From NCBI GenBank assembly GCA_965208835.1, contig OZ242358.1:1-64000 (forward strand): 64,000 bases of DNA, read 5' to 3'. The notes under the pieces were generated by a model. That model searched no databases. It saw only the letters and a program-made list of their open reading frames with translations, and was not told where the DNA came from. The position numbers were made by a program, and so were the translations under genes. Below are positions 1 to 64,000 of this stretch, piece after piece. Origin of the DNA: Candidatus Latescibacterota bacterium (GTDB taxonomy: Bacteria; Latescibacterota; UBA2968; GCA-2709665). Every line of letters starts with the position of its first letter. The stretch's first letter is position 1.

Positions 1-1
1 G

Positions 2-265
2 TTACTTTCTCGACATCCCCCGGGTATACACCTTGCCCTGAATGATCTTGTGGATAACTCGCCCGCTTATCACCCGCTCCCGCGCGAATGCCTGCCCGCA
101 TTCGTGACATTTCAGGTCGCCGCGTGTGTAGTCACTCACGATCCGTTCAAGGAAGCATTTGACAAGGCCGCCCCGTCCGCCTTTTTGGTACCTGTAGAGC
201 AGCGTCCGGCATCCGGCGCAATGGATTGAAATGGTCCGTCGATCGACCCGCTCTCCGGGTGCCAT
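2..265 (-). CDS. small Cys-rich (putative Zn-binding) hypothetical protein, 87 aa
   Basis: ATG at 265, 4 nt past the upstream PhyH stop; CAGC...C...CHEC motifs. Confidence 0.7.
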   Translation of the reverse strand: MAPGERVDRRTISIHCAGCRTLLYRYQKGGRGGLVKCFLERIVSDYTRGDLKCHECGQAFARERVISGRVIHKIIQGKVYTRGMSRK

Positions 266-269
266 TGCA

Positions 270-1256
270 CTACTCCGGGCGCAGTTCTCCCAGCGACGGC
301 TCGCCAGGGGAGATGAACTCCACCGCAGGGTTTTCGATGCGACCGTATGCGTGCCACACCTTGAACCCGAGCAGCGCCAGCAATTCGGGAGAGGCTTCCC
401 GCAGCACCTCCGGCGACGTGCCCACGGTGAAATTCTCCTGTGGCCGGAACTGCGGACCGCAGAAAGTGGTAAGCAGCGCCAGCCGTTGACCGCCGGTCGC
501 GTTGGCCCCGGTTCCATGCCAGATCCGCGCGTCGATAATCAGGGCCGTACCCGCCGGGCCCTCCGCGGCAACCGCCTCCAAATTGGAAGCCATGTCCGGC
601 TGCCGCCCGAACTGGTGGCTTCCCGGCACGACGCGCGTTCCCCCGTTTCCGGCGGTGAAATCCACGAGCATCCAGAGCACGTTCACCGCTGCTGCCGGTG
701 CGATCATCGGCGGCGCGTCATCCACGTCCGCATCGAACCGCTCGCGTGTGATCGAGCCTACGGGCAATCCCTTCCTTCCCGGACGAGCGGGCGAAGGCAT
801 CCACCACTGGTCGGTATGCAGGTCCATCTCCACCCCGCCCGGCTTGGCGATATTGGCGGTAAAGCTCGAAAGCAGGTACTCCTCACCAAGAACATGGCCA
901 ATCACCTCCCGCACCCGTTCCTGAAACAACACCTCATGAAACACCCGTCCCTTGTTGATCAACATCCAAAGCCGCTGGTTGACGCCCCCCTGCGCAGCCG
1001 TGAAGGCTTCGGGCCGCACCTGGCCGATTTCGTCCCGGAACGATCCCCAGTTCTGATTCGGGCCGCCGTCTTCGTACGCCGCGCCCAGTTGCCTTTCCGC
1101 CTCCGCCTGCTCCACCAGCCTTTTCCGCATGGCCGCAACCTGGCCCTGGCTCAACGCGTCCTTCAGCAGACAATACCCGTGCTTCTCAATATTGGACTTC
1201 GCCACCTCCAGGTCGCCGGAAACCCGCGGCAATCCATCGACACCCAGGCCCGCCAT
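270..1256 (-). CDS. phytanoyl-CoA dioxygenase (PhyH) family Fe(II)/2OG oxygenase
   Basis: LHTD iron motif, NGGTRVVPGSH, IWHGTGAN...R; GGAGGT Shine-Dalgarno upstream. Confidence 0.9.
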   Translation of the reverse strand: MAGLGVDGLPRVSGDLEVAKSNIEKHGYCLLKDALSQGQVAAMRKRLVEQAEAERQLGAAYEDGGPNQNWGSFRDEIGQVRPEAFTAAQGGVNQRLWMLINKGRVFHEVLFQERVREVIGHVLGEEYLLSSFTANIAKPGGVEMDLHTDQWWMPSPARPGRKGLPVGSITRERFDADVDDAPPMIAPAAAVNVLWMLVDFTAGNGGTRVVPGSHQFGRQPDMASNLEAVAAEGPAGTALIIDARIWHGTGANATGGQRLALLTTFCGPQFRPQENFTVGTSPEVLREASPELLALLGFKVWHAYGRIENPAVEFISPGEPSLGELRPE

Positions 1257-1312
1257 AAAGACACCTCCGTCATACGTCGATATCAGGTCACATTTTCGGA
1301 AACATCCCCTAG

Positions 1313-1636
1313 CAGTCCGTTGATAAAGTCGCTCTGCAGGCGAGGCTTGGTGTCCCGTCCCGGAAATATGTCACCATTCATCCGCCGATTCATCCCGTCT
1401 GGCGGTGTTGCCTTCGCTCGGTGACCGTGAGCAGGTCGCCTTGCTCAGGCGCCTTGCCAGCCGGGCGACTCGGCGGTCGAATTTCGGCAATCTATTTCCG
1501 GGACAGAACACTTGCCATTGTGGCCGAAGACAAGGCGCGCGACCGAGTCCCATCCTGCGATTCGGCGAGGGAGCGCAACGCAGTATTTCGACCGCAAGAG
1601 CCGGCCGTAGCCCGGATGGGCTTTTTCAACGGGCTG
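1313..1636 (+). mobile_element. MITE family A, copy 1 (carries a nested family C element)
   Basis: terminal inverted repeats CAGTCCGTTGA...TCAACGGGCTG, flanks ctag/ctat; related copies at 6316, 32167, 47230, 55841, 56068. Confidence 0.85.
1350..1510 (+). mobile_element. MITE family C nested inside family A
   Basis: TIRs gtgtcccgtcccggaaata / tatttccgggacagaacac, TTG on both flanks, interior folds as a long hairpin; absent from A copies at 47230 and 56068. Confidence 0.7.
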
Positions 1637-1827
1637 CTATATGCTACACCTGTATACCAGGCAAGTCAACCCCTTCCCTCAACTGCCGGCACCGTGTGAT
1701 CGAGGCTGCAATCAACAGTTGAAAATCGGTCATGTTTTTCGGTATTTTGATGTGATTCAATCAAAGCGGCGTGCCTGAACTGGCTTCTCTCACCATCCTG
1801 GACGGCCCTCACCGCGGCGAGGAATGC

Positions 1828-3174
1828 ATGGAACCGGGAAACCTGAGGACATCCGTGGATAGACAGATTGCCGAATACATGGACAACCACCCGCGTTCAA
1901 GGGAGATGTTCAGGCGCGCCCAAGCGTCGCTTCCGGGCGGCAATACGCGCACCGGCGTGCACTTCGACCCGTACCCGGTCTACGCCGACTACGGCGAAGG
2001 CGTCCATCTCATCAATCTGGACGGCAACCGCCTTCTTGACTTCGTGAACAACAACACTGCCCTCATCCTGGGCCATGCGCATCCCGAAGTCGTCGCCGCC
2101 CTCCAGGAGCGCATAGCCCTCGGCACGGGCTTCTCGCGTCCGCTGGCCCTCGAAGTCGAAATGGCCGAATTTTTGAAGAACCGTGTCGCATCGTTTGAAA
2201 AGGTGCGCTTCTGCAGCTCCGGCACCGAAGCTGTCCTGAATGCCATCCGCGCCGCCCGCGCCTTCACCGGCAGGAACAGAATCGCCAAATTCGAAGGGGC
2301 GTATCACGGGATGGATGAATACGTCATGGTAAGCCACGTTCCTCCGCTCGACGGGAATCTGGGACCGCCCGACCGGCCCGATTCCGTACCTTCCTCGCGA
2401 GGCCTCACCCCCCAGGCGATCCGGAACGTCATCGTCCTCCCGTTCAACGACGCCGACGCCTGTCAAACAATCATCAACGAACACCGGGACGATCTGGCCG
2501 CGGTGGTTGTCGATCCGCTTTCCACTGCCGCCGGCTTCACCCTTCCGGCAGATGGTTTTCTTTCGCGCCTTCGCGAAATGACGGAACGCGCCGGCATCCT
2601 GCTCATATTCGACGAAATCGTCAGCTTTCGCATCTCCCGCGGCGGGGCCCAGGAAACGTATGGCGTACGCCCTGACCTCACGTGTCTCGGCAAAGTCGTT
2701 GCCGGCGGCACCCCCGGCGCCGTGGTCGGCGGCCGCTCCGACGTCCTGGACCTCTACAACCCCACCGGAAGCGCGCCGGAAATCCCTCATTCCGGTACAT
2801 ATAATGCAAACCCCATCGCCATCGTCGCGGGCCTCACGACGCTTCGCCTGCTCACACAGGACGCCTACGGTAAACTGAATGCACTGACAGGGCGCCTCGC
2901 CGACAAGCTCGGACGTGTCTTCCGGGATACCGGCCTTCAGGCACGGATCACAACGGCCGGCTCCCTGTTCCGGGTCCACTTTCTGCCGGAACGTCCCCGG
3001 AATTACCGCGAAGCCGCGCGCGATAACCAGCTATTGCACCGCTGGCTGTTCTTCGCCCTGCTCAATCGCGGGATCTACTGGAAACTCGGCGGCAATGTCT
3101 CACTTCCCATGGAAGACCGGCACGTCGATCAACTGGTCTCGGCCGTCGACGACGCGCTTCGAAGCCGACGTTGA
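1828..3174 (+). CDS. class III aminotransferase (glutamate-1-semialdehyde aminomutase-like)
   Basis: SGTEA, FEGAYHG, LIFDEIVSFR, PDLTCLGK (PLP lysine), HSGTYNANP; ATG at 1828 after GAGG. Confidence 0.9.
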   Translation: MEPGNLRTSVDRQIAEYMDNHPRSREMFRRAQASLPGGNTRTGVHFDPYPVYADYGEGVHLINLDGNRLLDFVNNNTALILGHAHPEVVAALQERIALGTGFSRPLALEVEMAEFLKNRVASFEKVRFCSSGTEAVLNAIRAARAFTGRNRIAKFEGAYHGMDEYVMVSHVPPLDGNLGPPDRPDSVPSSRGLTPQAIRNVIVLPFNDADACQTIINEHRDDLAAVVVDPLSTAAGFTLPADGFLSRLREMTERAGILLIFDEIVSFRISRGGAQETYGVRPDLTCLGKVVAGGTPGAVVGGRSDVLDLYNPTGSAPEIPHSGTYNANPIAIVAGLTTLRLLTQDAYGKLNALTGRLADKLGRVFRDTGLQARITTAGSLFRVHFLPERPRNYREAARDNQLLHRWLFFALLNRGIYWKLGGNVSLPMEDRHVDQLVSAVDDALRSRR

Positions 3175-3203
3175 ACCGTTTCTGCTCCTTTTCAGATTAC
3201 GCC

Positions 3204-3971
3204 ATGACAGACCGTCAGACAGTCCAAAAGGAAGACCTGCTAAGGGGCTTTGCCGCCCTCGGCCTTTGTGACGGCGATGCACTTCTCTTTCACAGTTCCC
3301 TCAAGAGTTTCGGATACCTCGAGGGTGGCGCGGATACCGTCATCGACGGCGCATTGGACGCCGTGGGCGAGTCAGGTACCGCGGTCGTTCCGACTTTCGT
3401 TCAGAAGGTCAACGGCGAGTCCGCAACCTACCGGACGCGGCTGGAAGCGTGGAACATCCGTTCGTCGCCATCTGACGTCGGGCACATCACGGAGGTCTTC
3501 CGCCAGCGCCCGGAAGCCGTGCGCAGCGACCACTGCTGCGACTCCCTGGCAGCGATCGGGGCCGACGCCGGGTCCGCGATGGACGGACACAGGCACGCCG
3601 GGCCACGTTTCAGCCCGTGGGACGAGAAAGCGTTCGGCCATGGCTCGCCATGGGACTGGCTGGTGGAGCGCAACGCCCTGTACCTGCTCATGGGCGTCGG
3701 CTTCAACGTCTGTTCCATCTTCCACTACAACCAGGCTCTATGGGTCGAGCGGAATGACGCCAACACCGGCAACCCGCGCATGTGGCCCGTCTTCAACTTC
3801 AGCGTCATGGGCGAACGCGTAAAATCCGCCGGCCTCGTCAGTCAGGTTTGCGTGGGGCCCTCAGTCTGGCAGGCTTTCCGCGTCGTTCCCACCCTCGAAC
3901 ACGTCTCCCGCGTCCTCCGGGACGAACCCTCCCTCATCACGCTATCGCCATTGAAGCTCTACGGCGAGTGA
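3204..3971 (+). CDS. AAC(3)/YokD family N-acetyltransferase
   Basis: HSSLKSFG, VVPTF, VGHITEVFR..P...RSDH...SLAAIG, SPW, LLMGVGF..CSIFH. Confidence 0.85.
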   Translation: MTDRQTVQKEDLLRGFAALGLCDGDALLFHSSLKSFGYLEGGADTVIDGALDAVGESGTAVVPTFVQKVNGESATYRTRLEAWNIRSSPSDVGHITEVFRQRPEAVRSDHCCDSLAAIGADAGSAMDGHRHAGPRFSPWDEKAFGHGSPWDWLVERNALYLLMGVGFNVCSIFHYNQALWVERNDANTGNPRMWPVFNFSVMGERVKSAGLVSQVCVGPSVWQAFRVVPTLEHVSRVLRDEPSLITLSPLKLYGE

Positions 3972-3980
3972 TTAAGGCTG

Positions 3981-4006
3981 TCAGCGATCAGCAGTCAGCT
4001 TTCAGC
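3981..4006. repeat. heptamer tandem tract (TCAGCNN)x4
   Basis: tcagcga tcagcag tcagctt tcagc. Confidence 0.75.
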
Positions 4007-4019
4007 ATACCAAAAAGGC

Positions 4020-4044
4020 GGGCGACCACAAGGGTCGCCCCTAC
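4020..4044 (-). repeat. GTAG-footed REP-like palindrome
   Basis: minus strand reads GTAG-GGGCGACC-cttgt-GGTCGCCC. Confidence 0.75.
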
Positions 4045-4183
4045 AAACACAACGTTGCCGTGGGCTGACCCGCAGCTTCAAGGATCATGCTATCACGCAA
4101 ATGAGCCCATACGACAAGAGCGCAAAAGCCGGCGGCCTTTGCGCTCCTGTCATCTCGAAACGTCGTCTCGTCCGATCCGTCTC

Positions 4184-5488
4184 CTACCTCTCTCCCATCG
4201 GCGTATAGTCCCGGATATCTTCACCCATATAGATCTGCCGCGGACGCGCGATGCGCTGCTCCGGATCGTGCATCAACTCTTTCCACTGCGCCAGCCAACC
4301 CGGCATGCGGCCCACTGCGAACATAACCGTCATCATGTCCGTGGGCAGGCCCATCGCCTGGTAGATGATGCCGGAATAAAAATCCACGTTCGGATACAGA
4401 CTGCGAGAAATGAAAAACTCTTCTTCCAGCGCGATGCGTTCCAGTTCTACCGCGATGTCGATGAGTGGATTCTTTCCGGTGACTTCGAATACCTCTTCGG
4501 CCGTCTTCTTGATAATCGCCGCTCTGGGATCGTAGTTCTTGTAGACCCGGTGCCCGAATCCCTGGAGCAGCACCTCCCGGTTGTACACCCGCTTGATATA
4601 GGCGGGGATATTGTCGACCGACCCGATCTCGTTCAACATCCTCAGTACGGCTTCATTCGCGCCCCCGTGCGCAGGCCCGTACAAAGCGCCGGCGGCGCCC
4701 GCCGCCGCCGAATACGGGTCTGCACCGCTGCTGCCGACGCCGCGCATGGTGCTCGCGCTGCAGTTCTGTTCGTGGTCGGCGTGCAATATCAGAAGGACTT
4801 CCAGCGCCCGTTCCAGCGCGGGGTCGGACTTATATGCGCTCGTACCCTCGAACATCATCTTCAAAAAATTGGCGCAGAATCCCAATGACGGGTCAGGGTC
4901 CACAACAGGCAGCCCCTGGCTTTGGCGATACACGGCTGCCGCGGCTACCGGGGCCGTGCCCATAAGCCGTCGGATATGTAGTTCCTGAACATCCTCCGTA
5001 CCGATCTCTCTCGCATTGTCGTAGAATGTGGACAGAGACCCCAGCACGCCCACCATCATACCCATCGCGTGGGAGCCTCTTCCGAAGCCGCTTACCAGTT
5101 CGGTCAACTTCGGCTCGGCTTTGACGTACGCCATCACCGATTCGTTCCAGGCATCGAGCTGTGCCTGCGCAGGCAGTTCGCCGTACAACAGCAGATACGA
5201 CGTTTCAAGGTAGGTGCTGTGCTGCGCGAGCTGATCGATCGGATATCCACGATATCTGAGGATGCCTTTTTCGCCGTCGATGAACGTCACGGAACTCTGG
5301 CAGGATCCGGTATTCAGATACGACGGATCGTATCCGAGAAGCCCGAAATCGTCCTCCGATACCTTAATCTGCTTCAGGTCAGCGGTTCGAATGGCGGCCC
5401 CGTATTCGGGGTAAGTACCATAAAGGATGGGTACCTCGTAAGTCTTGCCGGTGCGATTATCCGTAATGGTGAGTGAGTCTTTGTTCAT
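4184..5488 (-). CDS. gltA: citrate synthase
   Basis: GILRYRGYPI, LHADHEQNCS, GPAHGGANE, GFGHRVYKNYDPRA, YPNVDFYSG. Confidence 0.97.
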   Translation of the reverse strand: MNKDSLTITDNRTGKTYEVPILYGTYPEYGAAIRTADLKQIKVSEDDFGLLGYDPSYLNTGSCQSSVTFIDGEKGILRYRGYPIDQLAQHSTYLETSYLLLYGELPAQAQLDAWNESVMAYVKAEPKLTELVSGFGRGSHAMGMMVGVLGSLSTFYDNAREIGTEDVQELHIRRLMGTAPVAAAAVYRQSQGLPVVDPDPSLGFCANFLKMMFEGTSAYKSDPALERALEVLLILHADHEQNCSASTMRGVGSSGADPYSAAAGAAGALYGPAHGGANEAVLRMLNEIGSVDNIPAYIKRVYNREVLLQGFGHRVYKNYDPRAAIIKKTAEEVFEVTGKNPLIDIAVELERIALEEEFFISRSLYPNVDFYSGIIYQAMGLPTDMMTVMFAVGRMPGWLAQWKELMHDPEQRIARPRQIYMGEDIRDYTPMGER

Positions 5489-5524
5489 CCAAGCAAATCC
5501 TTTCAAGTCGTCTGCCGCTGCCAG

Positions 5525-6193
5525 TCAGGCCCGAACCGCATAAATTACACTCTCGAGCGGTTTTCCGGTCAGGCCATGGTCACACGTTTGTTGTTGAGTC
5601 ACCCCGCCGAAAACACGGTCCAGCGCGCGTTCGTAAGAGCGGTTGACGGCATGGCTCCAGATCGCCAGAGTCCCATCCGGACGCAACCGCGTTCTCAGCG
5701 TCTGAAGCGCTGAAACGCTGTACGCGCGCCGGTTCTGCGGGCGCACCACCCGGTCGGGACCGTTGTCGATATCCAGCGCAATGCCGTGATAGCTCCGGGG
5801 ATTTCCCTGTACGTATTCGTAGAAATCGCCGACGACCACCTCCGTGCGCTCATCGTCGAGAACGTCGGCATTGTCCAGAAATTCGCGGTTCCAGTTTACA
5901 ATTCGGGAGTCGAGTTCCACCACGCACACGGAACGCACGTTTGAATAGGCGAGCGCCTGACGAAGGGAGATTCCCAGTCCCAAACCACCGATAAGCAGGT
6001 TGATGTGCCTGCCGGATTTCGATGTTTCCATGACCGTGTCGATCAATGCGCGATTGGACGACGCATTGTAGGTGGCCATTAAGAAAACACCGTTGACGAT
6101 GAGTTCGAAATGGGAGACCGTGCCGGCGTTAACGGACGCAAGCTGTAATTCACCCGCACGGGTGGACGAACGCTGCACAACCCGCCGATCCAT
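5525..6193 (-). CDS. spermidine synthase-like SAM-dependent transferase
   Basis: LLIGGLGLG, VVELD, LDIDNGP; likely start MDRRVV at 6193, since the longer ORF runs into a MITE. Confidence 0.85.
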   Translation of the reverse strand: MDRRVVQRSSTRAGELQLASVNAGTVSHFELIVNGVFLMATYNASSNRALIDTVMETSKSGRHINLLIGGLGLGISLRQALAYSNVRSVCVVELDSRIVNWNREFLDNADVLDDERTEVVVGDFYEYVQGNPRSYHGIALDIDNGPDRVVRPQNRRAYSVSALQTLRTRLRPDGTLAIWSHAVNRSYERALDRVFGGVTQQQTCDHGLTGKPLESVIYAVRA

Positions 6194-6315
6194 AGCCAGA
6201 CCTTGATACGCCCGTTGAGCCCCCTTCACTATTAATGCCAAAACAGATGCAGTATTAAGATAATGCAGAATTGAAATTTCACAAGCAGATTTGAACTCGA
6301 AGAATGATCCGTGAA

Positions 6316-6475
6316 CAGTCCGGCGAGAAAGTCGCTCTGCAGGCGAGGCATGGTGTCCCGTCCCGGAAACAAGGCGCGCAACCGGGTCCCATCGAGCGAT
6401 TCGGCGAGGGCGCGCAACGCAGGTTTTCGGCCGCAAGTGCCGGCCGTAGCCCGGATGGGCTTTTTCAACGGCCTG
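6316..6475 (+). mobile_element. MITE family A, copy 2 (retains only the left TIR of family C)
   Basis: cagtccgg...tttttcaacggcctg; internal gtgtcccgtcccggaaa fused directly to caaggcgcg. Confidence 0.85.
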
Positions 6476-6491
6476 TTAAGGGTGAAATGCC

Positions 6492-6519
6492 TTGACAATT
6501 ATGGATGCGCATTTAGATT
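6492..6519 (+). promoter_or_regulatory. putative sigma70 promoter for the HAD-PfkB pair
   Basis: TTGACA-16 bp-TAGATT. Confidence 0.5.
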
Positions 6520-6580
6520 GCCGATCCGGCAGCGCGCCGTAGGACAGATGCGAGACTCTTCCTGATAATGAAGGTCATCA

Positions 6581-7426
6581 ATGGCTATAACGGATCGTTC
6601 CGATTCCTTGCGAATGGCTGATATAGAGTGTGTGAATCCCGGCATTTCGCGCGGTCGATTCCGCTCGGTGCTCTTCGATTTCGACGGTACGCTCTCGCTG
6701 ATTCGCCAGGGGTGGCGGGAAATCATGGTTCCGATGATGGTCGAAACGCTTGGCGAATGCCGCACTGGCGAAACCGAGGCCCAACTGTCACGGGTTGTGG
6801 CTGATTTCGTCGACCGGCTTACCGGCAAACAGACCATCTATCAGATGATTCAGCTCGCAGAAGAAGTGCGAAAACGCGGCGGCCCGCCTCCGGATCCGGT
6901 GGCCTACAAACATCGGTATCACGAACGACTCAACCGTCACATCAAAGGCCGCATTCAGGGTCTCCGGTCCGGCGTAGTTGAGGTGGAAGATCTGACAGTG
7001 CCCGGGTCGCTGGACCTTCTTCGCAACCTGCGCCGCCGGGAATTAACGCTGTACCTGGCGAGCGGCACGGACGAAGTGTACGTTAAAGAAGAGGCCGACC
7101 TTCTGGGGCTGACACCCTTCTTTGAAGACCGTGTCTACGGTGCACTGGACCGATACCAGGACTTCTCCAAAGAAAGAGTAATTCGGGACCTGATTGCCTC
7201 GCAGGGTATCGAGGGAGAGGAACTGCTGGGCTTCGGCGATGGATACGTGGAGATTGAAAATGTCAAGGCGGCGGGCGGGATGGCCGTTGGCGTCGCCTCT
7301 GATGAGGCTCGACGCCAGGGCGTGAATGCATGGAAGCGCGACCGCCTGATTCAGGCGGGGGCGGATCTCATCATTGCGGACTTTCGGAACCACGAGTGCC
7401 TCGTGGACTACCTCCTCGACGCGTAG
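6581..7426 (+). CDS. HAD-superfamily hydrolase
   Basis: FDFDGTLS motif I, LASGT motif II, GFGDGYVE motif IV. Confidence 0.9.
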   Translation: MAITDRSDSLRMADIECVNPGISRGRFRSVLFDFDGTLSLIRQGWREIMVPMMVETLGECRTGETEAQLSRVVADFVDRLTGKQTIYQMIQLAEEVRKRGGPPPDPVAYKHRYHERLNRHIKGRIQGLRSGVVEVEDLTVPGSLDLLRNLRRRELTLYLASGTDEVYVKEEADLLGLTPFFEDRVYGALDRYQDFSKERVIRDLIASQGIEGEELLGFGDGYVEIENVKAAGGMAVGVASDEARRQGVNAWKRDRLIQAGADLIIADFRNHECLVDYLLDA

Positions 7427-7432
7427 TGTTCA

Positions 7433-7457
7433 GAAGCTGTCTTAAAATTCCCAGCGG
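7433..7457 (+). mobile_element. MITE family B, isolated left end
   Basis: gaagctgtcttaaaattcccagcgg matches the end of the full copies. Confidence 0.65.
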
Positions 7458-7489
7458 CCGCCGGCAATCCGGAACGGCCCGTTTTTTCT

Positions 7490-8512
7490 ATGACCCATTC
7501 CGATTTGAAAGAGCTGCTGAGCAGGTTTTCAGACCTCGCTATCCTGGTCGTGGGGGACTTTTTCCTGGATCGCTATCTCATGGTCGATCCTGACCTTGCT
7601 GAAATCTCCCTGGAGACGGGGCTGGAAGCACGGCAGGTTGTGGATGTCCGAAACCGGCCGGGAGCGGCCGGAACCGTTACCAGCAATCTCAACGCCTTGG
7701 GGGTAGGACGCATTCATGCGCTTGGGGCGATCGGCAATGACGGGCAGGGCTACGACTTGAAGGCGGGACTGCACGCGTCCGGCGTGGAGACAGGGCATCT
7801 GATGGAGGTTCCGGGCCGCGCAACGCCGACATATACCAAGCCGATTCTCACCACGACCGGGCAGGAGACGGAGCGATTGGATATCAAGAACCGTGCGACA
7901 CTCCCGCGACAGGTTGAAGACCAGATCCTCACCGCACTGGAGAATCTGCTCGCCGAAGTGCACGGCGTGATCGTGCTTGACCAGGTCCAGGAACGCAACT
8001 GCGGCGTAATTTCGGATCGTGTCCGTGAGGGAATCGCGCGCCTCGCTCCCGCGCACCCCAATGTCGTGTTTATGGCGGATTCGCGTTCGCACATCGGCCG
8101 ATTCAGGAACGTGATTGTCAAGGTCAACCGCGAAGAGGCGTTCGAAGCGGTTTCCCGGTATTCCGGTACGGAAGGGACAATGTCTCTGAGTCGAGCTATT
8201 CGATCACTGGTCACGCGAGCGGGACGACCCGTCTATGTTACGCTTGGACCTGATGGGATCCTCTGCGACAACGGCGAGGCAACTCACCGCGTTCCCGGTA
8301 TCCCGGTGCCCGATCCTATCGATATCGTAGGCGCGGGAGACAGTGTTTCCGCTGGGATCGCCTCTGCGCTTTGCGCGGGCGCCTCGTGTGTCGAAGCCGC
8401 ACGCGTCGGCGTGCTGGTGTCGTCCATCACCATCCAGCAGATAGGGACAACCGGCACCGCGTCACCCGAACAGGTGCTGCAGCGGTTCGAAGAATCCGGT
8501 CAGAACTCCTGA
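7490..8512 (+). CDS. PfkB family carbohydrate kinase (RfaE/HldE kinase-domain-like)
   Basis: LVVGDFFLDRY, PGAAGTV, DIVGAGDS. Confidence 0.9.
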   Translation: MTHSDLKELLSRFSDLAILVVGDFFLDRYLMVDPDLAEISLETGLEARQVVDVRNRPGAAGTVTSNLNALGVGRIHALGAIGNDGQGYDLKAGLHASGVETGHLMEVPGRATPTYTKPILTTTGQETERLDIKNRATLPRQVEDQILTALENLLAEVHGVIVLDQVQERNCGVISDRVREGIARLAPAHPNVVFMADSRSHIGRFRNVIVKVNREEAFEAVSRYSGTEGTMSLSRAIRSLVTRAGRPVYVTLGPDGILCDNGEATHRVPGIPVPDPIDIVGAGDSVSAGIASALCAGASCVEAARVGVLVSSITIQQIGTTGTASPEQVLQRFEESGQNS

Positions 8513-8528
8513 GCAGGGGCCGGGCGCG

Positions 8529-9119
8529 TCAGAATCCGAATTCGTCGTTGAGCCGCTCTGGGAGCATAGCCCACCACGCGTCGCCAGTCGCGAGGCCCAA
8601 GAGGTGGGTGTTGCCGGGCACGTCGTTGGCGCCCAGCCCTCTTTCAACAACGATGGTGTGGGGATCGCACTCCAGGAATTGACCCAGACGCGCTTCGAGG
8701 CACTCCGGAGTTCGAAGGATGCAGGCGCCGGTCAGTGCGGCAACCGGCAGGTCGAGCAGGTGGTCGACATTCCAGTGCAGGTTCTTTATTCTGGCGGGCT
8801 TGAGATCTCCGTTTCCCAGACCGATGGCTTTGAATCTCCGGAGCATTTCGACCCGGATTCTGTGAGGCCGCTTCCGGCGGCTCCGGGTGGCGTGGCGGAC
8901 CAGGCGATTGGCCAGCGATGCGGCCCCATTTTTTGACGTCGCCGACCCAACGTAGACATACGCTCCCGCCGGAAGCTCAATGGTCTTTCCGCGCTTGAAT
9001 CCGCCGAATTGAAGCGCGTTAGGCTCCGCCAGGCGAATCCGCAATATATACGACCCGCCCAGCGATTTACCGCCCAGGACGACGAGAGAGGATACCTCCC
9101 GATTCACGTCAGCCGCCAT
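8529..9119 (-). CDS. DUF123 / GIY-YIG-like endonuclease
   Basis: GSYIL, GAYVYVGSA, RLVRH, LHWNVDHLL, ECLEARL. Confidence 0.75.
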   Translation of the reverse strand: MAADVNREVSSLVVLGGKSLGGSYILRIRLAEPNALQFGGFKRGKTIELPAGAYVYVGSATSKNGAASLANRLVRHATRSRRKRPHRIRVEMLRRFKAIGLGNGDLKPARIKNLHWNVDHLLDLPVAALTGACILRTPECLEARLGQFLECDPHTIVVERGLGANDVPGNTHLLGLATGDAWWAMLPERLNDEFGF

Positions 9120-9858
9120 CCGGCGCGATGCCGCGCGCTTTCATCCAATCCATGACGATCTTGTGTCCGCCCGTCTTTGCCTGCTGATATGCGGACTCCC
9201 CGGCCGGGTTGACCCAATCCGGATCGGCGCCGCGTTCGAAAAGGACTCTGGCGATGGTCGCGTGGCCGTTTCGACACGCCAGGCCGAACGCGCTGTCCAG
9301 CGCCGTCTTCGGCGGTCTCGGAGGATCCCAGCAGGGCAGGGCGCCTGCGTTTTCCGTTACGTTCCCATCCTCATCGAAATACCGATCCACGAGATCTCTT
9401 CGTCCGGCGCCCGCGGCCGTCATGAGATTCGATGCCGCGCCCCGGTCGATCAACAGCCGCGCGACGTTCAGACACCGAAAGATGACGGCGTTCCAGATCG
9501 GTGTCCCATTCGCAATCACGCCGCAGTCAATATCGATATCAGCCCCGTTATCCAGGAGCAGCTCAGCCAGGTCGACGTCGTCATTGCTCGCCGCCCAGTG
9601 CAGCGGCGTCTCCTTCACCGCTTCAATCTGCCCGTGCTGGAAACGCGCGTTCACGTCGGCCCCCGCCTCGATAAGCAGCCTGGCCATCTCCACGCCCTTC
9701 GGTTTGTGCCCGGGATAATCCGCGATCGTATGCAGGAGCGTGCGATCGTTGTCTTCCGACCTGAGGTTGGGCAATTCCGGATGCGACTCGATGAGCGTCT
9801 TCAGCCCTTCCATATCGCTCTGTTCAACGGCTTCGCGCGCCTGTTCGATCGGCGTCAT
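9109..9858 (-). CDS. ankyrin repeat protein
   Basis: RTLLH, LLIEAGADVNA, ETPLHWAA, LLLDNGADID, LACRNGH. Confidence 0.9.
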   Translation of the reverse strand: MTPIEQAREAVEQSDMEGLKTLIESHPELPNLRSEDNDRTLLHTIADYPGHKPKGVEMARLLIEAGADVNARFQHGQIEAVKETPLHWAASNDDVDLAELLLDNGADIDIDCGVIANGTPIWNAVIFRCLNVARLLIDRGAASNLMTAAGAGRRDLVDRYFDEDGNVTENAGALPCWDPPRPPKTALDSAFGLACRNGHATIARVLFERGADPDWVNPAGESAYQQAKTGGHKIVMDWMKARGIAPDGG

Positions 9859-9880
9859 ACTCCTTCCTCCAAAACGTGGT

Positions 9881-10786
9881 TCAGGGGATCCCTAACCGTT
9901 TCCGGTAGACTTCGTCGCTCAGCGCCTTTTGACGCCAATAAGGTTCACGGACGGTCACCATCAGTTCAGCGCGGGTGCCCGTTCCGTCCTCCCATTTCAG
10001 GATGCGGCGGGGGTACGCCGTTTCCACCCAGACCGTCGTGTTCCACCGGTCCGTCTCCCAGCGCCATGGTGTGGCTTCGTGGCTCTCGTTAGAAACGGTG
10101 ATCGTCTCCGGCTTCCCTTTGCTCAACCGCGCGTCCACCAGGGCGTGGGGGCGGTGCCGCGTCCGGAACGACCAGAGGCTGCGCAGAAGCCGGACCGGCC
10201 GCGATTCGCCGGCCCGCATGACCGGACCCTTGAGCTCCCGGATCTGAATGAGCAGATGGTCTTCGCTCTGAAAGCCTTCGGGCATGTCCAGACTGTATGT
10301 ACGGAGGCCTTCGCGTTCAAAATAGCTGTTCAGGGCGCCGCGCAATTTGCCGTCATCCACGCGAATTTCATCGAAAATATGTCCGCACCACTCCTGTGAA
10401 CTCAGATTCACCTTTATCAGCTCAAACGGGTTTGAACCGTCCAGACCCTCAACGGCGCTGAAAACGGATGTCATTACCGAATAATCATAGATGCCGGTGG
10501 TGAACTTCAGTAAGTTGTTCAGTTTGAGAACGTAGACTCTCTCCGGCGGCGGCGTTGGCGACTCCACCTTGATGTAGGTCTTTCGGTTCAGGTCTTCCGT
10601 GACGAAAATGAGGACGCCGTAGCCCTCGCGTGACTCTCCGTAACGAGGCTGCGCCACGCGATAGCTGGAGATCTCCGCCTTGCCGTCCGCCCAGTGCGCA
10701 TAGAAGTCCGTCGTCTCCGCGACGACCGGCGGGACGAATCCAAGCATAGCCAGGACCCCCAGGGCTGTTGCGCAAAATCGGGGCAT
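9881..10786 (-). CDS. secreted conserved hypothetical protein
   Basis: signal peptide; HWADGKAEISSY, IFVTED, SSQEWCGH; GGAAGG upstream of the ATG at 10786. Confidence 0.75.
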   Translation of the reverse strand: MPRFCATALGVLAMLGFVPPVVAETTDFYAHWADGKAEISSYRVAQPRYGESREGYGVLIFVTEDLNRKTYIKVESPTPPPERVYVLKLNNLLKFTTGIYDYSVMTSVFSAVEGLDGSNPFELIKVNLSSQEWCGHIFDEIRVDDGKLRGALNSYFEREGLRTYSLDMPEGFQSEDHLLIQIRELKGPVMRAGESRPVRLLRSLWSFRTRHRPHALVDARLSKGKPETITVSNESHEATPWRWETDRWNTTVWVETAYPRRILKWEDGTGTRAELMVTVREPYWRQKALSDEVYRKRLGIP

Positions 10787-10822
10787 GTTTCCTTCCTTCC
10801 ACAGGATGATCGACTGGAATGG

Positions 10823-10850
10823 AAAGGGCCGCCTCACGTTCGGGCGGCCC
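10823..10850 (-). terminator. GC-rich hairpin, possible terminator after the FlgD-domain gene
   Basis: gggccgcc...ggcggccc followed by only ttt on the minus strand. Confidence 0.45.
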
Positions 10851-10879
10851 GTGTATCCCGCTGCGACGTCAAGTATGGT

Positions 10880-11962
10880 CTATTTCAGGAACAACATACG
10901 TCTTGACGCCGAGAAACCGGCTGCCTGAATCCTGTAGAGATAGATGCCGCTGGACACCTGCCGACCCATTTCATCCTTCCCGTCCCAGGTCGCCGTGAAG
11001 GAACCTGCTTCCATATAAAGGTCAACCAGAACACGCACCTCCTGGCCCAGAAGGTTATAGATGGCCAGCCGGACCGGGCCCGCCTCTGGAATCCGGTATC
11101 CGATTACGGTGGATGGATTGAACGGGTTCGGTACATTCTGGTCCAGTTTGTATTCGCCGGGCAGTGACGACAGACGGTCGAAATCGACGTTCGTCAACCG
11201 GTCGATAGTGCCGTCGAGTCCTATGAGCACCCCCTCCGAAACCCTGAAGTCGCCTGACGAGGCCGCGCCGTCTGTCTTGAAGATAAGCTCGACGAGCTTT
11301 CCGTCGCCACTGACGCCATGTCCATCAACTTTAACCGCGCCGAGATCCAGCCTGCCCGGCGTATGGTTTGCGGATACGAACAGCGTTTTCCCTCCTGGAC
11401 CGGACTTGAGCAGATTTTCATCCAGTTCTCTGGCTTCTAGGAAATCATACTTCGCAGAGTCGTAATGCAGCGAGAACCCGTACCCCTTCAGGTCCTTCGT
11501 ACGCGCCAGTGAGACGTGGAGTTTCAGGAGCTCATTGTCTGCGCTCGAGTCCTCAACCTTTTCCAGCATAAGCGCGGCAAACGCGTTCCGTCCCCCGGTT
11601 ATGTTCAAACCACTCGTCAGTTTTCCGCTGGATTTCCCTTCCCCGAAATTCGTTGTCTTCGATGACAGCAGCCGTTCCCTGCCCTCGGCGTCAAGAGGGT
11701 CCCCGCGCGACCCACGACCGTTTACCATCTCGTACTTCGAGGGAACGTGTTCCAGCGAAAGCCCGTATCCCTTTAAAGTCCCTTCTTCCGTCGAAGGAAT
11801 GGGCTTCGGCAGAGAACTCCTGCCCTCATTCAGGACGCTTAACAGCCGCGCCTTCGGATCTGCATTGGCGCGCTTCCCTTCGTCCGTGGTCAGTTCATCG
11901 GCAAGGGCCGGACTAAAAAAAACCAGCGCCGTGCAGACGGCCGGGACAAACGTCCGTCTCAT
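10880..11962 (-). CDS. secreted protein with a cohesin-like domain and a C-terminal FlgD-Ig / T9SS type A sorting domain
   Basis: signal peptide; LKGYGFSLHYD...GRLDLG...VSGDGKLVELIFK; LDQNVPNPFNPST...IYNLLGQEVRVLV...WDGKD...SSGIYLYR. Confidence 0.85.
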   Translation of the reverse strand: MRRTFVPAVCTALVFFSPALADELTTDEGKRANADPKARLLSVLNEGRSSLPKPIPSTEEGTLKGYGLSLEHVPSKYEMVNGRGSRGDPLDAEGRERLLSSKTTNFGEGKSSGKLTSGLNITGGRNAFAALMLEKVEDSSADNELLKLHVSLARTKDLKGYGFSLHYDSAKYDFLEARELDENLLKSGPGGKTLFVSANHTPGRLDLGAVKVDGHGVSGDGKLVELIFKTDGAASSGDFRVSEGVLIGLDGTIDRLTNVDFDRLSSLPGEYKLDQNVPNPFNPSTVIGYRIPEAGPVRLAIYNLLGQEVRVLVDLYMEAGSFTATWDGKDEMGRQVSSGIYLYRIQAAGFSASRRMLFLK

Positions 11963-12418
11963 ATCGTAACTCCTTAAGAACCTGGTTCTCCTGAATCACG
12001 ATCAATTCCTATCCGAAATCTATTGCATAAATCCGCCACTGTCAACCCCATTGGGCGTCGATAAGCCGGAATCATACGCCTGGGACCAGTCTCACCCACC
12101 TGCGAAGAAATCTTCCGTTTCCGGCGGTTCCGTGAGGTGGATGTGAATCGATTGCGTCACAAATCTGTTGTCAACAATTTTGTTGTATAAATTGAATGTG
12201 TCACGGAAGCGTTCCACCGATACCTGCAGTTTTGGCCACTTGATCGCGTGAAGGATCTGCACCCGTCGGTCAATCGCCGGAAACCCGAACTTTCAGGGAG
12301 CGCATTTCCATAAACGACGGCAACCACAACCTGCAATGCCCTTGTTGAAACCTATTGAATCCCTTATGTTAAATGTGGGAATTCAGACCGACGCTATTGC
12401 ATCAGGAGAATCGAAACC

Positions 12419-14779
12419 ATGTCCGAATCGAGAAGTCATCCCTCTCGTTGGTCCACCCGGTATTTCGTTGTGGCGGCGGTGTTGTCATTTGCTATCGTCG
12501 CCCTGGTCCTGTGGATTGGCCCGCAGCCGATTTCTTCCCAGAGTCCGTTTTCGCTTTCTCCCGATCTGGACGGGACGGAGGGCGATCAGGGCGCCACGTC
12601 TCTTGAAGTCTCCGCCGAGGACGTCGTTTCCATACAGGTTTTCGGCGATGACATCCAGGGAGCGAGCGACGTGACGATGGTCTTCGAATACGACGCACGC
12701 CAGGTCCTGTTCGATGGATTCGACGTCGGCGGGATCATGACCAATGCCGTGGCGTTTACGGGGGAAGAAACGCATCCGACGTCCGTGGAGATCACCGTCT
12801 GGCCGCTTGCGAGCCGTCCCACGCCCAGAGCCGGCCTTTTGGGTACCGCGCGTTTTCGCACGTCTAAGTCGTTTTCCAGCACCACAATCCGTCTGGCCGA
12901 CGGTGAAATCTCCCTGGGCCGATACCGGGAGGAAACCGCGTCGTTGGACATCGATATTTCCCTGCAGGACAGTTCGGCGGCCCCGTCCCCCGGTCTTGAC
13001 GTGCATCGTGCCGACTTCGACGGCGACGGTACGGTCGCATTGTCCGACTTTCTACTGTTCGCGAGCAATTACGGGTCACAGCAGGAGGACGATTCCTTTG
13101 ACGGACGGTTCGACCTGGATGGCGACGGGGCAATCGCGCTCGGTGATTTTCTCGTATTCGCCGCCCAGTTCGGAAAGGAACTCCCGCCGCCCACGCCGCT
13201 TGTCGACCCCGCCGAGCGCGACGCCCTGGTGGCGCTCTACAGGTCAACGGGAGGCGATGACTGGACGGAAAAGACAAACTGGCTGACAGACAAACACGTC
13301 TCCACGTGGCATGGCGTGATCGCCTTCGACGGTCGCGTATCGGTTGTAAACCTGAGCGAAAACAACCTGACTGGCGAAATCCCGTCTGAACTGGGCAGCC
13401 TGTCCAGTCTCAGGCGCCTATACCTTCAGAGGAATGGCCTTTCCGGCCCTATTCCCGCTTCATTTGGAAATCTTGCGATGAATGAAGCGCTCTTTCTGCA
13501 CCGGAATGCTTTGAGCGGTGAGATACCTGCCGAACTGGGAAACCTGTCCAATCTTAACTGGTTGGCCCTCAATGCCAACCAGTTAAACGGAAACATACCC
13601 GCCGAACTGGGCGATCTTTCAGAACTGCAGTGGCTGAATCTGGACGAAAACGAACTCAGCGGCGCGTTGCCCGCCGAATTGGGAAACCTTTCAAGACTGA
13701 AGGTCCTTTGGATCTGGAAAAACGCGCTGAGCGGCGAGATTCCCCCCGATTTGGGCAGACTTACCGAAGTGTTATGGCTGGATTTGAGTGAAAACGAACT
13801 GACCGGCGCCATACCCGCCGAACTGGGCGAGATGACCAACGTGAATCTCATATGGCTTACCGATAACAAGCTGAACGGCGAAATACCTGAGACGCTCGGC
13901 AACCTGCGCCACCTGCAGCGGCTCTACCTGAGTACAAACGAGTTGAGCGGACCCATTCCCCCGGCACTGGCCAACGTCGCCGTCCTGGAAGTTCTGAGGT
14001 TGAATAAAAACAAATTGACGGGCGAGATTCCTCCGGAGTTCAGCGCGCTGGACGAACTCACGTGGCTGGAACTCGACGAGAACGAGCTGACCGGCGAGAT
14101 TCCGGGTGCGCTGGCCGATATGGCCTCCATCGAGGTGCTATGGATCGCCGCCAACAAGCTGACCGGCCCCATACCCTCGGAATTGGGCAAATTGTCCACT
14201 CTGGTATGGCTGGATCTTTCCGAAAACATGTTGAGCGGCGAACTGCCTGAGTCCATGGGAAATCTGTCCGACCTCGCGCAGTTGTGGGTTAACGACAATG
14301 CGGACATGAAGGGCGCGCTGCCGTTCAGTCTGACCAATCTGAACGGTATGGAAGATCTTCAGTTTCACGCCACCGGGCTGTGCGCGCCGATCGAGGAGGG
14401 CTTTCAGTCGTGGCTGACGGGAATCGACCGTACAACCGGAGAGAATTGCGAGGAATCCGCAACCACGCCCGTGGAGATTAAACCGCTGGCAGGGCTTCGT
14501 GTATCGAACGGAGGAGTTCAGTTCCTGGTTTTATCGACAACAGAGCAATGCATCCCCCCCCTGATCGGTATTTCCATTGAAGGCGTCACCTACACCACGC
14601 ATACGTCGAAATGGCAAAGCAAAGAGGACGATTCATGGGTCGACATTGAACGAACGCTACGCGTGGGCCTGTGTCCTTACTCGACAACCACCGCCGGGGA
14701 ATACCGGATGGTCGCCGAGATTACGATCGACGGTGAAAGGGGAAGCTACGCCAGCGAGAACACGTTTACCGTCAACTGA
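12419..14779 (+). CDS. surface protein: N-terminal anchor, cohesin-like domain, EF-hand/dockerin, about 14 plant-type 24-aa LRRs
   Basis: DFDGDGTV..SDF / DLDGDG.I..GDF pair; ERDALVALY..TGG..W N-cap; repeated LxLxxNxLxGxIPxELG. Confidence 0.9.
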   Translation: MSESRSHPSRWSTRYFVVAAVLSFAIVALVLWIGPQPISSQSPFSLSPDLDGTEGDQGATSLEVSAEDVVSIQVFGDDIQGASDVTMVFEYDARQVLFDGFDVGGIMTNAVAFTGEETHPTSVEITVWPLASRPTPRAGLLGTARFRTSKSFSSTTIRLADGEISLGRYREETASLDIDISLQDSSAAPSPGLDVHRADFDGDGTVALSDFLLFASNYGSQQEDDSFDGRFDLDGDGAIALGDFLVFAAQFGKELPPPTPLVDPAERDALVALYRSTGGDDWTEKTNWLTDKHVSTWHGVIAFDGRVSVVNLSENNLTGEIPSELGSLSSLRRLYLQRNGLSGPIPASFGNLAMNEALFLHRNALSGEIPAELGNLSNLNWLALNANQLNGNIPAELGDLSELQWLNLDENELSGALPAELGNLSRLKVLWIWKNALSGEIPPDLGRLTEVLWLDLSENELTGAIPAELGEMTNVNLIWLTDNKLNGEIPETLGNLRHLQRLYLSTNELSGPIPPALANVAVLEVLRLNKNKLTGEIPPEFSALDELTWLELDENELTGEIPGALADMASIEVLWIAANKLTGPIPSELGKLSTLVWLDLSENMLSGELPESMGNLSDLAQLWVNDNADMKGALPFSLTNLNGMEDLQFHATGLCAPIEEGFQSWLTGIDRTTGENCEESATTPVEIKPLAGLRVSNGGVQFLVLSTTEQCIPPLIGISIEGVTYTTHTSKWQSKEDDSWVDIERTLRVGLCPYSTTTAGEYRMVAEITIDGERGSYASENTFTVN

Positions 14780-14823
14780 TATCGACGTCTTCAGCGAATT
14801 ACCGAAATCCTTCCGCAATAGCC

Positions 14824-14856
14824 AAAAGGGGCCGTGTGATTCACACGGCCCCTTTT
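14824..14856. terminator. bidirectional intrinsic terminator
   Basis: aaaaggggccgtgtg-att-cacacggcccctttt between convergent genes. Confidence 0.85.
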
Positions 14857-15040
14857 CAGATTCGGGTTCTCCCCGATCGGTTACACTATATTTCAATCGG
14901 CCCGAAAAGTAGAAATCCATCTGGCGTTTCTACCACCTTGGCGCCAGATGTCACTCCCGTCCCTTTCACGACTCTACCTCCAAAACCCTCCCTATTTAGC
15001 CCATCCAGTTTCAGGAAAACACCTGCAGACCTTGTGGAAA

Positions 15041-16276
15041 TCAATTCGAACGCACGCTTTTGCCGAAGTCCATGGAAAAGAGCACGAAATCTGCAAACGC
15101 GATCTCGCCATCGCTGTTCAGATCGTAAAGACCGTCGAAGTCCGCGTCATTCCTGTTCAATCCGAAATGCCTGGCAAAAAGGAGAAAGTCGCTGAAATCC
15201 ACTGAACCGTCCTCGTCGAAGTCGGGCCCGCGCCGATAGATGCCGGCCCCGATGACGTATTCTTCGCCGAGATGCGTATGGAGCAACGCGTAACTTACCT
15301 TGAATGAGCCTACCGTATCGCCCAATAACGCTCCGTCTCCATCCTCGTCCCTCGCGGGATCGTCCCACACATACTCGACGTAGCCCCCACCTGCCCGAGC
15401 CGCCTTCAGGATCTCCTGCACGATCTTTACGCCGTTGGCGTCTTCAAGCTCGAAGTTGATGAGTCTCCCCTCGCGCTCGGGCTCCGCCCCGTGAAAGACC
15501 AGGTACCCGCCGGTTGTAAATACGAACGCATAGATCGAGCCGTGTTTCCAGTGTCCGCCTCCGACTCTGAAGACCTCCTGGATGGTCGTAAGTTTCTCCG
15601 GACCGATCCGTTCGAGCGCAATGGAAAAGGCCTTGAGGGCGCTTTCGACAAAGGCCTTCAGGGTCTCCCGGTCCACCACCTCCCCGGCCGTGATGTCCGG
15701 GCGGGGTGCGGAGACGGGATCGCCCGCAGGCAGATCCGACAGGTCCTGGTAAAAGCCGCCGACCAGAATATAGTTTTCGTTGGTCGCCTCCGAGAAAAAT
15801 TGCGTGGCGTATGCGACCTTGGGGTGGCCGCTATCGTCTCCCTCAACGTCGGGATCGTCCCAATGGTAACCGACAAAACCTCCACCGGCAGCCGCCTCCA
15901 TGAGAAGATTCTTTCCTGTGCTGTCTCTCCTGGCATCGACAATGCGTCGGAGGGTCTTTCCCTCGGCATCGGGCTGATCGGCGTGGAACAGCACGGAGCC
16001 CCGGCTGTTGAGGACAATCAGGAATATATCCCCTGACTTCCAGTCCCCTTGGAGACGCATACTGCTCCATACGACGGCCAGTTCGGCGGCGTCAGTGATG
16101 TCATCCAGTTGCGTTTTCGCGTATTCCACAAAAGCCCTCAGGGTTGCAGGTTCGTCAATGTCGACGTCGCCGGCCGTTACCGCCGTTTCCTGCGCATTGA
16201 CGGGACCCGCGTCGGCAAGGATATTGAAGATGCCCGGAAGACACACCAACAAAACGATATATACGATAGATCTCAT
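15041..16276 (-). CDS. secreted protein with two Cache domains and a C-terminal EF-hand/dockerin
   Basis: two copies of WK.G.I..F...G...FH...P..EG....D...GGG(F/Y)V.Y.WDDP...KV.YA; DFDEDGSVDFSDF...DLNSDGEIAFADF. Confidence 0.85.
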   Translation of the reverse strand: MRSIVYIVLLVCLPGIFNILADAGPVNAQETAVTAGDVDIDEPATLRAFVEYAKTQLDDITDAAELAVVWSSMRLQGDWKSGDIFLIVLNSRGSVLFHADQPDAEGKTLRRIVDARRDSTGKNLLMEAAAGGGFVGYHWDDPDVEGDDSGHPKVAYATQFFSEATNENYILVGGFYQDLSDLPAGDPVSAPRPDITAGEVVDRETLKAFVESALKAFSIALERIGPEKLTTIQEVFRVGGGHWKHGSIYAFVFTTGGYLVFHGAEPEREGRLINFELEDANGVKIVQEILKAARAGGGYVEYVWDDPARDEDGDGALLGDTVGSFKVSYALLHTHLGEEYVIGAGIYRRGPDFDEDGSVDFSDFLLFARHFGLNRNDADFDGLYDLNSDGEIAFADFVLFSMDFGKSVRSN

Positions 16277-16433
16277 AAATTCCCCGGATTTCAGGTTGAA
16301 ATACGCCGTTATCGAAGCAAATCGCGTGGACGGCGTCGGCAGGGCCGTTTCATCACCGCGCGTTTCTCACTAGAAAAATCTAATTTAAAATCGGTTGCTG
16401 TCAACCTGCGACCGGCGAAAGGTCCGGCGCAAA

Positions 16434-19169
16434 TCAGTGTGCGTCCAGCCAGTTGGTCCCCGTGCCCATCTCGACGACGATGGGCACCTGCATCGGAATG
16501 GCGGTCTTCATCCCGTGTTCCACGATGCCCGGAAGGACATCCGCTTCGTCTTTATGCATATCAAATACCAGTTCGTCGTGCACCTGCAGTAGCATTCGCG
16601 ATTTCATGCCCCGTTCCAGGATTTCGCGGTGGATGTGGCTCATCGCGAGCTTGATCATATCCGCGGCCGTGCCCTGGATGCGCGAGTTGATGGCGTTTCG
16701 CTCTTCGCCCCTTCGGGTGGTCGCGTTGCGGGAGTTGATGTCGCGCAGATAACGGCGTCGGCCGGTCACCGTTTCCACGTAACCGTTTTCCCGGGCGAAT
16801 TCAATGGTTTCGTCCATGTAGGTCCGGATGCCGGGAAACTGGTCGAAGTATTGGTCGATGAGTTCCGCGGCCTGCGTTCGCGTAATATCCAGGCGATCGG
16901 CCAGGCCGAAGGCCGAGATACCGTAGATGATGCCGAAATTGACGGTTTTCGCGTGGCGCCGCATCTCCTCGGTTGCGCCTTCAATGCCGTAGATTTTCTC
17001 AGCGGTCGCGGTGTGGATGTCGCCGCCGTGCCGGAAGACTTCCGTCAGGGCCTGATCTCCGCTGATTTCTGCGGCAACGCGGAGTTCGATCTGGGAGTAA
17101 TCGGCCGCAAGCAGCACGTGGCCTTCGTCACGCGGCACGAAGGCCTTGCGGATCTCCCTGCCCATTTCCGTGCGGATGGGGATATTCTGCATGTTGGGGC
17201 CGTGGGACTGCAGCCGGCCCGTGGCGGCAACCGCCGCTTCGTAGTTGGTATGAATCCGGCCCGTGGGTTTGAAGATCGACCCGGGCAACTGGTCGACGTA
17301 CGTCGATTTCAACTTCGTACACATTCGGTAAAACATCACCTTTTCCACGATCTCGTGCTTATACGCCAGCCGCCGCAGGACCTGCTCCGTTGTCTGGTAC
17401 TGCTTCGTCCTGGCCGTCCGGCGCGCATTCGGGTCCAGCTTCAGTTTGTCGAAGAGGATGTCGCCAAGCTGCCTTGGTGAGTTGAGATCGAAGTGTTCTC
17501 CTGCAAGCTGGAAGATCTGCTCCCTGGCGCGCTCGATTTCGCCGGCTAGCCCTTCCGATAAATCCCGAAGCACTTCGGCTTCACACCGGATGCCTTCGTA
17601 TTCCATTTCCACAAGGGCGGGAATGAGCGGACATTCCACGTCCCTGAACACGCGCACCTGGCCCATTTCTTCCAGCCTGGACCTCAGGACTTCGCTCAAT
17701 TGAAGGGTAATGTCCGCATCCTCAGCCGCGTAGGTCGTTACCTGGTCCAGGGGCACCTCCGTCAGGCTCAACTGGTCCTCGCCCTTTTCGCCGATGAGAT
17801 CGGAAATTGGAATGGGCCGGTATCCGAGAAGCGCTTCGGAGAGATAGTCCATGGTGCGTCGAAGGTCCGGTGTCGCCAGATATGCGGCGAGCATGGTATC
17901 GAACAGTGGACCTTCAACTCGAAACCCCTTCCAGCGCAACACGCTGAGATCGAACTTCAGGTGGTGGCCGATCTTTTCGATCTCAGGATTCTCAAGTACC
18001 GGACGAAACGTCTCGAGGATCGCAAGGGCTTCGTCCGGGACTTCCGGCAGCGGCACGTAGTATCCGGTGTGTGGCTCAAACGAAAAGGCCAGGCCGATCA
18101 ATTCGCAGGTCTTGGGATTCAGACCGGTGGTTTCGATGTCGAAACAGAAGGCTTTTTGCCCGCTCAACGCGGAGACGAGCTCCCGGCGGGATGCCTCGGT
18201 GTCCACCAGTTTATAGTCATGTTCCATGTCGTCGATGGTGCTGACGTCGCCTCCGACCTCGTCGGTTGCGGCCGTGGGCCCCGCCTTGAACGAGTCGCCG
18301 AACAGTCGCTGGCCCAGGGTATTGAACTCGAGCTCGACGAACAACGCCTTCAGTTTCTCTTCGTCCCAGTCGACACGTTTCAGGTCATCGGGCTTGACCT
18401 CCAGCACCACGTCGCGCTCTATGGTGACCAGTTTTTTTGAAAGAAGCGCCTGTTCACGGTTTTCTTCAATGCGTTCTTTCTGCTTTCCCTTGAGTTCCTC
18501 CACGTGGTCGAGCAGGTCTTCGATGCTTCCATACTTTCCAATCAGTTTCTGCGCCGTCTTTTCGCCGACCCCGGGCACGCCGGGAACGTTGTCCGAACTG
18601 TCGCCCATCAGTCCCAGAATGTCGATCACCTGGTCCACGCGTTCGATCTGCCACTTATCCAGAATCTCTTTGACGCCCTGAACCTCCACGTCCCCGGTGC
18701 GTCCCGGCTTGCAGACAAAGGTGCTGTCCGAAACCAGCTGTCCGTAGTCCTTGTCGGGCGTAACCATGTAAGTAATGAAGCCGGCCTCTTCCGCCTGTTT
18801 GGCAAGGGTTCCGATCACATCGTCGGCTTCCCATCCGGGGACCCTGACAACCGGGAGGCTGAACGCTTCGCACAGGCGGAAGACAAAGGGGAGCGCCGCG
18901 CTGAGATCCTCCGGCATGGACTCGCGCTGGGCCTTGTATTCCGGGAACATCTTGTGCCGGTGGGTCGGCTCGGGCGTATCGAAGACAACGCCGATGTGCG
19001 ATGGGTCCGCGTTGGAGAGTATATCCAGCAGGGTGTTGGTGAGTACGAATACGGTGGAGGTATTCAGGCCGGTGGAGGACATGCGCGGGTTGCGGATCAT
19101 CGAAAAATGGGCCCGGTAAACCAGCGCCATTCCGTCCAGCAGGTAGAGCTTCCTGTCTGTTTCGCTCAT
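16434..19169 (-). CDS. polA: DNA polymerase I
   Basis: 5'-3' exonuclease (LLDG, EADDVIG, DKD), 3'-5' exonuclease FDIETTGL, ADYSQIELR, AKTVNFGIIYG, LQVHDELVF. Confidence 0.98.
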   Translation of the reverse strand: MSETDRKLYLLDGMALVYRAHFSMIRNPRMSSTGLNTSTVFVLTNTLLDILSNADPSHIGVVFDTPEPTHRHKMFPEYKAQRESMPEDLSAALPFVFRLCEAFSLPVVRVPGWEADDVIGTLAKQAEEAGFITYMVTPDKDYGQLVSDSTFVCKPGRTGDVEVQGVKEILDKWQIERVDQVIDILGLMGDSSDNVPGVPGVGEKTAQKLIGKYGSIEDLLDHVEELKGKQKERIEENREQALLSKKLVTIERDVVLEVKPDDLKRVDWDEEKLKALFVELEFNTLGQRLFGDSFKAGPTAATDEVGGDVSTIDDMEHDYKLVDTEASRRELVSALSGQKAFCFDIETTGLNPKTCELIGLAFSFEPHTGYYVPLPEVPDEALAILETFRPVLENPEIEKIGHHLKFDLSVLRWKGFRVEGPLFDTMLAAYLATPDLRRTMDYLSEALLGYRPIPISDLIGEKGEDQLSLTEVPLDQVTTYAAEDADITLQLSEVLRSRLEEMGQVRVFRDVECPLIPALVEMEYEGIRCEAEVLRDLSEGLAGEIERAREQIFQLAGEHFDLNSPRQLGDILFDKLKLDPNARRTARTKQYQTTEQVLRRLAYKHEIVEKVMFYRMCTKLKSTYVDQLPGSIFKPTGRIHTNYEAAVAATGRLQSHGPNMQNIPIRTEMGREIRKAFVPRDEGHVLLAADYSQIELRVAAEISGDQALTEVFRHGGDIHTATAEKIYGIEGATEEMRRHAKTVNFGIIYGISAFGLADRLDITRTQAAELIDQYFDQFPGIRTYMDETIEFARENGYVETVTGRRRYLRDINSRNATTRRGEERNAINSRIQGTAADMIKLAMSHIHREILERGMKSRMLLQVHDELVFDMHKDEADVLPGIVEHGMKTAIPMQVPIVVEMGTGTNWLDAH

Positions 19170-19312
19170 TGCACGCTCCCGACCCCCGCCAGCCCGAATG
19201 TAGGAGAACGAGGGTACTCATTATTCTTGCGATAGAGACCTATGCGGCCTACCTTGTCTCGTTAATTGACAACCTCTCTATGTTGTAACCGATCTAAGCG
19301 TGGAGGCGTTAA

Positions 19313-20434
19313 ATGGAGCAGTTCGAACGACGCGATTTCCTCAAAAAAGCCTCGGTCGGAGTCGCCGGCGGCGTTGCGGCTCTGGCGGGTTGCAGCCCCG
19401 CCTCAAACGAGAAACCAGATGCTCCCGCGGTGCATACGAGAAAGAAATTTGAATGGAAAATGGTAACCACCTGGCCGCCGCATTTCCCCATTCTTGGCGA
19501 AGGCGCGGACATGCTCGCTCGATGGATCGATGAGATGTCCGGCGGACAACTGAAAATTACGGTTTACGGCGGCGGCGAATTGATTCCACCGCTCGAAGGT
19601 TTCGATGCCGTCAGCCAGGGAACCGTTGAGATGTGCCACGGCGCCGCGTATTACTGGGCCGGAAAAGCGCCGGCCACGCAGTTTTTCGCGGCGGTTCCAT
19701 TCGGCATGAACGGACAGCAGCTCAACGCCTGGATCTTCGGCGGCGGCGGGCTGGAACTCTGGCAGGAGCTATACGATCCGTTCAATCTGGTCGCGATGCC
19801 GGTGGGCAACACCGGCGTCCAGATGGGCGGCTGGTATAACCGCGAAATGAACGGTATCGCCGATTTTCACGGCCTTAAGATGCGGATCCCGGGGCTCGGC
19901 GGCAAGGTAATCGCAAAGGCGGGCGGATCCGCCGTGCTTTCAGCCGGAGGCGAAATCTACACCAACCTGGAACGCGGTGTTATCGATGCAACCGAATGGA
20001 TCGGACCCTACCACGACTATTTGATGGGATTCTTCCGGGCCGCGAAATACTATTATTATCCTGGCTGGCACGAGCCGGGCACCGCTCTGGAGTTGATCGT
20101 CAACAAAACCGCTTTCGAAAGACTGCCATCGGAACTTAAGCAGGTTGTCAAGACGGCCGCCGCACGTTCCAACTCATGGATGTTGTCGGAATTCGAAGCC
20201 AAGAACAGCGTCTACCTGGAAAAACTCACCAAAGAACACAATGTCGAGTTGCGGAGATTTTCAGATGAGGTCCTCGAGACGCTGCGCGGTTTCTCCGTGG
20301 AAGTCGAAAACGAGGTGGCTGAAGCCGATCCGATGAGCAAAAAGGTCTATGCTTCTTTCGACGCGTTTCGGAAGAAAATCGATCCGTGGGCGGCGCTGTC
20401 GGAGAAACTGTATTATTCCGCCATCGGCGGATAG
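19313..20434 (+). CDS. TRAP transporter substrate-binding protein (DctP/TakP type, Tat signal)
   Basis: RRDFLK twin-arginine signal; WKMVTTWP, GLKMRIPGLG, EWIGPYHD, YYYPGWHEP. Confidence 0.92.
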   Translation: MEQFERRDFLKKASVGVAGGVAALAGCSPASNEKPDAPAVHTRKKFEWKMVTTWPPHFPILGEGADMLARWIDEMSGGQLKITVYGGGELIPPLEGFDAVSQGTVEMCHGAAYYWAGKAPATQFFAAVPFGMNGQQLNAWIFGGGGLELWQELYDPFNLVAMPVGNTGVQMGGWYNREMNGIADFHGLKMRIPGLGGKVIAKAGGSAVLSAGGEIYTNLERGVIDATEWIGPYHDYLMGFFRAAKYYYYPGWHEPGTALELIVNKTAFERLPSELKQVVKTAAARSNSWMLSEFEAKNSVYLEKLTKEHNVELRRFSDEVLETLRGFSVEVENEVAEADPMSKKVYASFDAFRKKIDPWAALSEKLYYSAIGG

Positions 20435-20457
20435 CGGCGGTCGCTAACGAAAGATAT

Positions 20458-20508
20458 GATGCCGAATAGGGACGCGTGCAAACCGCGTCCCTTTCCTTTA
20501 TCGGCATC
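20458..20508. terminator. hairpin between convergent dctP and dctM
   Basis: agggacgcg/cgcgtccct stem inside an outer gatgccga/tcggcatc stem. Confidence 0.6.
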
Positions 20509-20509
20509 G

Positions 20510-21829
20510 TCATGACGCCAGGTACCGCGGCAGCCACGTTGCCACTTCAGGAAAAACGATAACCAGGGTCAGGCCGATGAGCTGAACGACGATAAAGGGT
20601 ATGATGCCGCGATAGATGTGGCCGGTCTGCACCTCGGGTGGCGCGACGCCTTTCAGATAGAACAGGGAGAATCCGAACGGCGGAGTCAGGAATGACGTCT
20701 GCAGGTTCATCGCGATGAGGATGCCCACCCAGAGAAGGTCAACGCCCAGATGGGCGAATATCGGCGCGACGACGGGAACGATAATAAACGTAATCTCGAT
20801 GAAATCTATGAAAAACCCGGCGATGAATATGACGACCATCACCAGCGCGAGGAAGACATGGGGGCCCGGGTCGGCTTCCACGATGAGTCGCGTGAGGTAA
20901 GCGTCCCCTTGAAGTCCCCTGAAGACAAGCCCGAAGGCGGTGGCGCCGACCAGTATGATAAAGACCATGCAGGTGAGATGGGTGGTCTCGGCCATAACGG
21001 ACTTGAGGGTTTCAAGCGACAGTTTGCGTTTGCACAGTGTAAGGACGGTTGCGCCGAGGGCGCCCACGGCCGCGGCCTCCGTCGGGGAAGCGATACCGGC
21101 AAAGATCGAGCCGAGAACGGCCGTTATCAGCAGGCCTGGCAGGAGGAAGGCATGGATGGTCTGTTTGATTCTGACCGCGCCCACGAAGCGGTCCAGGTCC
21201 GACCTGGGCATGGCCGGAGCGGAGTCCGGCCTTGTCAGGGCGACAATCACGATCCAGGTCAGATAAAGGCCCACGAGGCACAGGCCGGGAATCACGGCGG
21301 CAATGAACATATCGCCAATGGATATATTCAGGATACTCCCCAGAAGCACAAGCACGATGCTGGGTGGAATAATCTGACCCAGCGTGCCCGACGCGGAGAT
21401 AATTCCGGTTGCCAGTTCGGTGCGGTAGCCGCGTCTGAGCATGGTGGGCAGGCTCAGGAGACCCATCGTGACGACGGTTGCCCCGACAATGCCCGTTGAG
21501 GCGCCCAGAAGGGCGCCTACAACGATTACGGAAACGGCAAGGCCGCCACGCAGCTTGCCGAACAACAGGGCCATCGTTTCCAGCAGTTCCTCGGCAAGCC
21601 CGGATTTTTCGAGCATAACACCCATATAGACGAACAAGGGGACCGCGATGAGTACGTAATTGGTCATCACACCCCAGATACGCAGAGGCAACAGATTGAA
21701 GAAGTCAAGGCCGAACGTGAGATAACCCAGGATGAAGGAAACACCGCCGAGGGTGAACGCGACGGGGAAGCCGAAGAGGAGCAGCACGAACAGGACCCCG
21801 AACAGGATGAGCGGCATGGCTTCGATCAT
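20510..21829 (-). CDS. TRAP transporter large permease DctM
   Basis: GFPVAFTLGG, GTLGQIIPPS, ASPTEAAAVG, LTPPFG. Confidence 0.93.
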   Translation of the reverse strand: MIEAMPLILFGVLFVLLLFGFPVAFTLGGVSFILGYLTFGLDFFNLLPLRIWGVMTNYVLIAVPLFVYMGVMLEKSGLAEELLETMALLFGKLRGGLAVSVIVVGALLGASTGIVGATVVTMGLLSLPTMLRRGYRTELATGIISASGTLGQIIPPSIVLVLLGSILNISIGDMFIAAVIPGLCLVGLYLTWIVIVALTRPDSAPAMPRSDLDRFVGAVRIKQTIHAFLLPGLLITAVLGSIFAGIASPTEAAAVGALGATVLTLCKRKLSLETLKSVMAETTHLTCMVFIILVGATAFGLVFRGLQGDAYLTRLIVEADPGPHVFLALVMVVIFIAGFFIDFIEITFIIVPVVAPIFAHLGVDLLWVGILIAMNLQTSFLTPPFGFSLFYLKGVAPPEVQTGHIYRGIIPFIVVQLIGLTLVIVFPEVATWLPRYLAS

Positions 21830-22374
21830 GCGTCGGTCCCCTGTTGTTTCGTTTCAGGGTCGATCGCGTGGCTCCCTGCGATTCTGAGCAGCGAGCCAAA
21901 GGCCAGTGCCAGGCCCTGCAAGGCCAGCAGAAGAAAGCCGGCCGGAATGGCGGCTTTCAGGATGAACCGCGCGGGCAGTCCACCGGGATCGGGCGAACCT
22001 TCCCCGATGGTAAAGGCGTTAATGACGAACGTGTGCGAACACCAGATCGCGACCAGACAGAATGGCAACAGAAAAATCAGGCTTCCCAGGAAGTCCACCC
22101 ACGCCCTGGTTTTCGCGGAAAAGCGATTGTAGAAGACGTCGACGCGCACGTGCTTTCCATGTTTCAGGGTATACGCAGCGCCTATGAGGAAAATGACGGC
22201 GAACAGATGCCATTGCAGTTCCTGCACCGCCACCAGGCTGCTCTTCAGCAGGTAGCGCGTGAACACATCGTAACAGACGACTGCCACGAGCACCGTGGTG
22301 AGCCAGGATACGGCAACTCCGATGCGTTCATTCAGTCGATCTGCAAGGCCGACGTAGGCACGAAGGAAATGCAA
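21826..22374 (-). CDS. TRAP transporter small permease DctQ
   Basis: four TM segments, ELQWHLF, HVRVDVFY; TTG start at 22374 after GGAG (the ORF is open to 22422). Confidence 0.88.
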   Translation of the reverse strand: MHFLRAYVGLADRLNERIGVAVSWLTTVLVAVVCYDVFTRYLLKSSLVAVQELQWHLFAVIFLIGAAYTLKHGKHVRVDVFYNRFSAKTRAWVDFLGSLIFLLPFCLVAIWCSHTFVINAFTIGEGSPDPGGLPARFILKAAIPAGFLLLALQGLALAFGSLLRIAGSHAIDPETKQQGTDA

Positions 22375-22546
22375 GGATGGGTTGCTCCGGCAGGGGTTCG
22401 GAACAGGGAAGCGGGGCTTCACGGCGAGGCCGCCGGAAAGCTGATTTTGCGGCGTAAATTAAGAACGGGCCCGGTTGTTTGCAAAGAAAAAAGCATTGCC
22501 ATCACGACATCTTTTCCCTTCTTTTACACGTGGTGAAGGGAAAAAA

Positions 22547-22835
22547 AAGCTGTCGGAAATGAGTCGTCAGCTGTCAGAAAACAAGCTTTCAGCCGTCAGC
22601 CATTAGCTGTCAGCAAAAGGCGGGTAGTCGTAAGACGGAAGAGGGTAGAGGACCACACCCCGCGCCACCACCTGGTGAGACGCAAGACGTGAGACGGGAG
22701 AGATTTCCAGCCTTGTAAGGATTCTTCTCGTGCCGGAGGCAGAAAGGAAAAACACACCGGGCAAGGATTTCATCTACCGTCTACCCTCTTACCTCTACCC
22801 GCCTCTTTTCTGCCGTCTCACCTCTACCGTCTTCC
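22547..22835. repeat. heptamer tracts: a TCAGCNN run plus mutually complementary purine-rich and pyrimidine-rich blocks
   Basis: ggtagtc gtaagac ggaagag ggtagag; gtgagac gcaagac gtgagac gggagag versus atctacc gtctacc ctcttac ctctacc; gtctcac ctctacc gtcttcc. Confidence 0.75.
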
Positions 22836-22872
22836 CGCTAACGTCCCACTGACTTTTAAGGAGCGATGGATT

Positions 22873-24756
22873 ATGCATAAGTCGGGTTTGATAGCCCTGA
22901 TGGTCGCGATTGTCGTGGTGGCGGCGACGGCTCACGCACAGAACAAGGTCAGAGTGAGTACGGCCTGGCCTGCGGACGGGGCGCGTCCGGGAGATCTGGT
23001 GGCGCTGGCCATCGTGGTAGATATCGACGACGGTTTTCACATCAATCCGGATCCGGCCCAGGTAGTGGTCGTTGGCGATTTCGAACCGTATCCGACAGAC
23101 GTCCGCATTCTCGAGGCTGCCGGGGGGCTGACGCTTGAAGCCGTACGCTTCCCGAAGCCGCACCCGATTCAGGCCGACTACGCCGATGGCGATCTTATGG
23201 TGTTCGAGGGCAGAACCGTGTTCTACCTGCCCATAAAGGTGGGCGAAGAGGTAGAACCGGGACCTCAACGGCTCAAACTCGAGGTGGAGTACCAGGCCTG
23301 CGATGAGTACACCTGTTTCATACCGAAAACGGTCGTCATGGAGGCGTCCCTGGCGATCGTGGACGCCGGCCAACCCGTAAACAGCCTGAATTCAGCGTTA
23401 TTCAAAGGATATAGCGAGACTGGCGCCGCCTCCGAGGCGAGCGGTGTGCGCTTCGATCTGTTCGGCTGGACGTTTTCGATCGATACGTCATCCGGAGGCG
23501 GGCTGGTTCTGCTCCTGATCGTGGCGGCCTTCGGCGGCGGGCTGCTGAATCTGACGCCTTGCGTGCTTCCGGTGATCCCAATCAAGATTATAGGACTGGC
23601 GCAGGCGTCGGACAATCGGACGCGGCGTCTCGTGCTTGGGGGCTCGATGTCGCTGGGTGTGGTCGCTTTCTGGCTGGCACTGGGTATAATGATTGCCGGC
23701 ATCAGCGGATTTACGGCCACCAATCAGCTGTTTCAGTATCCGGTTTTCACGATCCTCGTCGGCGTAATCATCGCCGCCATGGCGGTCGGCATGTGCGGGC
23801 TGTTCTACATCCGGTTGCCGCAGGCGGTTTACCGGTTCAACCCCGGCCAGGACAGCCTCGCGGGGTCATTCGGATTCGGCATTATGACTGCCGTGCTTTC
23901 CACGCCCTGCACGGCGCCATTCATGGGTGCGGCCGCCGCGTGGGCGGCCACACAATATCCGGCAACCACGCTGCTGACATTCGCTTCGATCGGCGCCGGG
24001 ATGGCCGCGCCATACCTGGCGCTGTCGATCTTTCCGGCGCTGGTGGAGCGGATGCCCCGCACGGGCCCGGCCAGCGAGTTGATCAAGCAGGTTATGGGGC
24101 TGCTGATGCTGGCGGCGGCGGCCTATTTCGTGGGCGTGGGCCTTAGCGCGCTTGTTGTCACACCACCCGACCCGCCGGGCAAGGAATACTGGTGGGCCGT
24201 GATGGCATTCGGCGCCGGCGCCGGTTTCTGGCTGGTCTACGGAACGCTTCGGATCACCGCCCGTACCGGCCGGCGTGCGGTCTTTGGCGTTCTCGGCGCG
24301 GCGCTTTTCATTTTCTCCGCGGTAGGCGCCGTCCGGTTTACGGATAAGGGGCCGATCGATTGGATCTACTATACGCCCGCGCGGTTCGAAGAGGCGCTGG
24401 AGGAGGACCAGGTAGTGGTGATGGACTTCACCGCGGAGTGGTGCCTGAACTGCAAAGTTCTGGAGCACAACGTGCTGCAAAGTCCGGAAGTCGTGAATTT
24501 GCTGGCGGCGCCCGACGTTGCCGCTGTGAAGGTGGATATTACGGGCAACAACCCCGTTGGCAAGGCGAAGCTGAGAGATACCGGCCGGTTGACCATCCCG
24601 TTGCTCGTTATCTATGCGTCGGATGGACAGGAGGTGTTCAAAAGCGACTTTTACACGGTCGATCAGGTGCTGGCGGCCGTCAGACAGGCCCGGGGTATGC
24701 ATGCGAGCGGGCGTGCCGCAGTGCGGGGCGTGCCGTCGTACAAGGAGGTCGAATGA
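22873..24756 (+). CDS. dsbD: thiol:disulfide interchange protein, DsbD family
   Basis: YQACDEYTC (alpha domain), LTPCVLP and STPCTAP (TM domain), FTAEWCLNC (thioredoxin domain). Confidence 0.9.
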   Translation: MHKSGLIALMVAIVVVAATAHAQNKVRVSTAWPADGARPGDLVALAIVVDIDDGFHINPDPAQVVVVGDFEPYPTDVRILEAAGGLTLEAVRFPKPHPIQADYADGDLMVFEGRTVFYLPIKVGEEVEPGPQRLKLEVEYQACDEYTCFIPKTVVMEASLAIVDAGQPVNSLNSALFKGYSETGAASEASGVRFDLFGWTFSIDTSSGGGLVLLLIVAAFGGGLLNLTPCVLPVIPIKIIGLAQASDNRTRRLVLGGSMSLGVVAFWLALGIMIAGISGFTATNQLFQYPVFTILVGVIIAAMAVGMCGLFYIRLPQAVYRFNPGQDSLAGSFGFGIMTAVLSTPCTAPFMGAAAAWAATQYPATTLLTFASIGAGMAAPYLALSIFPALVERMPRTGPASELIKQVMGLLMLAAAAYFVGVGLSALVVTPPDPPGKEYWWAVMAFGAGAGFWLVYGTLRITARTGRRAVFGVLGAALFIFSAVGAVRFTDKGPIDWIYYTPARFEEALEEDQVVVMDFTAEWCLNCKVLEHNVLQSPEVVNLLAAPDVAAVKVDITGNNPVGKAKLRDTGRLTIPLLVIYASDGQEVFKSDFYTVDQVLAAVRQARGMHASGRAAVRGVPSYKEVE

Positions 24757-26189
24757 CCACGCAGAGTAATCATCTTCTTTCGGATGCGCAGATCCAGCGC
24801 TTTATTCTGGATGGCTTCATTACTGTACCGACGGATGCAATCCACGAGACACACGGCAGGATCTACGACGAGATCGAAACCGTTTTCGATAGCGAAGGGA
24901 ACGTCGGCAACAATATTCTCCCGCGCGTGCCCAGGATTCAGCAGGTGTTCGACCAGCCCGTCGTGCGTGGCGCCCTGACGAGTCTTCTCGGACCCGACTA
25001 CATCATGAATCCGCATCGGCACTGCCACCTGAATCCACCGGGCAGCAACGGGCAGAGCTGGCACAAGGACTGTTATGTCTTCGACCACAATATCCGTCAT
25101 CCGCGATTTCAGTGGGTACTGGCTTTCTATTATCCGCAGAATACCACCATAGACATGGGTCCGTCAGGTGTGATTCCGCGCATGCAGAACTACAAGACCA
25201 TTTCAGACCCCAATCCGGAAGAAACCCGCGAGCCGGGGTACGCCATCTGCGGCGATGCCGGGATCGTGACGCTGATGCATTTTGACTCGTGGCACCGGGC
25301 GTCGCCCAACGTGAGCGGCAACAAGAGATATATGCTGAAGTTTCAGTTTACGCGGCTGCGGGAACCGCGGGGTCCCGCATGGAATCACCTGGATGAAGCC
25401 TGGACGCCCCCGGAAGACGATGCGAACCCGGCTGTTTCCACGGATGTCTGGAAGTGGATGCGTGGAGAGGCCGTCAACGGGCGTTCGGAAGCGACCGGAA
25501 ACGTGAAGGAAGAGGGCCTGTTCGACGAGGACGAGCGCGTGCGCATCAATACGGCGTATGCGCTGGCCAGCGACAGAACGTCGATACCGCTTCTCGTCGA
25601 CGCGATGCGAAGGGAAACGCTGGCGGCCATCGAGGAAACGACGGCAACGACGCCGGACAACGCGCACGGGACCAATCCTACGCCCGGAGCGGCAGCGCGC
25701 GCATTGTCAACCATGGGCGCGCCGGCAGTCCACGCTCTGCTGGAAGCGCTGGATGACGATCACTGGTGGGTCCGCGCAATGGCGGCGGACGTGCTCGCCC
25801 GGATGGGCCCGGCAGCGCACGCCGCGGTGTTCAGCCTTGTCGAGAAGGTTGGCGACGATCACTGGTGGGTCCGCCGCAATGCGCTGGAAGCGTTGCGCTC
25901 CATCGGGGCGGATTCCGTTGAAGTGCTGCCCGCGGTTTTCAGGGCTGTGAAGGACCCCGACTACCGCGTTCGGCGAAACGCGGCGCTGGCGCTTTGCAAC
26001 CTCGGCGAGGCGGGCGACCCGGCGGTGAATGACCTGATCGACGGTCTCGGGGACGAGAATCGCTATAACCGGTTTTATGCGGGGCTGGCGCTCAGGCGCA
26101 TCGGCACGCGCAGGGCTCGGAAGGCGTTGATCGACGAGCTGTTTACCGCGCGGTGGTGTGCGGTGACGACGGCCGACGACCAGTATTGA
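24753..26189 (+). CDS. PhyH-family dioxygenase fused to HEAT/PBS-lyase repeats
   Basis: ATGA overlap with dsbD, AGGAGG upstream; WHKD, WHRA..N...RYMLKFQF; repeated D..WWVR..A..L. Confidence 0.85.
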   Translation: MTTQSNHLLSDAQIQRFILDGFITVPTDAIHETHGRIYDEIETVFDSEGNVGNNILPRVPRIQQVFDQPVVRGALTSLLGPDYIMNPHRHCHLNPPGSNGQSWHKDCYVFDHNIRHPRFQWVLAFYYPQNTTIDMGPSGVIPRMQNYKTISDPNPEETREPGYAICGDAGIVTLMHFDSWHRASPNVSGNKRYMLKFQFTRLREPRGPAWNHLDEAWTPPEDDANPAVSTDVWKWMRGEAVNGRSEATGNVKEEGLFDEDERVRINTAYALASDRTSIPLLVDAMRRETLAAIEETTATTPDNAHGTNPTPGAAARALSTMGAPAVHALLEALDDDHWWVRAMAADVLARMGPAAHAAVFSLVEKVGDDHWWVRRNALEALRSIGADSVEVLPAVFRAVKDPDYRVRRNAALALCNLGEAGDPAVNDLIDGLGDENRYNRFYAGLALRRIGTRRARKALIDELFTARWCAVTTADDQY

Positions 26190-26196
26190 AAGTTAT

Positions 26197-28026
26197 TCAG
26201 ATAATACCGTGCAGGGGGCCGTTGCGCTCGCCCAGACGATCGACTTTCCGCGTAATTCGGGGGTCTTCAACCAGAGGCGGCGCGTGGTGGGGCTTCAGGC
26301 GGGCGTCGATGATCAAGGGACCGTGACAGCCCCAGTGTTTGTTTTCGATGAAACTCCCGACACCGTAGATATCATGCGAAGGATTGGAACGGGTAAACGT
26401 AACCCACAGGAAATTGTTCAGCGTGCGCGCCGTGAAGTCAGCGTCGTCCACGAGCAGGATCAACGGAAAGCCCTGAAGCTGCTCCACGGATTCCAGAGCG
26501 GCGGTCAGCCTTTGCGCCGTTTCCCCGTCGCCAGGAGAGCTGAAGGGGGGCGCCTCGAACGCGAGGATGCCCGGAAGCCCGACCTTAGGATTCTTCAGAT
26601 CGTCGGGCAGACGCAGACCGCCGGGAATCTCGACAGGCAGATCCCGCTTTTTTGCGCCCGCCGCGGCAATCACAACCTTCGAACCTTCATTCAGGCCGGT
26701 GCCGGAATAGTCCAGGGTATCGATGGTCGTGCGCGTCTGAAAATGCAGGTCCCGGGTCCAGTCCACACGTTCGAGAAGATGGCGGAAGACGTCGGAAATG
26801 TCGTGAATGTCCAGTTCCGGATTGTCTTCGCCCGCGACGATCAATAGATACTTGGCAAGCGAGCACGCGCCGAACCCCAGCAGCGCGTTGGCGATGGTGA
26901 GGATCTCCTGGGGTTGCCGTTCGCGATAGGGCACGTAGCGCTCACTCCCGATGGCCAGGAGCAGGGGGTGAACGCCGGCGGCGTCCACGGCGTTGATGGC
27001 CTTCAGGCCGGGAAGCTCCACGGGGACCATGGGACCCGTCAGTTCGTGAATGAGTTCTCCGAACGCGGTGTCTTCCTGGGGCGGGCGGCCGACGACGGTG
27101 AAGGGCCAGACGGCGTCCTTGCGGTGATAGACGGAATCCACGCGCAGAACGGGAAACTCGTGCGCCAGGCTGTAATATCCCAGGTGGTCGCCGAATGGGC
27201 CTTCGGGCAGGGTTTCGCCCGGGTTGACTTCCCCCGTGATACAGAAATCGGCTTCGGCGGATATCGTGAAGCCGTTTTTTAGTGTATAGCGGAAGCGGCG
27301 GCCGGCCAGCCCTCCCGCGAAAGCGACTTCGGGCAGGCCTTCGGGAAGGGGCATGACCGCCGCGAATGTGTGCGCGGGCGGCCCGCCCACGAAAACGCTC
27401 ACCCGCAGCGGCTCGCCGCTCTCGATGGCGTTTGTATGGTGGATGCCGATGTCCCGCCGGATCTGGTAATGCAGCCCGACCTCCCGGTCGGGTTCGTATC
27501 GGTTGCCCGACATTTGAATGCGATACATCCCGAGGTTGGAACTGAGGATACCGGGATTCAATGGATCTTCGGTGTAGACCTGCGGGAGCAGGATGAACGC
27601 GCCGCCGTCCTCCGGCCAGCACTTGATCTGCGGGAGACCGGCGATCGTGGTCGTATGTTTGAGGACGGGACCGGACGGGACCCTTCGCGGCGGGATGTTC
27701 AGCGCGATGCTTGCGATGCCCGCGGCTTTCCAGGGCGCTTTCAGATAGGCCGGCGGGTCGGCTTTGATTTCAATCAGACGCCTGACCCACTTCAGCGTGG
27801 AGCGGAAGATGAAGCGGGACCGTTCCAGGGTGCCGAACAGGTTTGACACGGCCGGGAAAATACTGCCCTTGACGTTCTCATAAAAAACCGCAGGACCGCG
27901 GGCCTGGTAGACGCGGCGGTGGATTTCGGCCATTTCAAGGTCCGGATCGACTTCTTCCATGATACGGACGAGGTGGCCGTTTTTCTCCAGGTCCCGTACG
28001 CAGTGTAGCATGCTCCTGTAACGCAT
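26197..28026 (-). CDS. UbiD family (prFMN-dependent) decarboxylase
   Basis: EVDPDLE, CWPEDGG, NLGMYR.Q, PEGPFGDHLGYY, GRPPQED. Confidence 0.92.
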   Translation of the reverse strand: MRYRSMLHCVRDLEKNGHLVRIMEEVDPDLEMAEIHRRVYQARGPAVFYENVKGSIFPAVSNLFGTLERSRFIFRSTLKWVRRLIEIKADPPAYLKAPWKAAGIASIALNIPPRRVPSGPVLKHTTTIAGLPQIKCWPEDGGAFILLPQVYTEDPLNPGILSSNLGMYRIQMSGNRYEPDREVGLHYQIRRDIGIHHTNAIESGEPLRVSVFVGGPPAHTFAAVMPLPEGLPEVAFAGGLAGRRFRYTLKNGFTISAEADFCITGEVNPGETLPEGPFGDHLGYYSLAHEFPVLRVDSVYHRKDAVWPFTVVGRPPQEDTAFGELIHELTGPMVPVELPGLKAINAVDAAGVHPLLLAIGSERYVPYRERQPQEILTIANALLGFGACSLAKYLLIVAGEDNPELDIHDISDVFRHLLERVDWTRDLHFQTRTTIDTLDYSGTGLNEGSKVVIAAAGAKKRDLPVEIPGGLRLPDDLKNPKVGLPGILAFEAPPFSSPGDGETAQRLTAALESVEQLQGFPLILLVDDADFTARTLNNFLWVTFTRSNPSHDIYGVGSFIENKHWGCHGPLIIDARLKPHHAPPLVEDPRITRKVDRLGERNGPLHGII

Positions 28027-28127
28027 CTCTTCCCCGATTGAGTACTATTGCGGTTGAAGACCTGTTGGCGCTGTTTTTAGATATACAATCCGGAAGGCAC
28101 TGTCAACACAAAGGTGAGGAATGACCG

Positions 28128-30086
28128 GTGGACATCTCGAAGAGGCAAATCTGTTCGGAGGCTGAATACGGGTTCCGCACGAGCAATCGATATCGGATCC
28201 CGACGCGTGACGGGATCGCCCTGGGCGCGACGATAACCCGGCCAATGGCCGAAGGCGCTTTTCCGGCACTGGTGTGGTACGACCCGTACCGGGGGGGATC
28301 GGACGGAACCACATCGCCCATGGCACGGTATTTCGCCGAGCGGGGATATGCATTCGTCTACTTGAACGCACGCGGGACGGGAAATTCGGAAGGCGTGAGC
28401 AAAGACGAGTATATGGTGGAGGAAACTCGTGACGGCTACGACGCCATCGCATGGCTGTCGGGCCAGCCGTGGTGCAGTGGCCGCGTGGGGATGCTGGGTA
28501 CGTCCTACAGCGGTTTTACGACCCTGCAGGTTGCGGCCACGGCGCCGCCTGCGCTGAAGGCGATCGCTCCGGCCTATTTTACGGACAGAAGATACACGGA
28601 TGACTGTCACTACAAGGGCGGATGTCTTCGCGGCTTTTACGATATGTTGACCTACGGCCTGAATATGGTGGCCCGCAACGGGCTGCCCCCGTTCCGGGAA
28701 GCCGTGGGCGAACGGTGGAGCGAACTCTGGCAGCAGCGGCTCGAAGAGAACGAGCCCTATCTGCTGAAGTGGATTTCCCATCAGGTGGAGGATGATTATT
28801 GGGCCGTGGGGTCGATTTCCGGGCATTACGATCGCATTTCCGCGGCGGCCCTGTTGATTGGCGGCTGGCACGACGGGTACCCCACGCCGCCTTTGCGCGT
28901 GTACCGGGAGCTTCGGTCGCCCAGGCGCCTGCTGATGGGACCCTGGTCGCATTCGTACGGGGACCAGTCGCACTGCGGACCCCGAATCGACATCTTCTAC
29001 GAGTTGCTGCGCTGGTGGGACCGCTGGCTTAAGGAGATGGATAACGGCGTTACGGAAGAACCCCCGGTGCAGATATACCGGCGGGAATACGAAGAACCGG
29101 TGACGGATCGCACCATGATAGCCGGCGGATGGCGGATGGCGGAAGACCTTCCGCGGCAGGCGCCGGAGACGTTCTACCTTCACGGCGGCAGCCTGACGGA
29201 CGGCCCGGCGGCGGAAGAGGGTATGGCTTCGGTAGCATATCTGCCGGCAGCCTGCCGTCACGGCGGGTTGTGGGACGGTGGGACGCCTTTCACGCTGCCG
29301 GGAGACCAGCGGGAGGATTCGGCGCGGGCGATCAATTTTGTTTCACCGGCCCTTGCGGAGCCGATGTCGATTCTTGGGACACCAACGTTCAGCCTGAATA
29401 TCAGCTCCGATGCGGAGGTGATACCGGTGGCCGTCCGGCTATTGGAGATTGCGCCGGACGGGACGAGCGTGCTCGTGACCAAGGGAATATTGAATGCGAC
29501 CCGGCGGGAGGGAATGGACCGCGTCGTTCCCCTTGTTCCGGGCGAGGTCTCTCTGGCCGCGTTTCATATGGAAGCGACGGCGTGGCAATTCCGGAAGGGT
29601 CACCGGATCGGGATCAGCGTCAACGGATCGGATTTTCCGAATGTATGGCCCACGCCTCGATCGGGCCGGATCACGGTTCACTGGGGGCCGGAATTCCCGT
29701 CGAAGATCGGATTGCCGGGGTGGAATGGGGGCGCCGATCCTGAGTTCGCCTATTCGCCTTCTCCGCATCCCGCAAGGGCGACCGGGTCCGGCAACGCGCC
29801 GTGGCAGGTGGCTCACGACGTGCTGGAAGACCGGTACCGCCTGGTTCTGTTTGGCGGCGAAGGCGAGATGGGGGTGTCGAACCGAACGCCGGCGGAGGCC
29901 TGGACCCGTTCGAAAAAGCTGGCAACGGTCGCGTGGCCGGGGTGCGAGGTGCGTTCCGAAGCGACCGGATCGCTGACCAGCAACGCGGATTGTTTTGTGA
30001 TGAACCTGGGACTGAACGTATATTTGAACGGAGACCTGTACTTCCAGAAGCGGTGGAGCCGGACTGTCAGGAGACTGTTGTTGTAG
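28128..30086 (+). CDS. CocE/NonD family serine hydrolase
   Basis: RGTGNSEG, QPWCSGRVGMLGTSYSG (nucleophile), GGWHDGY, MGPWSH. Confidence 0.92.
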   Translation: MDISKRQICSEAEYGFRTSNRYRIPTRDGIALGATITRPMAEGAFPALVWYDPYRGGSDGTTSPMARYFAERGYAFVYLNARGTGNSEGVSKDEYMVEETRDGYDAIAWLSGQPWCSGRVGMLGTSYSGFTTLQVAATAPPALKAIAPAYFTDRRYTDDCHYKGGCLRGFYDMLTYGLNMVARNGLPPFREAVGERWSELWQQRLEENEPYLLKWISHQVEDDYWAVGSISGHYDRISAAALLIGGWHDGYPTPPLRVYRELRSPRRLLMGPWSHSYGDQSHCGPRIDIFYELLRWWDRWLKEMDNGVTEEPPVQIYRREYEEPVTDRTMIAGGWRMAEDLPRQAPETFYLHGGSLTDGPAAEEGMASVAYLPAACRHGGLWDGGTPFTLPGDQREDSARAINFVSPALAEPMSILGTPTFSLNISSDAEVIPVAVRLLEIAPDGTSVLVTKGILNATRREGMDRVVPLVPGEVSLAAFHMEATAWQFRKGHRIGISVNGSDFPNVWPTPRSGRITVHWGPEFPSKIGLPGWNGGADPEFAYSPSPHPARATGSGNAPWQVAHDVLEDRYRLVLFGGEGEMGVSNRTPAEAWTRSKKLATVAWPGCEVRSEATGSLTSNADCFVMNLGLNVYLNGDLYFQKRWSRTVRRLLL

Positions 30087-30149
30087 GAAATTAAGGCCGG
30101 AATCCCGGCGTGGCTGCCGGCAACGAAATCGGCTCAAACGGAGACACGT

Positions 30150-31226
30150 ATGCGGTCGGTATTCTACTGGGGCAAGGCCGGGCTCGGATTCGAAAAAAAC
30201 AATCCTTACGGCCCGTTGCTCGCCCGGGCGATGGCCGGGGTAGGGGTGGAGTTGGAAGCCGGGTACGATGAGGATCTCAGCGAATCGTGGTTGATGGAAA
30301 ACCGGGGCCGGGTGGACATTTTGCACCTGAACTGGCCCTCTTATATGTATAACGCGGACGATGCCGGTGAGAGCGTCAGAAAGTGCGCAGCGCTTATCGG
30401 CCATCTGGCCCGCGCGCGGTCCCTTGGATACCGGGTTGTATGGACCGTCCACAACCTGTATCCTCACGAACGTCCGCATCCGGGCCTGGACCGCCTTGCG
30501 CGCCTCGCGATCACGCAGCTTGCGACAGCCCTGATCGTACATTGCGAGTACGGACGCGCGCAAGTGTTGGATCACTTTCACCGGAAACGCGGCATCTTTA
30601 CGATTCCCCACGGTCATTTCATAGACGCGTACGAAAACAGGGTCTCGCGCGTCGCGGCCAGGAAAGCGTTGGGGATCGCCCCCGACGCGTTCGTGTATCT
30701 GTTTTTCGGAAACGTGAAACGCTATAAGGGCGTCGAGCACCTGCTCGAGGCGTTCTCCGGTCTGTCGGGCGAACATCTGAGATTGCTCCTCGCCGCCAAG
30801 GTGAACAGCGAATACAGCGCGGACGTGGTCGCCCGGGCGCGCGCCGGCGACCGGAGAATTCTTATGCAATCGGCCGAGTTTTTCCCTGACGAGGAGCTCC
30901 AGCTCTTCTTCAACGCGGCAGACGTGATGGTGCTTCCCTTCGTGGACATGCTGACTTCCGGATCGGCGATCACGGCGATGTCTTTCGCGCGGCCGGTCAT
31001 CGCGCCCGGAATCGGCTGTCTCCCGGAGCTGTTGGACGAAAGCTCCGGAATCATATACGATGCAAAAGACAGGAATGGGCTGGAGCGGGCCATGGCGGAA
31101 ATCCAGCAGCGTGACATGCCGGCATGCTCGGAAAGCGCGTTTCAGCGAGCGAAGGCGTTGTCCTGGGGGCCGATTGCCGAAAAGACGCTCGAGGCGTATC
31201 AATATGGGCCTGAGCGGCCGGTGTAG
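30150..31226 (+). CDS. glycosyltransferase family 4
   Basis: WTVHNLYPHE, FFGNVKRYKGVE, ADVMVLPF..LTSGS...AMSF.RPVI. Confidence 0.9.
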   Translation: MRSVFYWGKAGLGFEKNNPYGPLLARAMAGVGVELEAGYDEDLSESWLMENRGRVDILHLNWPSYMYNADDAGESVRKCAALIGHLARARSLGYRVVWTVHNLYPHERPHPGLDRLARLAITQLATALIVHCEYGRAQVLDHFHRKRGIFTIPHGHFIDAYENRVSRVAARKALGIAPDAFVYLFFGNVKRYKGVEHLLEAFSGLSGEHLRLLLAAKVNSEYSADVVARARAGDRRILMQSAEFFPDEELQLFFNAADVMVLPFVDMLTSGSAITAMSFARPVIAPGIGCLPELLDESSGIIYDAKDRNGLERAMAEIQQRDMPACSESAFQRAKALSWGPIAEKTLEAYQYGPERPV

Positions 31227-31326
31227 GATGATTGACACGGGCTTGATCTGGTAACGTGAACTGGCAGTTCGCGGCACGGTCGTCGGGCCGAAAGAAGCGA
31301 CCGTTCAATATTGAGAAGGATCGGCA

Positions 31327-32148
31327 ATGGCCGAAATGACGTTCGTGATGCTGGGCAGCGGCGCCGTCCGGGACAACCCGGTTCGCGGCGGCCCGGCCCA
31401 GATGCTCCGGATCGGAGACGAGGTGTTGATGTTCGACTGCGGGCGGAGCGCCGCCACGAACCTGGCGCGCGCGGGTGTGGGGTGCGAGAAAGTGGACCGG
31501 CTGTTTCTGACGCATCTGCACTTCGATCATATTGTGGATGTGCCCTATCTGGTTTTCGCGGGATGGGTAAAGGTACGAAATCGTCGACTGAAAATCTACG
31601 GGCCCACGGGCACGCGGGATTTCGTGGAGAGGATTATCAGGCCGCCCTTTGAACAGGACATCAGCAGCCGGCTGAGTCACGGAAAGGACATCCATCCGCT
31701 CGATCCCGAGGTGACCGAAGTGGACGGAAGTCACTGTTTTCTGGATCGGGAGGACTACCGGATATCCGCCGTGTTTACCGACCACGGGAATATTCCGACC
31801 CTGGCCTACCGCGTGGACGCGGGCGACCGTCGCGTCATCATCACGGGAGACGGCACCCCCGATCAAGACTTTCCGGCGTTCTGCAAAGGCGCGGACCTCC
31901 TCGCCATCGAGTGTTCCGGAACGCCGGAATTCCTGGAGACGCAGCCGTGGGGCGCGTGGCATATTACGCCAGCGGACATTGCGGATATCGCGCGGAAGGC
32001 GGAAGTGAAACGCGTTATGATCAAACACCTGGTGATTGAAGACATTACGGGAGACCGGTCCTCTCCCTATCAGATGGCGGAACAGATCAGGAGCGGATAC
32101 GACGGCGAGGTGCTCGTGGCCGAAGACGGGCTGGTTGTAGAGATCTGA
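31327..32148 (+). CDS. metallo-beta-lactamase fold hydrolase (RNase Z/AtsA-like)
   Basis: LGSG, FDCG, THLHFDH, GDG, WHIT, IKHL. Confidence 0.88.
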   Translation: MAEMTFVMLGSGAVRDNPVRGGPAQMLRIGDEVLMFDCGRSAATNLARAGVGCEKVDRLFLTHLHFDHIVDVPYLVFAGWVKVRNRRLKIYGPTGTRDFVERIIRPPFEQDISSRLSHGKDIHPLDPEVTEVDGSHCFLDREDYRISAVFTDHGNIPTLAYRVDAGDRRVIITGDGTPDQDFPAFCKGADLLAIECSGTPEFLETQPWGAWHITPADIADIARKAEVKRVMIKHLVIEDITGDRSSPYQMAEQIRSGYDGEVLVAEDGLVVEI

Positions 32149-32166
32149 ATGACGCCTCTGGTCTGA

Positions 32167-32265
32167 CAGCCCGTTGAAAAAGCCCATCCGGGTTGCGGCC
32201 GGCCCTTGCGGTCGAAATACTGCGTTGCGCGCCCTCGCCTGCAGAACGACTAATCCAACGGACTG
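32167..32265 (-). mobile_element. MITE family A, copy 3 (internally deleted)
   Basis: cagcccgttgaaaaagccc...caacggactg; deletion between the two internal gcgagg direct repeats. Confidence 0.85.
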
Positions 32266-32269
32266 CTAA

Positions 32270-32457
32270 GAAGCCGTTTTAAAATTCCCAGCGGTCTTCG
32301 CGCGGCTGCAAAAGCGCCGGTCAGCGTTGGTCAAACCCACCCAAGAGTGGCGAGGGGCGCGCAGCCACGATACATTGGATATGGGCGGGTTTTCCCGCCT
32401 TGACCGCCACTTTTTCGCTCGCGCTCGGGAATTCACCGGTAATTTTAAAACGGCTTC
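32270..32457 (+). mobile_element. MITE family B copy
   Basis: TIRs gaagccgttttaaaatt / aattttaaaacggcttc; flanks taa/cta. Confidence 0.88.
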
Positions 32458-32508
32458 CTAAGAGAACGGCAGATACTGGACGTCGTATACAACCCGGGGA
32501 GGGATGGA

Positions 32509-33258
32509 ATGACCATTGTCGACGGCCACGTCCACGTGGGTCTGACCAAGTACGTCGCTGTTGAAGTGCTTCTGGCGCAGATGGAATCGGCCGGAATCGA
32601 CAAGGCCCTGCTGGTACAGTACGGCGGATGTCACGATAACGCCTATTTGAAAGACTGTATGGACCGCTATCCGGGCCGGTTCGCGTCTCTGGGCGCGGTG
32701 GACTACGACGCCGCAGACGCGGGCGACCGGATTCGGCGCGAAGTGGCCGAATTCAGTCTGGCGGGACTGCGGATTCCGGCCTCTGTCGATAACGAGACGG
32801 TCTGGGACACTGTTGGCGAACTGGGTATCATGGCCAGCCTGAGCGGAGGCATGGCAGGCATGCTTCGCCCCATTATGGAAGAACGTATCCGGCGGCATCC
32901 GCGCGCGATGTTTCGCATCGAACATATGGGTTGGTTCCCCGACGTGGAGAAGACCCCGGATGAGCCGGACTATGAGCGCCTGATGGGTTACGCGAAGTAC
33001 GAAAACACCGTCTTCATGCTTTCAGGATTCTATGGATTCGGAAAGGGGTTTCCCTACGAGGAGGCAACGCCCTTCATCGAACGGGCGCTGGAGCGGTTCG
33101 GCGCCGAGCGGATGCTGTGGGGGAGCGATTTCCCGCCCGTGAGTCTTCATGAAACCTGCGAGATGGCCGTAGACATGCCCCGCCGCTGGACGTTCCTTTC
33201 CGACAGCGAACTTGAATGGATCATGGGCCGGACCGCTCTGAGGCTTTTCAGTTTCTAG
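32509..33258 (+). CDS. amidohydrolase family (Amidohydro_2) protein
   Basis: VDGHVH, IEHMG, RMLWGSDFP. Confidence 0.9.
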   Translation: MTIVDGHVHVGLTKYVAVEVLLAQMESAGIDKALLVQYGGCHDNAYLKDCMDRYPGRFASLGAVDYDAADAGDRIRREVAEFSLAGLRIPASVDNETVWDTVGELGIMASLSGGMAGMLRPIMEERIRRHPRAMFRIEHMGWFPDVEKTPDEPDYERLMGYAKYENTVFMLSGFYGFGKGFPYEEATPFIERALERFGAERMLWGSDFPPVSLHETCEMAVDMPRRWTFLSDSELEWIMGRTALRLFSF

Positions 33259-33313
33259 AAAGCGCGCCGCTGGCGCGAGTGGTGAGGTTCGATAGACATT
33301 GAAAGGAGTCTTG

Positions 33314-35044
33314 ATGCGGTATAGCAGCCTTTTTACGCAGACGCTTCGTGAGGCGCCGGCCGACGCGGAGCTGGTCAGCCATCAACTTGCGCTTCGGGCG
33401 GGGCTGATCCGGCCGCTGGCCGCGGGCATCTTCAGCGCGCTGCCGTTGGGACTCCGGGTCGCACGGAAGATCGAGGCGATATTCCGGGAGGAGATGGCGG
33501 CAATTGACTGCGTGGAACTGCTGATGCCCATCGTGCAGCCGGCTGAGCTCTGGCAGGAAAGCGGGAGATGGAACGAGGTGGGTCCGGAAATGCTCCGGAT
33601 GCAGGATCGATCCGAGCGGAACATGTGCCTTGCAATGACCCACGAAGAGGCGGTCACGGATCTGGCGAGGCATCTGATCAGGAGCTATCGTCAGGTGCCT
33701 ATGAGCGTGTTTCAGATTCAGACGAAATTCCGCGACGAGCCCCGGAGCCGGGGCGGTCTGATACGCGTGCGGGAATTTACGATGAAAGACGCGTACAGCT
33801 TCGACCTGGATGAAGCCGGCCTGGAATCGGTCTATCAGGATATGTACCGGGCCTATGAGAATATCTTCCGTCGGGCCGGCCTGGCGGATCAGGTGGTTTC
33901 GGTGGAGAGCGACACCGGCATGATGGGTGGAACCGGGGCGCACGAATTCATGTATCTGAATCCCGCGGGCGAGGATACATTGCTGATCTGCGACGGATGC
34001 GGTTACCGTGCGAACCGGCAGATTGCCGTGTATGAAAGGGAGGAGGCGGTCGGTGAGACACCGGAACCGCTCCGGGAAGTGGCCACGCCGGGATGCACCA
34101 CCATTGAAGATCTGGCGCAGTTCCTGGACATTCCCGCAAGCCGAACGGCCAAAGCGGTGTTTATGACAGGTTCCGTGCAGGGAGAAGAACGGTTTATCTT
34201 CGCGCTTGTTAGGGGAGACCACGAACTCAGCGAAACGAAGTTGTCCAACGCGGTCGGGGCCGTCGATATGCGGCCGGCGACAGAGGATGAAATCCGTGCG
34301 ATCGGGGCCGAGCCCGGATACGGATCTCCCATCGGCATCGCGGAGGATGCGTTGATCGTTGTGGATGACCTGGTGGCGAAGTCCGGTAACCTGGTATCCG
34401 GGGCGAACAGGGTGGACCATCACTGCCTGAACGTAAACGTGGGCAGGGACTTCGAAGCGGACCTGGTCGCCGACCTGGTGGCGGTGGAGGCGGGGATGCC
34501 ATGCGCTTTATGCTGCGCCTCGCTGCGGTCGGCGCGCGGGGTGGAGGTGGGGAATATATTCAAGCTGGGCACCAGATACAGCGAGAAACTGGGCGCGAAC
34601 TTCCTGGATGAGAACGGCAAAGCCCGTCCGCTGGTGATGGGTTCCTACGGGATCGGCGTCGGGCGCCTGCTGGCCTGCGTAATCGAGGAACACCACGACG
34701 ATCAGGGCATCGTCTGGCCGATTTCGGTCGCGCCGTTCCACGTGCATATCGTGGTGCTTTCCGGAAATCGGCCGCGGGGAGAGCTGGAGGCGGCACAGCG
34801 GATCTGCCGGGACCTGGAAGCCAAGGGGATCGAAGTGCTGCTGGATGACCGCGACGAGCGGGCGGGCGTAAAGTTCAACGATGCGGACCTGATCGGAATC
34901 CCCATCCGGATTACCGTGGGTTCCAGGGGGCTGGCGAAGGGGGAGGTGGAAGTGAAAATGAGAAAAGAGCGGGACAGGAAAGACATCGCGATCGACGCGC
35001 TGGTAGGGTACGTGAAAGAAATCGTCCAACAAGGGCAGGCATGA
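33314..35044 (+). CDS. proS: proline--tRNA ligase with INS editing domain
   Basis: MTHEE, FRDEPRSRGGLIRVREFTMKD, EVGNIFKLG, MGSYGIG, GVKFNDADLIG. Confidence 0.97.
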   Translation: MRYSSLFTQTLREAPADAELVSHQLALRAGLIRPLAAGIFSALPLGLRVARKIEAIFREEMAAIDCVELLMPIVQPAELWQESGRWNEVGPEMLRMQDRSERNMCLAMTHEEAVTDLARHLIRSYRQVPMSVFQIQTKFRDEPRSRGGLIRVREFTMKDAYSFDLDEAGLESVYQDMYRAYENIFRRAGLADQVVSVESDTGMMGGTGAHEFMYLNPAGEDTLLICDGCGYRANRQIAVYEREEAVGETPEPLREVATPGCTTIEDLAQFLDIPASRTAKAVFMTGSVQGEERFIFALVRGDHELSETKLSNAVGAVDMRPATEDEIRAIGAEPGYGSPIGIAEDALIVVDDLVAKSGNLVSGANRVDHHCLNVNVGRDFEADLVADLVAVEAGMPCALCCASLRSARGVEVGNIFKLGTRYSEKLGANFLDENGKARPLVMGSYGIGVGRLLACVIEEHHDDQGIVWPISVAPFHVHIVVLSGNRPRGELEAAQRICRDLEAKGIEVLLDDRDERAGVKFNDADLIGIPIRITVGSRGLAKGEVEVKMRKERDRKDIAIDALVGYVKEIVQQGQA

Positions 35045-35271
35045 ACACTGTTTATATCAAGTTCAAAAGTCGCAGACATCAGGTTAATGGCTATTACGAA
35101 CTGGCGACCCATGCCACGGTGACAAGCTTACCGGATGGTGTGTACATCGTGCCCGTTCAAGCATTGTCGATTCTGGATGAACAGGATATTTCGTATCGAC
35201 AGGCCGCGGAAGACGAGGTGGAGAAGTCTCATGCGCAGCCTATCCCCCGGTGGGATAACAACCCACGATAG
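35041..35271 (+). CDS. small hypothetical protein (76 aa)
   Basis: ATGA overlap with the proS stop; no recognised family. Confidence 0.6.
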   Translation: MNTVYIKFKSRRHQVNGYYELATHATVTSLPDGVYIVPVQALSILDEQDISYRQAAEDEVEKSHAQPIPRWDNNPR

Positions 35272-35344
35272 CCTAAAACGGCCCGTTGTAGATCTGTATG
35301 AGTAAGAATCGTTAACCAATCACATTCGAAATCGAACGCAACTA

Positions 35345-35372
35345 TTGACGAAGGCCCTCACGTGAGTATATT
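35345..35372 (+). promoter_or_regulatory. sigma70-type promoter with palindrome CTCACGTGAG in the spacer
   Basis: TTGACG (35345)-16 bp-TATATT (35367); perfect 10-bp palindrome at 35357-35366. Confidence 0.7.
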
Positions 35373-35428
35373 AAGACAGGTCTGGCGCGATCAAGTAGCC
35401 CCTGAAGTATCGCCCACAGGAGGTACAC

Positions 35429-35656
35429 TTGGCGGCAAGGAATAATATCCATGTCACAGCAAACGGTGGCAAATGGGAAGTAAAGTTAGCGGGCATGGAT
35501 AAACCTCTCGGTGTTCACCCAACACAAGCCTATGCGATTTCGCACGGAAAAGAACTGGCGAGCGGCTTAGGCACTGAGCTGCGCATTCATCGTACAAATG
35601 GTCAATTGGCCGAACGTATAGATTACGAGAATGTGCCCCCTTCTCCCTATGGTTAG
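35429..35656 (+). CDS. DUF2188 domain protein
   Basis: HVT...G.W.VK.......H.TQ..AI..G.E.A......L.IH..NG...ER..Y..P; AGGAGG 5 nt before TTG. Confidence 0.85.
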   Translation: MAARNNIHVTANGGKWEVKLAGMDKPLGVHPTQAYAISHGKELASGLGTELRIHRTNGQLAERIDYENVPPSPYG

Positions 35657-35709
35657 TCTACTCCCCAGAATTGCGTCAGACCGCTCCCCTTTTTGTGTGG
35701 GACGATTAA

Positions 35710-36237
35710 ATGGATTCAATTTTAAGGTGTGAATTTAAAGATATCATTAGCCGTGACACGGTAGGCGATTTTATAGATAGAGTGAACTCACAAATAATAA
35801 GACAGCAACCTTCAACACTATATGTAGAAATTTCCACCGGTGGCGGGCAATTTGAATCTGCTATTTCTCTCTACTACTATTTAATGGGGCAATCTATACA
35901 GACCATTACTCATAATTCACAACGGATTTATTCTACTGGCATATTACCTTTCTTAGGTGGCAAAAGACGATTGGCCACGCCCGAAGCAGATTTTGGCATT
36001 CACTCGATTTATTATCTAACACCACAGGAAGAACGGCTTGATCAGTTTTGGCTCGAACATCGCCTCAATGGTGTAAAGGAATGTAATCGACGTGTCCTGG
36101 ATTGTCTCATAAAACATACTGACATTTCTTTATCTGAGGCACAAGAATTCACAACTGCGCAAAACATAGTGCCTATTTCGGCGAAACAAGCCTTATATCG
36201 AGGCATTATTCACGAAATTAAAGAACTTGAGGCTTAG
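35710..36237 (+). CDS. divergent ClpP/crotonase-fold protease-like protein (AT-rich gene)
   Basis: ISTGGG..AISLY, IYSTG (Ser), R.A.P.A.F.IH (His), ISAKQA...GII. Confidence 0.8.
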   Translation: MDSILRCEFKDIISRDTVGDFIDRVNSQIIRQQPSTLYVEISTGGGQFESAISLYYYLMGQSIQTITHNSQRIYSTGILPFLGGKRRLATPEADFGIHSIYYLTPQEERLDQFWLEHRLNGVKECNRRVLDCLIKHTDISLSEAQEFTTAQNIVPISAKQALYRGIIHEIKELEA

Positions 36238-36331
36238 AATTATCCCATCATTCTTGGCATCATGTTAACTCGACTTAGGTCATCTGGACATATAGATGTA
36301 ATCTGAATCAGTTCCGACCGGATGTCCGACG

Positions 36332-36366
36332 AAAGCCCTGGAGACGCGATCTCCAGGGCTTTTTTT
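36332..36366. terminator. intrinsic terminator, probably bidirectional
   Basis: aaagccctggaga-cgcga-tctccagggcttttttt. Confidence 0.85.
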
Positions 36367-37366
36367 ATTCATCGAAAGACCTGAAGCGAACGGCCTGCTC
36401 CGTGTTGACGGATTCTGCAATAGCCTCGAAGTAGGCGGCGACGTTGCAGGCGTCCATGCCGTTCACCGAGGGCGTGGCGCCGGTCTGCGCGCAGTGCGCG
36501 AATTCGACGAGTTCCTCGTACTGTTCGTCGATCCGGCCGAAGGCCTCCCTATGGCGATTCTCCGGGCCGATCAGGGTGACGGCATTTTCGTCGTGGCTGT
36601 CCCACGTGACCCTGGCCTCGCTGCCCGCGAAGGTGATTTCGTATCCCAGATGCGAGACGTACGACGCGCCGATATAGGAAAGTCGTCCGTCCGCGTACCG
36701 GCCGATAACGGCGCCCAGGTCCGGAGACTCTCCAGCGCCGTCTCGCTTGGACATGAAGGCGGCGATGCTTTCAGGGGCGCCCATGATGTCCAGAATCAGG
36801 TCGATGAAGACAACGGCCATCTGCGCGAAGGGCAGTAGGGGCGCGTTCCTGATGTGGTACCGCCAGTTGTCCGGCGTGAGACCGTACGCGGCGGCGCCCC
36901 CGACCGATGCTTCGACCGAGTGCAATGTGCCTATATCCCCTGCATCGAGACGTTTCTTCAGATGGGAAACGGCCGGGTTCCTGCGGAGGTTATGGCCGGC
37001 CATATAGGTGAGGTCATGTTTCTCCGCGAGCCGCATCATCTCCACGGCCTGAGCGCGGCTCGTCGTCACTGGCACGTTGACGAAGACGTGTTTGCCGTGG
37101 GCCGTACAGATCTTGAAGTCATCGTAATGGCGCGGGTTGGGTGTGGTGATGACGACGCCGTCCACGTCAGGGTCGCCGGCCAGGGCTTCGATAGCTGGCG
37201 CCCGCTTTGCGCCGAACTCCCTGGCCGCCTCCTCAGCCCGTTCGGGCACAATGTCATAGACGGATACCAGGACCAGATCCGGATTCTTCTTGACGGCCCG
37301 CTGATGGTTTATGGCGTAGTTGCCCAGACCGACGAATCCGAGGTTCATGACCGGTCCCTCAGACAA
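36365..37366 (-). CDS. Gfo/Idh/MocA family oxidoreductase
   Basis: GFVGLG, TTPNPRH, GKHVFVNVP (degenerate EKP motif), GHNLR. Confidence 0.88.
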   Translation of the reverse strand: MSEGPVMNLGFVGLGNYAINHQRAVKKNPDLVLVSVYDIVPERAEEAAREFGAKRAPAIEALAGDPDVDGVVITTPNPRHYDDFKICTAHGKHVFVNVPVTTSRAQAVEMMRLAEKHDLTYMAGHNLRRNPAVSHLKKRLDAGDIGTLHSVEASVGGAAAYGLTPDNWRYHIRNAPLLPFAQMAVVFIDLILDIMGAPESIAAFMSKRDGAGESPDLGAVIGRYADGRLSYIGASYVSHLGYEITFAGSEARVTWDSHDENAVTLIGPENRHREAFGRIDEQYEELVEFAHCAQTGATPSVNGMDACNVAAYFEAIAESVNTEQAVRFRSFDE

Positions 37367-37373
37367 AAGCGCC

Positions 37374-39056
37374 TCACGCCGTCCGTTCGATGGTGACGGC
37401 GACCTGGATTAGTGAGGAATCGTGAGCGACGGGCGCGGTCATGTTCCCCGTGAGGCCGCACCCCGCGTGCAGATAGCGCGCCATGTGCAGATCCCATGGG
37501 CCGTTGATGCCGGATATCGATATGCGGTAGGCTGCGCCCTTCCAGCCCAGGACGATCGTACCGCTGTGGATATCGTAGATCAGCTCCTCCTTGCCGTCCC
37601 AGAGGACGATTGGTATGGAGAAAATGACCTGATCGTCGTCCTTGAGGTCTGTGACCCGGTACGTGAGCCGGATGAGTTCGTCCTTGAGGTCGAGTTTGAG
37701 GTTCAGCGGGACCGGACCGTCAAGTCTGAATTCGTCCGAGGCAATCACATCCGCGTCGCCTTCCATGATGCGGTAGGCGCCGCCGGCTTCGTTGACAAGA
37801 ATGCCGAAATACGGCTCAAGCAGCGGATCCGCCTTGTCCGGCTCGGCGATCTGTTCATGGAATGCGTGTTTGACGCCGTCCCGTTTGGCATCGGCAATGG
37901 GTTCGATCATCGGGGTATTGCCAAATTTGACCGAAAGCGGCTGGAGCGGGAGGTGGTACCCCCAGTCGTGGTTGCAGAGGGTCAGAGCCAGGCGCGACTT
38001 TTCGCCGTGCAGAATCGCGTACCCCGCTTCGGCGTCGACCACGTCTTCCACCGTGGCGGCGGCGACCGGGTCGAACCCCGTCCATTCCTCGTCGATCAGG
38101 AGCGCGAGCAGCGCCCAGGCAACGAGACCCGCACCCAGGTCGGTGTTCAGACGGTTGTAGGTCCATTCCAGGCCGGCGACGGCAAAAGGCGACAGATGGT
38201 TCGGCGTATGGGAGAATACGCCCCTGTCAGGATTGAAGGACTGGCAGAAGTCGAGAAGCGCGAGGATTCTTTCCCTGGAATTCTCACCCTCGCCTATGTA
38301 CGAGAGAAGCGCGACCATGGGGTAGACGTACATCTGGTAGATGCTCCGACTGGCAAGAAACGGGAGATGGAATTGTCCGTTGGCCATTTTGAACCACGCG
38401 CATATGGTCTCGAGGAGCCGCCGGATCTGACGCCGGTCGTGTTCGGAAGCTCTGTATCCATCTGATTCTCCATTGAGAAGAGCGGCGGCCAGGAAGGTGC
38501 CCGTTAGGTAGACGTGCGCAACGGAGTGCCCGTTCACGTCGTCATCTCGGAGAAAACCCCCCGATGTCAACCTCCTGTTGAACGCGGCGATGAATTCCCC
38601 GGATCGCTTATTGGCTTTTTCCTCCCGCCCGCCATCCAGGAACAGGTCGCACAGCAGAGACGCGGCTGAGACATGGCAATCGGACAATTTCGCGTCATCC
38701 GTATAGGATGCGGTAAATTCGGCTTCCCAGCGTTCCAGGATATCCCTGTCCACGACATCGGAAAGTATGGGAAAAACCATCGCGCCGTACCCCATCACGT
38801 ATTCCCTGAAACCGGGCGAATTTCTGGCGCCTTCCATGATCTCGGCCGTGCGTTTCATCCACCGGTCCGTCCACTTGAGGTAGACGTCCTCGCCGGAGAG
38901 CCGGTAGAGCGACGCGCCGATAACGGACCAGCAGGCCGGCGCGAAGTTCTCCGGCCGATTGCTTTCGTAGGCGTCGTTCAGGACGCCGTTGTCATCCGTC
39001 CACCGGACGCCAAGTTCGAATCCCTTCTCGAGGCACGCGGTGATTTCATCTTGCAT
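37374..39056 (-). CDS. hypothetical protein (560 aa)
   Basis: long ORF with GGAGGT Shine-Dalgarno, 7 nt from the next gene; no clear motif. Confidence 0.7.
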   Translation of the reverse strand: MQDEITACLEKGFELGVRWTDDNGVLNDAYESNRPENFAPACWSVIGASLYRLSGEDVYLKWTDRWMKRTAEIMEGARNSPGFREYVMGYGAMVFPILSDVVDRDILERWEAEFTASYTDDAKLSDCHVSAASLLCDLFLDGGREEKANKRSGEFIAAFNRRLTSGGFLRDDDVNGHSVAHVYLTGTFLAAALLNGESDGYRASEHDRRQIRRLLETICAWFKMANGQFHLPFLASRSIYQMYVYPMVALLSYIGEGENSRERILALLDFCQSFNPDRGVFSHTPNHLSPFAVAGLEWTYNRLNTDLGAGLVAWALLALLIDEEWTGFDPVAAATVEDVVDAEAGYAILHGEKSRLALTLCNHDWGYHLPLQPLSVKFGNTPMIEPIADAKRDGVKHAFHEQIAEPDKADPLLEPYFGILVNEAGGAYRIMEGDADVIASDEFRLDGPVPLNLKLDLKDELIRLTYRVTDLKDDDQVIFSIPIVLWDGKEELIYDIHSGTIVLGWKGAAYRISISGINGPWDLHMARYLHAGCGLTGNMTAPVAHDSSLIQVAVTIERTA

Positions 39057-39142
39057 TGATGGTAACCTCCCGTCGACGCTGCCCGGTCGGTGGGCGGCGC
39101 GAATCTTTCAAGAGCGGGTCCCCGCAATTCCGCGACAGCGTC

Positions 39143-40087
39143 TTACCCCGCAAGCCCGCTGTACCCCCGGTCGACGTCGGGCAGGTCGGTGGCTTTGCCG
39201 AGCGCCTCGGCCATTGCGCGCACGTGGAACGGCAGCGCGCCGCAGCAGGATCCGATGAGGCCGATGCCCATATGTGCGGCTTCAGCGGTATACTCTGCCA
39301 TGGAAAAGCGCGTGACAACGCGGGGCTCAACCTGGGTCCAGAGATTGGCGACGCTCAACGGTCGATTGAAATTCTCTCCGGGTTCGAGTTCGTAACCTGT
39401 TGGCTGCACGCACAGAGGCGCCGAAACGGCTTCCCTGACTTCGTACATCAGCGGGCGCATGGTGGACCACGGGCGCATGCAGTTGATGCCGACCACATCG
39501 GCACCGGCGTCCACCAGGCGTTTGGCGGCTTCGCCCGGACGGTAACCCTCCCGCGTAAATTCCGCGTCGCGATAGGTCATCGTAACGACGGCGGGAATCC
39601 CCGCCTGTTTTACGAAGGGAATGGCCAGGCTGACTTCATCCACGGAATAGAAGGTTTCGACGATGAAGAGGTCCACGCCGGCAGAGGTCTGCTGCGTAAC
39701 GCGGCGTTCGAAGAATTCACTTGCATTGGTCCTGTCTTCTTCGGTCATGGGGTCCCATTTGGAGCGGCCCGAATAGACGTACGGGCTAAGCGTGCCCGCC
39801 ACGAACCGGTCCGGTCCGGCTGCTTCCCGTGCGAGTTCCACGGCCTTGCGGTGGAGTTCCTCTTCGCGTTCCATGGGCCGAACGCCCCAGACCATGGCCT
39901 GCAGAACTTCGGCGCCCGCACGGGCGAATTCCTTGTGGAGTTCGAGTACGCCTTCGGGGTAGTCGAGTACGCCCATGGGGATTTTGGAGGCGTAGCTGCC
40001 AAGGCAACGGCGTTCGAATTCAAGATAATAGCCGCCATCGCAAAGCAGGGGTCCTTCGGCGATCCGGTTGAGAAAGTCGGACGGCAT
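39143..40087 (-). CDS. homocysteine S-methyltransferase family (BHMT-like)
   Basis: LCDGG, LHKEFARAGA, VETF, GINC and GSCCG zinc ligands. Confidence 0.9.
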   Translation of the reverse strand: MPSDFLNRIAEGPLLCDGGYYLEFERRCLGSYASKIPMGVLDYPEGVLELHKEFARAGAEVLQAMVWGVRPMEREEELHRKAVELAREAAGPDRFVAGTLSPYVYSGRSKWDPMTEEDRTNASEFFERRVTQQTSAGVDLFIVETFYSVDEVSLAIPFVKQAGIPAVVTMTYRDAEFTREGYRPGEAAKRLVDAGADVVGINCMRPWSTMRPLMYEVREAVSAPLCVQPTGYELEPGENFNRPLSVANLWTQVEPRVVTRFSMAEYTAEAAHMGIGLIGSCCGALPFHVRAMAEALGKATDLPDVDRGYSGLAG

Positions 40088-40149
40088 GCACATCTCCTGT
40101 ATAGAAGCAGGATTGCGTTTCGGAACGGCACAATATAACGGACTGAATC

Positions 40150-42498
40150 CTACAGCTCCACCGTTTTGAACGCGTCTCCGGAACGTACTCCGTAGGCGTT
40201 GCCGGTCTTTTTCAGGTGGAGCCCGGTCTCGCCGAAGCCCAGCGAAGTGCCCGAAGCGAGGCAGAGCGAACTGAGGGCATCGTCCTGGATCGTCACGACG
40301 GCCGCGCGTCCCTTCAGGGACAGTCCGTCGAAACGCGCCTCCTCCCGCGAGGGGTTATACAACAGGAGAAAGCGTTCACTCTCCGTGTGGATCCGGAGCG
40401 CCAACGTGGCGTCGGACAGCGTTCGGCATTCGATTTCGATCGCGGGAGGGCGGTGCGTGAATGGCGCGTGTACGGCGGCGAATACGGCAACCGGACCGGG
40501 ACGGATAACCTGGAGGTGGCCGCGGTACGGGAGAACGGCACCGGGCTTCAGGGTACCTCCGTCGGCATGCAGGTCTTCGATCACGTCCTCTTCGGGAGGA
40601 CATTCGGAGACTGTAACCTCGGTGTCGGAGATTCTCGGGATGATCGTCCGCAAGCCGCCGCGATCCATCGTCCACGTGGCGGTGACGTCGTCAATCGCGC
40701 GGGCCGATCGGCCGGAACGCAGGGGTTCGGGGACGTCTGAAGGCACGAGGGCGTCGAGGCCCGCGACCTCCAGATCTCCGGATCGCGCGTGCAGCATCCA
40801 GGTGTACGACCTCTTGTCTCCTGAGACGCTGAAGACGTCGGCGATGAGGGGTTCGCCCGAACTTCGCGGCAGCAACGCGATAAGGCGGGCGTTGCCTGGC
40901 GGCAGGCCCGCCTCGGCCAGCTTCGGACCCGGGGTCACGCACCACATGAGCGGTTTTCCTCCCTCGCCCTGTTCCGCACATTCCAGGACGGTATTGTGCG
41001 ATAGCGGACCGCGTTCCCACAGGCGGGCCCACTCCGGATTCCAGTTGTATCCCATTTCCGTCACCATTTCCCGCCCGCACGACCAGAGGACGAAATTGAG
41101 ATAGTCTTTCTGCTTGTGGGCGGCCGGGATATAGGGACCGTAGTCGATAAAGGCCATGGTCCGCGACGGCTTGTCTTCGCCGTGACGAAGAATCATGAGT
41201 CCGATATCGGGCAGGTGGGCGCTCGCAGCGGCGTAGGGTTCGCCGTCACTTTCGACCGCGGCATCCGGATCGCGGTAGAAGAGCGAATATTCGGTTCCTC
41301 CGTTCAGGTTGCCGCCCCAAACGGTCTTGAGATGTCGCAGCGCCTTCTGATTGTTGTAGACGATATAGGCGATTTCGGAACAAAAGGTGCGCAATGGACT
41401 TCCAACGTGCGAATCGTTGATCGCCGGGTTGGTGTCGTCGGGGAAAGCCGCATCCAGAAACCAGGTATAACACTTCTCCAGAAGGGCGCATCGGGGATTG
41501 GCGTACACGTCGGTGTCCAGATTGCCACGGATGATTTCCGGGATGCCGATGGTCGTCTGGAGCAGCCCCAGGGTGTAGTCGGCCGTGCATTCGTAAAACG
41601 CGCCATCCTGGAAGAACACGCCGGCCTCGGGCTTGAGCATGTCTTCGTACAACGTGACAACGGATCGCAGGATTTCCCGGTCGCTCGCCAGCGCGGCGGA
41701 AGCCGCGATGCACCACCACGCGCCTCCGTGGTCCTGAATGGAATAGTGGGAGAGATACGGTGAGAGGTCATCCGAATATTGATATCCCTCGAGCGTCGAG
41801 GTTCCCGGGTTGTTGAAGGACTCGACGAAATAGTCCCGTACATATTCGACAAAGGCATCGATGGACCGGCGCTGTTCGTCTTTAAATACGTCTGAGTCGC
41901 GGATGAGGTCATACGCGATCAGCACGGTTCGGGCGCACCACGCATCCCTCTGTTTCCAGCCGTCGACTTTTCCGTAATACGGATCGTTCTGATCGTGCCA
42001 GACGTTCTTGTTGACCTGGTTCAGCCGGTAGCTCTCGAAGACTTCAGCGAATCGTTCGACCAGAATGGCGGCTTTTTCGGCGTATCGCACGTCGCCTTCG
42101 ATACCGTAAGCAATTCCGGCGCTCTCCAGGCCGCCAAGGATGTACTTCAGGCGATAAGTGCGGACCACCGCCTGGATATTCCATGTTTCGGAAGTGTCCT
42201 CCGGGTCCCAGTCCCACGTCGCCTTGCAGTCCGTGCATTGAAGCGTGTCGCCCTGGTTGATCAGGCTGTAGGCATACCAGGGTCCGCAACCGCAGTCGGG
42301 ACAGACGACGGTGACGAGCGGCGTCTGGTCACTGATGAAAGACCGCATCCGGTCACGGTCCATCGTCAGATAGTAGCCTGCCTGTGATTTGATCTGACCA
42401 TAGAGATCCTTGGCCCACGCGTGTCGGTTGATATTTTCCCCGGCGCGCGCAAGGTCGTCGGGTTTGTACATGGTGCACGGAATTCGATGGGTTCTCAT
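40150..42498 (-). CDS. heparinase II/III-like polysaccharide lyase family protein
   Basis: DGAFYE...Y, PD...PAINDS, GLMILR, H...D.LNF, G...SHNTV, W.LH. Confidence 0.8.
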   Translation of the reverse strand: MRTHRIPCTMYKPDDLARAGENINRHAWAKDLYGQIKSQAGYYLTMDRDRMRSFISDQTPLVTVVCPDCGCGPWYAYSLINQGDTLQCTDCKATWDWDPEDTSETWNIQAVVRTYRLKYILGGLESAGIAYGIEGDVRYAEKAAILVERFAEVFESYRLNQVNKNVWHDQNDPYYGKVDGWKQRDAWCARTVLIAYDLIRDSDVFKDEQRRSIDAFVEYVRDYFVESFNNPGTSTLEGYQYSDDLSPYLSHYSIQDHGGAWWCIAASAALASDREILRSVVTLYEDMLKPEAGVFFQDGAFYECTADYTLGLLQTTIGIPEIIRGNLDTDVYANPRCALLEKCYTWFLDAAFPDDTNPAINDSHVGSPLRTFCSEIAYIVYNNQKALRHLKTVWGGNLNGGTEYSLFYRDPDAAVESDGEPYAAASAHLPDIGLMILRHGEDKPSRTMAFIDYGPYIPAAHKQKDYLNFVLWSCGREMVTEMGYNWNPEWARLWERGPLSHNTVLECAEQGEGGKPLMWCVTPGPKLAEAGLPPGNARLIALLPRSSGEPLIADVFSVSGDKRSYTWMLHARSGDLEVAGLDALVPSDVPEPLRSGRSARAIDDVTATWTMDRGGLRTIIPRISDTEVTVSECPPEEDVIEDLHADGGTLKPGAVLPYRGHLQVIRPGPVAVFAAVHAPFTHRPPAIEIECRTLSDATLALRIHTESERFLLLYNPSREEARFDGLSLKGRAAVVTIQDDALSSLCLASGTSLGFGETGLHLKKTGNAYGVRSGDAFKTVEL

Positions 42499-43784
42499 AT
42501 CGTCCCCTTGTCAACCTCAAGCATCCGAGGGCGGCGGCCAGGCTGTCGGCCCAGGGCGCGAAGCCTGAAGTTTCCCCACCACGTCCGGAGGGGCTCCGGC
42601 GGATTCTCCAGCTTTCTGCCTTGCGTCTTCTGGATGGAAGTGAGCCGCGCGGCCCCCAGCAGGCCGGGGTGTAGAGAAATCGTGTCGATGCCGCGGGTCA
42701 TGCGGTTTTCTTTGCCCCAGAGGCCGTCGATTTCGATTTCCGTCTCGCCTCGGTATCGCTGCGGCACGTCGTCTATCCAGATCTTCTGCTTATTTGTTTC
42801 CGCATCCCATGCGATTTTGAACCGGTATGCTCGGTCGTTTTCGGGAACGACCGAATTATCAAACGTGTTGAAACCGGGAGTTGGATGGCCGGTTGCAACG
42901 GTCATGCGGTCTGTCAGGATTCCCGTCTGGATTTTTCGGAAACACTTGATGGATCCGTCGTACTCGCCAAGCAGGATGCAGGCTTCAGCGGATACGTCCG
43001 GCGACTTGACTTCGAATTCCAGTGTGCCCCTGGGAATGACGGGAAAGGTCGTGGTCACGAACCCGTACCGTGTGATGAGTTCAAGCCATCGATTTTGAAC
43101 GGGTCTGAGCCTGCTCTCGCAGACATTGTCATCCGGTTCTCCGTCCCGTGGCGGCGGGATCGGTTTCCAGTAAAGCGGGTGATCTTCCCCGTCGATCTGG
43201 TTGCCGCCTACCGATTGCCTTACGTGCCTGACTCTGATTCGCCGGCCGATACCGACGCCGCCGGTCTGAAGTTCCAGTTTCGCGATATCCCGCACCGGAT
43301 TGTTGAACGGTACGGTGACGGGTCGTTCGCCGTCCAGAAGAAACACGGCGGTCTGGCTTGAGAAGTCAAAGCCTTCGAACGTGTAGACGTGTTCGTCGGA
43401 TTCGACGACGTACCATTTGCGCCTGGTGTGATCGTTGAAAGGACAGTTGCCTTGGAACGTGAGTACCCTGCCGGAATCTATCAGTTCCTTTCCGCCCTGG
43501 AACAGCAGGCAGCCGTCCCTCCGGATGTGACATACGATGGCCGGGCGGTCCGCACTGTCATAAAGCCGAAGGGTGTAGAGCGTGTGGTACTCGGGCTCGT
43601 CAAGCACAACCCGCATGGCCAGTTCAAGCGAGCCGGCCCGGTCGGTGATCTTCTCTTTGAGTTCACGGAAACACTGAACGGGTGTCCTCGACCCGTCCAT
43701 CTTCAGGTATCCATCCTCGCCGAAAATATAGTCCTGGTTCCCGTGGACGTCGTGCCAGTTGAAGGCCTGATGGATGTCAACCAT
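42495..43784 (-). CDS. hypothetical protein (429 aa)
   Basis: long ORF with a 4-nt overlap with the lyase gene. Confidence 0.65.
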   Translation of the reverse strand: MVDIHQAFNWHDVHGNQDYIFGEDGYLKMDGSRTPVQCFRELKEKITDRAGSLELAMRVVLDEPEYHTLYTLRLYDSADRPAIVCHIRRDGCLLFQGGKELIDSGRVLTFQGNCPFNDHTRRKWYVVESDEHVYTFEGFDFSSQTAVFLLDGERPVTVPFNNPVRDIAKLELQTGGVGIGRRIRVRHVRQSVGGNQIDGEDHPLYWKPIPPPRDGEPDDNVCESRLRPVQNRWLELITRYGFVTTTFPVIPRGTLEFEVKSPDVSAEACILLGEYDGSIKCFRKIQTGILTDRMTVATGHPTPGFNTFDNSVVPENDRAYRFKIAWDAETNKQKIWIDDVPQRYRGETEIEIDGLWGKENRMTRGIDTISLHPGLLGAARLTSIQKTQGRKLENPPEPLRTWWGNFRLRALGRQPGRRPRMLEVDKGTI

Positions 43785-43841
43785 AACAGCATCTCACGAA
43801 TTCGGGGGCCTCAGCAACAGCGTGAAATATGTAAAGATATA

Positions 43842-43877
43842 TTGTCGATTTGTATAGATTTTAATCTATTACGACAA
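43842..43877. promoter_or_regulatory. AT-rich inverted repeat, putative operator
   Basis: ttgtcg...atagatt-tt-aatctat..cgacaa upstream of the ATG at 43784. Confidence 0.45.
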
Positions 43878-43958
43878 GATTTATACCCATATCCGTTGTG
43901 TGAATCTGTCGAGATTTTCGTGATGGCGGGTTGATTGTCCTCGAACAGGACATTCCTG

Positions 43959-43981
43959 GGAGCGGGGGCGTCTCGCCCTCG
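43959..43981 (+). repeat. GGAG-footed REP-like palindrome
   Basis: GGAG-CGGGGGCG-tct-CGCCCTCG. Confidence 0.5.
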
Positions 43982-44009
43982 ACGCACCGCCGGCTTGTTT
44001 CAATCGTCG

Positions 44010-44147
44010 CGCCTTCCTTCTTCCTCTCACTCCTCACTTCCCACAGCTGTCTTTGTTCTTGCCTTTACTGACCACTGTTTTTCACTATCCACTGCCTCTG
44101 TGCTTTTTGCTTCTCTCTCTCACTTCTCACTCCTCTCCACTCTCTCC
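44010..44147. repeat. pyrimidine-rich heptamer tracts
   Basis: tctcact cctcact tcccaca; tactgac cactgtt..cactatc cactgcc; tctcact tctcact. Confidence 0.6.
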
Positions 44148-44162
44148 TTGTGGATGTCAGTT

Positions 44163-46130
44163 TCAATACCCATGAATCGAATGGCCCGCCCCGGGGAACC
44201 AGATGATATCCACGACAAGGGAAAGCCCCACGCCGGTCGTATACCCCGTCAATATCCCGAGGAAAAAAGGAATATAACGCCTGTACAGCGCCGCCCCGCC
44301 GATACGCAGGATTATAAACTTGATGCACCATGCGATAAACACCGAAAAAGTGGAAAAGTGTACATACGAGATGCCGGCGATCGCGAACCCTACCGGATGA
44401 AGCGGCCACCAGGGGAAGCGGTATTTGAGGAACGTGAGGATGGACATCGCGGCTGCCCCGATGCCCAGCAATATGGGTCGGATGCTGGTCTCGACCGCCG
44501 GGTCCTTCATTTTCGAAAGCGCATTCGCAAAGCCGCTCCGGCTGTATCGCGTGAACGGGAAGTCGTTGAAATTGTAGGCCCCGTGGGTATACCCCAGGTA
44601 GAGAGTATAGGCGATGGATGCGACCACCCCCGCGGCAAACGCCAGGAATATTGCGGCCAACACGCGGGGCCGGTCCTCGCGAGGGCAGAGGTCGGCAATT
44701 TTCGTGGCGTGAACGACGGAGGGCATGAACAGGCCCTTTCCGAACGAAGTAAGCGCGTTCGAAAAGGCCAGGACAGTGAGGCTCGGCCCGGAGAGATTCC
44801 TCGGCCCGATCAGCCGGGTAACAATTTCCTGCTGGCCAATCGGCGTGCAGACAAAGACCAGGCCGACTTCGGCCACGATTCGGGAAACGCCAAGAAAAAT
44901 GATCAGAGTTGCCAGGACGGACAGACATGCAACGCCAATCCCCATGCCGGCCCGCCAGAACCAGAATATGACGAAGACGGTACTCAGGATGAAACCCAGA
45001 ACAGCGGTTCGGTATTTCATCATTTCGTCGGCATCGTCCAGAGGCGCGCTTCGGCCAATGGCGATCCTCATCACGGATCTCAGGTGGTGTCGCGCGATCC
45101 ACAATCCCCAGCCAACCAGTGTGACGAATCCGCCGAGTTGGAGCCATGCAAACTCGCCCGTTGTCGTATAGGTACTGCTGGCGTTAAAGCCGTATCGATT
45201 GAGGATGCCGCTGCGCAGGATGAAGAGAACGCAGAAGAACCACAGGCTGAAGAGGACATCGATGTTTGCGAAGTAGGCGAAGGAGATGGTGAACATGTTG
45301 ATGCGGGTCCAGATACCGGGGAAGTATCGTTCGAAATGCACCCAGGGACCCCAGCGGATATTGGGAATCTGCGGGAATCCGGGTACGAAGTAGTGGATCA
45401 TGTTCCAGCTGATGATCCCCAGCGCAATGGCGAAGCCGATCCAGAAACGCCTTGGAAAACCGGGCTTCTCGCGGTCGGTGAGATCCAGGACCGGGCGCAG
45501 GATCGGGTAACTCAGCCGTTCGCTCTCCACCCATTGGCGTCGAAGTATGACGGAAAGGCTGGTGGAGGCCACAAAGAGGGCCGTGATCAACGCCATCCAC
45601 GCGGCCAGGGGAATGTACCAGACCTCCCAGGGAATGTCCATGCCGGGCGGGCCGCCTTCGAACAGATGGTCCAGCGCATGGTTGACGTTGCGCGGCGCCA
45701 GCCATTGGGGAATGTAGGGATGGAAGAATTCGCCCCACTGGTTTTCGGGCGTTGCGAAATAGTACGGCGCGGCAATTGCGCCCAGGAAATAACCCGTCAG
45801 TCCGACCGAAGGGATGGCGCCGCCGACCAGGCCGCCGGCCAGGGTAACCTTGAGTTCGGTGGGCGAGAGCGCATATCTCGCGGCGAGTTTCCTGCAAAGC
45901 GGATTGAGAATCAGGGCAAGGGTGAGGTAGGCCATCAGCGACCCCATCGGGAAGTGGCTGAGGGTCATGCGGGAAGCGTGGATGACGTACTCGATGTAGT
46001 TGACCCAGACGCACGCCCCGACGGAGACGAGCATGGCCAGAAGGATGGATCGGAGCGTGACGCCCCGGCTGGCGGGAACTGACGCGGACGCGGAATGATG
46101 AGCGATGAGAGGATTGGACGTAGGGGGCAT
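44163..46130 (-). CDS. polytopic membrane protein, DUF6785/DUF6784-like (putative transporter)
   Basis: many TM segments; ILRRQWVESERLSYP, WWPLHPVG, YIPFFLG; start MPPTSN at 46130. Confidence 0.7.
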   Translation of the reverse strand: MPPTSNPLIAHHSASASVPASRGVTLRSILLAMLVSVGACVWVNYIEYVIHASRMTLSHFPMGSLMAYLTLALILNPLCRKLAARYALSPTELKVTLAGGLVGGAIPSVGLTGYFLGAIAAPYYFATPENQWGEFFHPYIPQWLAPRNVNHALDHLFEGGPPGMDIPWEVWYIPLAAWMALITALFVASTSLSVILRRQWVESERLSYPILRPVLDLTDREKPGFPRRFWIGFAIALGIISWNMIHYFVPGFPQIPNIRWGPWVHFERYFPGIWTRINMFTISFAYFANIDVLFSLWFFCVLFILRSGILNRYGFNASSTYTTTGEFAWLQLGGFVTLVGWGLWIARHHLRSVMRIAIGRSAPLDDADEMMKYRTAVLGFILSTVFVIFWFWRAGMGIGVACLSVLATLIIFLGVSRIVAEVGLVFVCTPIGQQEIVTRLIGPRNLSGPSLTVLAFSNALTSFGKGLFMPSVVHATKIADLCPREDRPRVLAAIFLAFAAGVVASIAYTLYLGYTHGAYNFNDFPFTRYSRSGFANALSKMKDPAVETSIRPILLGIGAAAMSILTFLKYRFPWWPLHPVGFAIAGISYVHFSTFSVFIAWCIKFIILRIGGAALYRRYIPFFLGILTGYTTGVGLSLVVDIIWFPGAGHSIHGY

Positions 46131-46138
46131 GGAGATAG

Positions 46139-47227
46139 CTATGCGGTGGGTGATTTGTAAAAGCGCACGGGATCTTCCAGGTCCCAGTCGCATTCGACCT
46201 TCAGCCGGGCAATGAGCTCGCGCCGGTTGTCCTCCTCCAGACAGGGACGGTTCATGGCCTCACCCATGAGGGCTATGGAGGCGGGCCGTTTGCCGGTATG
46301 CCGGGTATGCGGAACATCGGTCTCGTGCCCCTGCCATTCTCTGCCGCCGAAGATGCGGTAGTCGAACATATAGCCGGTCTTGCCTCTCTGTGCGGCGAGT
46401 CTGCACCAGCGAAAGGCGCGGGCGACACGCTCGTGTACGGGAATTCCTGCCGGCGTGCCATCCGGAAACAGGAGGACACGACCGAGTTTGGCGAAGTGTA
46501 CGAATCTGGTATCCGCGTCCAGCCAGTCGACGAGGCTTGTTTCGTCGTCCGCGCCCCACGCGAAGATGTGGCTGATGGATTCCGGCAGACACCGGAGGTC
46601 GCGGGACATCTGCAGTTTTCCGGGTTTGTCGGCCGGCATACTCAGGTGCAGAAGGATTTCGGCGTCCGGCTTGAGGGCCCTGATGCGTTCCGTGAGAATA
46701 TCGACCACGAGCGCGTCCCACTGAAAGGGGCGGAGCGCCCGGCATTTCTCGCAAATACAGTTGCGGCCGATTTCCCGCGCCGGTTCAATGTCGATGCCGT
46801 CCACACCCGGCGCGAGGCGTTCGGCGACAATGCGGCCCATCCAGGCGCGAGTCTCGACGTCGTGAGGACAGAGAGCCGTATCCGGTCCCTTGGCACTGGG
46901 CTTTAGCAGGTGCGGCGGCACGTCCGGTTCGGCCATTGTGTACTCGGATCCGCCTCCGCTGAATCCGTATATCGCGCGAATGAGCTTGAGACCGACGCTA
47001 TGGGCATATTCGACCGCTTCATGCCAGGCGTCGTTGAAGCCCCGCGCGTTGGTCCAGAATACCACGAGCCGATTCAGGCCGGACTCGGCGAGGTGGTCTA
47101 CGTGGGCCCGGTTGACTGAGATGTCCCGGGGGTTATTCGAGTACCCCTTTCGAAAAAAGAGGTTCCATCCGCACTCGAGGGTGCCGCGCAGGTCAAAGCC
47201 GCGCTCTAACGAGTTCATATCGGTCAT
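46139..47227 (-). CDS. hypothetical protein with a CxCxxC motif
   Basis: ALCP, GVDGIDIE, CICEKC; likely start at 47227, since the upstream ORF extension is MITE sequence. Confidence 0.65.
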   Translation of the reverse strand: MTDMNSLERGFDLRGTLECGWNLFFRKGYSNNPRDISVNRAHVDHLAESGLNRLVVFWTNARGFNDAWHEAVEYAHSVGLKLIRAIYGFSGGGSEYTMAEPDVPPHLLKPSAKGPDTALCPHDVETRAWMGRIVAERLAPGVDGIDIEPAREIGRNCICEKCRALRPFQWDALVVDILTERIRALKPDAEILLHLSMPADKPGKLQMSRDLRCLPESISHIFAWGADDETSLVDWLDADTRFVHFAKLGRVLLFPDGTPAGIPVHERVARAFRWCRLAAQRGKTGYMFDYRIFGGREWQGHETDVPHTRHTGKRPASIALMGEAMNRPCLEEDNRRELIARLKVECDWDLEDPVRFYKSPTA

Positions 47228-47229
47228 TG

Positions 47230-47375
47230 CAGTCCGTTGATAGAGTCGCTCTGCAGGCGAGGCCGAAGACAAGGCGCGTGACCGAGTCCCACCCGGCGAT
47301 TCGGCGAGGGCGCGCAACGCAGTATTTCGACCGCAAGGGCCGGCCGTAGCCCGGATGGGCTTTTTCAACGGGCTG
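47230..47375 (+). mobile_element. MITE family A, copy 4
   Basis: cagtccgttga...tttttcaacgggctg; flanks attg/atgg. Confidence 0.88.
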
Positions 47376-47430
47376 ATGGGGTATGCGGTGCCTGCAACAT
47401 GATAAACGTGAACCGGCGGATGTCAACCTA

Positions 47431-47640
47431 GAAGCTGTCTCAAAATTCCCAGCGGTCTTCGCACGGCTGCAAAAGCGCAGGTCGGCGTTGGTCAAACCCG
47501 CCCGTCTTACGAGATCGAGGCTGCGCCTGCTCGCCTCTCATAGGCGGGTTTTCCCGTCGGCGCTGCGCGCCCCTCGCGCCTCATAACCGCCGTTTTTTCG
47601 CTCGCGCTCGGGAACTCACCGGTAATTTTAAAACAACTTC
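47431..47640 (+). mobile_element. MITE family B copy with an extra internal insertion
   Basis: gaagctgtctcaaaatt...aattttaaaacaacttc. Confidence 0.85.
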
Positions 47641-47731
47641 CTTTGAATAAATCGAAATTGATGTACTTGCCAAATGGCGAATTGTGGATTTAATTAGAGT
47701 CTTCCAGATTCTGATCTTGCCTATTGTTTCT

Positions 47732-48248
47732 GATCCCGTCAATCCTGGTCGGTTCTGATCCTGCTCCCGGCTTTTAATCCTGTTAATCGTGTGCGGTTCT
47801 GGTTTCAATCCTGCTTAATCCTGGTCGGTTTTGATCTTGCTCTTGGTTTCGAATCCTGCTTAATCGTGTGTGGTTCTGGTTTCAATCCTGCTTAATCCTG
47901 GTCGGTTTTGATCTTGCTCCTGGTTTCGAATCCCGTTAACCCCAGTCGCCTTTGATCCTGGCTTCTAATCCTGCTTAATCCTGGTCGGTTTTGATCTTGC
48001 TCTTGACTTCAAATCCTGTTAATCGTGCGCGGTTCTGGTTTTAATCCTGCTTAATCCTGGTCGGTTTTGCTCTTGGCTTCTAATGCCGCTTAATCCTGAT
48101 CGGTTTTGGCTTTTGCCCGGCTCCTGGTTTCGAATCCCGTTAACCCCAGTCGGTTTTGATCCTGGCTTCTAATCCTGCTTAATCCCGGTCGGTTCTGGTT
48201 TTAATCCTGCTTAATCCTGGTCGGTTTTGATCCTGTCCATCCATGTAA
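47732..48248. repeat. hierarchical tandem array of about 13 units of 31-51 bp
   Basis: core aatcctgcttaatcctggtc plus a variable number of hexamers (ggtttt/gatctt/gctctt/ggtttc). Confidence 0.9.
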
Positions 48249-48272
48249 GTCCGGGTATTTGACAAAGAGACT

Positions 48273-49535
48273 ATGAGTCATCCGGTTGACAAAATCCTGC
48301 TGATAACCGTCGACTGCCTCCGGTACGATGCGGTTAGCCGGGTCAATCGCAGGCTGAATACGCCCAAATTCGACCTGTTGACACGGGATTATGCGTTCGC
48401 CGAGCGGTTTTTCGTGACGGCCCCGGCCACGCGCACGTCTCATACGTCCATGTTTACCGGGCTATATCCGTTTGAACACGGACTTTGCGGGCAGACGTAT
48501 CTGAAGATGTTCGCGGGGATTCCGAACCTGTTTCAGCTTTTCTCGGATGCGGGTTATGAAATCCATGGCCGCTCCGAGCGGACGGACGTGTTCCGTTTTC
48601 TGGACTACGAGCGTTATATCGGACCTATGGATCCCAATGCGACGGATCAGCATCTCGGTTCGTTGGAAGACTTGCTGCAGTCGGCGTTCGAAGGAGAGGA
48701 CCGGCCGCGGTTCTGTTTTTTGCATTTCTGGTATACGCATGGCGGCTATGGGGCGAGGGGGATTCCCGGAACGCCGAATCTGAAGGCCTTGATTGACGCC
48801 GGACGGGTGCAGGAGGCGCTCCGGTTTTATTACGCGGCGGCGACGCACGTGCAGGAGTTCCTGCTCGTGGAGGTCCTGAAGCGCGTGAATCTCGACGAAT
48901 GGGCGGTGTTTATCCTGGGCGATCACGGTGAGGGGTTCTGCAAGGAGGGGTTGGCGCACGGGGACCTGTTGCACGAGAATGTGATCCACGTCCCGCTGCT
49001 GGTTTCCCTTCCCGGACACGATGGACTGAAATTACCGCGGGGGCCCCTTGCGACGATCGATCTGTTCCCCACTATTGCAAACCTCGCCGGGCTTTCGGTA
49101 GACTATAAAGGATATGGCCGTGACTTGCGCGACAACGGGGTTTCTTATCGCGATCGATGGGTGTATTCGGAACTCGACAACCTTTACGGCGTCGGATTCC
49201 TGAACGCGGGCAATCTGTGTGCAGACCACGATCGGGTGACGTCACGCATAGCGATGGACGGCGTGGAACTGAAGCGGGACGAGGATGGCCTGCGCATGTG
49301 GTCCGTCACGGACGGAAAGGTCTTCTACAGGGAAAGACTTGACGCTGGGGATTATGTGCTGCGTGACGTGTTCAGCGGCGCCGAGATGCCATGCGAAGAT
49401 CCCGGTCCCTATAGGCATGCCCGAAACGAGATAATGAGCGGATCCAATTACAAGCACCTCCAGGCGCAGGAAACCACGCAGGCCGAAGCCGACATTCTGG
49501 CAGCAAGATTGAGAAATCTCGGGTATATCGAATAA
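48273..49535 (+). CDS. sulfatase-like hydrolase/transferase (alkaline phosphatase superfamily)
   Basis: ITVDCLRYD, APATRTSHTSMFTGLYP, GDHGE, HVPL, IDLFPT, C-terminal LRNLGYIE. Confidence 0.88.
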   Translation: MSHPVDKILLITVDCLRYDAVSRVNRRLNTPKFDLLTRDYAFAERFFVTAPATRTSHTSMFTGLYPFEHGLCGQTYLKMFAGIPNLFQLFSDAGYEIHGRSERTDVFRFLDYERYIGPMDPNATDQHLGSLEDLLQSAFEGEDRPRFCFLHFWYTHGGYGARGIPGTPNLKALIDAGRVQEALRFYYAAATHVQEFLLVEVLKRVNLDEWAVFILGDHGEGFCKEGLAHGDLLHENVIHVPLLVSLPGHDGLKLPRGPLATIDLFPTIANLAGLSVDYKGYGRDLRDNGVSYRDRWVYSELDNLYGVGFLNAGNLCADHDRVTSRIAMDGVELKRDEDGLRMWSVTDGKVFYRERLDAGDYVLRDVFSGAEMPCEDPGPYRHARNEIMSGSNYKHLQAQETTQAEADILAARLRNLGYIE

Positions 49536-49725
49536 CACTTCTTACGACAGGTCAAGTCCGAAAAGATCCCGTACAACTGACGTGCGTGAACGATCAAGTA
49601 TCTTTTCAAACAGGGGACAGGTGTGTATCTTTTAGTGTTGGCACCTGACGAATGGAAGAGGCCTTAATGACCTGCACGTCACGAAAATCGCGTCATTTCC
49701 AGACGATTAATGGAAAGGATAAGAA

Positions 49726-49929
49726 ATGCCGATCATGCTTTCGAAGACATACGCCGCTCTGGTCGCCGCGGGGGCACCGGAGGAAGCCGCCAGCGAAGCT
49801 GCCGAAGAAATCGCCGATTTCGAGCAGAAGCTTTCAGCTATGCAAAGCGACATCAAGCTGATTAAATGGACGCTTGGCGTTGTCCTGGCGTGCGTCGTTG
49901 TTCCGCTGTTTAAATCCCTCCTTCAATGA
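49726..49929 (+). CDS. small coiled-coil protein with a C-terminal TM helix (DUF1640/CCDC90-like)
   Basis: AAGGA Shine-Dalgarno; Y.AL..AG.PEE.A...DIKLIKW followed by a hydrophobic tail. Confidence 0.7.
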   Translation: MPIMLSKTYAALVAAGAPEEAASEAAEEIADFEQKLSAMQSDIKLIKWTLGVVLACVVVPLFKSLLQ

Positions 49930-50020
49930 GCCACTAAATCGATTCCGTCGTGGAATGGTACCCCTTGCCTGGCGAAACCAGAATGACCGCTCAAACCGTC
50001 GCCATCGCCGCCCGCGCTCC

Positions 50021-50860
50021 TCATCCACGCGAAGGCTCGGACATTTCCGTCCTTGCTTTGGCCGCCATCGCCGTCAGGTGGCCGTCGTGCGCCATGCCCT
50101 GCTCGAGATGGATTCTGCGTTCGGGGCCGGCGGTTGCGACCATGGTCTCGCCGTAGAGACGGTCGATCCAGAAGCGGGCATGGCCCGAAATGTAATTCTT
50201 GAAATCTTCGATTCTATCCTCGGGAAAGCGCTGTGAACAGTTGATGGTAAACATCCGTCTCCGGGGGCTGCCGCCGAAAGCGGCGTGTTTCAGGTTGTGG
50301 TTGAAGACGGCGATATCACCGGGCCGGGTTTCCAAAGCGACGCCCGGAAGCAGGTTTTCGCCCTGGACGCCCCAGTTTCGCCCGGATTCCCGGATCTGAT
50401 CCTGGACGGTCCGGGCGAAGCGATCGTCCAGGATATGGCTTCCGGGGATAACGCGCAGGCAGCCGGTGTTGCGGGTCAGTGGATCGAGGTAGAAGGCGAT
50501 CTTGACAAAGCGAACGGTCTTGCCCCAGCCGTCGGAATGCCACATGGTATCGCCGGCGTAGTAGTTTCCGTCCGAACCGACGTAGTTGTAGTCGGCGCCG
50601 AGCAGATCGACGAGCAGTCCGTTGACGCGGGGATCGTCGAGCAAGGCGCAGAGGCGTTCGTGCTGGTCGATAAACGGCACAATGCAGGACCGCCGCTCTC
50701 CGTCGTGCGGCCTTCCGTCGTGACCGCTACCGCGGTCCGCCCAGACCTGCTCGAATGCGTCGATGATGTCGTCAATTACGTCGGCCATCAGCCCGGGCAG
50801 GCACAGGAACCCGAACGTGTCGAAAAACGCGAGTTGCTGCCGGGTGAGAAGTTTCGGCAT
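50021..50860 (-). CDS. PhyH family dioxygenase
   Basis: FFDTFGFL, WHSD, GCLRVIPGSH, LKHAAFGG..RRMF. Confidence 0.9.
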   Translation of the reverse strand: MPKLLTRQQLAFFDTFGFLCLPGLMADVIDDIIDAFEQVWADRGSGHDGRPHDGERRSCIVPFIDQHERLCALLDDPRVNGLLVDLLGADYNYVGSDGNYYAGDTMWHSDGWGKTVRFVKIAFYLDPLTRNTGCLRVIPGSHILDDRFARTVQDQIRESGRNWGVQGENLLPGVALETRPGDIAVFNHNLKHAAFGGSPRRRMFTINCSQRFPEDRIEDFKNYISGHARFWIDRLYGETMVATAGPERRIHLEQGMAHDGHLTAMAAKARTEMSEPSRG

Positions 50861-51002
50861 ATCGGCACCTCTGTCGGATGTAGATGGAAACGTAACACCG
50901 GTTTGGTATATTATAGGAAGTTTTATCGAAACCCCATATAAATGATATTGGATTTTGTACAGCTATCTCTGTTTTGAACCAAAGAGTTGACGAGGAGGCG
51001 AT

Positions 51003-52019
51003 ATGTCGGTTCGGTTTGCTTTTGTCGGATTTCGTCACGGGCATATTCAAGACCTTTACAAGCGGGCGAACGGGCGCGAAGACGTGGAGGTTGTGGCTGC
51101 CTGCGAATCCGACGATCCCGCGCGGGCGGCGGCAGCAGCCGCAGGAGTAAACGTCACGCATTCGGATTCCGAGCGGATGTTGGACGAAGTGGATTGTGAC
51201 GTGGTGGCAATCGGAGAGTACTTCGCGCGGCGTGGCAGCGCGGCCATTCACGCCTTAAACGAGGGAAAGCACGTCATCGTCGATAAACCATTGTGTACCA
51301 GCCTCGACGAACTCGACGAAATCGAACGGATCGCCGGCGAGCGGAATCTGACGGTCGGTTGCATGCTGTCCATGCGGGATCACGGACAGACCATCGGCGC
51401 GAGGAACATGATTCGACAGGGTACGATCGGGGAGATCCACGCGATTTCATTCGGCGGACAGCATCCGCTGCTGCTGGGGTCGAGGCCGGGTTGGTATTTT
51501 GAAGAGGGCAAGCACGGCGGGACCATTAACGACCTTGCCATCCATGCGATTGACTGCCTTCCGTGGATAACCGGTCTGGAATTCGAGACGGTCAACGCCG
51601 CCCGGTGCTGGAACGCCTTTGCGCCGGAGTTTCCGCACTTTCGAGACGGTGCACAGATGATGTTGTCAATGGACAATGGATGCGGCGTCCTTGGAGACGT
51701 GTCGTATTTCATGCCAGACAAGGCGGGTTATTCACTGCCGTTTTACTGGCGGTACACGTTCTGGGGGCGGGATGGCGTACTCGAGGCAGGCACGACGCAG
51801 GATACGATTCAGGTGGCGTGGAAGGATTCGGAGCGGGTGGAGTCGCGGTCGATTCCTGAAGATCGGTCCGGTGGGTATCTTCAGGCATTCCTGGACGATA
51901 TCCGGGGCGAGGCCGAGGAAGGCGAACGGAGTACCGAATCGGTGATTCGCGCCGCCAAAACGGTCCTGAAGATTCAGAAGGCGGCGGATGAGAATGCGCA
52001 CGATGTACATTTGCGCTAG
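51003..52019 (+). CDS. Gfo/Idh/MocA family oxidoreductase
   Basis: GKHVIVDKP, GGTINDLAIH; GAGGAGG Shine-Dalgarno. Confidence 0.9.
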   Translation: MSVRFAFVGFRHGHIQDLYKRANGREDVEVVAACESDDPARAAAAAAGVNVTHSDSERMLDEVDCDVVAIGEYFARRGSAAIHALNEGKHVIVDKPLCTSLDELDEIERIAGERNLTVGCMLSMRDHGQTIGARNMIRQGTIGEIHAISFGGQHPLLLGSRPGWYFEEGKHGGTINDLAIHAIDCLPWITGLEFETVNAARCWNAFAPEFPHFRDGAQMMLSMDNGCGVLGDVSYFMPDKAGYSLPFYWRYTFWGRDGVLEAGTTQDTIQVAWKDSERVESRSIPEDRSGGYLQAFLDDIRGEAEEGERSTESVIRAAKTVLKIQKAADENAHDVHLR

Positions 52020-52335
52020 TGGCGTTGCACTGGCCTTCTCACGTAAACGACCTCCATTGAATATTGACTCTTTCTCCGGCATTGTTTAAAGTTTTAAAAA
52101 TTCGAAACTCGTCGGGCCTTAACCTCAATCGAAAAAAACAGCAACGCGGCGACGCGATCAAACCCTCCGAAACGGGGTGTTATCGACGTATAGAAGGACG
52201 ATTTTTCCTTTCATGTCCAGTGACCTGGTGTATCCTGGTAATCCGCCGTCTAATCGCCTTTATTTACAATCACATATTCGAATTAACGTCCCCGAAGACT
52301 TTCAAATCAAGGTTAATCGTTAACGGGAGCATGTC

Positions 52336-53232
52336 GTGATGTCCGCACGACAAATATCATGGGTCTGCGGTCTTCTGTTGGTATTGGGATCGGCAGGCCG
52401 GGCGACGGCGTCCGGAAAGAGCGCGGGATTCGTGCTGCTTCGGGAGGGAATAGGCGCTCGCGCCGAAGCAATGGGCGGGGCCTATACGGCGGTCGCGCGC
52501 GATCAGACGGCGGCAGCGTGGAACCCGGCGGGCATCGGCGCCCTGACGGGCAAGGACTTTCTGGTGACCCATCACAGTTCGTTCCAGGAAATCCAGCAGA
52601 TCTATGGCGGCTGGGCTTATGGCAATGGCCGCTCCGGCGTCGCTTTGAGCCTGGGTATCTATTCGGTAGGCGGAATTGAAGCCCGGACCGGGCCGTCCGC
52701 ACAACCTCAGGGTACATTCGGCATCTACGAAATCATCGCAGGGCTCACGTACGCGAAGCGGATCAAGCCGGGTTTTTACGCCGGCGCAACCGTGCGTGCA
52801 TTGCACGAGTCCATCGGCCCCGAGCAGGCATCGGGATTCAGCGTGGACCTCGGTCTGTTTTACCGTTTCAGGATGAAGGGTCTGACCGCCGGCGCCAGCT
52901 ATCGGAATCTGGGACGTATGGAGGTGATGGATACGCAGAGGACACCTCTACCCGGGACATTTCGAGCCGGAATCGCCTGGCGGGCAAAGTGGTTGACCGG
53001 TTCTCTCGATCTGGGCGCGCCAAGACACGGTTCCGTGGGCGTGCATACCGGCGTGGAACTGCGCGTAAAACGGACGCTGTGTCTGCGTGCCGGGTACCGA
53101 ACGGGGCACGATATCCGTGACTGGTCGTTCGGATTCGGGATCCAACCGGGCAGTTGGCGGATGGAATATGCCTATGTGCCGGCCGCATTGGGACTCGACG
53201 GTTCGCATCGGCTGGAGTTCGGTATCAGGTAG
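52336..53232 (+). CDS. PorV/PorQ family outer-membrane beta-barrel
   Basis: signal peptide; GIGARAEAMGGAY, WNPAG, DLG, NLG, LRAGY, H..EFG. Confidence 0.8.
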   Translation: MMSARQISWVCGLLLVLGSAGRATASGKSAGFVLLREGIGARAEAMGGAYTAVARDQTAAAWNPAGIGALTGKDFLVTHHSSFQEIQQIYGGWAYGNGRSGVALSLGIYSVGGIEARTGPSAQPQGTFGIYEIIAGLTYAKRIKPGFYAGATVRALHESIGPEQASGFSVDLGLFYRFRMKGLTAGASYRNLGRMEVMDTQRTPLPGTFRAGIAWRAKWLTGSLDLGAPRHGSVGVHTGVELRVKRTLCLRAGYRTGHDIRDWSFGFGIQPGSWRMEYAYVPAALGLDGSHRLEFGIR

Positions 53233-53263
53233 CCGGCATGGAGTCCACGTCAGCGCCGTGACG

Positions 53264-53317
53264 AGACGGGATGAATCGACGGTCGAATGGTGAGGAATTT
53301 TTGGGACAGGGCACTAG
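53264..53317 (-). mobile_element. MITE family C half-copy overlapping the start of the site-2 protease gene
   Basis: agacgggatgaatcgacggtcgaatggtga...gggacagggcactag aligns to the reverse complement of 1347-1401. Confidence 0.7.
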
Positions 53318-54266
53318 AGACCGCATATGGCTGAACGTCCTGTTGTTCGTCCTGACTGCGTACACGACAACCGCCGCGGGCGTGCAGATGGCGGTCGCCA
53401 TGCACGTGGCGGTTTCACCAGAATCCCTTCCCCGGGACTTGTACTCGACGGAGCTGCTGTGGAATCCGAAATATCTGGTTCTGGGGCTTCCGTTTTCCGG
53501 AACCCTGTTATTGATTCTGGGCATCCACGAGATGGGGCACTACCTCACCTCCCGCCGTTGGATGGTGCGCGCGACCTTGCCTTATTTCATTCCCTTTCCG
53601 TCATTCATCGGTACCCTGGGTGCTGTAATCAAGATCAGATCCCGCATTCCGAATCGGCGCGCGCTGATGGACATCGGAGCCTCCGGACCGCTCGCCGGTT
53701 TCGTAGTTGCCCTGCTTGCCCTGATCGTCGGGTTGCATCTGTCCGAAATCGTGCCCGTCTCAACCTTTGCCGAAGGCGGGATTTCACTCGGCAATTCCAT
53801 TCTGGGCAGGTGGTTGACGAATCAGATTATCGGAGACCTCCCCGATGGATTTGCGATCTACGATCATCCGATTTTCGTGGCCGGCTGGCTGGGCCTCTTT
53901 GTGACCGCACTGAATCTCATGCCGGTGGGACAGTTCGACGGCGGGCATATTGTCTATGCATTCGGAGGGGCGCGCATCCACGCGCTCGTTTCGAAAGCGG
54001 CGCTTTTCGTTCTTGGAGGCCTGTGGGCGCTGGGGCCGCCGTATGACTGGCTGTACGTCCAGGATGGCGTCTCAACCTGGCTCGATACCCGGTGGCCGGG
54101 ATGGCTCATCTGGATACTCATCGCGTTGGTGCTGGGGCGCCGGCATACCCCGACGGGCGACCCCGATCTGGCTCTCGATCCGTTTCGGAAACTGATGGGA
54201 TATCTTTCTCTCATCATCTTCGTGCTTTGTTTTGTGCCGCGGCCCGTTAGCTTTTCCGTGCCTTAA
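53271..54266 (+). CDS. site-2 protease (peptidase M50) family
   Basis: HEMGH zinc motif, GASGPLAG, LNLMPVGQFDGGH. Confidence 0.92.
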   Translation: MNRRSNGEEFLGQGTRDRIWLNVLLFVLTAYTTTAAGVQMAVAMHVAVSPESLPRDLYSTELLWNPKYLVLGLPFSGTLLLILGIHEMGHYLTSRRWMVRATLPYFIPFPSFIGTLGAVIKIRSRIPNRRALMDIGASGPLAGFVVALLALIVGLHLSEIVPVSTFAEGGISLGNSILGRWLTNQIIGDLPDGFAIYDHPIFVAGWLGLFVTALNLMPVGQFDGGHIVYAFGGARIHALVSKAALFVLGGLWALGPPYDWLYVQDGVSTWLDTRWPGWLIWILIALVLGRRHTPTGDPDLALDPFRKLMGYLSLIIFVLCFVPRPVSFSVP

Positions 54267-54271
54267 ATTTA

Positions 54272-54433
54272 GAAGCTGTATTAAAATTCCCGGCGGTCTT
54301 CGCGCGGCTGCAAAAGCGCCGGTCGGCGTTGGTCAAATCCACCCGTATAGATAAATATGGGCGGATTTTCCCGCCTTGACCGCCACTTTTTCGCTCGCGC
54401 TCGGGAACTCACCGGTAATTTTAATACAGCTTC
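54272..54433 (+). mobile_element. MITE family B copy (shortest central loop)
   Basis: perfect TIRs gaagctgtattaaaatt / aattttaatacagcttc; TTA duplication on both sides. Confidence 0.9.
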
Positions 54434-54609
54434 TTACCCTGGACGCGTTCCGTCTCCCCTGCTCCGGAATTTGGGCCCGACATCTCTCCCCCTGTTGAAT
54501 CCATCGATCTTCCCCGCTACGGTCAATCCCGAAATGAGCCGGGTCCGGTTTGCCCGTGCCGAATCGTATTTCGTTCGGTACGCCCGGTATCGCAATTCTT
54601 CATGCTGCT

Positions 54610-55851
54610 ATGGCAAAGACATCCAAAAGGCGCTCCGGCGCCGCGGGAGCGGAAGGAAAAGCCAGGGGTTCTCGCCGAGTGAAAATGGCCCGCAGACGGC
54701 GACGAATGTCATTGCGCCTCTGGACACTGGCATTTGTGCTGGCGTTGGCGGCCGGACTGGCCGGGTGGATGCGGTGGCGCGCGGTCGTAGCCCCGACTTA
54801 CGAACCGAGTGTCGCGCTGACTCAACCGGAGCAATGGCGGACGCTTCCGGCGGGTCCGTTGGCGTTTGCAGATTCCGTGGCATCACAGGCGCCCGCTGTT
54901 CTGAAGGGACTCGGCGTTCCTGAAGGGGTCCTTTCCATCAGGCGGTCGAAGGCGCAGACCGACAGTACCGCCCGCTGGGTGATGACCTCCGACGTACCCG
55001 ACGGGCTGCCATTAGCGGTCTGCAACCTGCAACTGACCCGGCTTGCCCGGCGTCTGGGCGGCGACGTCGTTGAAGCCGTGGAAGACCGCAACGGCGCCAG
55101 GCTGTCGATGTACGTAGGCATGGATGGCGTCCGCACGAATCAGATCATATTGAAACGAAACGCCAGGCTTGTTCGATTGTCGGGCCGGGTCGCCATTATA
55201 GTAGTCGATTTCGGAGATCAGAACGAGGCGTTGATTCGCGGATTCTGCGCGTTGAAACAGACGATTACGTTCTCTGTCTTTCCAGGCCGGGAAAAAACCA
55301 CCTGGATTGCTGAACAGGCAGCCGCAGCCGGGCATGGCGTCATGGTGTATCTGTCGATGGAACCCCTGAGCTATCCTCGCCATGACCCGGGTCCAAACGC
55401 GGTGCTCATGGACCACTCACCGAAAAAAATCAGGACGTTGATTCGAATGGCGCGGGCGAACCTGCCTCAGGCAACCGGAATGAACAACCATATGGGATCG
55501 CGATTGACGGAGGACCCCACCGCAATCGGCAGAGTATTGAAAGAAATAGACCGCCATGGTCTCTTCTTCGTGGACAGCTTCACCAGTCCGCGCTCAATAG
55601 CATGGTCTGTCGCGGAGGTAATGGGAATGCCGGCCGGCCGGAACGCGAAGTTTCTGGATCAAGAGGACACACAGGAGGCGGTCGAAAAATCCGTCGAGGC
55701 CCTGGCGGAAATGGCTGGTATAACCGGGACGGTGATTGCCATTGGAAGCGCGAGGCCGGCCACACTCGCGGCGCTCGAACGCGTGCTGCCGAAGCTCGAA
55801 AAACGGGGAATCGAATTCGTCAGCGCCAGGAATGCCGTAACAGTCCGTTGA
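54610..55851 (+). CDS. divergent polysaccharide deacetylase family protein (YibQ-like), membrane-anchored
   Basis: N-terminal TM; MEP..YP..PG, GMNNHMGS, FFVDS.T, FLD. Confidence 0.85.
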   Translation: MAKTSKRRSGAAGAEGKARGSRRVKMARRRRRMSLRLWTLAFVLALAAGLAGWMRWRAVVAPTYEPSVALTQPEQWRTLPAGPLAFADSVASQAPAVLKGLGVPEGVLSIRRSKAQTDSTARWVMTSDVPDGLPLAVCNLQLTRLARRLGGDVVEAVEDRNGARLSMYVGMDGVRTNQIILKRNARLVRLSGRVAIIVVDFGDQNEALIRGFCALKQTITFSVFPGREKTTWIAEQAAAAGHGVMVYLSMEPLSYPRHDPGPNAVLMDHSPKKIRTLIRMARANLPQATGMNNHMGSRLTEDPTAIGRVLKEIDRHGLFFVDSFTSPRSIAWSVAEVMGMPAGRNAKFLDQEDTQEAVEKSVEALAEMAGITGTVIAIGSARPATLAALERVLPKLEKRGIEFVSARNAVTVR

Positions 55852-55925
55852 TAGAGTTGCTCCGCAGGCCAAGCCGATGAGGCCGAGGACAAGGCGCGCG
55901 TTCGGCGCTGGCATTCGCCGCGAGT
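55841..55925 (+). mobile_element. MITE family A, truncated copy 5
   Basis: cagtccgttgatagagttgctccgcagg...gacaaggcgcgcg; the right end is missing. Confidence 0.7.
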
Positions 55926-55964
55926 CCGATCATCGACCCGACCCTGTTCAGAATTCAATACCCG

Positions 55965-55993
55965 TTGACTTGCACTGAAACGCTTGGTATATT
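55965..55993 (+). promoter_or_regulatory. putative sigma70 promoter of the tgt operon
   Basis: TTGACT-17 bp-TATATT. Confidence 0.65.
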
Positions 55994-56067
55994 TGGGCTG
56001 CGCCAGGGCTGAAAACTGGGACATATCGCACTGCGGCAATCGCGTAACGAAGTCTTCGGTACCTTAA

Positions 56068-57449
<1,382 letters not shown>

Positions 57450-57474
57450 AGTGATTCTATCGTTCAGTTTATAA

Positions 57475-57660
57475 GAAGCTGTGTTAAAATTACCGGTGAG
57501 TTCCCGAGCGCGAGCGAAAAAGTGGCGGTCAAGGCGGGAAAACTCGCCTATGAGAGGCGAGCAGGCGCAGCCTCGATCTCGTAAGACGGGTGGGTTTGAC
57601 CAACGCCGACCGGCGCTTTTGCAGCCGCGCGAAGACCGCTGGGAATTTTAAGACGGCTTC
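57475..57660 (-). mobile_element. MITE family B copy between tgt and yajC
   Basis: gaagctgtgttaaaatt...aattttaagacggcttc; TAA duplication on both sides. Confidence 0.9.
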
Positions 57661-57690
57661 TAATACTGACTTTTTCAAGGAGGGTTACCT

Positions 57691-58017
57691 TTGTTTGGCG
57701 TAAGCGAAGCGTTCGCAATGGGCGGCCAGCCGACCGATGGGTCCAGCCCGGGATTTCTTGTGCAGATTTTTCCTTTGTTGTTGATGGTCATCGTCGTCTA
57801 CCTGTTGATCTTTCGCCCCCAGATCAAAAAACAGAAGGCGCAGCAGGCGATGATCGACAGCCTGAAAAAGGGCAATAAAATCGTAACGTCAGGAGGGCTT
57901 CACGGAACGATCGTGGGTATCAAGGACGAGGAGGGTATCCTGGTCGTACAGGTCGCCAAGGAAGTCCGCCTTCAGGTTGCCAGGGGATCGGTCTCCCGGG
58001 TTGTGGATGAAGAGTGA
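57691..58017 (+). CDS. yajC: preprotein translocase subunit YajC
   Basis: TM followed by IFRPQ.KKQK, LKKG..IVTSGGLHG; AGGAGG Shine-Dalgarno. Confidence 0.93.
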   Translation: MFGVSEAFAMGGQPTDGSSPGFLVQIFPLLLMVIVVYLLIFRPQIKKQKAQQAMIDSLKKGNKIVTSGGLHGTIVGIKDEEGILVVQVAKEVRLQVARGSVSRVVDEE

Positions 58018-58071
58018 TCGGGGACCTGACCGGGAATGGCACCGGGGATTCCGGCGGAATCGGGTCCCTGA

Positions 58072-59028
58072 TTGGAGACGGATGTGAAGCTGGTATTCAT
58101 GGGGACGCCCGACTTCGCTGTGCCGTCCCTGGACCGTCTGGCGGCTTGCGGCCACGAAATCGCCGCGGTCGTGACCCGGCCGGACCGGCCTCGGGGGCGA
58201 GGGCGGAAACTGGCGCCGCCTCCCGTGAAGACGGCCGCCCGCCGGTTGGGAATTCCGGTTATGCAGCCGCACTCTCTGGATGCCACGGACTTTCTGGATC
58301 GGCTTCGGCGCTTCGACGCGGATCTTTTCGTCGTGGTCGCGTTTGTCATATTGCCGCCTGTTGTGTTGAAGATTCCAAGGTTCGGCTCGGTGAACCTGCA
58401 TCCCTCCCTGTTGCCGAAGTATCGCGGGGCGGCGCCGATCAACTGGGCGATTATCCGGGGAGAAACCGAAACCGGAATAAGCGTATTCCGTCTGACCACG
58501 CGGGTGGACGCGGGGGATCTGCTGTTTCAGCAGGTCGTGGGGATCGGACAGGACGAAACGGCAGGAGAGCTCTCGGATCGGTTACGGACAATGGGGGCCG
58601 ATGCGCTTGCCGCCGTCGTCGACGGGCTGGAAAGAGACGAGTTGACATCGAAGCCGCAGCCCGACAAGGGGGTCACCCGGGCGCCGCGGCTGGACAAGGA
58701 GGACGGCCGGATCGACTGGACCTGCTGCGCGGCGTCGATCCGCAATCTCGTTCGCGGAACCAACCCGTTTCCGGGAGCGTTTACGACCTGGAGAGGCGAA
58801 TATCTGAAGGTGCATCGGGCAGAGGCCGCCCACGGAGCCGGGCTGCCCGGCGAGGTGATCGTGGCGGACGGGAGGAAGGGATGTGTGATAGCCGCCGGCG
58901 AAGGAACCCTCGCGATTGAAGAAGTGCAGCCGGCGGGCAAGGGACGGATGAGCGGCGCCGAACTGGTGCGCGGGTATCGGATTGAAGCCGGCGAGATCTT
59001 CGGAGACGCTGCTCGGAACTGCGAATAA
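58072..59028 (+). CDS. fmt: methionyl-tRNA formyltransferase
   Basis: VFMGTPDFAVPSL, NLHPSLLPKYRGAAPI, DAGD. Confidence 0.95.
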   Translation: METDVKLVFMGTPDFAVPSLDRLAACGHEIAAVVTRPDRPRGRGRKLAPPPVKTAARRLGIPVMQPHSLDATDFLDRLRRFDADLFVVVAFVILPPVVLKIPRFGSVNLHPSLLPKYRGAAPINWAIIRGETETGISVFRLTTRVDAGDLLFQQVVGIGQDETAGELSDRLRTMGADALAAVVDGLERDELTSKPQPDKGVTRAPRLDKEDGRIDWTCCAASIRNLVRGTNPFPGAFTTWRGEYLKVHRAEAAHGAGLPGEVIVADGRKGCVIAAGEGTLAIEEVQPAGKGRMSGAELVRGYRIEAGEIFGDAARNCE

Positions 59029-59084
59029 TTGACGTCACATCGGAAGAACAGGCAGTACATATTCTCGAAGGAGGTGTTGCGTTT

Positions 59085-59780
59085 ATGTTTCCACTCTTCT
59101 GGGACCCGACACTGATTCTTGTGATTCCGGGGTTCATCCTGGCGCTGTGGGCGCAGTTCAAGGTCAAGCGTACATTCGCCAGATATGATGAATTCGGTTC
59201 CCGAAGCGGTTGGACCGCGGACCAGGTCGCCCGTGATATTCTGCGGAGAGGCCGCGTTTCAGTGAAAGTGGAGAACGTGGGCGGCAAGCTGACCGATCAC
59301 TACGATCCGCGGGACCATACGCTGCGTCTGTCGGACAGCACATTCGGATCGCGTTCGCTCGCGGCCATCGGCGTGGCGGCGCATGAGGCCGGCCATGCGT
59401 TTCAGCACGCGCACGGGTACTTTCCCCTGAGCCTGCGGACGAATATCGTCCCGGTGGCCAATTTCGGCTCCTGGGTGGGTATGCCCCTGTTTTTTATCGG
59501 TTTTTTATTTCAATCCGGATTTATGCTTCAACTCGGCATCGTATTCTTTTCCTTCGCCGTCCTGTTCGGGCTCGTCACGCTGCCGGTGGAGTTCAATGCC
59601 AGCAGCAGGGCCATTGCCATTCTCCAGGACGGCGGATACCTGACCCGGGAAGAAATCCCCGCGGCCCGAAAGGTATTGAATGCTGCGGCCTGGACCTACG
59701 TCGCTTCGGCGCTGGTAGCGGTACTTTCCCTGTTTCGGATGTTGATCCTTTCCGGCTTTCTTGGCGGAAGCGACGAATAG
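59085..59780 (+). CDS. neutral zinc metallopeptidase (YugP-like)
   Basis: LTDHYDP, VAAHEAGHA, TLPVEFNAS.RA, AAAWTYVA. Confidence 0.92.
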   Translation: MFPLFWDPTLILVIPGFILALWAQFKVKRTFARYDEFGSRSGWTADQVARDILRRGRVSVKVENVGGKLTDHYDPRDHTLRLSDSTFGSRSLAAIGVAAHEAGHAFQHAHGYFPLSLRTNIVPVANFGSWVGMPLFFIGFLFQSGFMLQLGIVFFSFAVLFGLVTLPVEFNASSRAIAILQDGGYLTREEIPAARKVLNAAAWTYVASALVAVLSLFRMLILSGFLGGSDE

Positions 59781-59841
59781 AGTCCGGACTCTGAAACCAG
59801 GCGATAGCCTCAACGCCCGGGCTTATGTGAGGAGGGGAGCA

Positions 59842-60885
59842 ATGTATGATGTCGTAACCTTCGGGGAGGCGATGATCCGATTGTCGTCGCCGGAATACCG
59901 CCGGCTGGAGAATTCCATTAGTCTGGATGTCGAGATAGGCGGAGGCGAGTACAACGTGGCGGTTGCCTGCGCGCATCTGGGGCTGAATACGGCGTGGGTA
60001 TCCCGGCTGGTGGACAACTGGACAGGGTGGATCATTCGGAACAAGGGCCGGGAACACGGCGTGGACATGTCCAATATAGACTGGGTGGATTTTGACGGTG
60101 TCGGTTTCGAACGGAACGGGTTTTACCACGTCGAACTGGGCGTCGGGCCGCGTGCCAGCGCGGTGACGTACGACCGCGCGAATTCCGCGATTTCAAACAT
60201 CGAGCCCGGCATGGTGGACTGGAAGTCCATTTTCGAGGGCGCGAAATGGTTTCACGTGAGCGGCATCACGCCTGCACTTTCCGACAGTGCAGCAAATACG
60301 ACGATTGAAGCCCTGGAGGCGGCCAGCGAGGCCGGGGTAACGACGAGTTACGATTTGAACTTCCGGTCGAAGCTTTGGAGTTCGGAGAGAGCCCAGGAGA
60401 CCAGCAGCAGGATTGTTCCGCTGGTCAAGGTACTGATTGGCAACGAAGAGGACTTTGAAAAGGTCCTGGGGTTGAAGGCGGAGGGCTCGGAAGACGACTA
60501 CAGTCAACTGGACCCCGAAAGCTACAAGGACGTGGCGCGGCGGGCGGTCGAACGTTATCCCAATGTGGATTACGTGGGCACGACGCTGCGGGTTGCAAAG
60601 ACGGGACTGCTGAACGACTGGCGTACGCTCCTGTTCGACGGCGACGCGTTCTACCTGTCTCGAATCTTCGAGGATCTGGAAATGGTCGACCGCGTCGGAG
60701 GCGGGGACAGCTTCTCGGCGGGGTTGATATCCAGTCTGATCGAGGGGGTGGATCCCCAGTCGGCGGTTGATTTTGCGGGCGCGTATTCAGCCCTTGCACA
60801 TACCTTCCTGGGAGACGTAAACTGGGCGACGCGGGCGGAGGCGGAATCCGCCATGAAGGGCGCCGCGGCCAGAATCCGGCGGTAG
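59842..60885 (+). CDS. kdgK: 2-dehydro-3-deoxygluconokinase (PfkB family)
   Basis: VVTFGEAMIRL, GGGEYNVA, YDRANSA, SGITPAL, DLNFRSKLW, DRVGGGDSF. Confidence 0.88.
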   Translation: MYDVVTFGEAMIRLSSPEYRRLENSISLDVEIGGGEYNVAVACAHLGLNTAWVSRLVDNWTGWIIRNKGREHGVDMSNIDWVDFDGVGFERNGFYHVELGVGPRASAVTYDRANSAISNIEPGMVDWKSIFEGAKWFHVSGITPALSDSAANTTIEALEAASEAGVTTSYDLNFRSKLWSSERAQETSSRIVPLVKVLIGNEEDFEKVLGLKAEGSEDDYSQLDPESYKDVARRAVERYPNVDYVGTTLRVAKTGLLNDWRTLLFDGDAFYLSRIFEDLEMVDRVGGGDSFSAGLISSLIEGVDPQSAVDFAGAYSALAHTFLGDVNWATRAEAESAMKGAAARIRR

Positions 60886-60924
60886 AGTGCCGCTCGTGAT
60901 CGCACAGAAAGAGGAGAATACCGT

Positions 60925-61566
60925 ATGCCCGGCGTGCTGGATCGAATCATCGACTGCGGTGTGGTGGCGGTTCTGAGGGCGGACTCACCCACGGAACTGA
61001 TGGATGTATCCCGGGCGCTTCGGGAAGGCGGCGTGGTTGCCATTGAGGTGACAATGACCGTGCCGGGGGCGCTCAAGGTCATTGAGGAGGCGTCCGCGAA
61101 AATGGAGGACACCATCGTGGGCGTCGGATCCGTCCTGGATCCCGAGACGGCGCGCGCGGCCATTCTGGCAGGTGCGGAGTACGTCGTGGGCCCCACGCTG
61201 AATCCGGAAGTAATCACGATGGCAAAGCGCTACGGCAAAGTGGTGATGCCCGCCGGGTTCACGCCTACGGAGATTCTTGCCGCATGGCAGGCGGGGGCGG
61301 ATGTTGTCAAGGTTTTCCCTGCCGGTGTCGGCGGTCCTTCCTATTTCAAGGATGTAAAAGGGCCGCTGCCCCAGGTGCGACTGATGCCGACGGGCGGGGT
61401 GGACTCCAGGACGACGCCGGAGTTCATCAAGGCGGGCGCCTGCGCGGTGGGTGCCGGGAGCGCGATGGTGGATAAACGGGCGGTGGCGAAGAAGGACTGG
61501 GCCGCGTTAACGGCGACCGCCCGGGCCTTTGTGGATGCCGTGAAACAGGCGCGGGCCGAGATGTGA
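60925..61566 (+). CDS. eda: KDPG/KHG aldolase
   Basis: VAVLR, IEVT, TPTEI, VKVFP, MPTGGV. Confidence 0.93.
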   Translation: MPGVLDRIIDCGVVAVLRADSPTELMDVSRALREGGVVAIEVTMTVPGALKVIEEASAKMEDTIVGVGSVLDPETARAAILAGAEYVVGPTLNPEVITMAKRYGKVVMPAGFTPTEILAAWQAGADVVKVFPAGVGGPSYFKDVKGPLPQVRLMPTGGVDSRTTPEFIKAGACAVGAGSAMVDKRAVAKKDWAALTATARAFVDAVKQARAEM

Positions 61567-62501
61567 GCGCACTGGCGGTTGGCGTCGACCTGGGCGGAAC
61601 CAATACCCGCGCGGGCCTGGTGACGGACGCGGGAGAGATCGTCTCCCGGTTCCGATGTCCCACGCGGCCCGACCTGGGCAGCGATCATGTGATTTCCGGA
61701 ATCGCGAAGTGCGTCAGGCAGGTGCTTCGGAAAGCGGGCGGAGCGGAAGTGCGCGGCGTGGGCGTCGGTGCGCCGGGTCCGCTAGACCCCTTCAACGGCG
61801 TCATTATTTCTTCCGAGAATATGCCTTGCATGCACGGCGTACGGCTGAAAGACCGGCTTGAGGCAGCACTCGAAACGCCGGTGGTCGTGGATAACGATGC
61901 GAATCTCGCGGCATTTGGCGAACAATGGCAGGGCGCCGGCAGGAAGGCGCCTCATTTTTTGTGTGTGACGCTGGGCACGGGCGTGGGCGGCGGCTGGGTG
62001 TGCAACGGCGAATTGATGCATGGGTTCAACGGCAATGCGGCGGAGGTGGGCCACATCACCATCGACTGGAACGGACCCCGGTGCCCCTGCGGGAATTATG
62101 GATGTCTTGAGCTCTACGTCTCCGCTACCGCGATGGTAAGGCGGACCCGTGAGCGGCTGGAAACGGAAGCACCGGAAACCGCGCTGAACGCGAGGGGGCT
62201 GACGACGCAGGCCATTTTCGAGGCGGCCGAGGCGGGAGACGCGTTTGCCCGCGCCATGTTCGAAGAAACCGGGACGCTGCTGGGAATCGGGCTTGTGAGT
62301 CTGGTGAGCGTAACGAACGTGGAGGTGGTGGCGCTGTGCGGGGGGCTCGCGCGTGCAGGGGAACGGCTGTTTGCGCCTGCCAGAAGGACCTTTCAGGAAC
62401 GTGGTACGGTCGGGGTCAAGGAAAGGGTGCGGATTGTGGCGGGCATGCTGGGGGACGACGCGGGGATTCTTGGCGCGGCAAGACTGGCGATCGGGGCATG
62501 A
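61563..62501 (+). CDS. ROK family sugar kinase (glucokinase-like)
   Basis: DLGGT, NDANLAA, TLGTGVGGG, EVGH...CPCGNYGCLE. Confidence 0.92.
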   Translation: MSALAVGVDLGGTNTRAGLVTDAGEIVSRFRCPTRPDLGSDHVISGIAKCVRQVLRKAGGAEVRGVGVGAPGPLDPFNGVIISSENMPCMHGVRLKDRLEAALETPVVVDNDANLAAFGEQWQGAGRKAPHFLCVTLGTGVGGGWVCNGELMHGFNGNAAEVGHITIDWNGPRCPCGNYGCLELYVSATAMVRRTRERLETEAPETALNARGLTTQAIFEAAEAGDAFARAMFEETGTLLGIGLVSLVSVTNVEVVALCGGLARAGERLFAPARRTFQERGTVGVKERVRIVAGMLGDDAGILGAARLAIGA

Positions 62502-62504
62502 ATC

Positions 62505-62999
62505 GTGAAGCGCAATGCCTGGAACAGAAAAGTCGGCAATTCCGGCGGTGTGATTTCTGCCGCATTGACGCTCGCGTTCGCGGCGGGAATGGCTATTCTT
62601 ACAGGGGTCGTCCCGGCGGCTGCTGAAAGTCCGGATTCGACGGCCGTGGACAGTGTCCGGGAGGCCCAGACCCCGCGGGGGGCGATGTTACGGTCGCTGG
62701 CGTTGCCGGGATGGGGGCAGTTTTATAACCGCCGGCCCGTAAAGGGAAGCCTGATCGCCGCCGCGCAGGTGGGTTCCACGGTGGCGTTTTTTGTTCGCCG
62801 GAACCAGTTGAACAATCGCCCGTCGGTCGATGCATCGCTGGAACGGAATATCTTTCTGTATACGACGATCGGCCTTGTCCTGTTCAGTATGGGCGATGCG
62901 TATGTGGATGCGCATCTGGACCAGGTCGACTGGGAGGAGCCGCACGGACACGGTGAGGAAGGCCTGGAATTCCGTATGCGGTTCCGAATCCGATTCTGA
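62505..62999 (+). CDS. DUF5683-like membrane protein
   Basis: P..A.LRSL.LPGWGQFYN, DAYVDAHL. Confidence 0.75.
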   Translation: MKRNAWNRKVGNSGGVISAALTLAFAAGMAILTGVVPAAAESPDSTAVDSVREAQTPRGAMLRSLALPGWGQFYNRRPVKGSLIAAAQVGSTVAFFVRRNQLNNRPSVDASLERNIFLYTTIGLVLFSMGDAYVDAHLDQVDWEEPHGHGEEGLEFRMRFRIRF

Positions 63000-63035
63000 C
63001 GGACGCTACGATGTCTTTGTGTCCACGGAGCCCGG

Positions 63036-64000
63036 ATGATGGATAACCGGTTTCCATTTACCCGAATTGTTCGCGGCCTGCCGGCATCGGTGCCGTTCGT
63101 AGGGCCCGAAGCGCTGGAGCGCAGGCGCGGAGAACCCTTCAGGGTGAGGGTAGGGGCCAACGAAAGCGCTTTCGGGATTTCGCCGCTGGCGCGCGAGGCC
63201 ATGTTCCGTGCGGTCGATCGGTTGAGTTGGTACAACGATCCTGAAAACCACGAGATCCGCAGCGCAATTGCCGGATTCAACGGCGTCCCGTTCGAGAACG
63301 TCAGCGTAGGAAGCGGAATCGACGACCTGCTGGGGCTTGTCGTGCGGGTTTTTGTCGAGCCCGGAGAGAGGGTCGTTACATCCCTGGGCGCATACCCGAC
63401 GTTCAACTACCACGTAAACGGGTTTGGCGGCCTCCTGCACTTCGTGCCTTACCGGAATGACAGAAACGATCTGGAGGGACTGGCCGATGCCGCCGCGGAA
63501 ACCGATGCCCGGCTGGTGTACCTGTCCAATCCGGACAACCCCACGGGCACCTGGCACCCGGCGGCGAATATCCTGGCATTTGAGAGAACGCTTCCGGATC
63601 GGTGCCTGCTGATTCTGGATGAAGCATATTCAGAGTTCGCAACACAGGACGCGCTGCCGGCTATGGCGCCGATCAGGCCGCGCGTCATTCGTATGCGCAC
63701 GTTTTCCAAGGCGCACGGGATGGCCGGCGCGCGGATCGGATACGCGGTTGCGGACGCGGTCGTTGTGGAGGCCCTGGAGAAGGTACGGCACCACTATGGT
63801 GTGAATCGAGTGGCACAGGCCGGAGCACTCGCATCGCTTGGGGATACGGAATTCGTGGCGAACGTGGTCAGGTCGGTTGCGGAAGGACGGACGGATTATG
63901 CGCTTCTGGGAGAAAGGCTTGGTTTGCCCACGCTGCCTTCGGCCACGAACTTCGTCGCCTTCGATGCCGGAACGGCGGATCGCGCGAATACGATTCTGGA
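63036..64000 (+). CDS. class I/II PLP aminotransferase, HisC-like (truncated by the window end)
   Basis: read directly from DNA: GANESAFG, YLSNPDNPTG, LDEAY, RTFSKAHGMAGARIG. Confidence 0.88.
   Translation, partial: MMDNRFPFTRIVRGLPASVPFVGPEALERRRGEPFRVRVGANESAFGISPLAREAMFRAVDRLSWYNDPENHEIRSAIAGFNGVPFENVSVGSGIDDLLGLVVRVFVEPGERVVTSLGAYPTFNYHVNGFGGLLHFVPYRNDRNDLEGLADAAAETDARLVYLSNPDNPTGTWHPAANILAFERTLPDRCLLILDEAYSEFATQDALPAMAPIRPRVIRMRTFSKAHGMAGARIGYAVADAVVVEALEKVRHHYGVNRVAQAGALASLGDTEFVANVVRSVAEGRTDYALLGERLGLPTLPSATNFVAFDAGTADRANTIL

Follow-up and report, generated by a model that had tools for sequence, protein, structure and literature searches.

A predicted bicistronic mRNA of a Candidatus Latescibacterota bacterium forms a conserved long-range helix between its 5' end and the spacer that separates its two cistrons, and comparison of related loci supports the view that this pairing behaves as a selected RNA element. 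The arms of the helix, GGTCTGGCGCGAT at the predicted mRNA 5' end (35379..35391, plus strand) and ATTGCGTCAGACC within the 53-nt intercistronic spacer (35670..35682, plus strand), enclose a gene for a DUF2188 protein, which is followed by a gene for a ClpP-like protease; positions are those of the window, the whole stretch of 64,000 nucleotides that was analysed. The explanation that we prefer, with slightly less than even confidence, sees the helix as an element that serves mRNA processing or stability in an acquired DUF2188-protease operon whose two proteins act as partners; that the module is a small, horizontally acquired bicistronic operon is part of this explanation and falls under the same joint estimate. 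The module brings parts of known kinds together in a new way.

The two-gene operon and its products

The module occupies a low-GC islet (35000-36330; GC 0.37-0.51 vs. approximately 0.6 in both flanks) between proS (33299-35044) on the promoter side and a gene for a GFO/IDH/MocA oxidoreductase (36365-37366, on the strand opposite to the module) on the terminator side. The islet contains, in order, a sigma-70-type promoter, the DUF2188 gene, the ClpP-like gene and a terminator. A preliminary description of the sequence had seen here a discrete two-gene unit with an AT-rich ClpP-like gene, and both points are borne out, the GC content of the protease gene being 0.37-0.43 against approximately 0.6 in the flanking DNA. 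The promoter named in that description, TTGACG-16-TATATT (35345..35372, plus strand), was found by a consensus scan with 10 of 12 matches, and both of its hexamers are identical in all five aligned species; from its position, transcription is expected to start at about 35379. The strong terminator noted earlier was likewise found by a scan, as an intrinsic terminator with a 14-bp stem and a T run (36331..36363, plus strand). It is conserved in the five species, with one G-C to A-U double change at locus L006. The palindrome CTCACGTGAG in the promoter spacer (35357..35366, unstranded) is indeed present in the window. However, it is kept in only two of the five species, which argues against an operator, and it is probably without function. 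A conserved palindromic operator at the promoter, a trait of type II toxin-antitoxin systems, is therefore absent.

The surroundings of the module are unremarkable. Approximately 28 kb around it encode DsbD-, UbiD-, peptidase S15-, glycosyltransferase-, MBL-, amidohydrolase-, methyltransferase-, heparinase- and sulfatase-type proteins, and no recognisable defence genes were found among the neighbours in these 28 kb, which are housekeeping or metabolic genes; the defence island envisaged earlier is thus not seen here. A PADLOC run covered the three ORFs of the islet. Recombinase and transposase domains were absent from the 4 + 15 ORFs scanned (approximately 21.8-49.5 kb), in agreement with the earlier statement that the locus has no mobility genes.

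The first gene (35429..35656, plus strand) encodes a protein of 75 amino acids. It begins with TTG (GTG in relatives), 4 nt after a Shine-Dalgarno sequence, AGGAGG (35419..35424, plus strand), which was read from the sequence and is invariant in the five species. The protein is a clear member of the DUF2188 family, matching Pfam PF09954 (56.5 bits, cut-off 22, E 3e-15), the PADLOC candidate-defence models PDC-S16 (E 1.4e-16 and 1.9e-16) and phrog_3220, and its dN/dS of 0.10-0.24 indicates purifying selection. The structural model (pLDDT 87) has a beta-beta-beta-alpha-beta-beta topology, and its strand-strand-strand-helix order would fit the HicB-like fold proposed for the family. Foldseek found no match to the model at E <= 0.001, and the best VIA match (Z = 5.1) is not trustworthy; PDB 5JN6 was not found by DUF2188 profiles, and profile searches of the PDB gave spurious repeat hits only, so that the proposed HicB-like fold was not reproduced by these searches.

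In the literature, DUF2188 is called HicB-like and proposed as a minimal antitoxin domain (PMC13621843), and it is linked to defence operons (10.1101/2022.04.27.489752; 10.64898/2025.12.03.692087). The pairing of DUF2188 with a ClpP-type protease was not found in the passages of the DUF2188 literature that were examined, and no paper was found that uses the name PDC-S16. The defence link of DUF2188 is said to originate with Burroughs & Aravind in 2020. Members of the family occur in CapH-CapP-controlled and Thoeris-linked operons; unlike these operons, the locus in the window has no CapH or CapP, cyclase or TIR gene.

The second gene (35710..36237, plus strand) encodes a serine protease of 175 amino acids with the ClpP fold, identified by its match to PDB 9uxt_A (E 8e-8) and also under purifying selection (dN/dS 0.08-0.26). 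The protein does not reach the threshold of the Pfam CLP_protease family (PF00574), its only Pfam match being NfeD1b_N, where 18.8 bits fall short of the cut-off of 40, and a PF00574 search of the genome found two canonical ClpP loci but not this gene; a paralogous protease in genome G001 passes the same family at 63.2 bits. The AlphaFold model (pLDDT 96.3) superimposes on 9uxt_A with a TM score of 0.90 and an rmsd of 2.1. A structure search gave at least 500 matches, and 24 of the 25 matches listed were ClpP chains, the non-ClpP match among those listed being signal peptide peptidase A at rank 45. Ser75 and His98 occupy the catalytic positions in alignments with 9uxt and with the two canonical ClpPs of the genome, and the catalytic Ser and His are at least 90% conserved in 31 family members. 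The catalytic Asp is absent, with Gln151 at the aligned position and A, S or G in other family members. In addition, the approximately 25-30 N-terminal residues of canonical ClpPs, which form the axial loop or gate and dock ClpX or ClpA, have no counterpart in the protease.

The best match in both sequence and fold is ClpP1 of P. plecoglossicida (PDB 9UXT). At 22% identity, the two proteins share a length of about 180 amino acids, the lack of the N-terminal axial loop region, and a catalytic Ser and His with a residue other than Asp at the third position (Gln in the window protease, Pro in ClpP1). PpClpP1 is reported to be N-truncated and weakly active and to have a Ser-His-Pro triad; it assembles into a wide-pored tetradecamer, is unable to bind ClpX and can enter mixed rings with ClpP2 (PMC12900304). 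A complex prediction for the ClpP-like protein with DUF2188 gave scores of 0.67, 0.03 and 0.02, which weigh neither for nor against binding.

Occurrence and decay of the gene pair

A search of 61 related genomes, G000 included, found close orthologues of the module (89-95% identity) in 4 of the 14 other genomes of the genus, which supports a patchy presence within the genus as far as these sequences tell. Each close orthologue has DUF2188 directly upstream, and all five loci are placed between proS and the same oxidoreductase gene, with low-GC filler between that varies. Diverged pairs occur at three further loci of the genus (DUF2188 44-50% and ClpP-like 25-32% identical), so the two-gene pairing of the preliminary description does recur. 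Genome G001 has an intact diverged pair (locus L007; 44% and 25% identical) elsewhere in the genome, adjoining an IS-type integrase (rve) approximately 0.6 kb beyond it; the protease gene has lost its 5' part in G007 (L008) and is frameshifted in G004 (L009). Among 53 metagenome DUF2188 loci, a single one has a ClpP-like gene downstream, and this locus (L122) is a near-copy of the truncated L008 form. By these sequence comparisons, the pairing of DUF2188 with a ClpP-like gene is real and is found in one genus only.

Beyond the genus, the protease has many distant relatives. HMMER found 489 at E <= 0.001 among 1.84 billion representatives, one of them more than 50% identical, while a word-indexed protein search gave only 2 clusters, each 91-92% identical. 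No DUF2188 gene lies within 2.5 kb of the wider truncated-ClpP family at any of 78 loci from many phyla (phmmer, 3155 ORFs, E <= 10, 0 hits); therefore, the protease does not need DUF2188 in general. Neither does this wider family have a recurrent same-strand neighbour, the largest cluster comprising 5 members, all upstream ORFs, in a clustering of 53 loci with an upstream and 52 with a downstream ORF. A tblastn search with the protease found no phage record; it did find two copies on Duffyella plasmids (26% identity) in a bacteriocin-export-like setting with no DUF2188. Viral-contig scans with the DUF2188 and protease alignments, and a metagenome scan with the protease alignment, found nothing.

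The long-range helix

The pairing of GGTCTGGCGCGAT with ATTGCGTCAGACC comprises 13 bp, two of them G-U, just as first described, and closes the entire DUF2188 cistron into a loop of approximately 280 nt. The helix appears in both the MFE and the centroid fold of the window RNA with a pair probability of 0.99, and partition-function folding gives it a probability of 0.96-1.0 across all six intact loci. An inner AGTAG/CTACT pairing that had been taken to continue the stem is present in the window but broken in two of the five species. RNAduplex on long flanks was uninformative, as long duplexes of several helices arise in shuffled sequences too, and we therefore adopted a test of the strongest uninterrupted helix that the 100 nt upstream of the DUF2188 start can form with the 60 nt that begin at its stop. 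By this test, the best helix between 5'UTR and spacer in the window outdoes 300 of 300 shuffles, and at the four orthologous loci 0-1 of 300 shuffles match the helix. Length alone does not make the helix special, since another 13-bp helix, rich in G-U pairs, was also found in the region. The whole 347-nt RNA does not stand out in its fold energy (z -1.25), and no Rfam family scored above its gathering score.

Evolutionary comparison sets this helix apart. All 13 pairs hold in each of the five aligned species, and the only two substitutions in the arms (G-U to A-U and U-A to U-G) keep the pairing in plus-strand RNA only. Variation affects 2 of 26 arm columns, compared with 24 of 75 third codon positions and 33 of 77 other non-coding columns; the Fisher p of 7e-4 for the latter comparison is generous because the aligned species are related. 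Pairwise dS of both genes is 0.17-0.41 across the species with the conserved helix. Compensatory double changes were not seen in the orthologous set (0 of 102 predicted pairs). Counting two fixed and two lineage-specific cases, there are four mismatch-type events, and all of them pair only in plus-strand RNA, which favours RNA-level over DNA-level selection, as had been proposed earlier on the basis of the G-U mismatches.

The diverged pair of G001 has a helix at the same place. It is a perfect 16-bp helix of unrelated sequence that appears in both MFE and centroid folds and is equalled by none of 300 shuffles. Its 5' arm starts at -54 relative to the DUF2188 start (-50 in the window), and its 3' arm starts 4 nt beyond the first stop-codon base (16 nt in the window). 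By comparison, none of 36 metagenome DUF2188 loci reaches 1 or fewer in 100 shuffles; of these control loci, left after removal of hits with short flanks and of duplicates, 35 have no ClpP-like gene and the other, L122, has the truncated remnant. No intact homologous helix occurs at the loci with a broken ClpP-like gene (L008, L009 and L122); counted on L008, the alignment shows 9 of 16 pairs. A 14-bp helix at L009 (7 of 300 shuffles) was discounted, since its 5' arm corresponds in the alignment to the -10 box of the promoter in G001 and is thus probably not transcribed. The intact helix has been found in only two independent lineages, both in one genus.

These comparisons bear on the possibility that the protease is an ordinary accessory ClpP paralogue beside an unrelated small gene, with the helix a functionless by-product. 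Truncated ClpPs do act in housekeeping Clp systems, PpClpP1 being reported to form mixed rings with ClpP2 (PMC12900304), the genome has two canonical ClpP genes, and the wider family stands alone in many phyla. However, DUF2188 lies directly upstream in all 6 intact and all 3 decayed loci, and the helix is selectively conserved, recurs with a different sequence and has decayed wherever the protease gene is broken. We therefore regard this possibility as unlikely.

Less probable still is that the arms are a DNA inverted repeat, whether of an invertible segment, as the terminal repeats of a DUF2188 cassette or as paired operators. The repeats do flank exactly one gene, those of G001 are perfect 16-mers with the rve integrase near the pair, and in sequencing run X5 two low-depth joints lie near the borders of the module (35238 to 36289, and 36366 back to 35319). 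Against this, all four changes belong to the single type, out of six, that pairs in plus-strand RNA only, and the arms are more conserved than neutral-like sites, unlike dead repeats. The arm sequences also differ wholly between the two lineages and have no other exact copy in their genomes; the ORFs scanned around the module lack a recombinase domain, and no strand-changing joint was seen in the assembled contigs, the only material in which one was sought.

Possible function of the helix and of the operon

In the hok and aapA type I toxin mRNAs, the 5' end of the mRNA pairs with its 3' end (fold-back inhibition, fbi) and the ribosome site is locked; these systems produce a small membrane peptide as their toxin and also involve an antisense RNA. 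The operon described here shares with them a pairing between the extreme 5' end of the mRNA and a segment far downstream, and the preliminary description proposed a similar translational silencing, in which the helix together with another pairing that crosses it (35409-35418 with 35696-35706) would mask both translation starts and keep the mRNA silent until it is processed. A stable, conserved long-range helix at the mRNA 5' end suits this proposal, as does the MFE fold of the G001 paralogue, in which the 5' end additionally pairs, outside the helix, with the surroundings of the protease start codon. The DUF2188 Shine-Dalgarno sequence, moreover, sits in a small local hairpin of the consensus fold that is maintained through one-sided changes. 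However, the crossing pairing, although present in the window, is not supported, because the other four species have GCGGAA in place of TGTGGG as its 3' arm, and so of the elements put forward for conservation the gene pair and the 13-bp helix are kept in 5/5 species while the crossing stem is not. In addition, both initiation regions are predicted to be unpaired to much the same degree in the full RNA, in the RNA without the 5' arm and in the spacer alone, at all six loci. This result comes from a thermodynamic model only, and by that model the helix does not behave like a lock on translation. The partner of the 5' end is also an intercistronic spacer in this operon, unlike in hok and aapA, and it encodes a soluble DUF2188 protein of 75 amino acids and a protease of 175 amino acids rather than a small hydrophobic toxin. 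Gating of translation in the manner of hok and aapA is thus improbable, and the helix probably serves to give the two gene products different levels.

Sponge metatranscriptomes offer a weak hint in the same direction. Two runs from one study (X8 and X9) each contain one contig identical to the window, spanning 35388-35661 and 35409-35665 and thus lying just inside the two helix arms, and neither run has contig cover of proS or of the protease gene. These contigs fit an abundant helix-bounded RNA and a much scarcer protease RNA. They are only a hint, since assembled contigs cannot show true ends, their depth is 6-7 and the runs are not independent; contigs in such libraries may also derive from DNA.

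Stems cut by RNase III are known to enclose whole units, as in the flanks of 16S and 23S rRNA, and RNase III sites also occur in phage T7 and rpsO-pnp mRNAs. The helix is similar in that the two flanks of a unit form a duplex, a layout in which a single cut can free the unit or split it off, and a gene for RNase III was found in the genome. At 13-16 bp, however, the duplex is shorter than classical RNase III sites, which speaks against processing by this enzyme, and any cleavage site in it is putative.

Our preferred reading, of a processing or stability element, would run as follows. A constitutive-looking sigma-70 promoter would drive transcription of DUF2188 and then of a gate-less Ser-His ClpP-type protease, with the terminator ending the unit. 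The first 13 nt of the mRNA would pair with the spacer past the DUF2188 stop codon, and the helix would either offer a duplex for cleavage by an enzyme such as RNase III or let the two RNA ends protect each other. By either route the fates of the two cistrons would be separated, with DUF2188 RNA accumulating and protease RNA staying scarce. DUF2188 may then be a partner of the protease, as an inhibitor, sensor or adaptor; such a role, in particular as partner or inhibitor, is plausible because the genes keep a fixed order, helix and protease gene decay together, and the literature links the family to defence operons and proposes a HicB-like fold for it. The unit might then resemble a toxin-antitoxin or defence pair whose harmful member is a ClpP ring that escapes regulation.

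For the operon as a whole, such a role in toxin-antitoxin action or defence is plausible but putative. As in HicAB and other type II toxin-antitoxin systems, a small first gene and a larger second gene share one operon; unlike in those systems, there is no HicA and no conserved operator. We know of no ClpP-type protease that acts as a toxin. A more specific proposal, which we consider rather unlikely though less so than translational gating, is that the gate-less ClpP ring is a toxin or an abortive-infection effector, that DUF2188 is its minimal HicB-like antitoxin and that the helix, by directing processing of the mRNA, sets their ratio to much DUF2188 and little protease. The ring would then degrade proteins without an unfoldase or poison the host Clp system through mixed rings.

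DUF2188 is widespread and recurrent in bacterial conflict systems, and truncated ClpP paralogues are poorly understood. A locus that joins the two offers a compact handle on whether DUF2188 binds or restrains a protease. The helix itself is a natural example of a conserved pairing that loops out a whole cistron, and it comes with a built-in comparison, namely two helix sequences at one place and helix decay where the second gene is dead. As such, it could show how bacteria fix the ratio of products within a single operon.

The ClpP-like family and other neighbouring genes

N-truncated ClpP-like proteins of approximately 185-200 aa (loci L041-L118) are widespread in MAGs, with hosts among the Acidobacteriota, Chloroflexota, Verrucomicrobiota, Actinomycetota and Proteobacteria. 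Proteins of this wider family end in a tail of about 15 residues, with the consensus IPxGxxV..LVF, that is missing from the DUF2188-linked clade. A comparison of neighbourhoods across the wider family found no fixed neighbour genes. In the related genome G001, an ECF sigma factor gene and a thioredoxin-like gene lie upstream of the diverged but intact paralogous DUF2188 and ClpP-like pair. We also observed an IS-type integrase (rve) gene (positions 6802-7812 of contig L121, G001:C3) approximately 0.6 kb downstream of this pair.

Four large ORFs in the window had no Pfam match at E ≤1e-5: those of 560 aa (37377-39056, minus strand), 429 aa (42498-43784, minus strand), 715 aa (43935-46079, plus strand) and 409 aa (46142-47368, minus strand). 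They are adjoined by heparinase-, sulfatase- and methyltransferase-type genes.

The small ORF at the end of proS

A 76-aa ORF (35041-35271), which lies within the low-GC islet, overlaps the proS stop codon (ATGA). Profile searches, including Pfam, PADLOC and phrog, returned no family match for it. The ORF is kept in the compared loci L003 and L005, the latter copy having a 30-nt in-frame deletion, and is partially conserved in the related genome G008; it may be a real small gene.

Module borders and a possible older DUF2188 gene

Two low-depth contigs from sequencing run X5 have joints near the module borders, one jumping from 35238 to 36289 and omitting 1050 nt, the other linking 36366 back to 35319. 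Both joints are weak, as their flanking sides are just 31-32 nt, and they may reflect module-free strains or tandem modules.

In the G008 contig (L119, G008:C1), three low-GC ORFs of 178, 176 and 169 aa, none with a Pfam match, lie between proS and the module (approximately 4078-5642 in reverse-complement coordinates). The same contig encodes a 50-residue C-terminal DUF2188 fragment immediately 5′ of the promoter, and a second copy of the module terminator (reverse-complement ~5798-5827) precedes this fragment. Window positions 35241-35258, read in an alternative frame, give YPPVG followed by a stop and resemble the C-terminus of DUF2188 paralogues. Because this stretch aligns with the G008 fragment, sequence comparison suggests that the module lies downstream of the remnant of an earlier DUF2188 gene.
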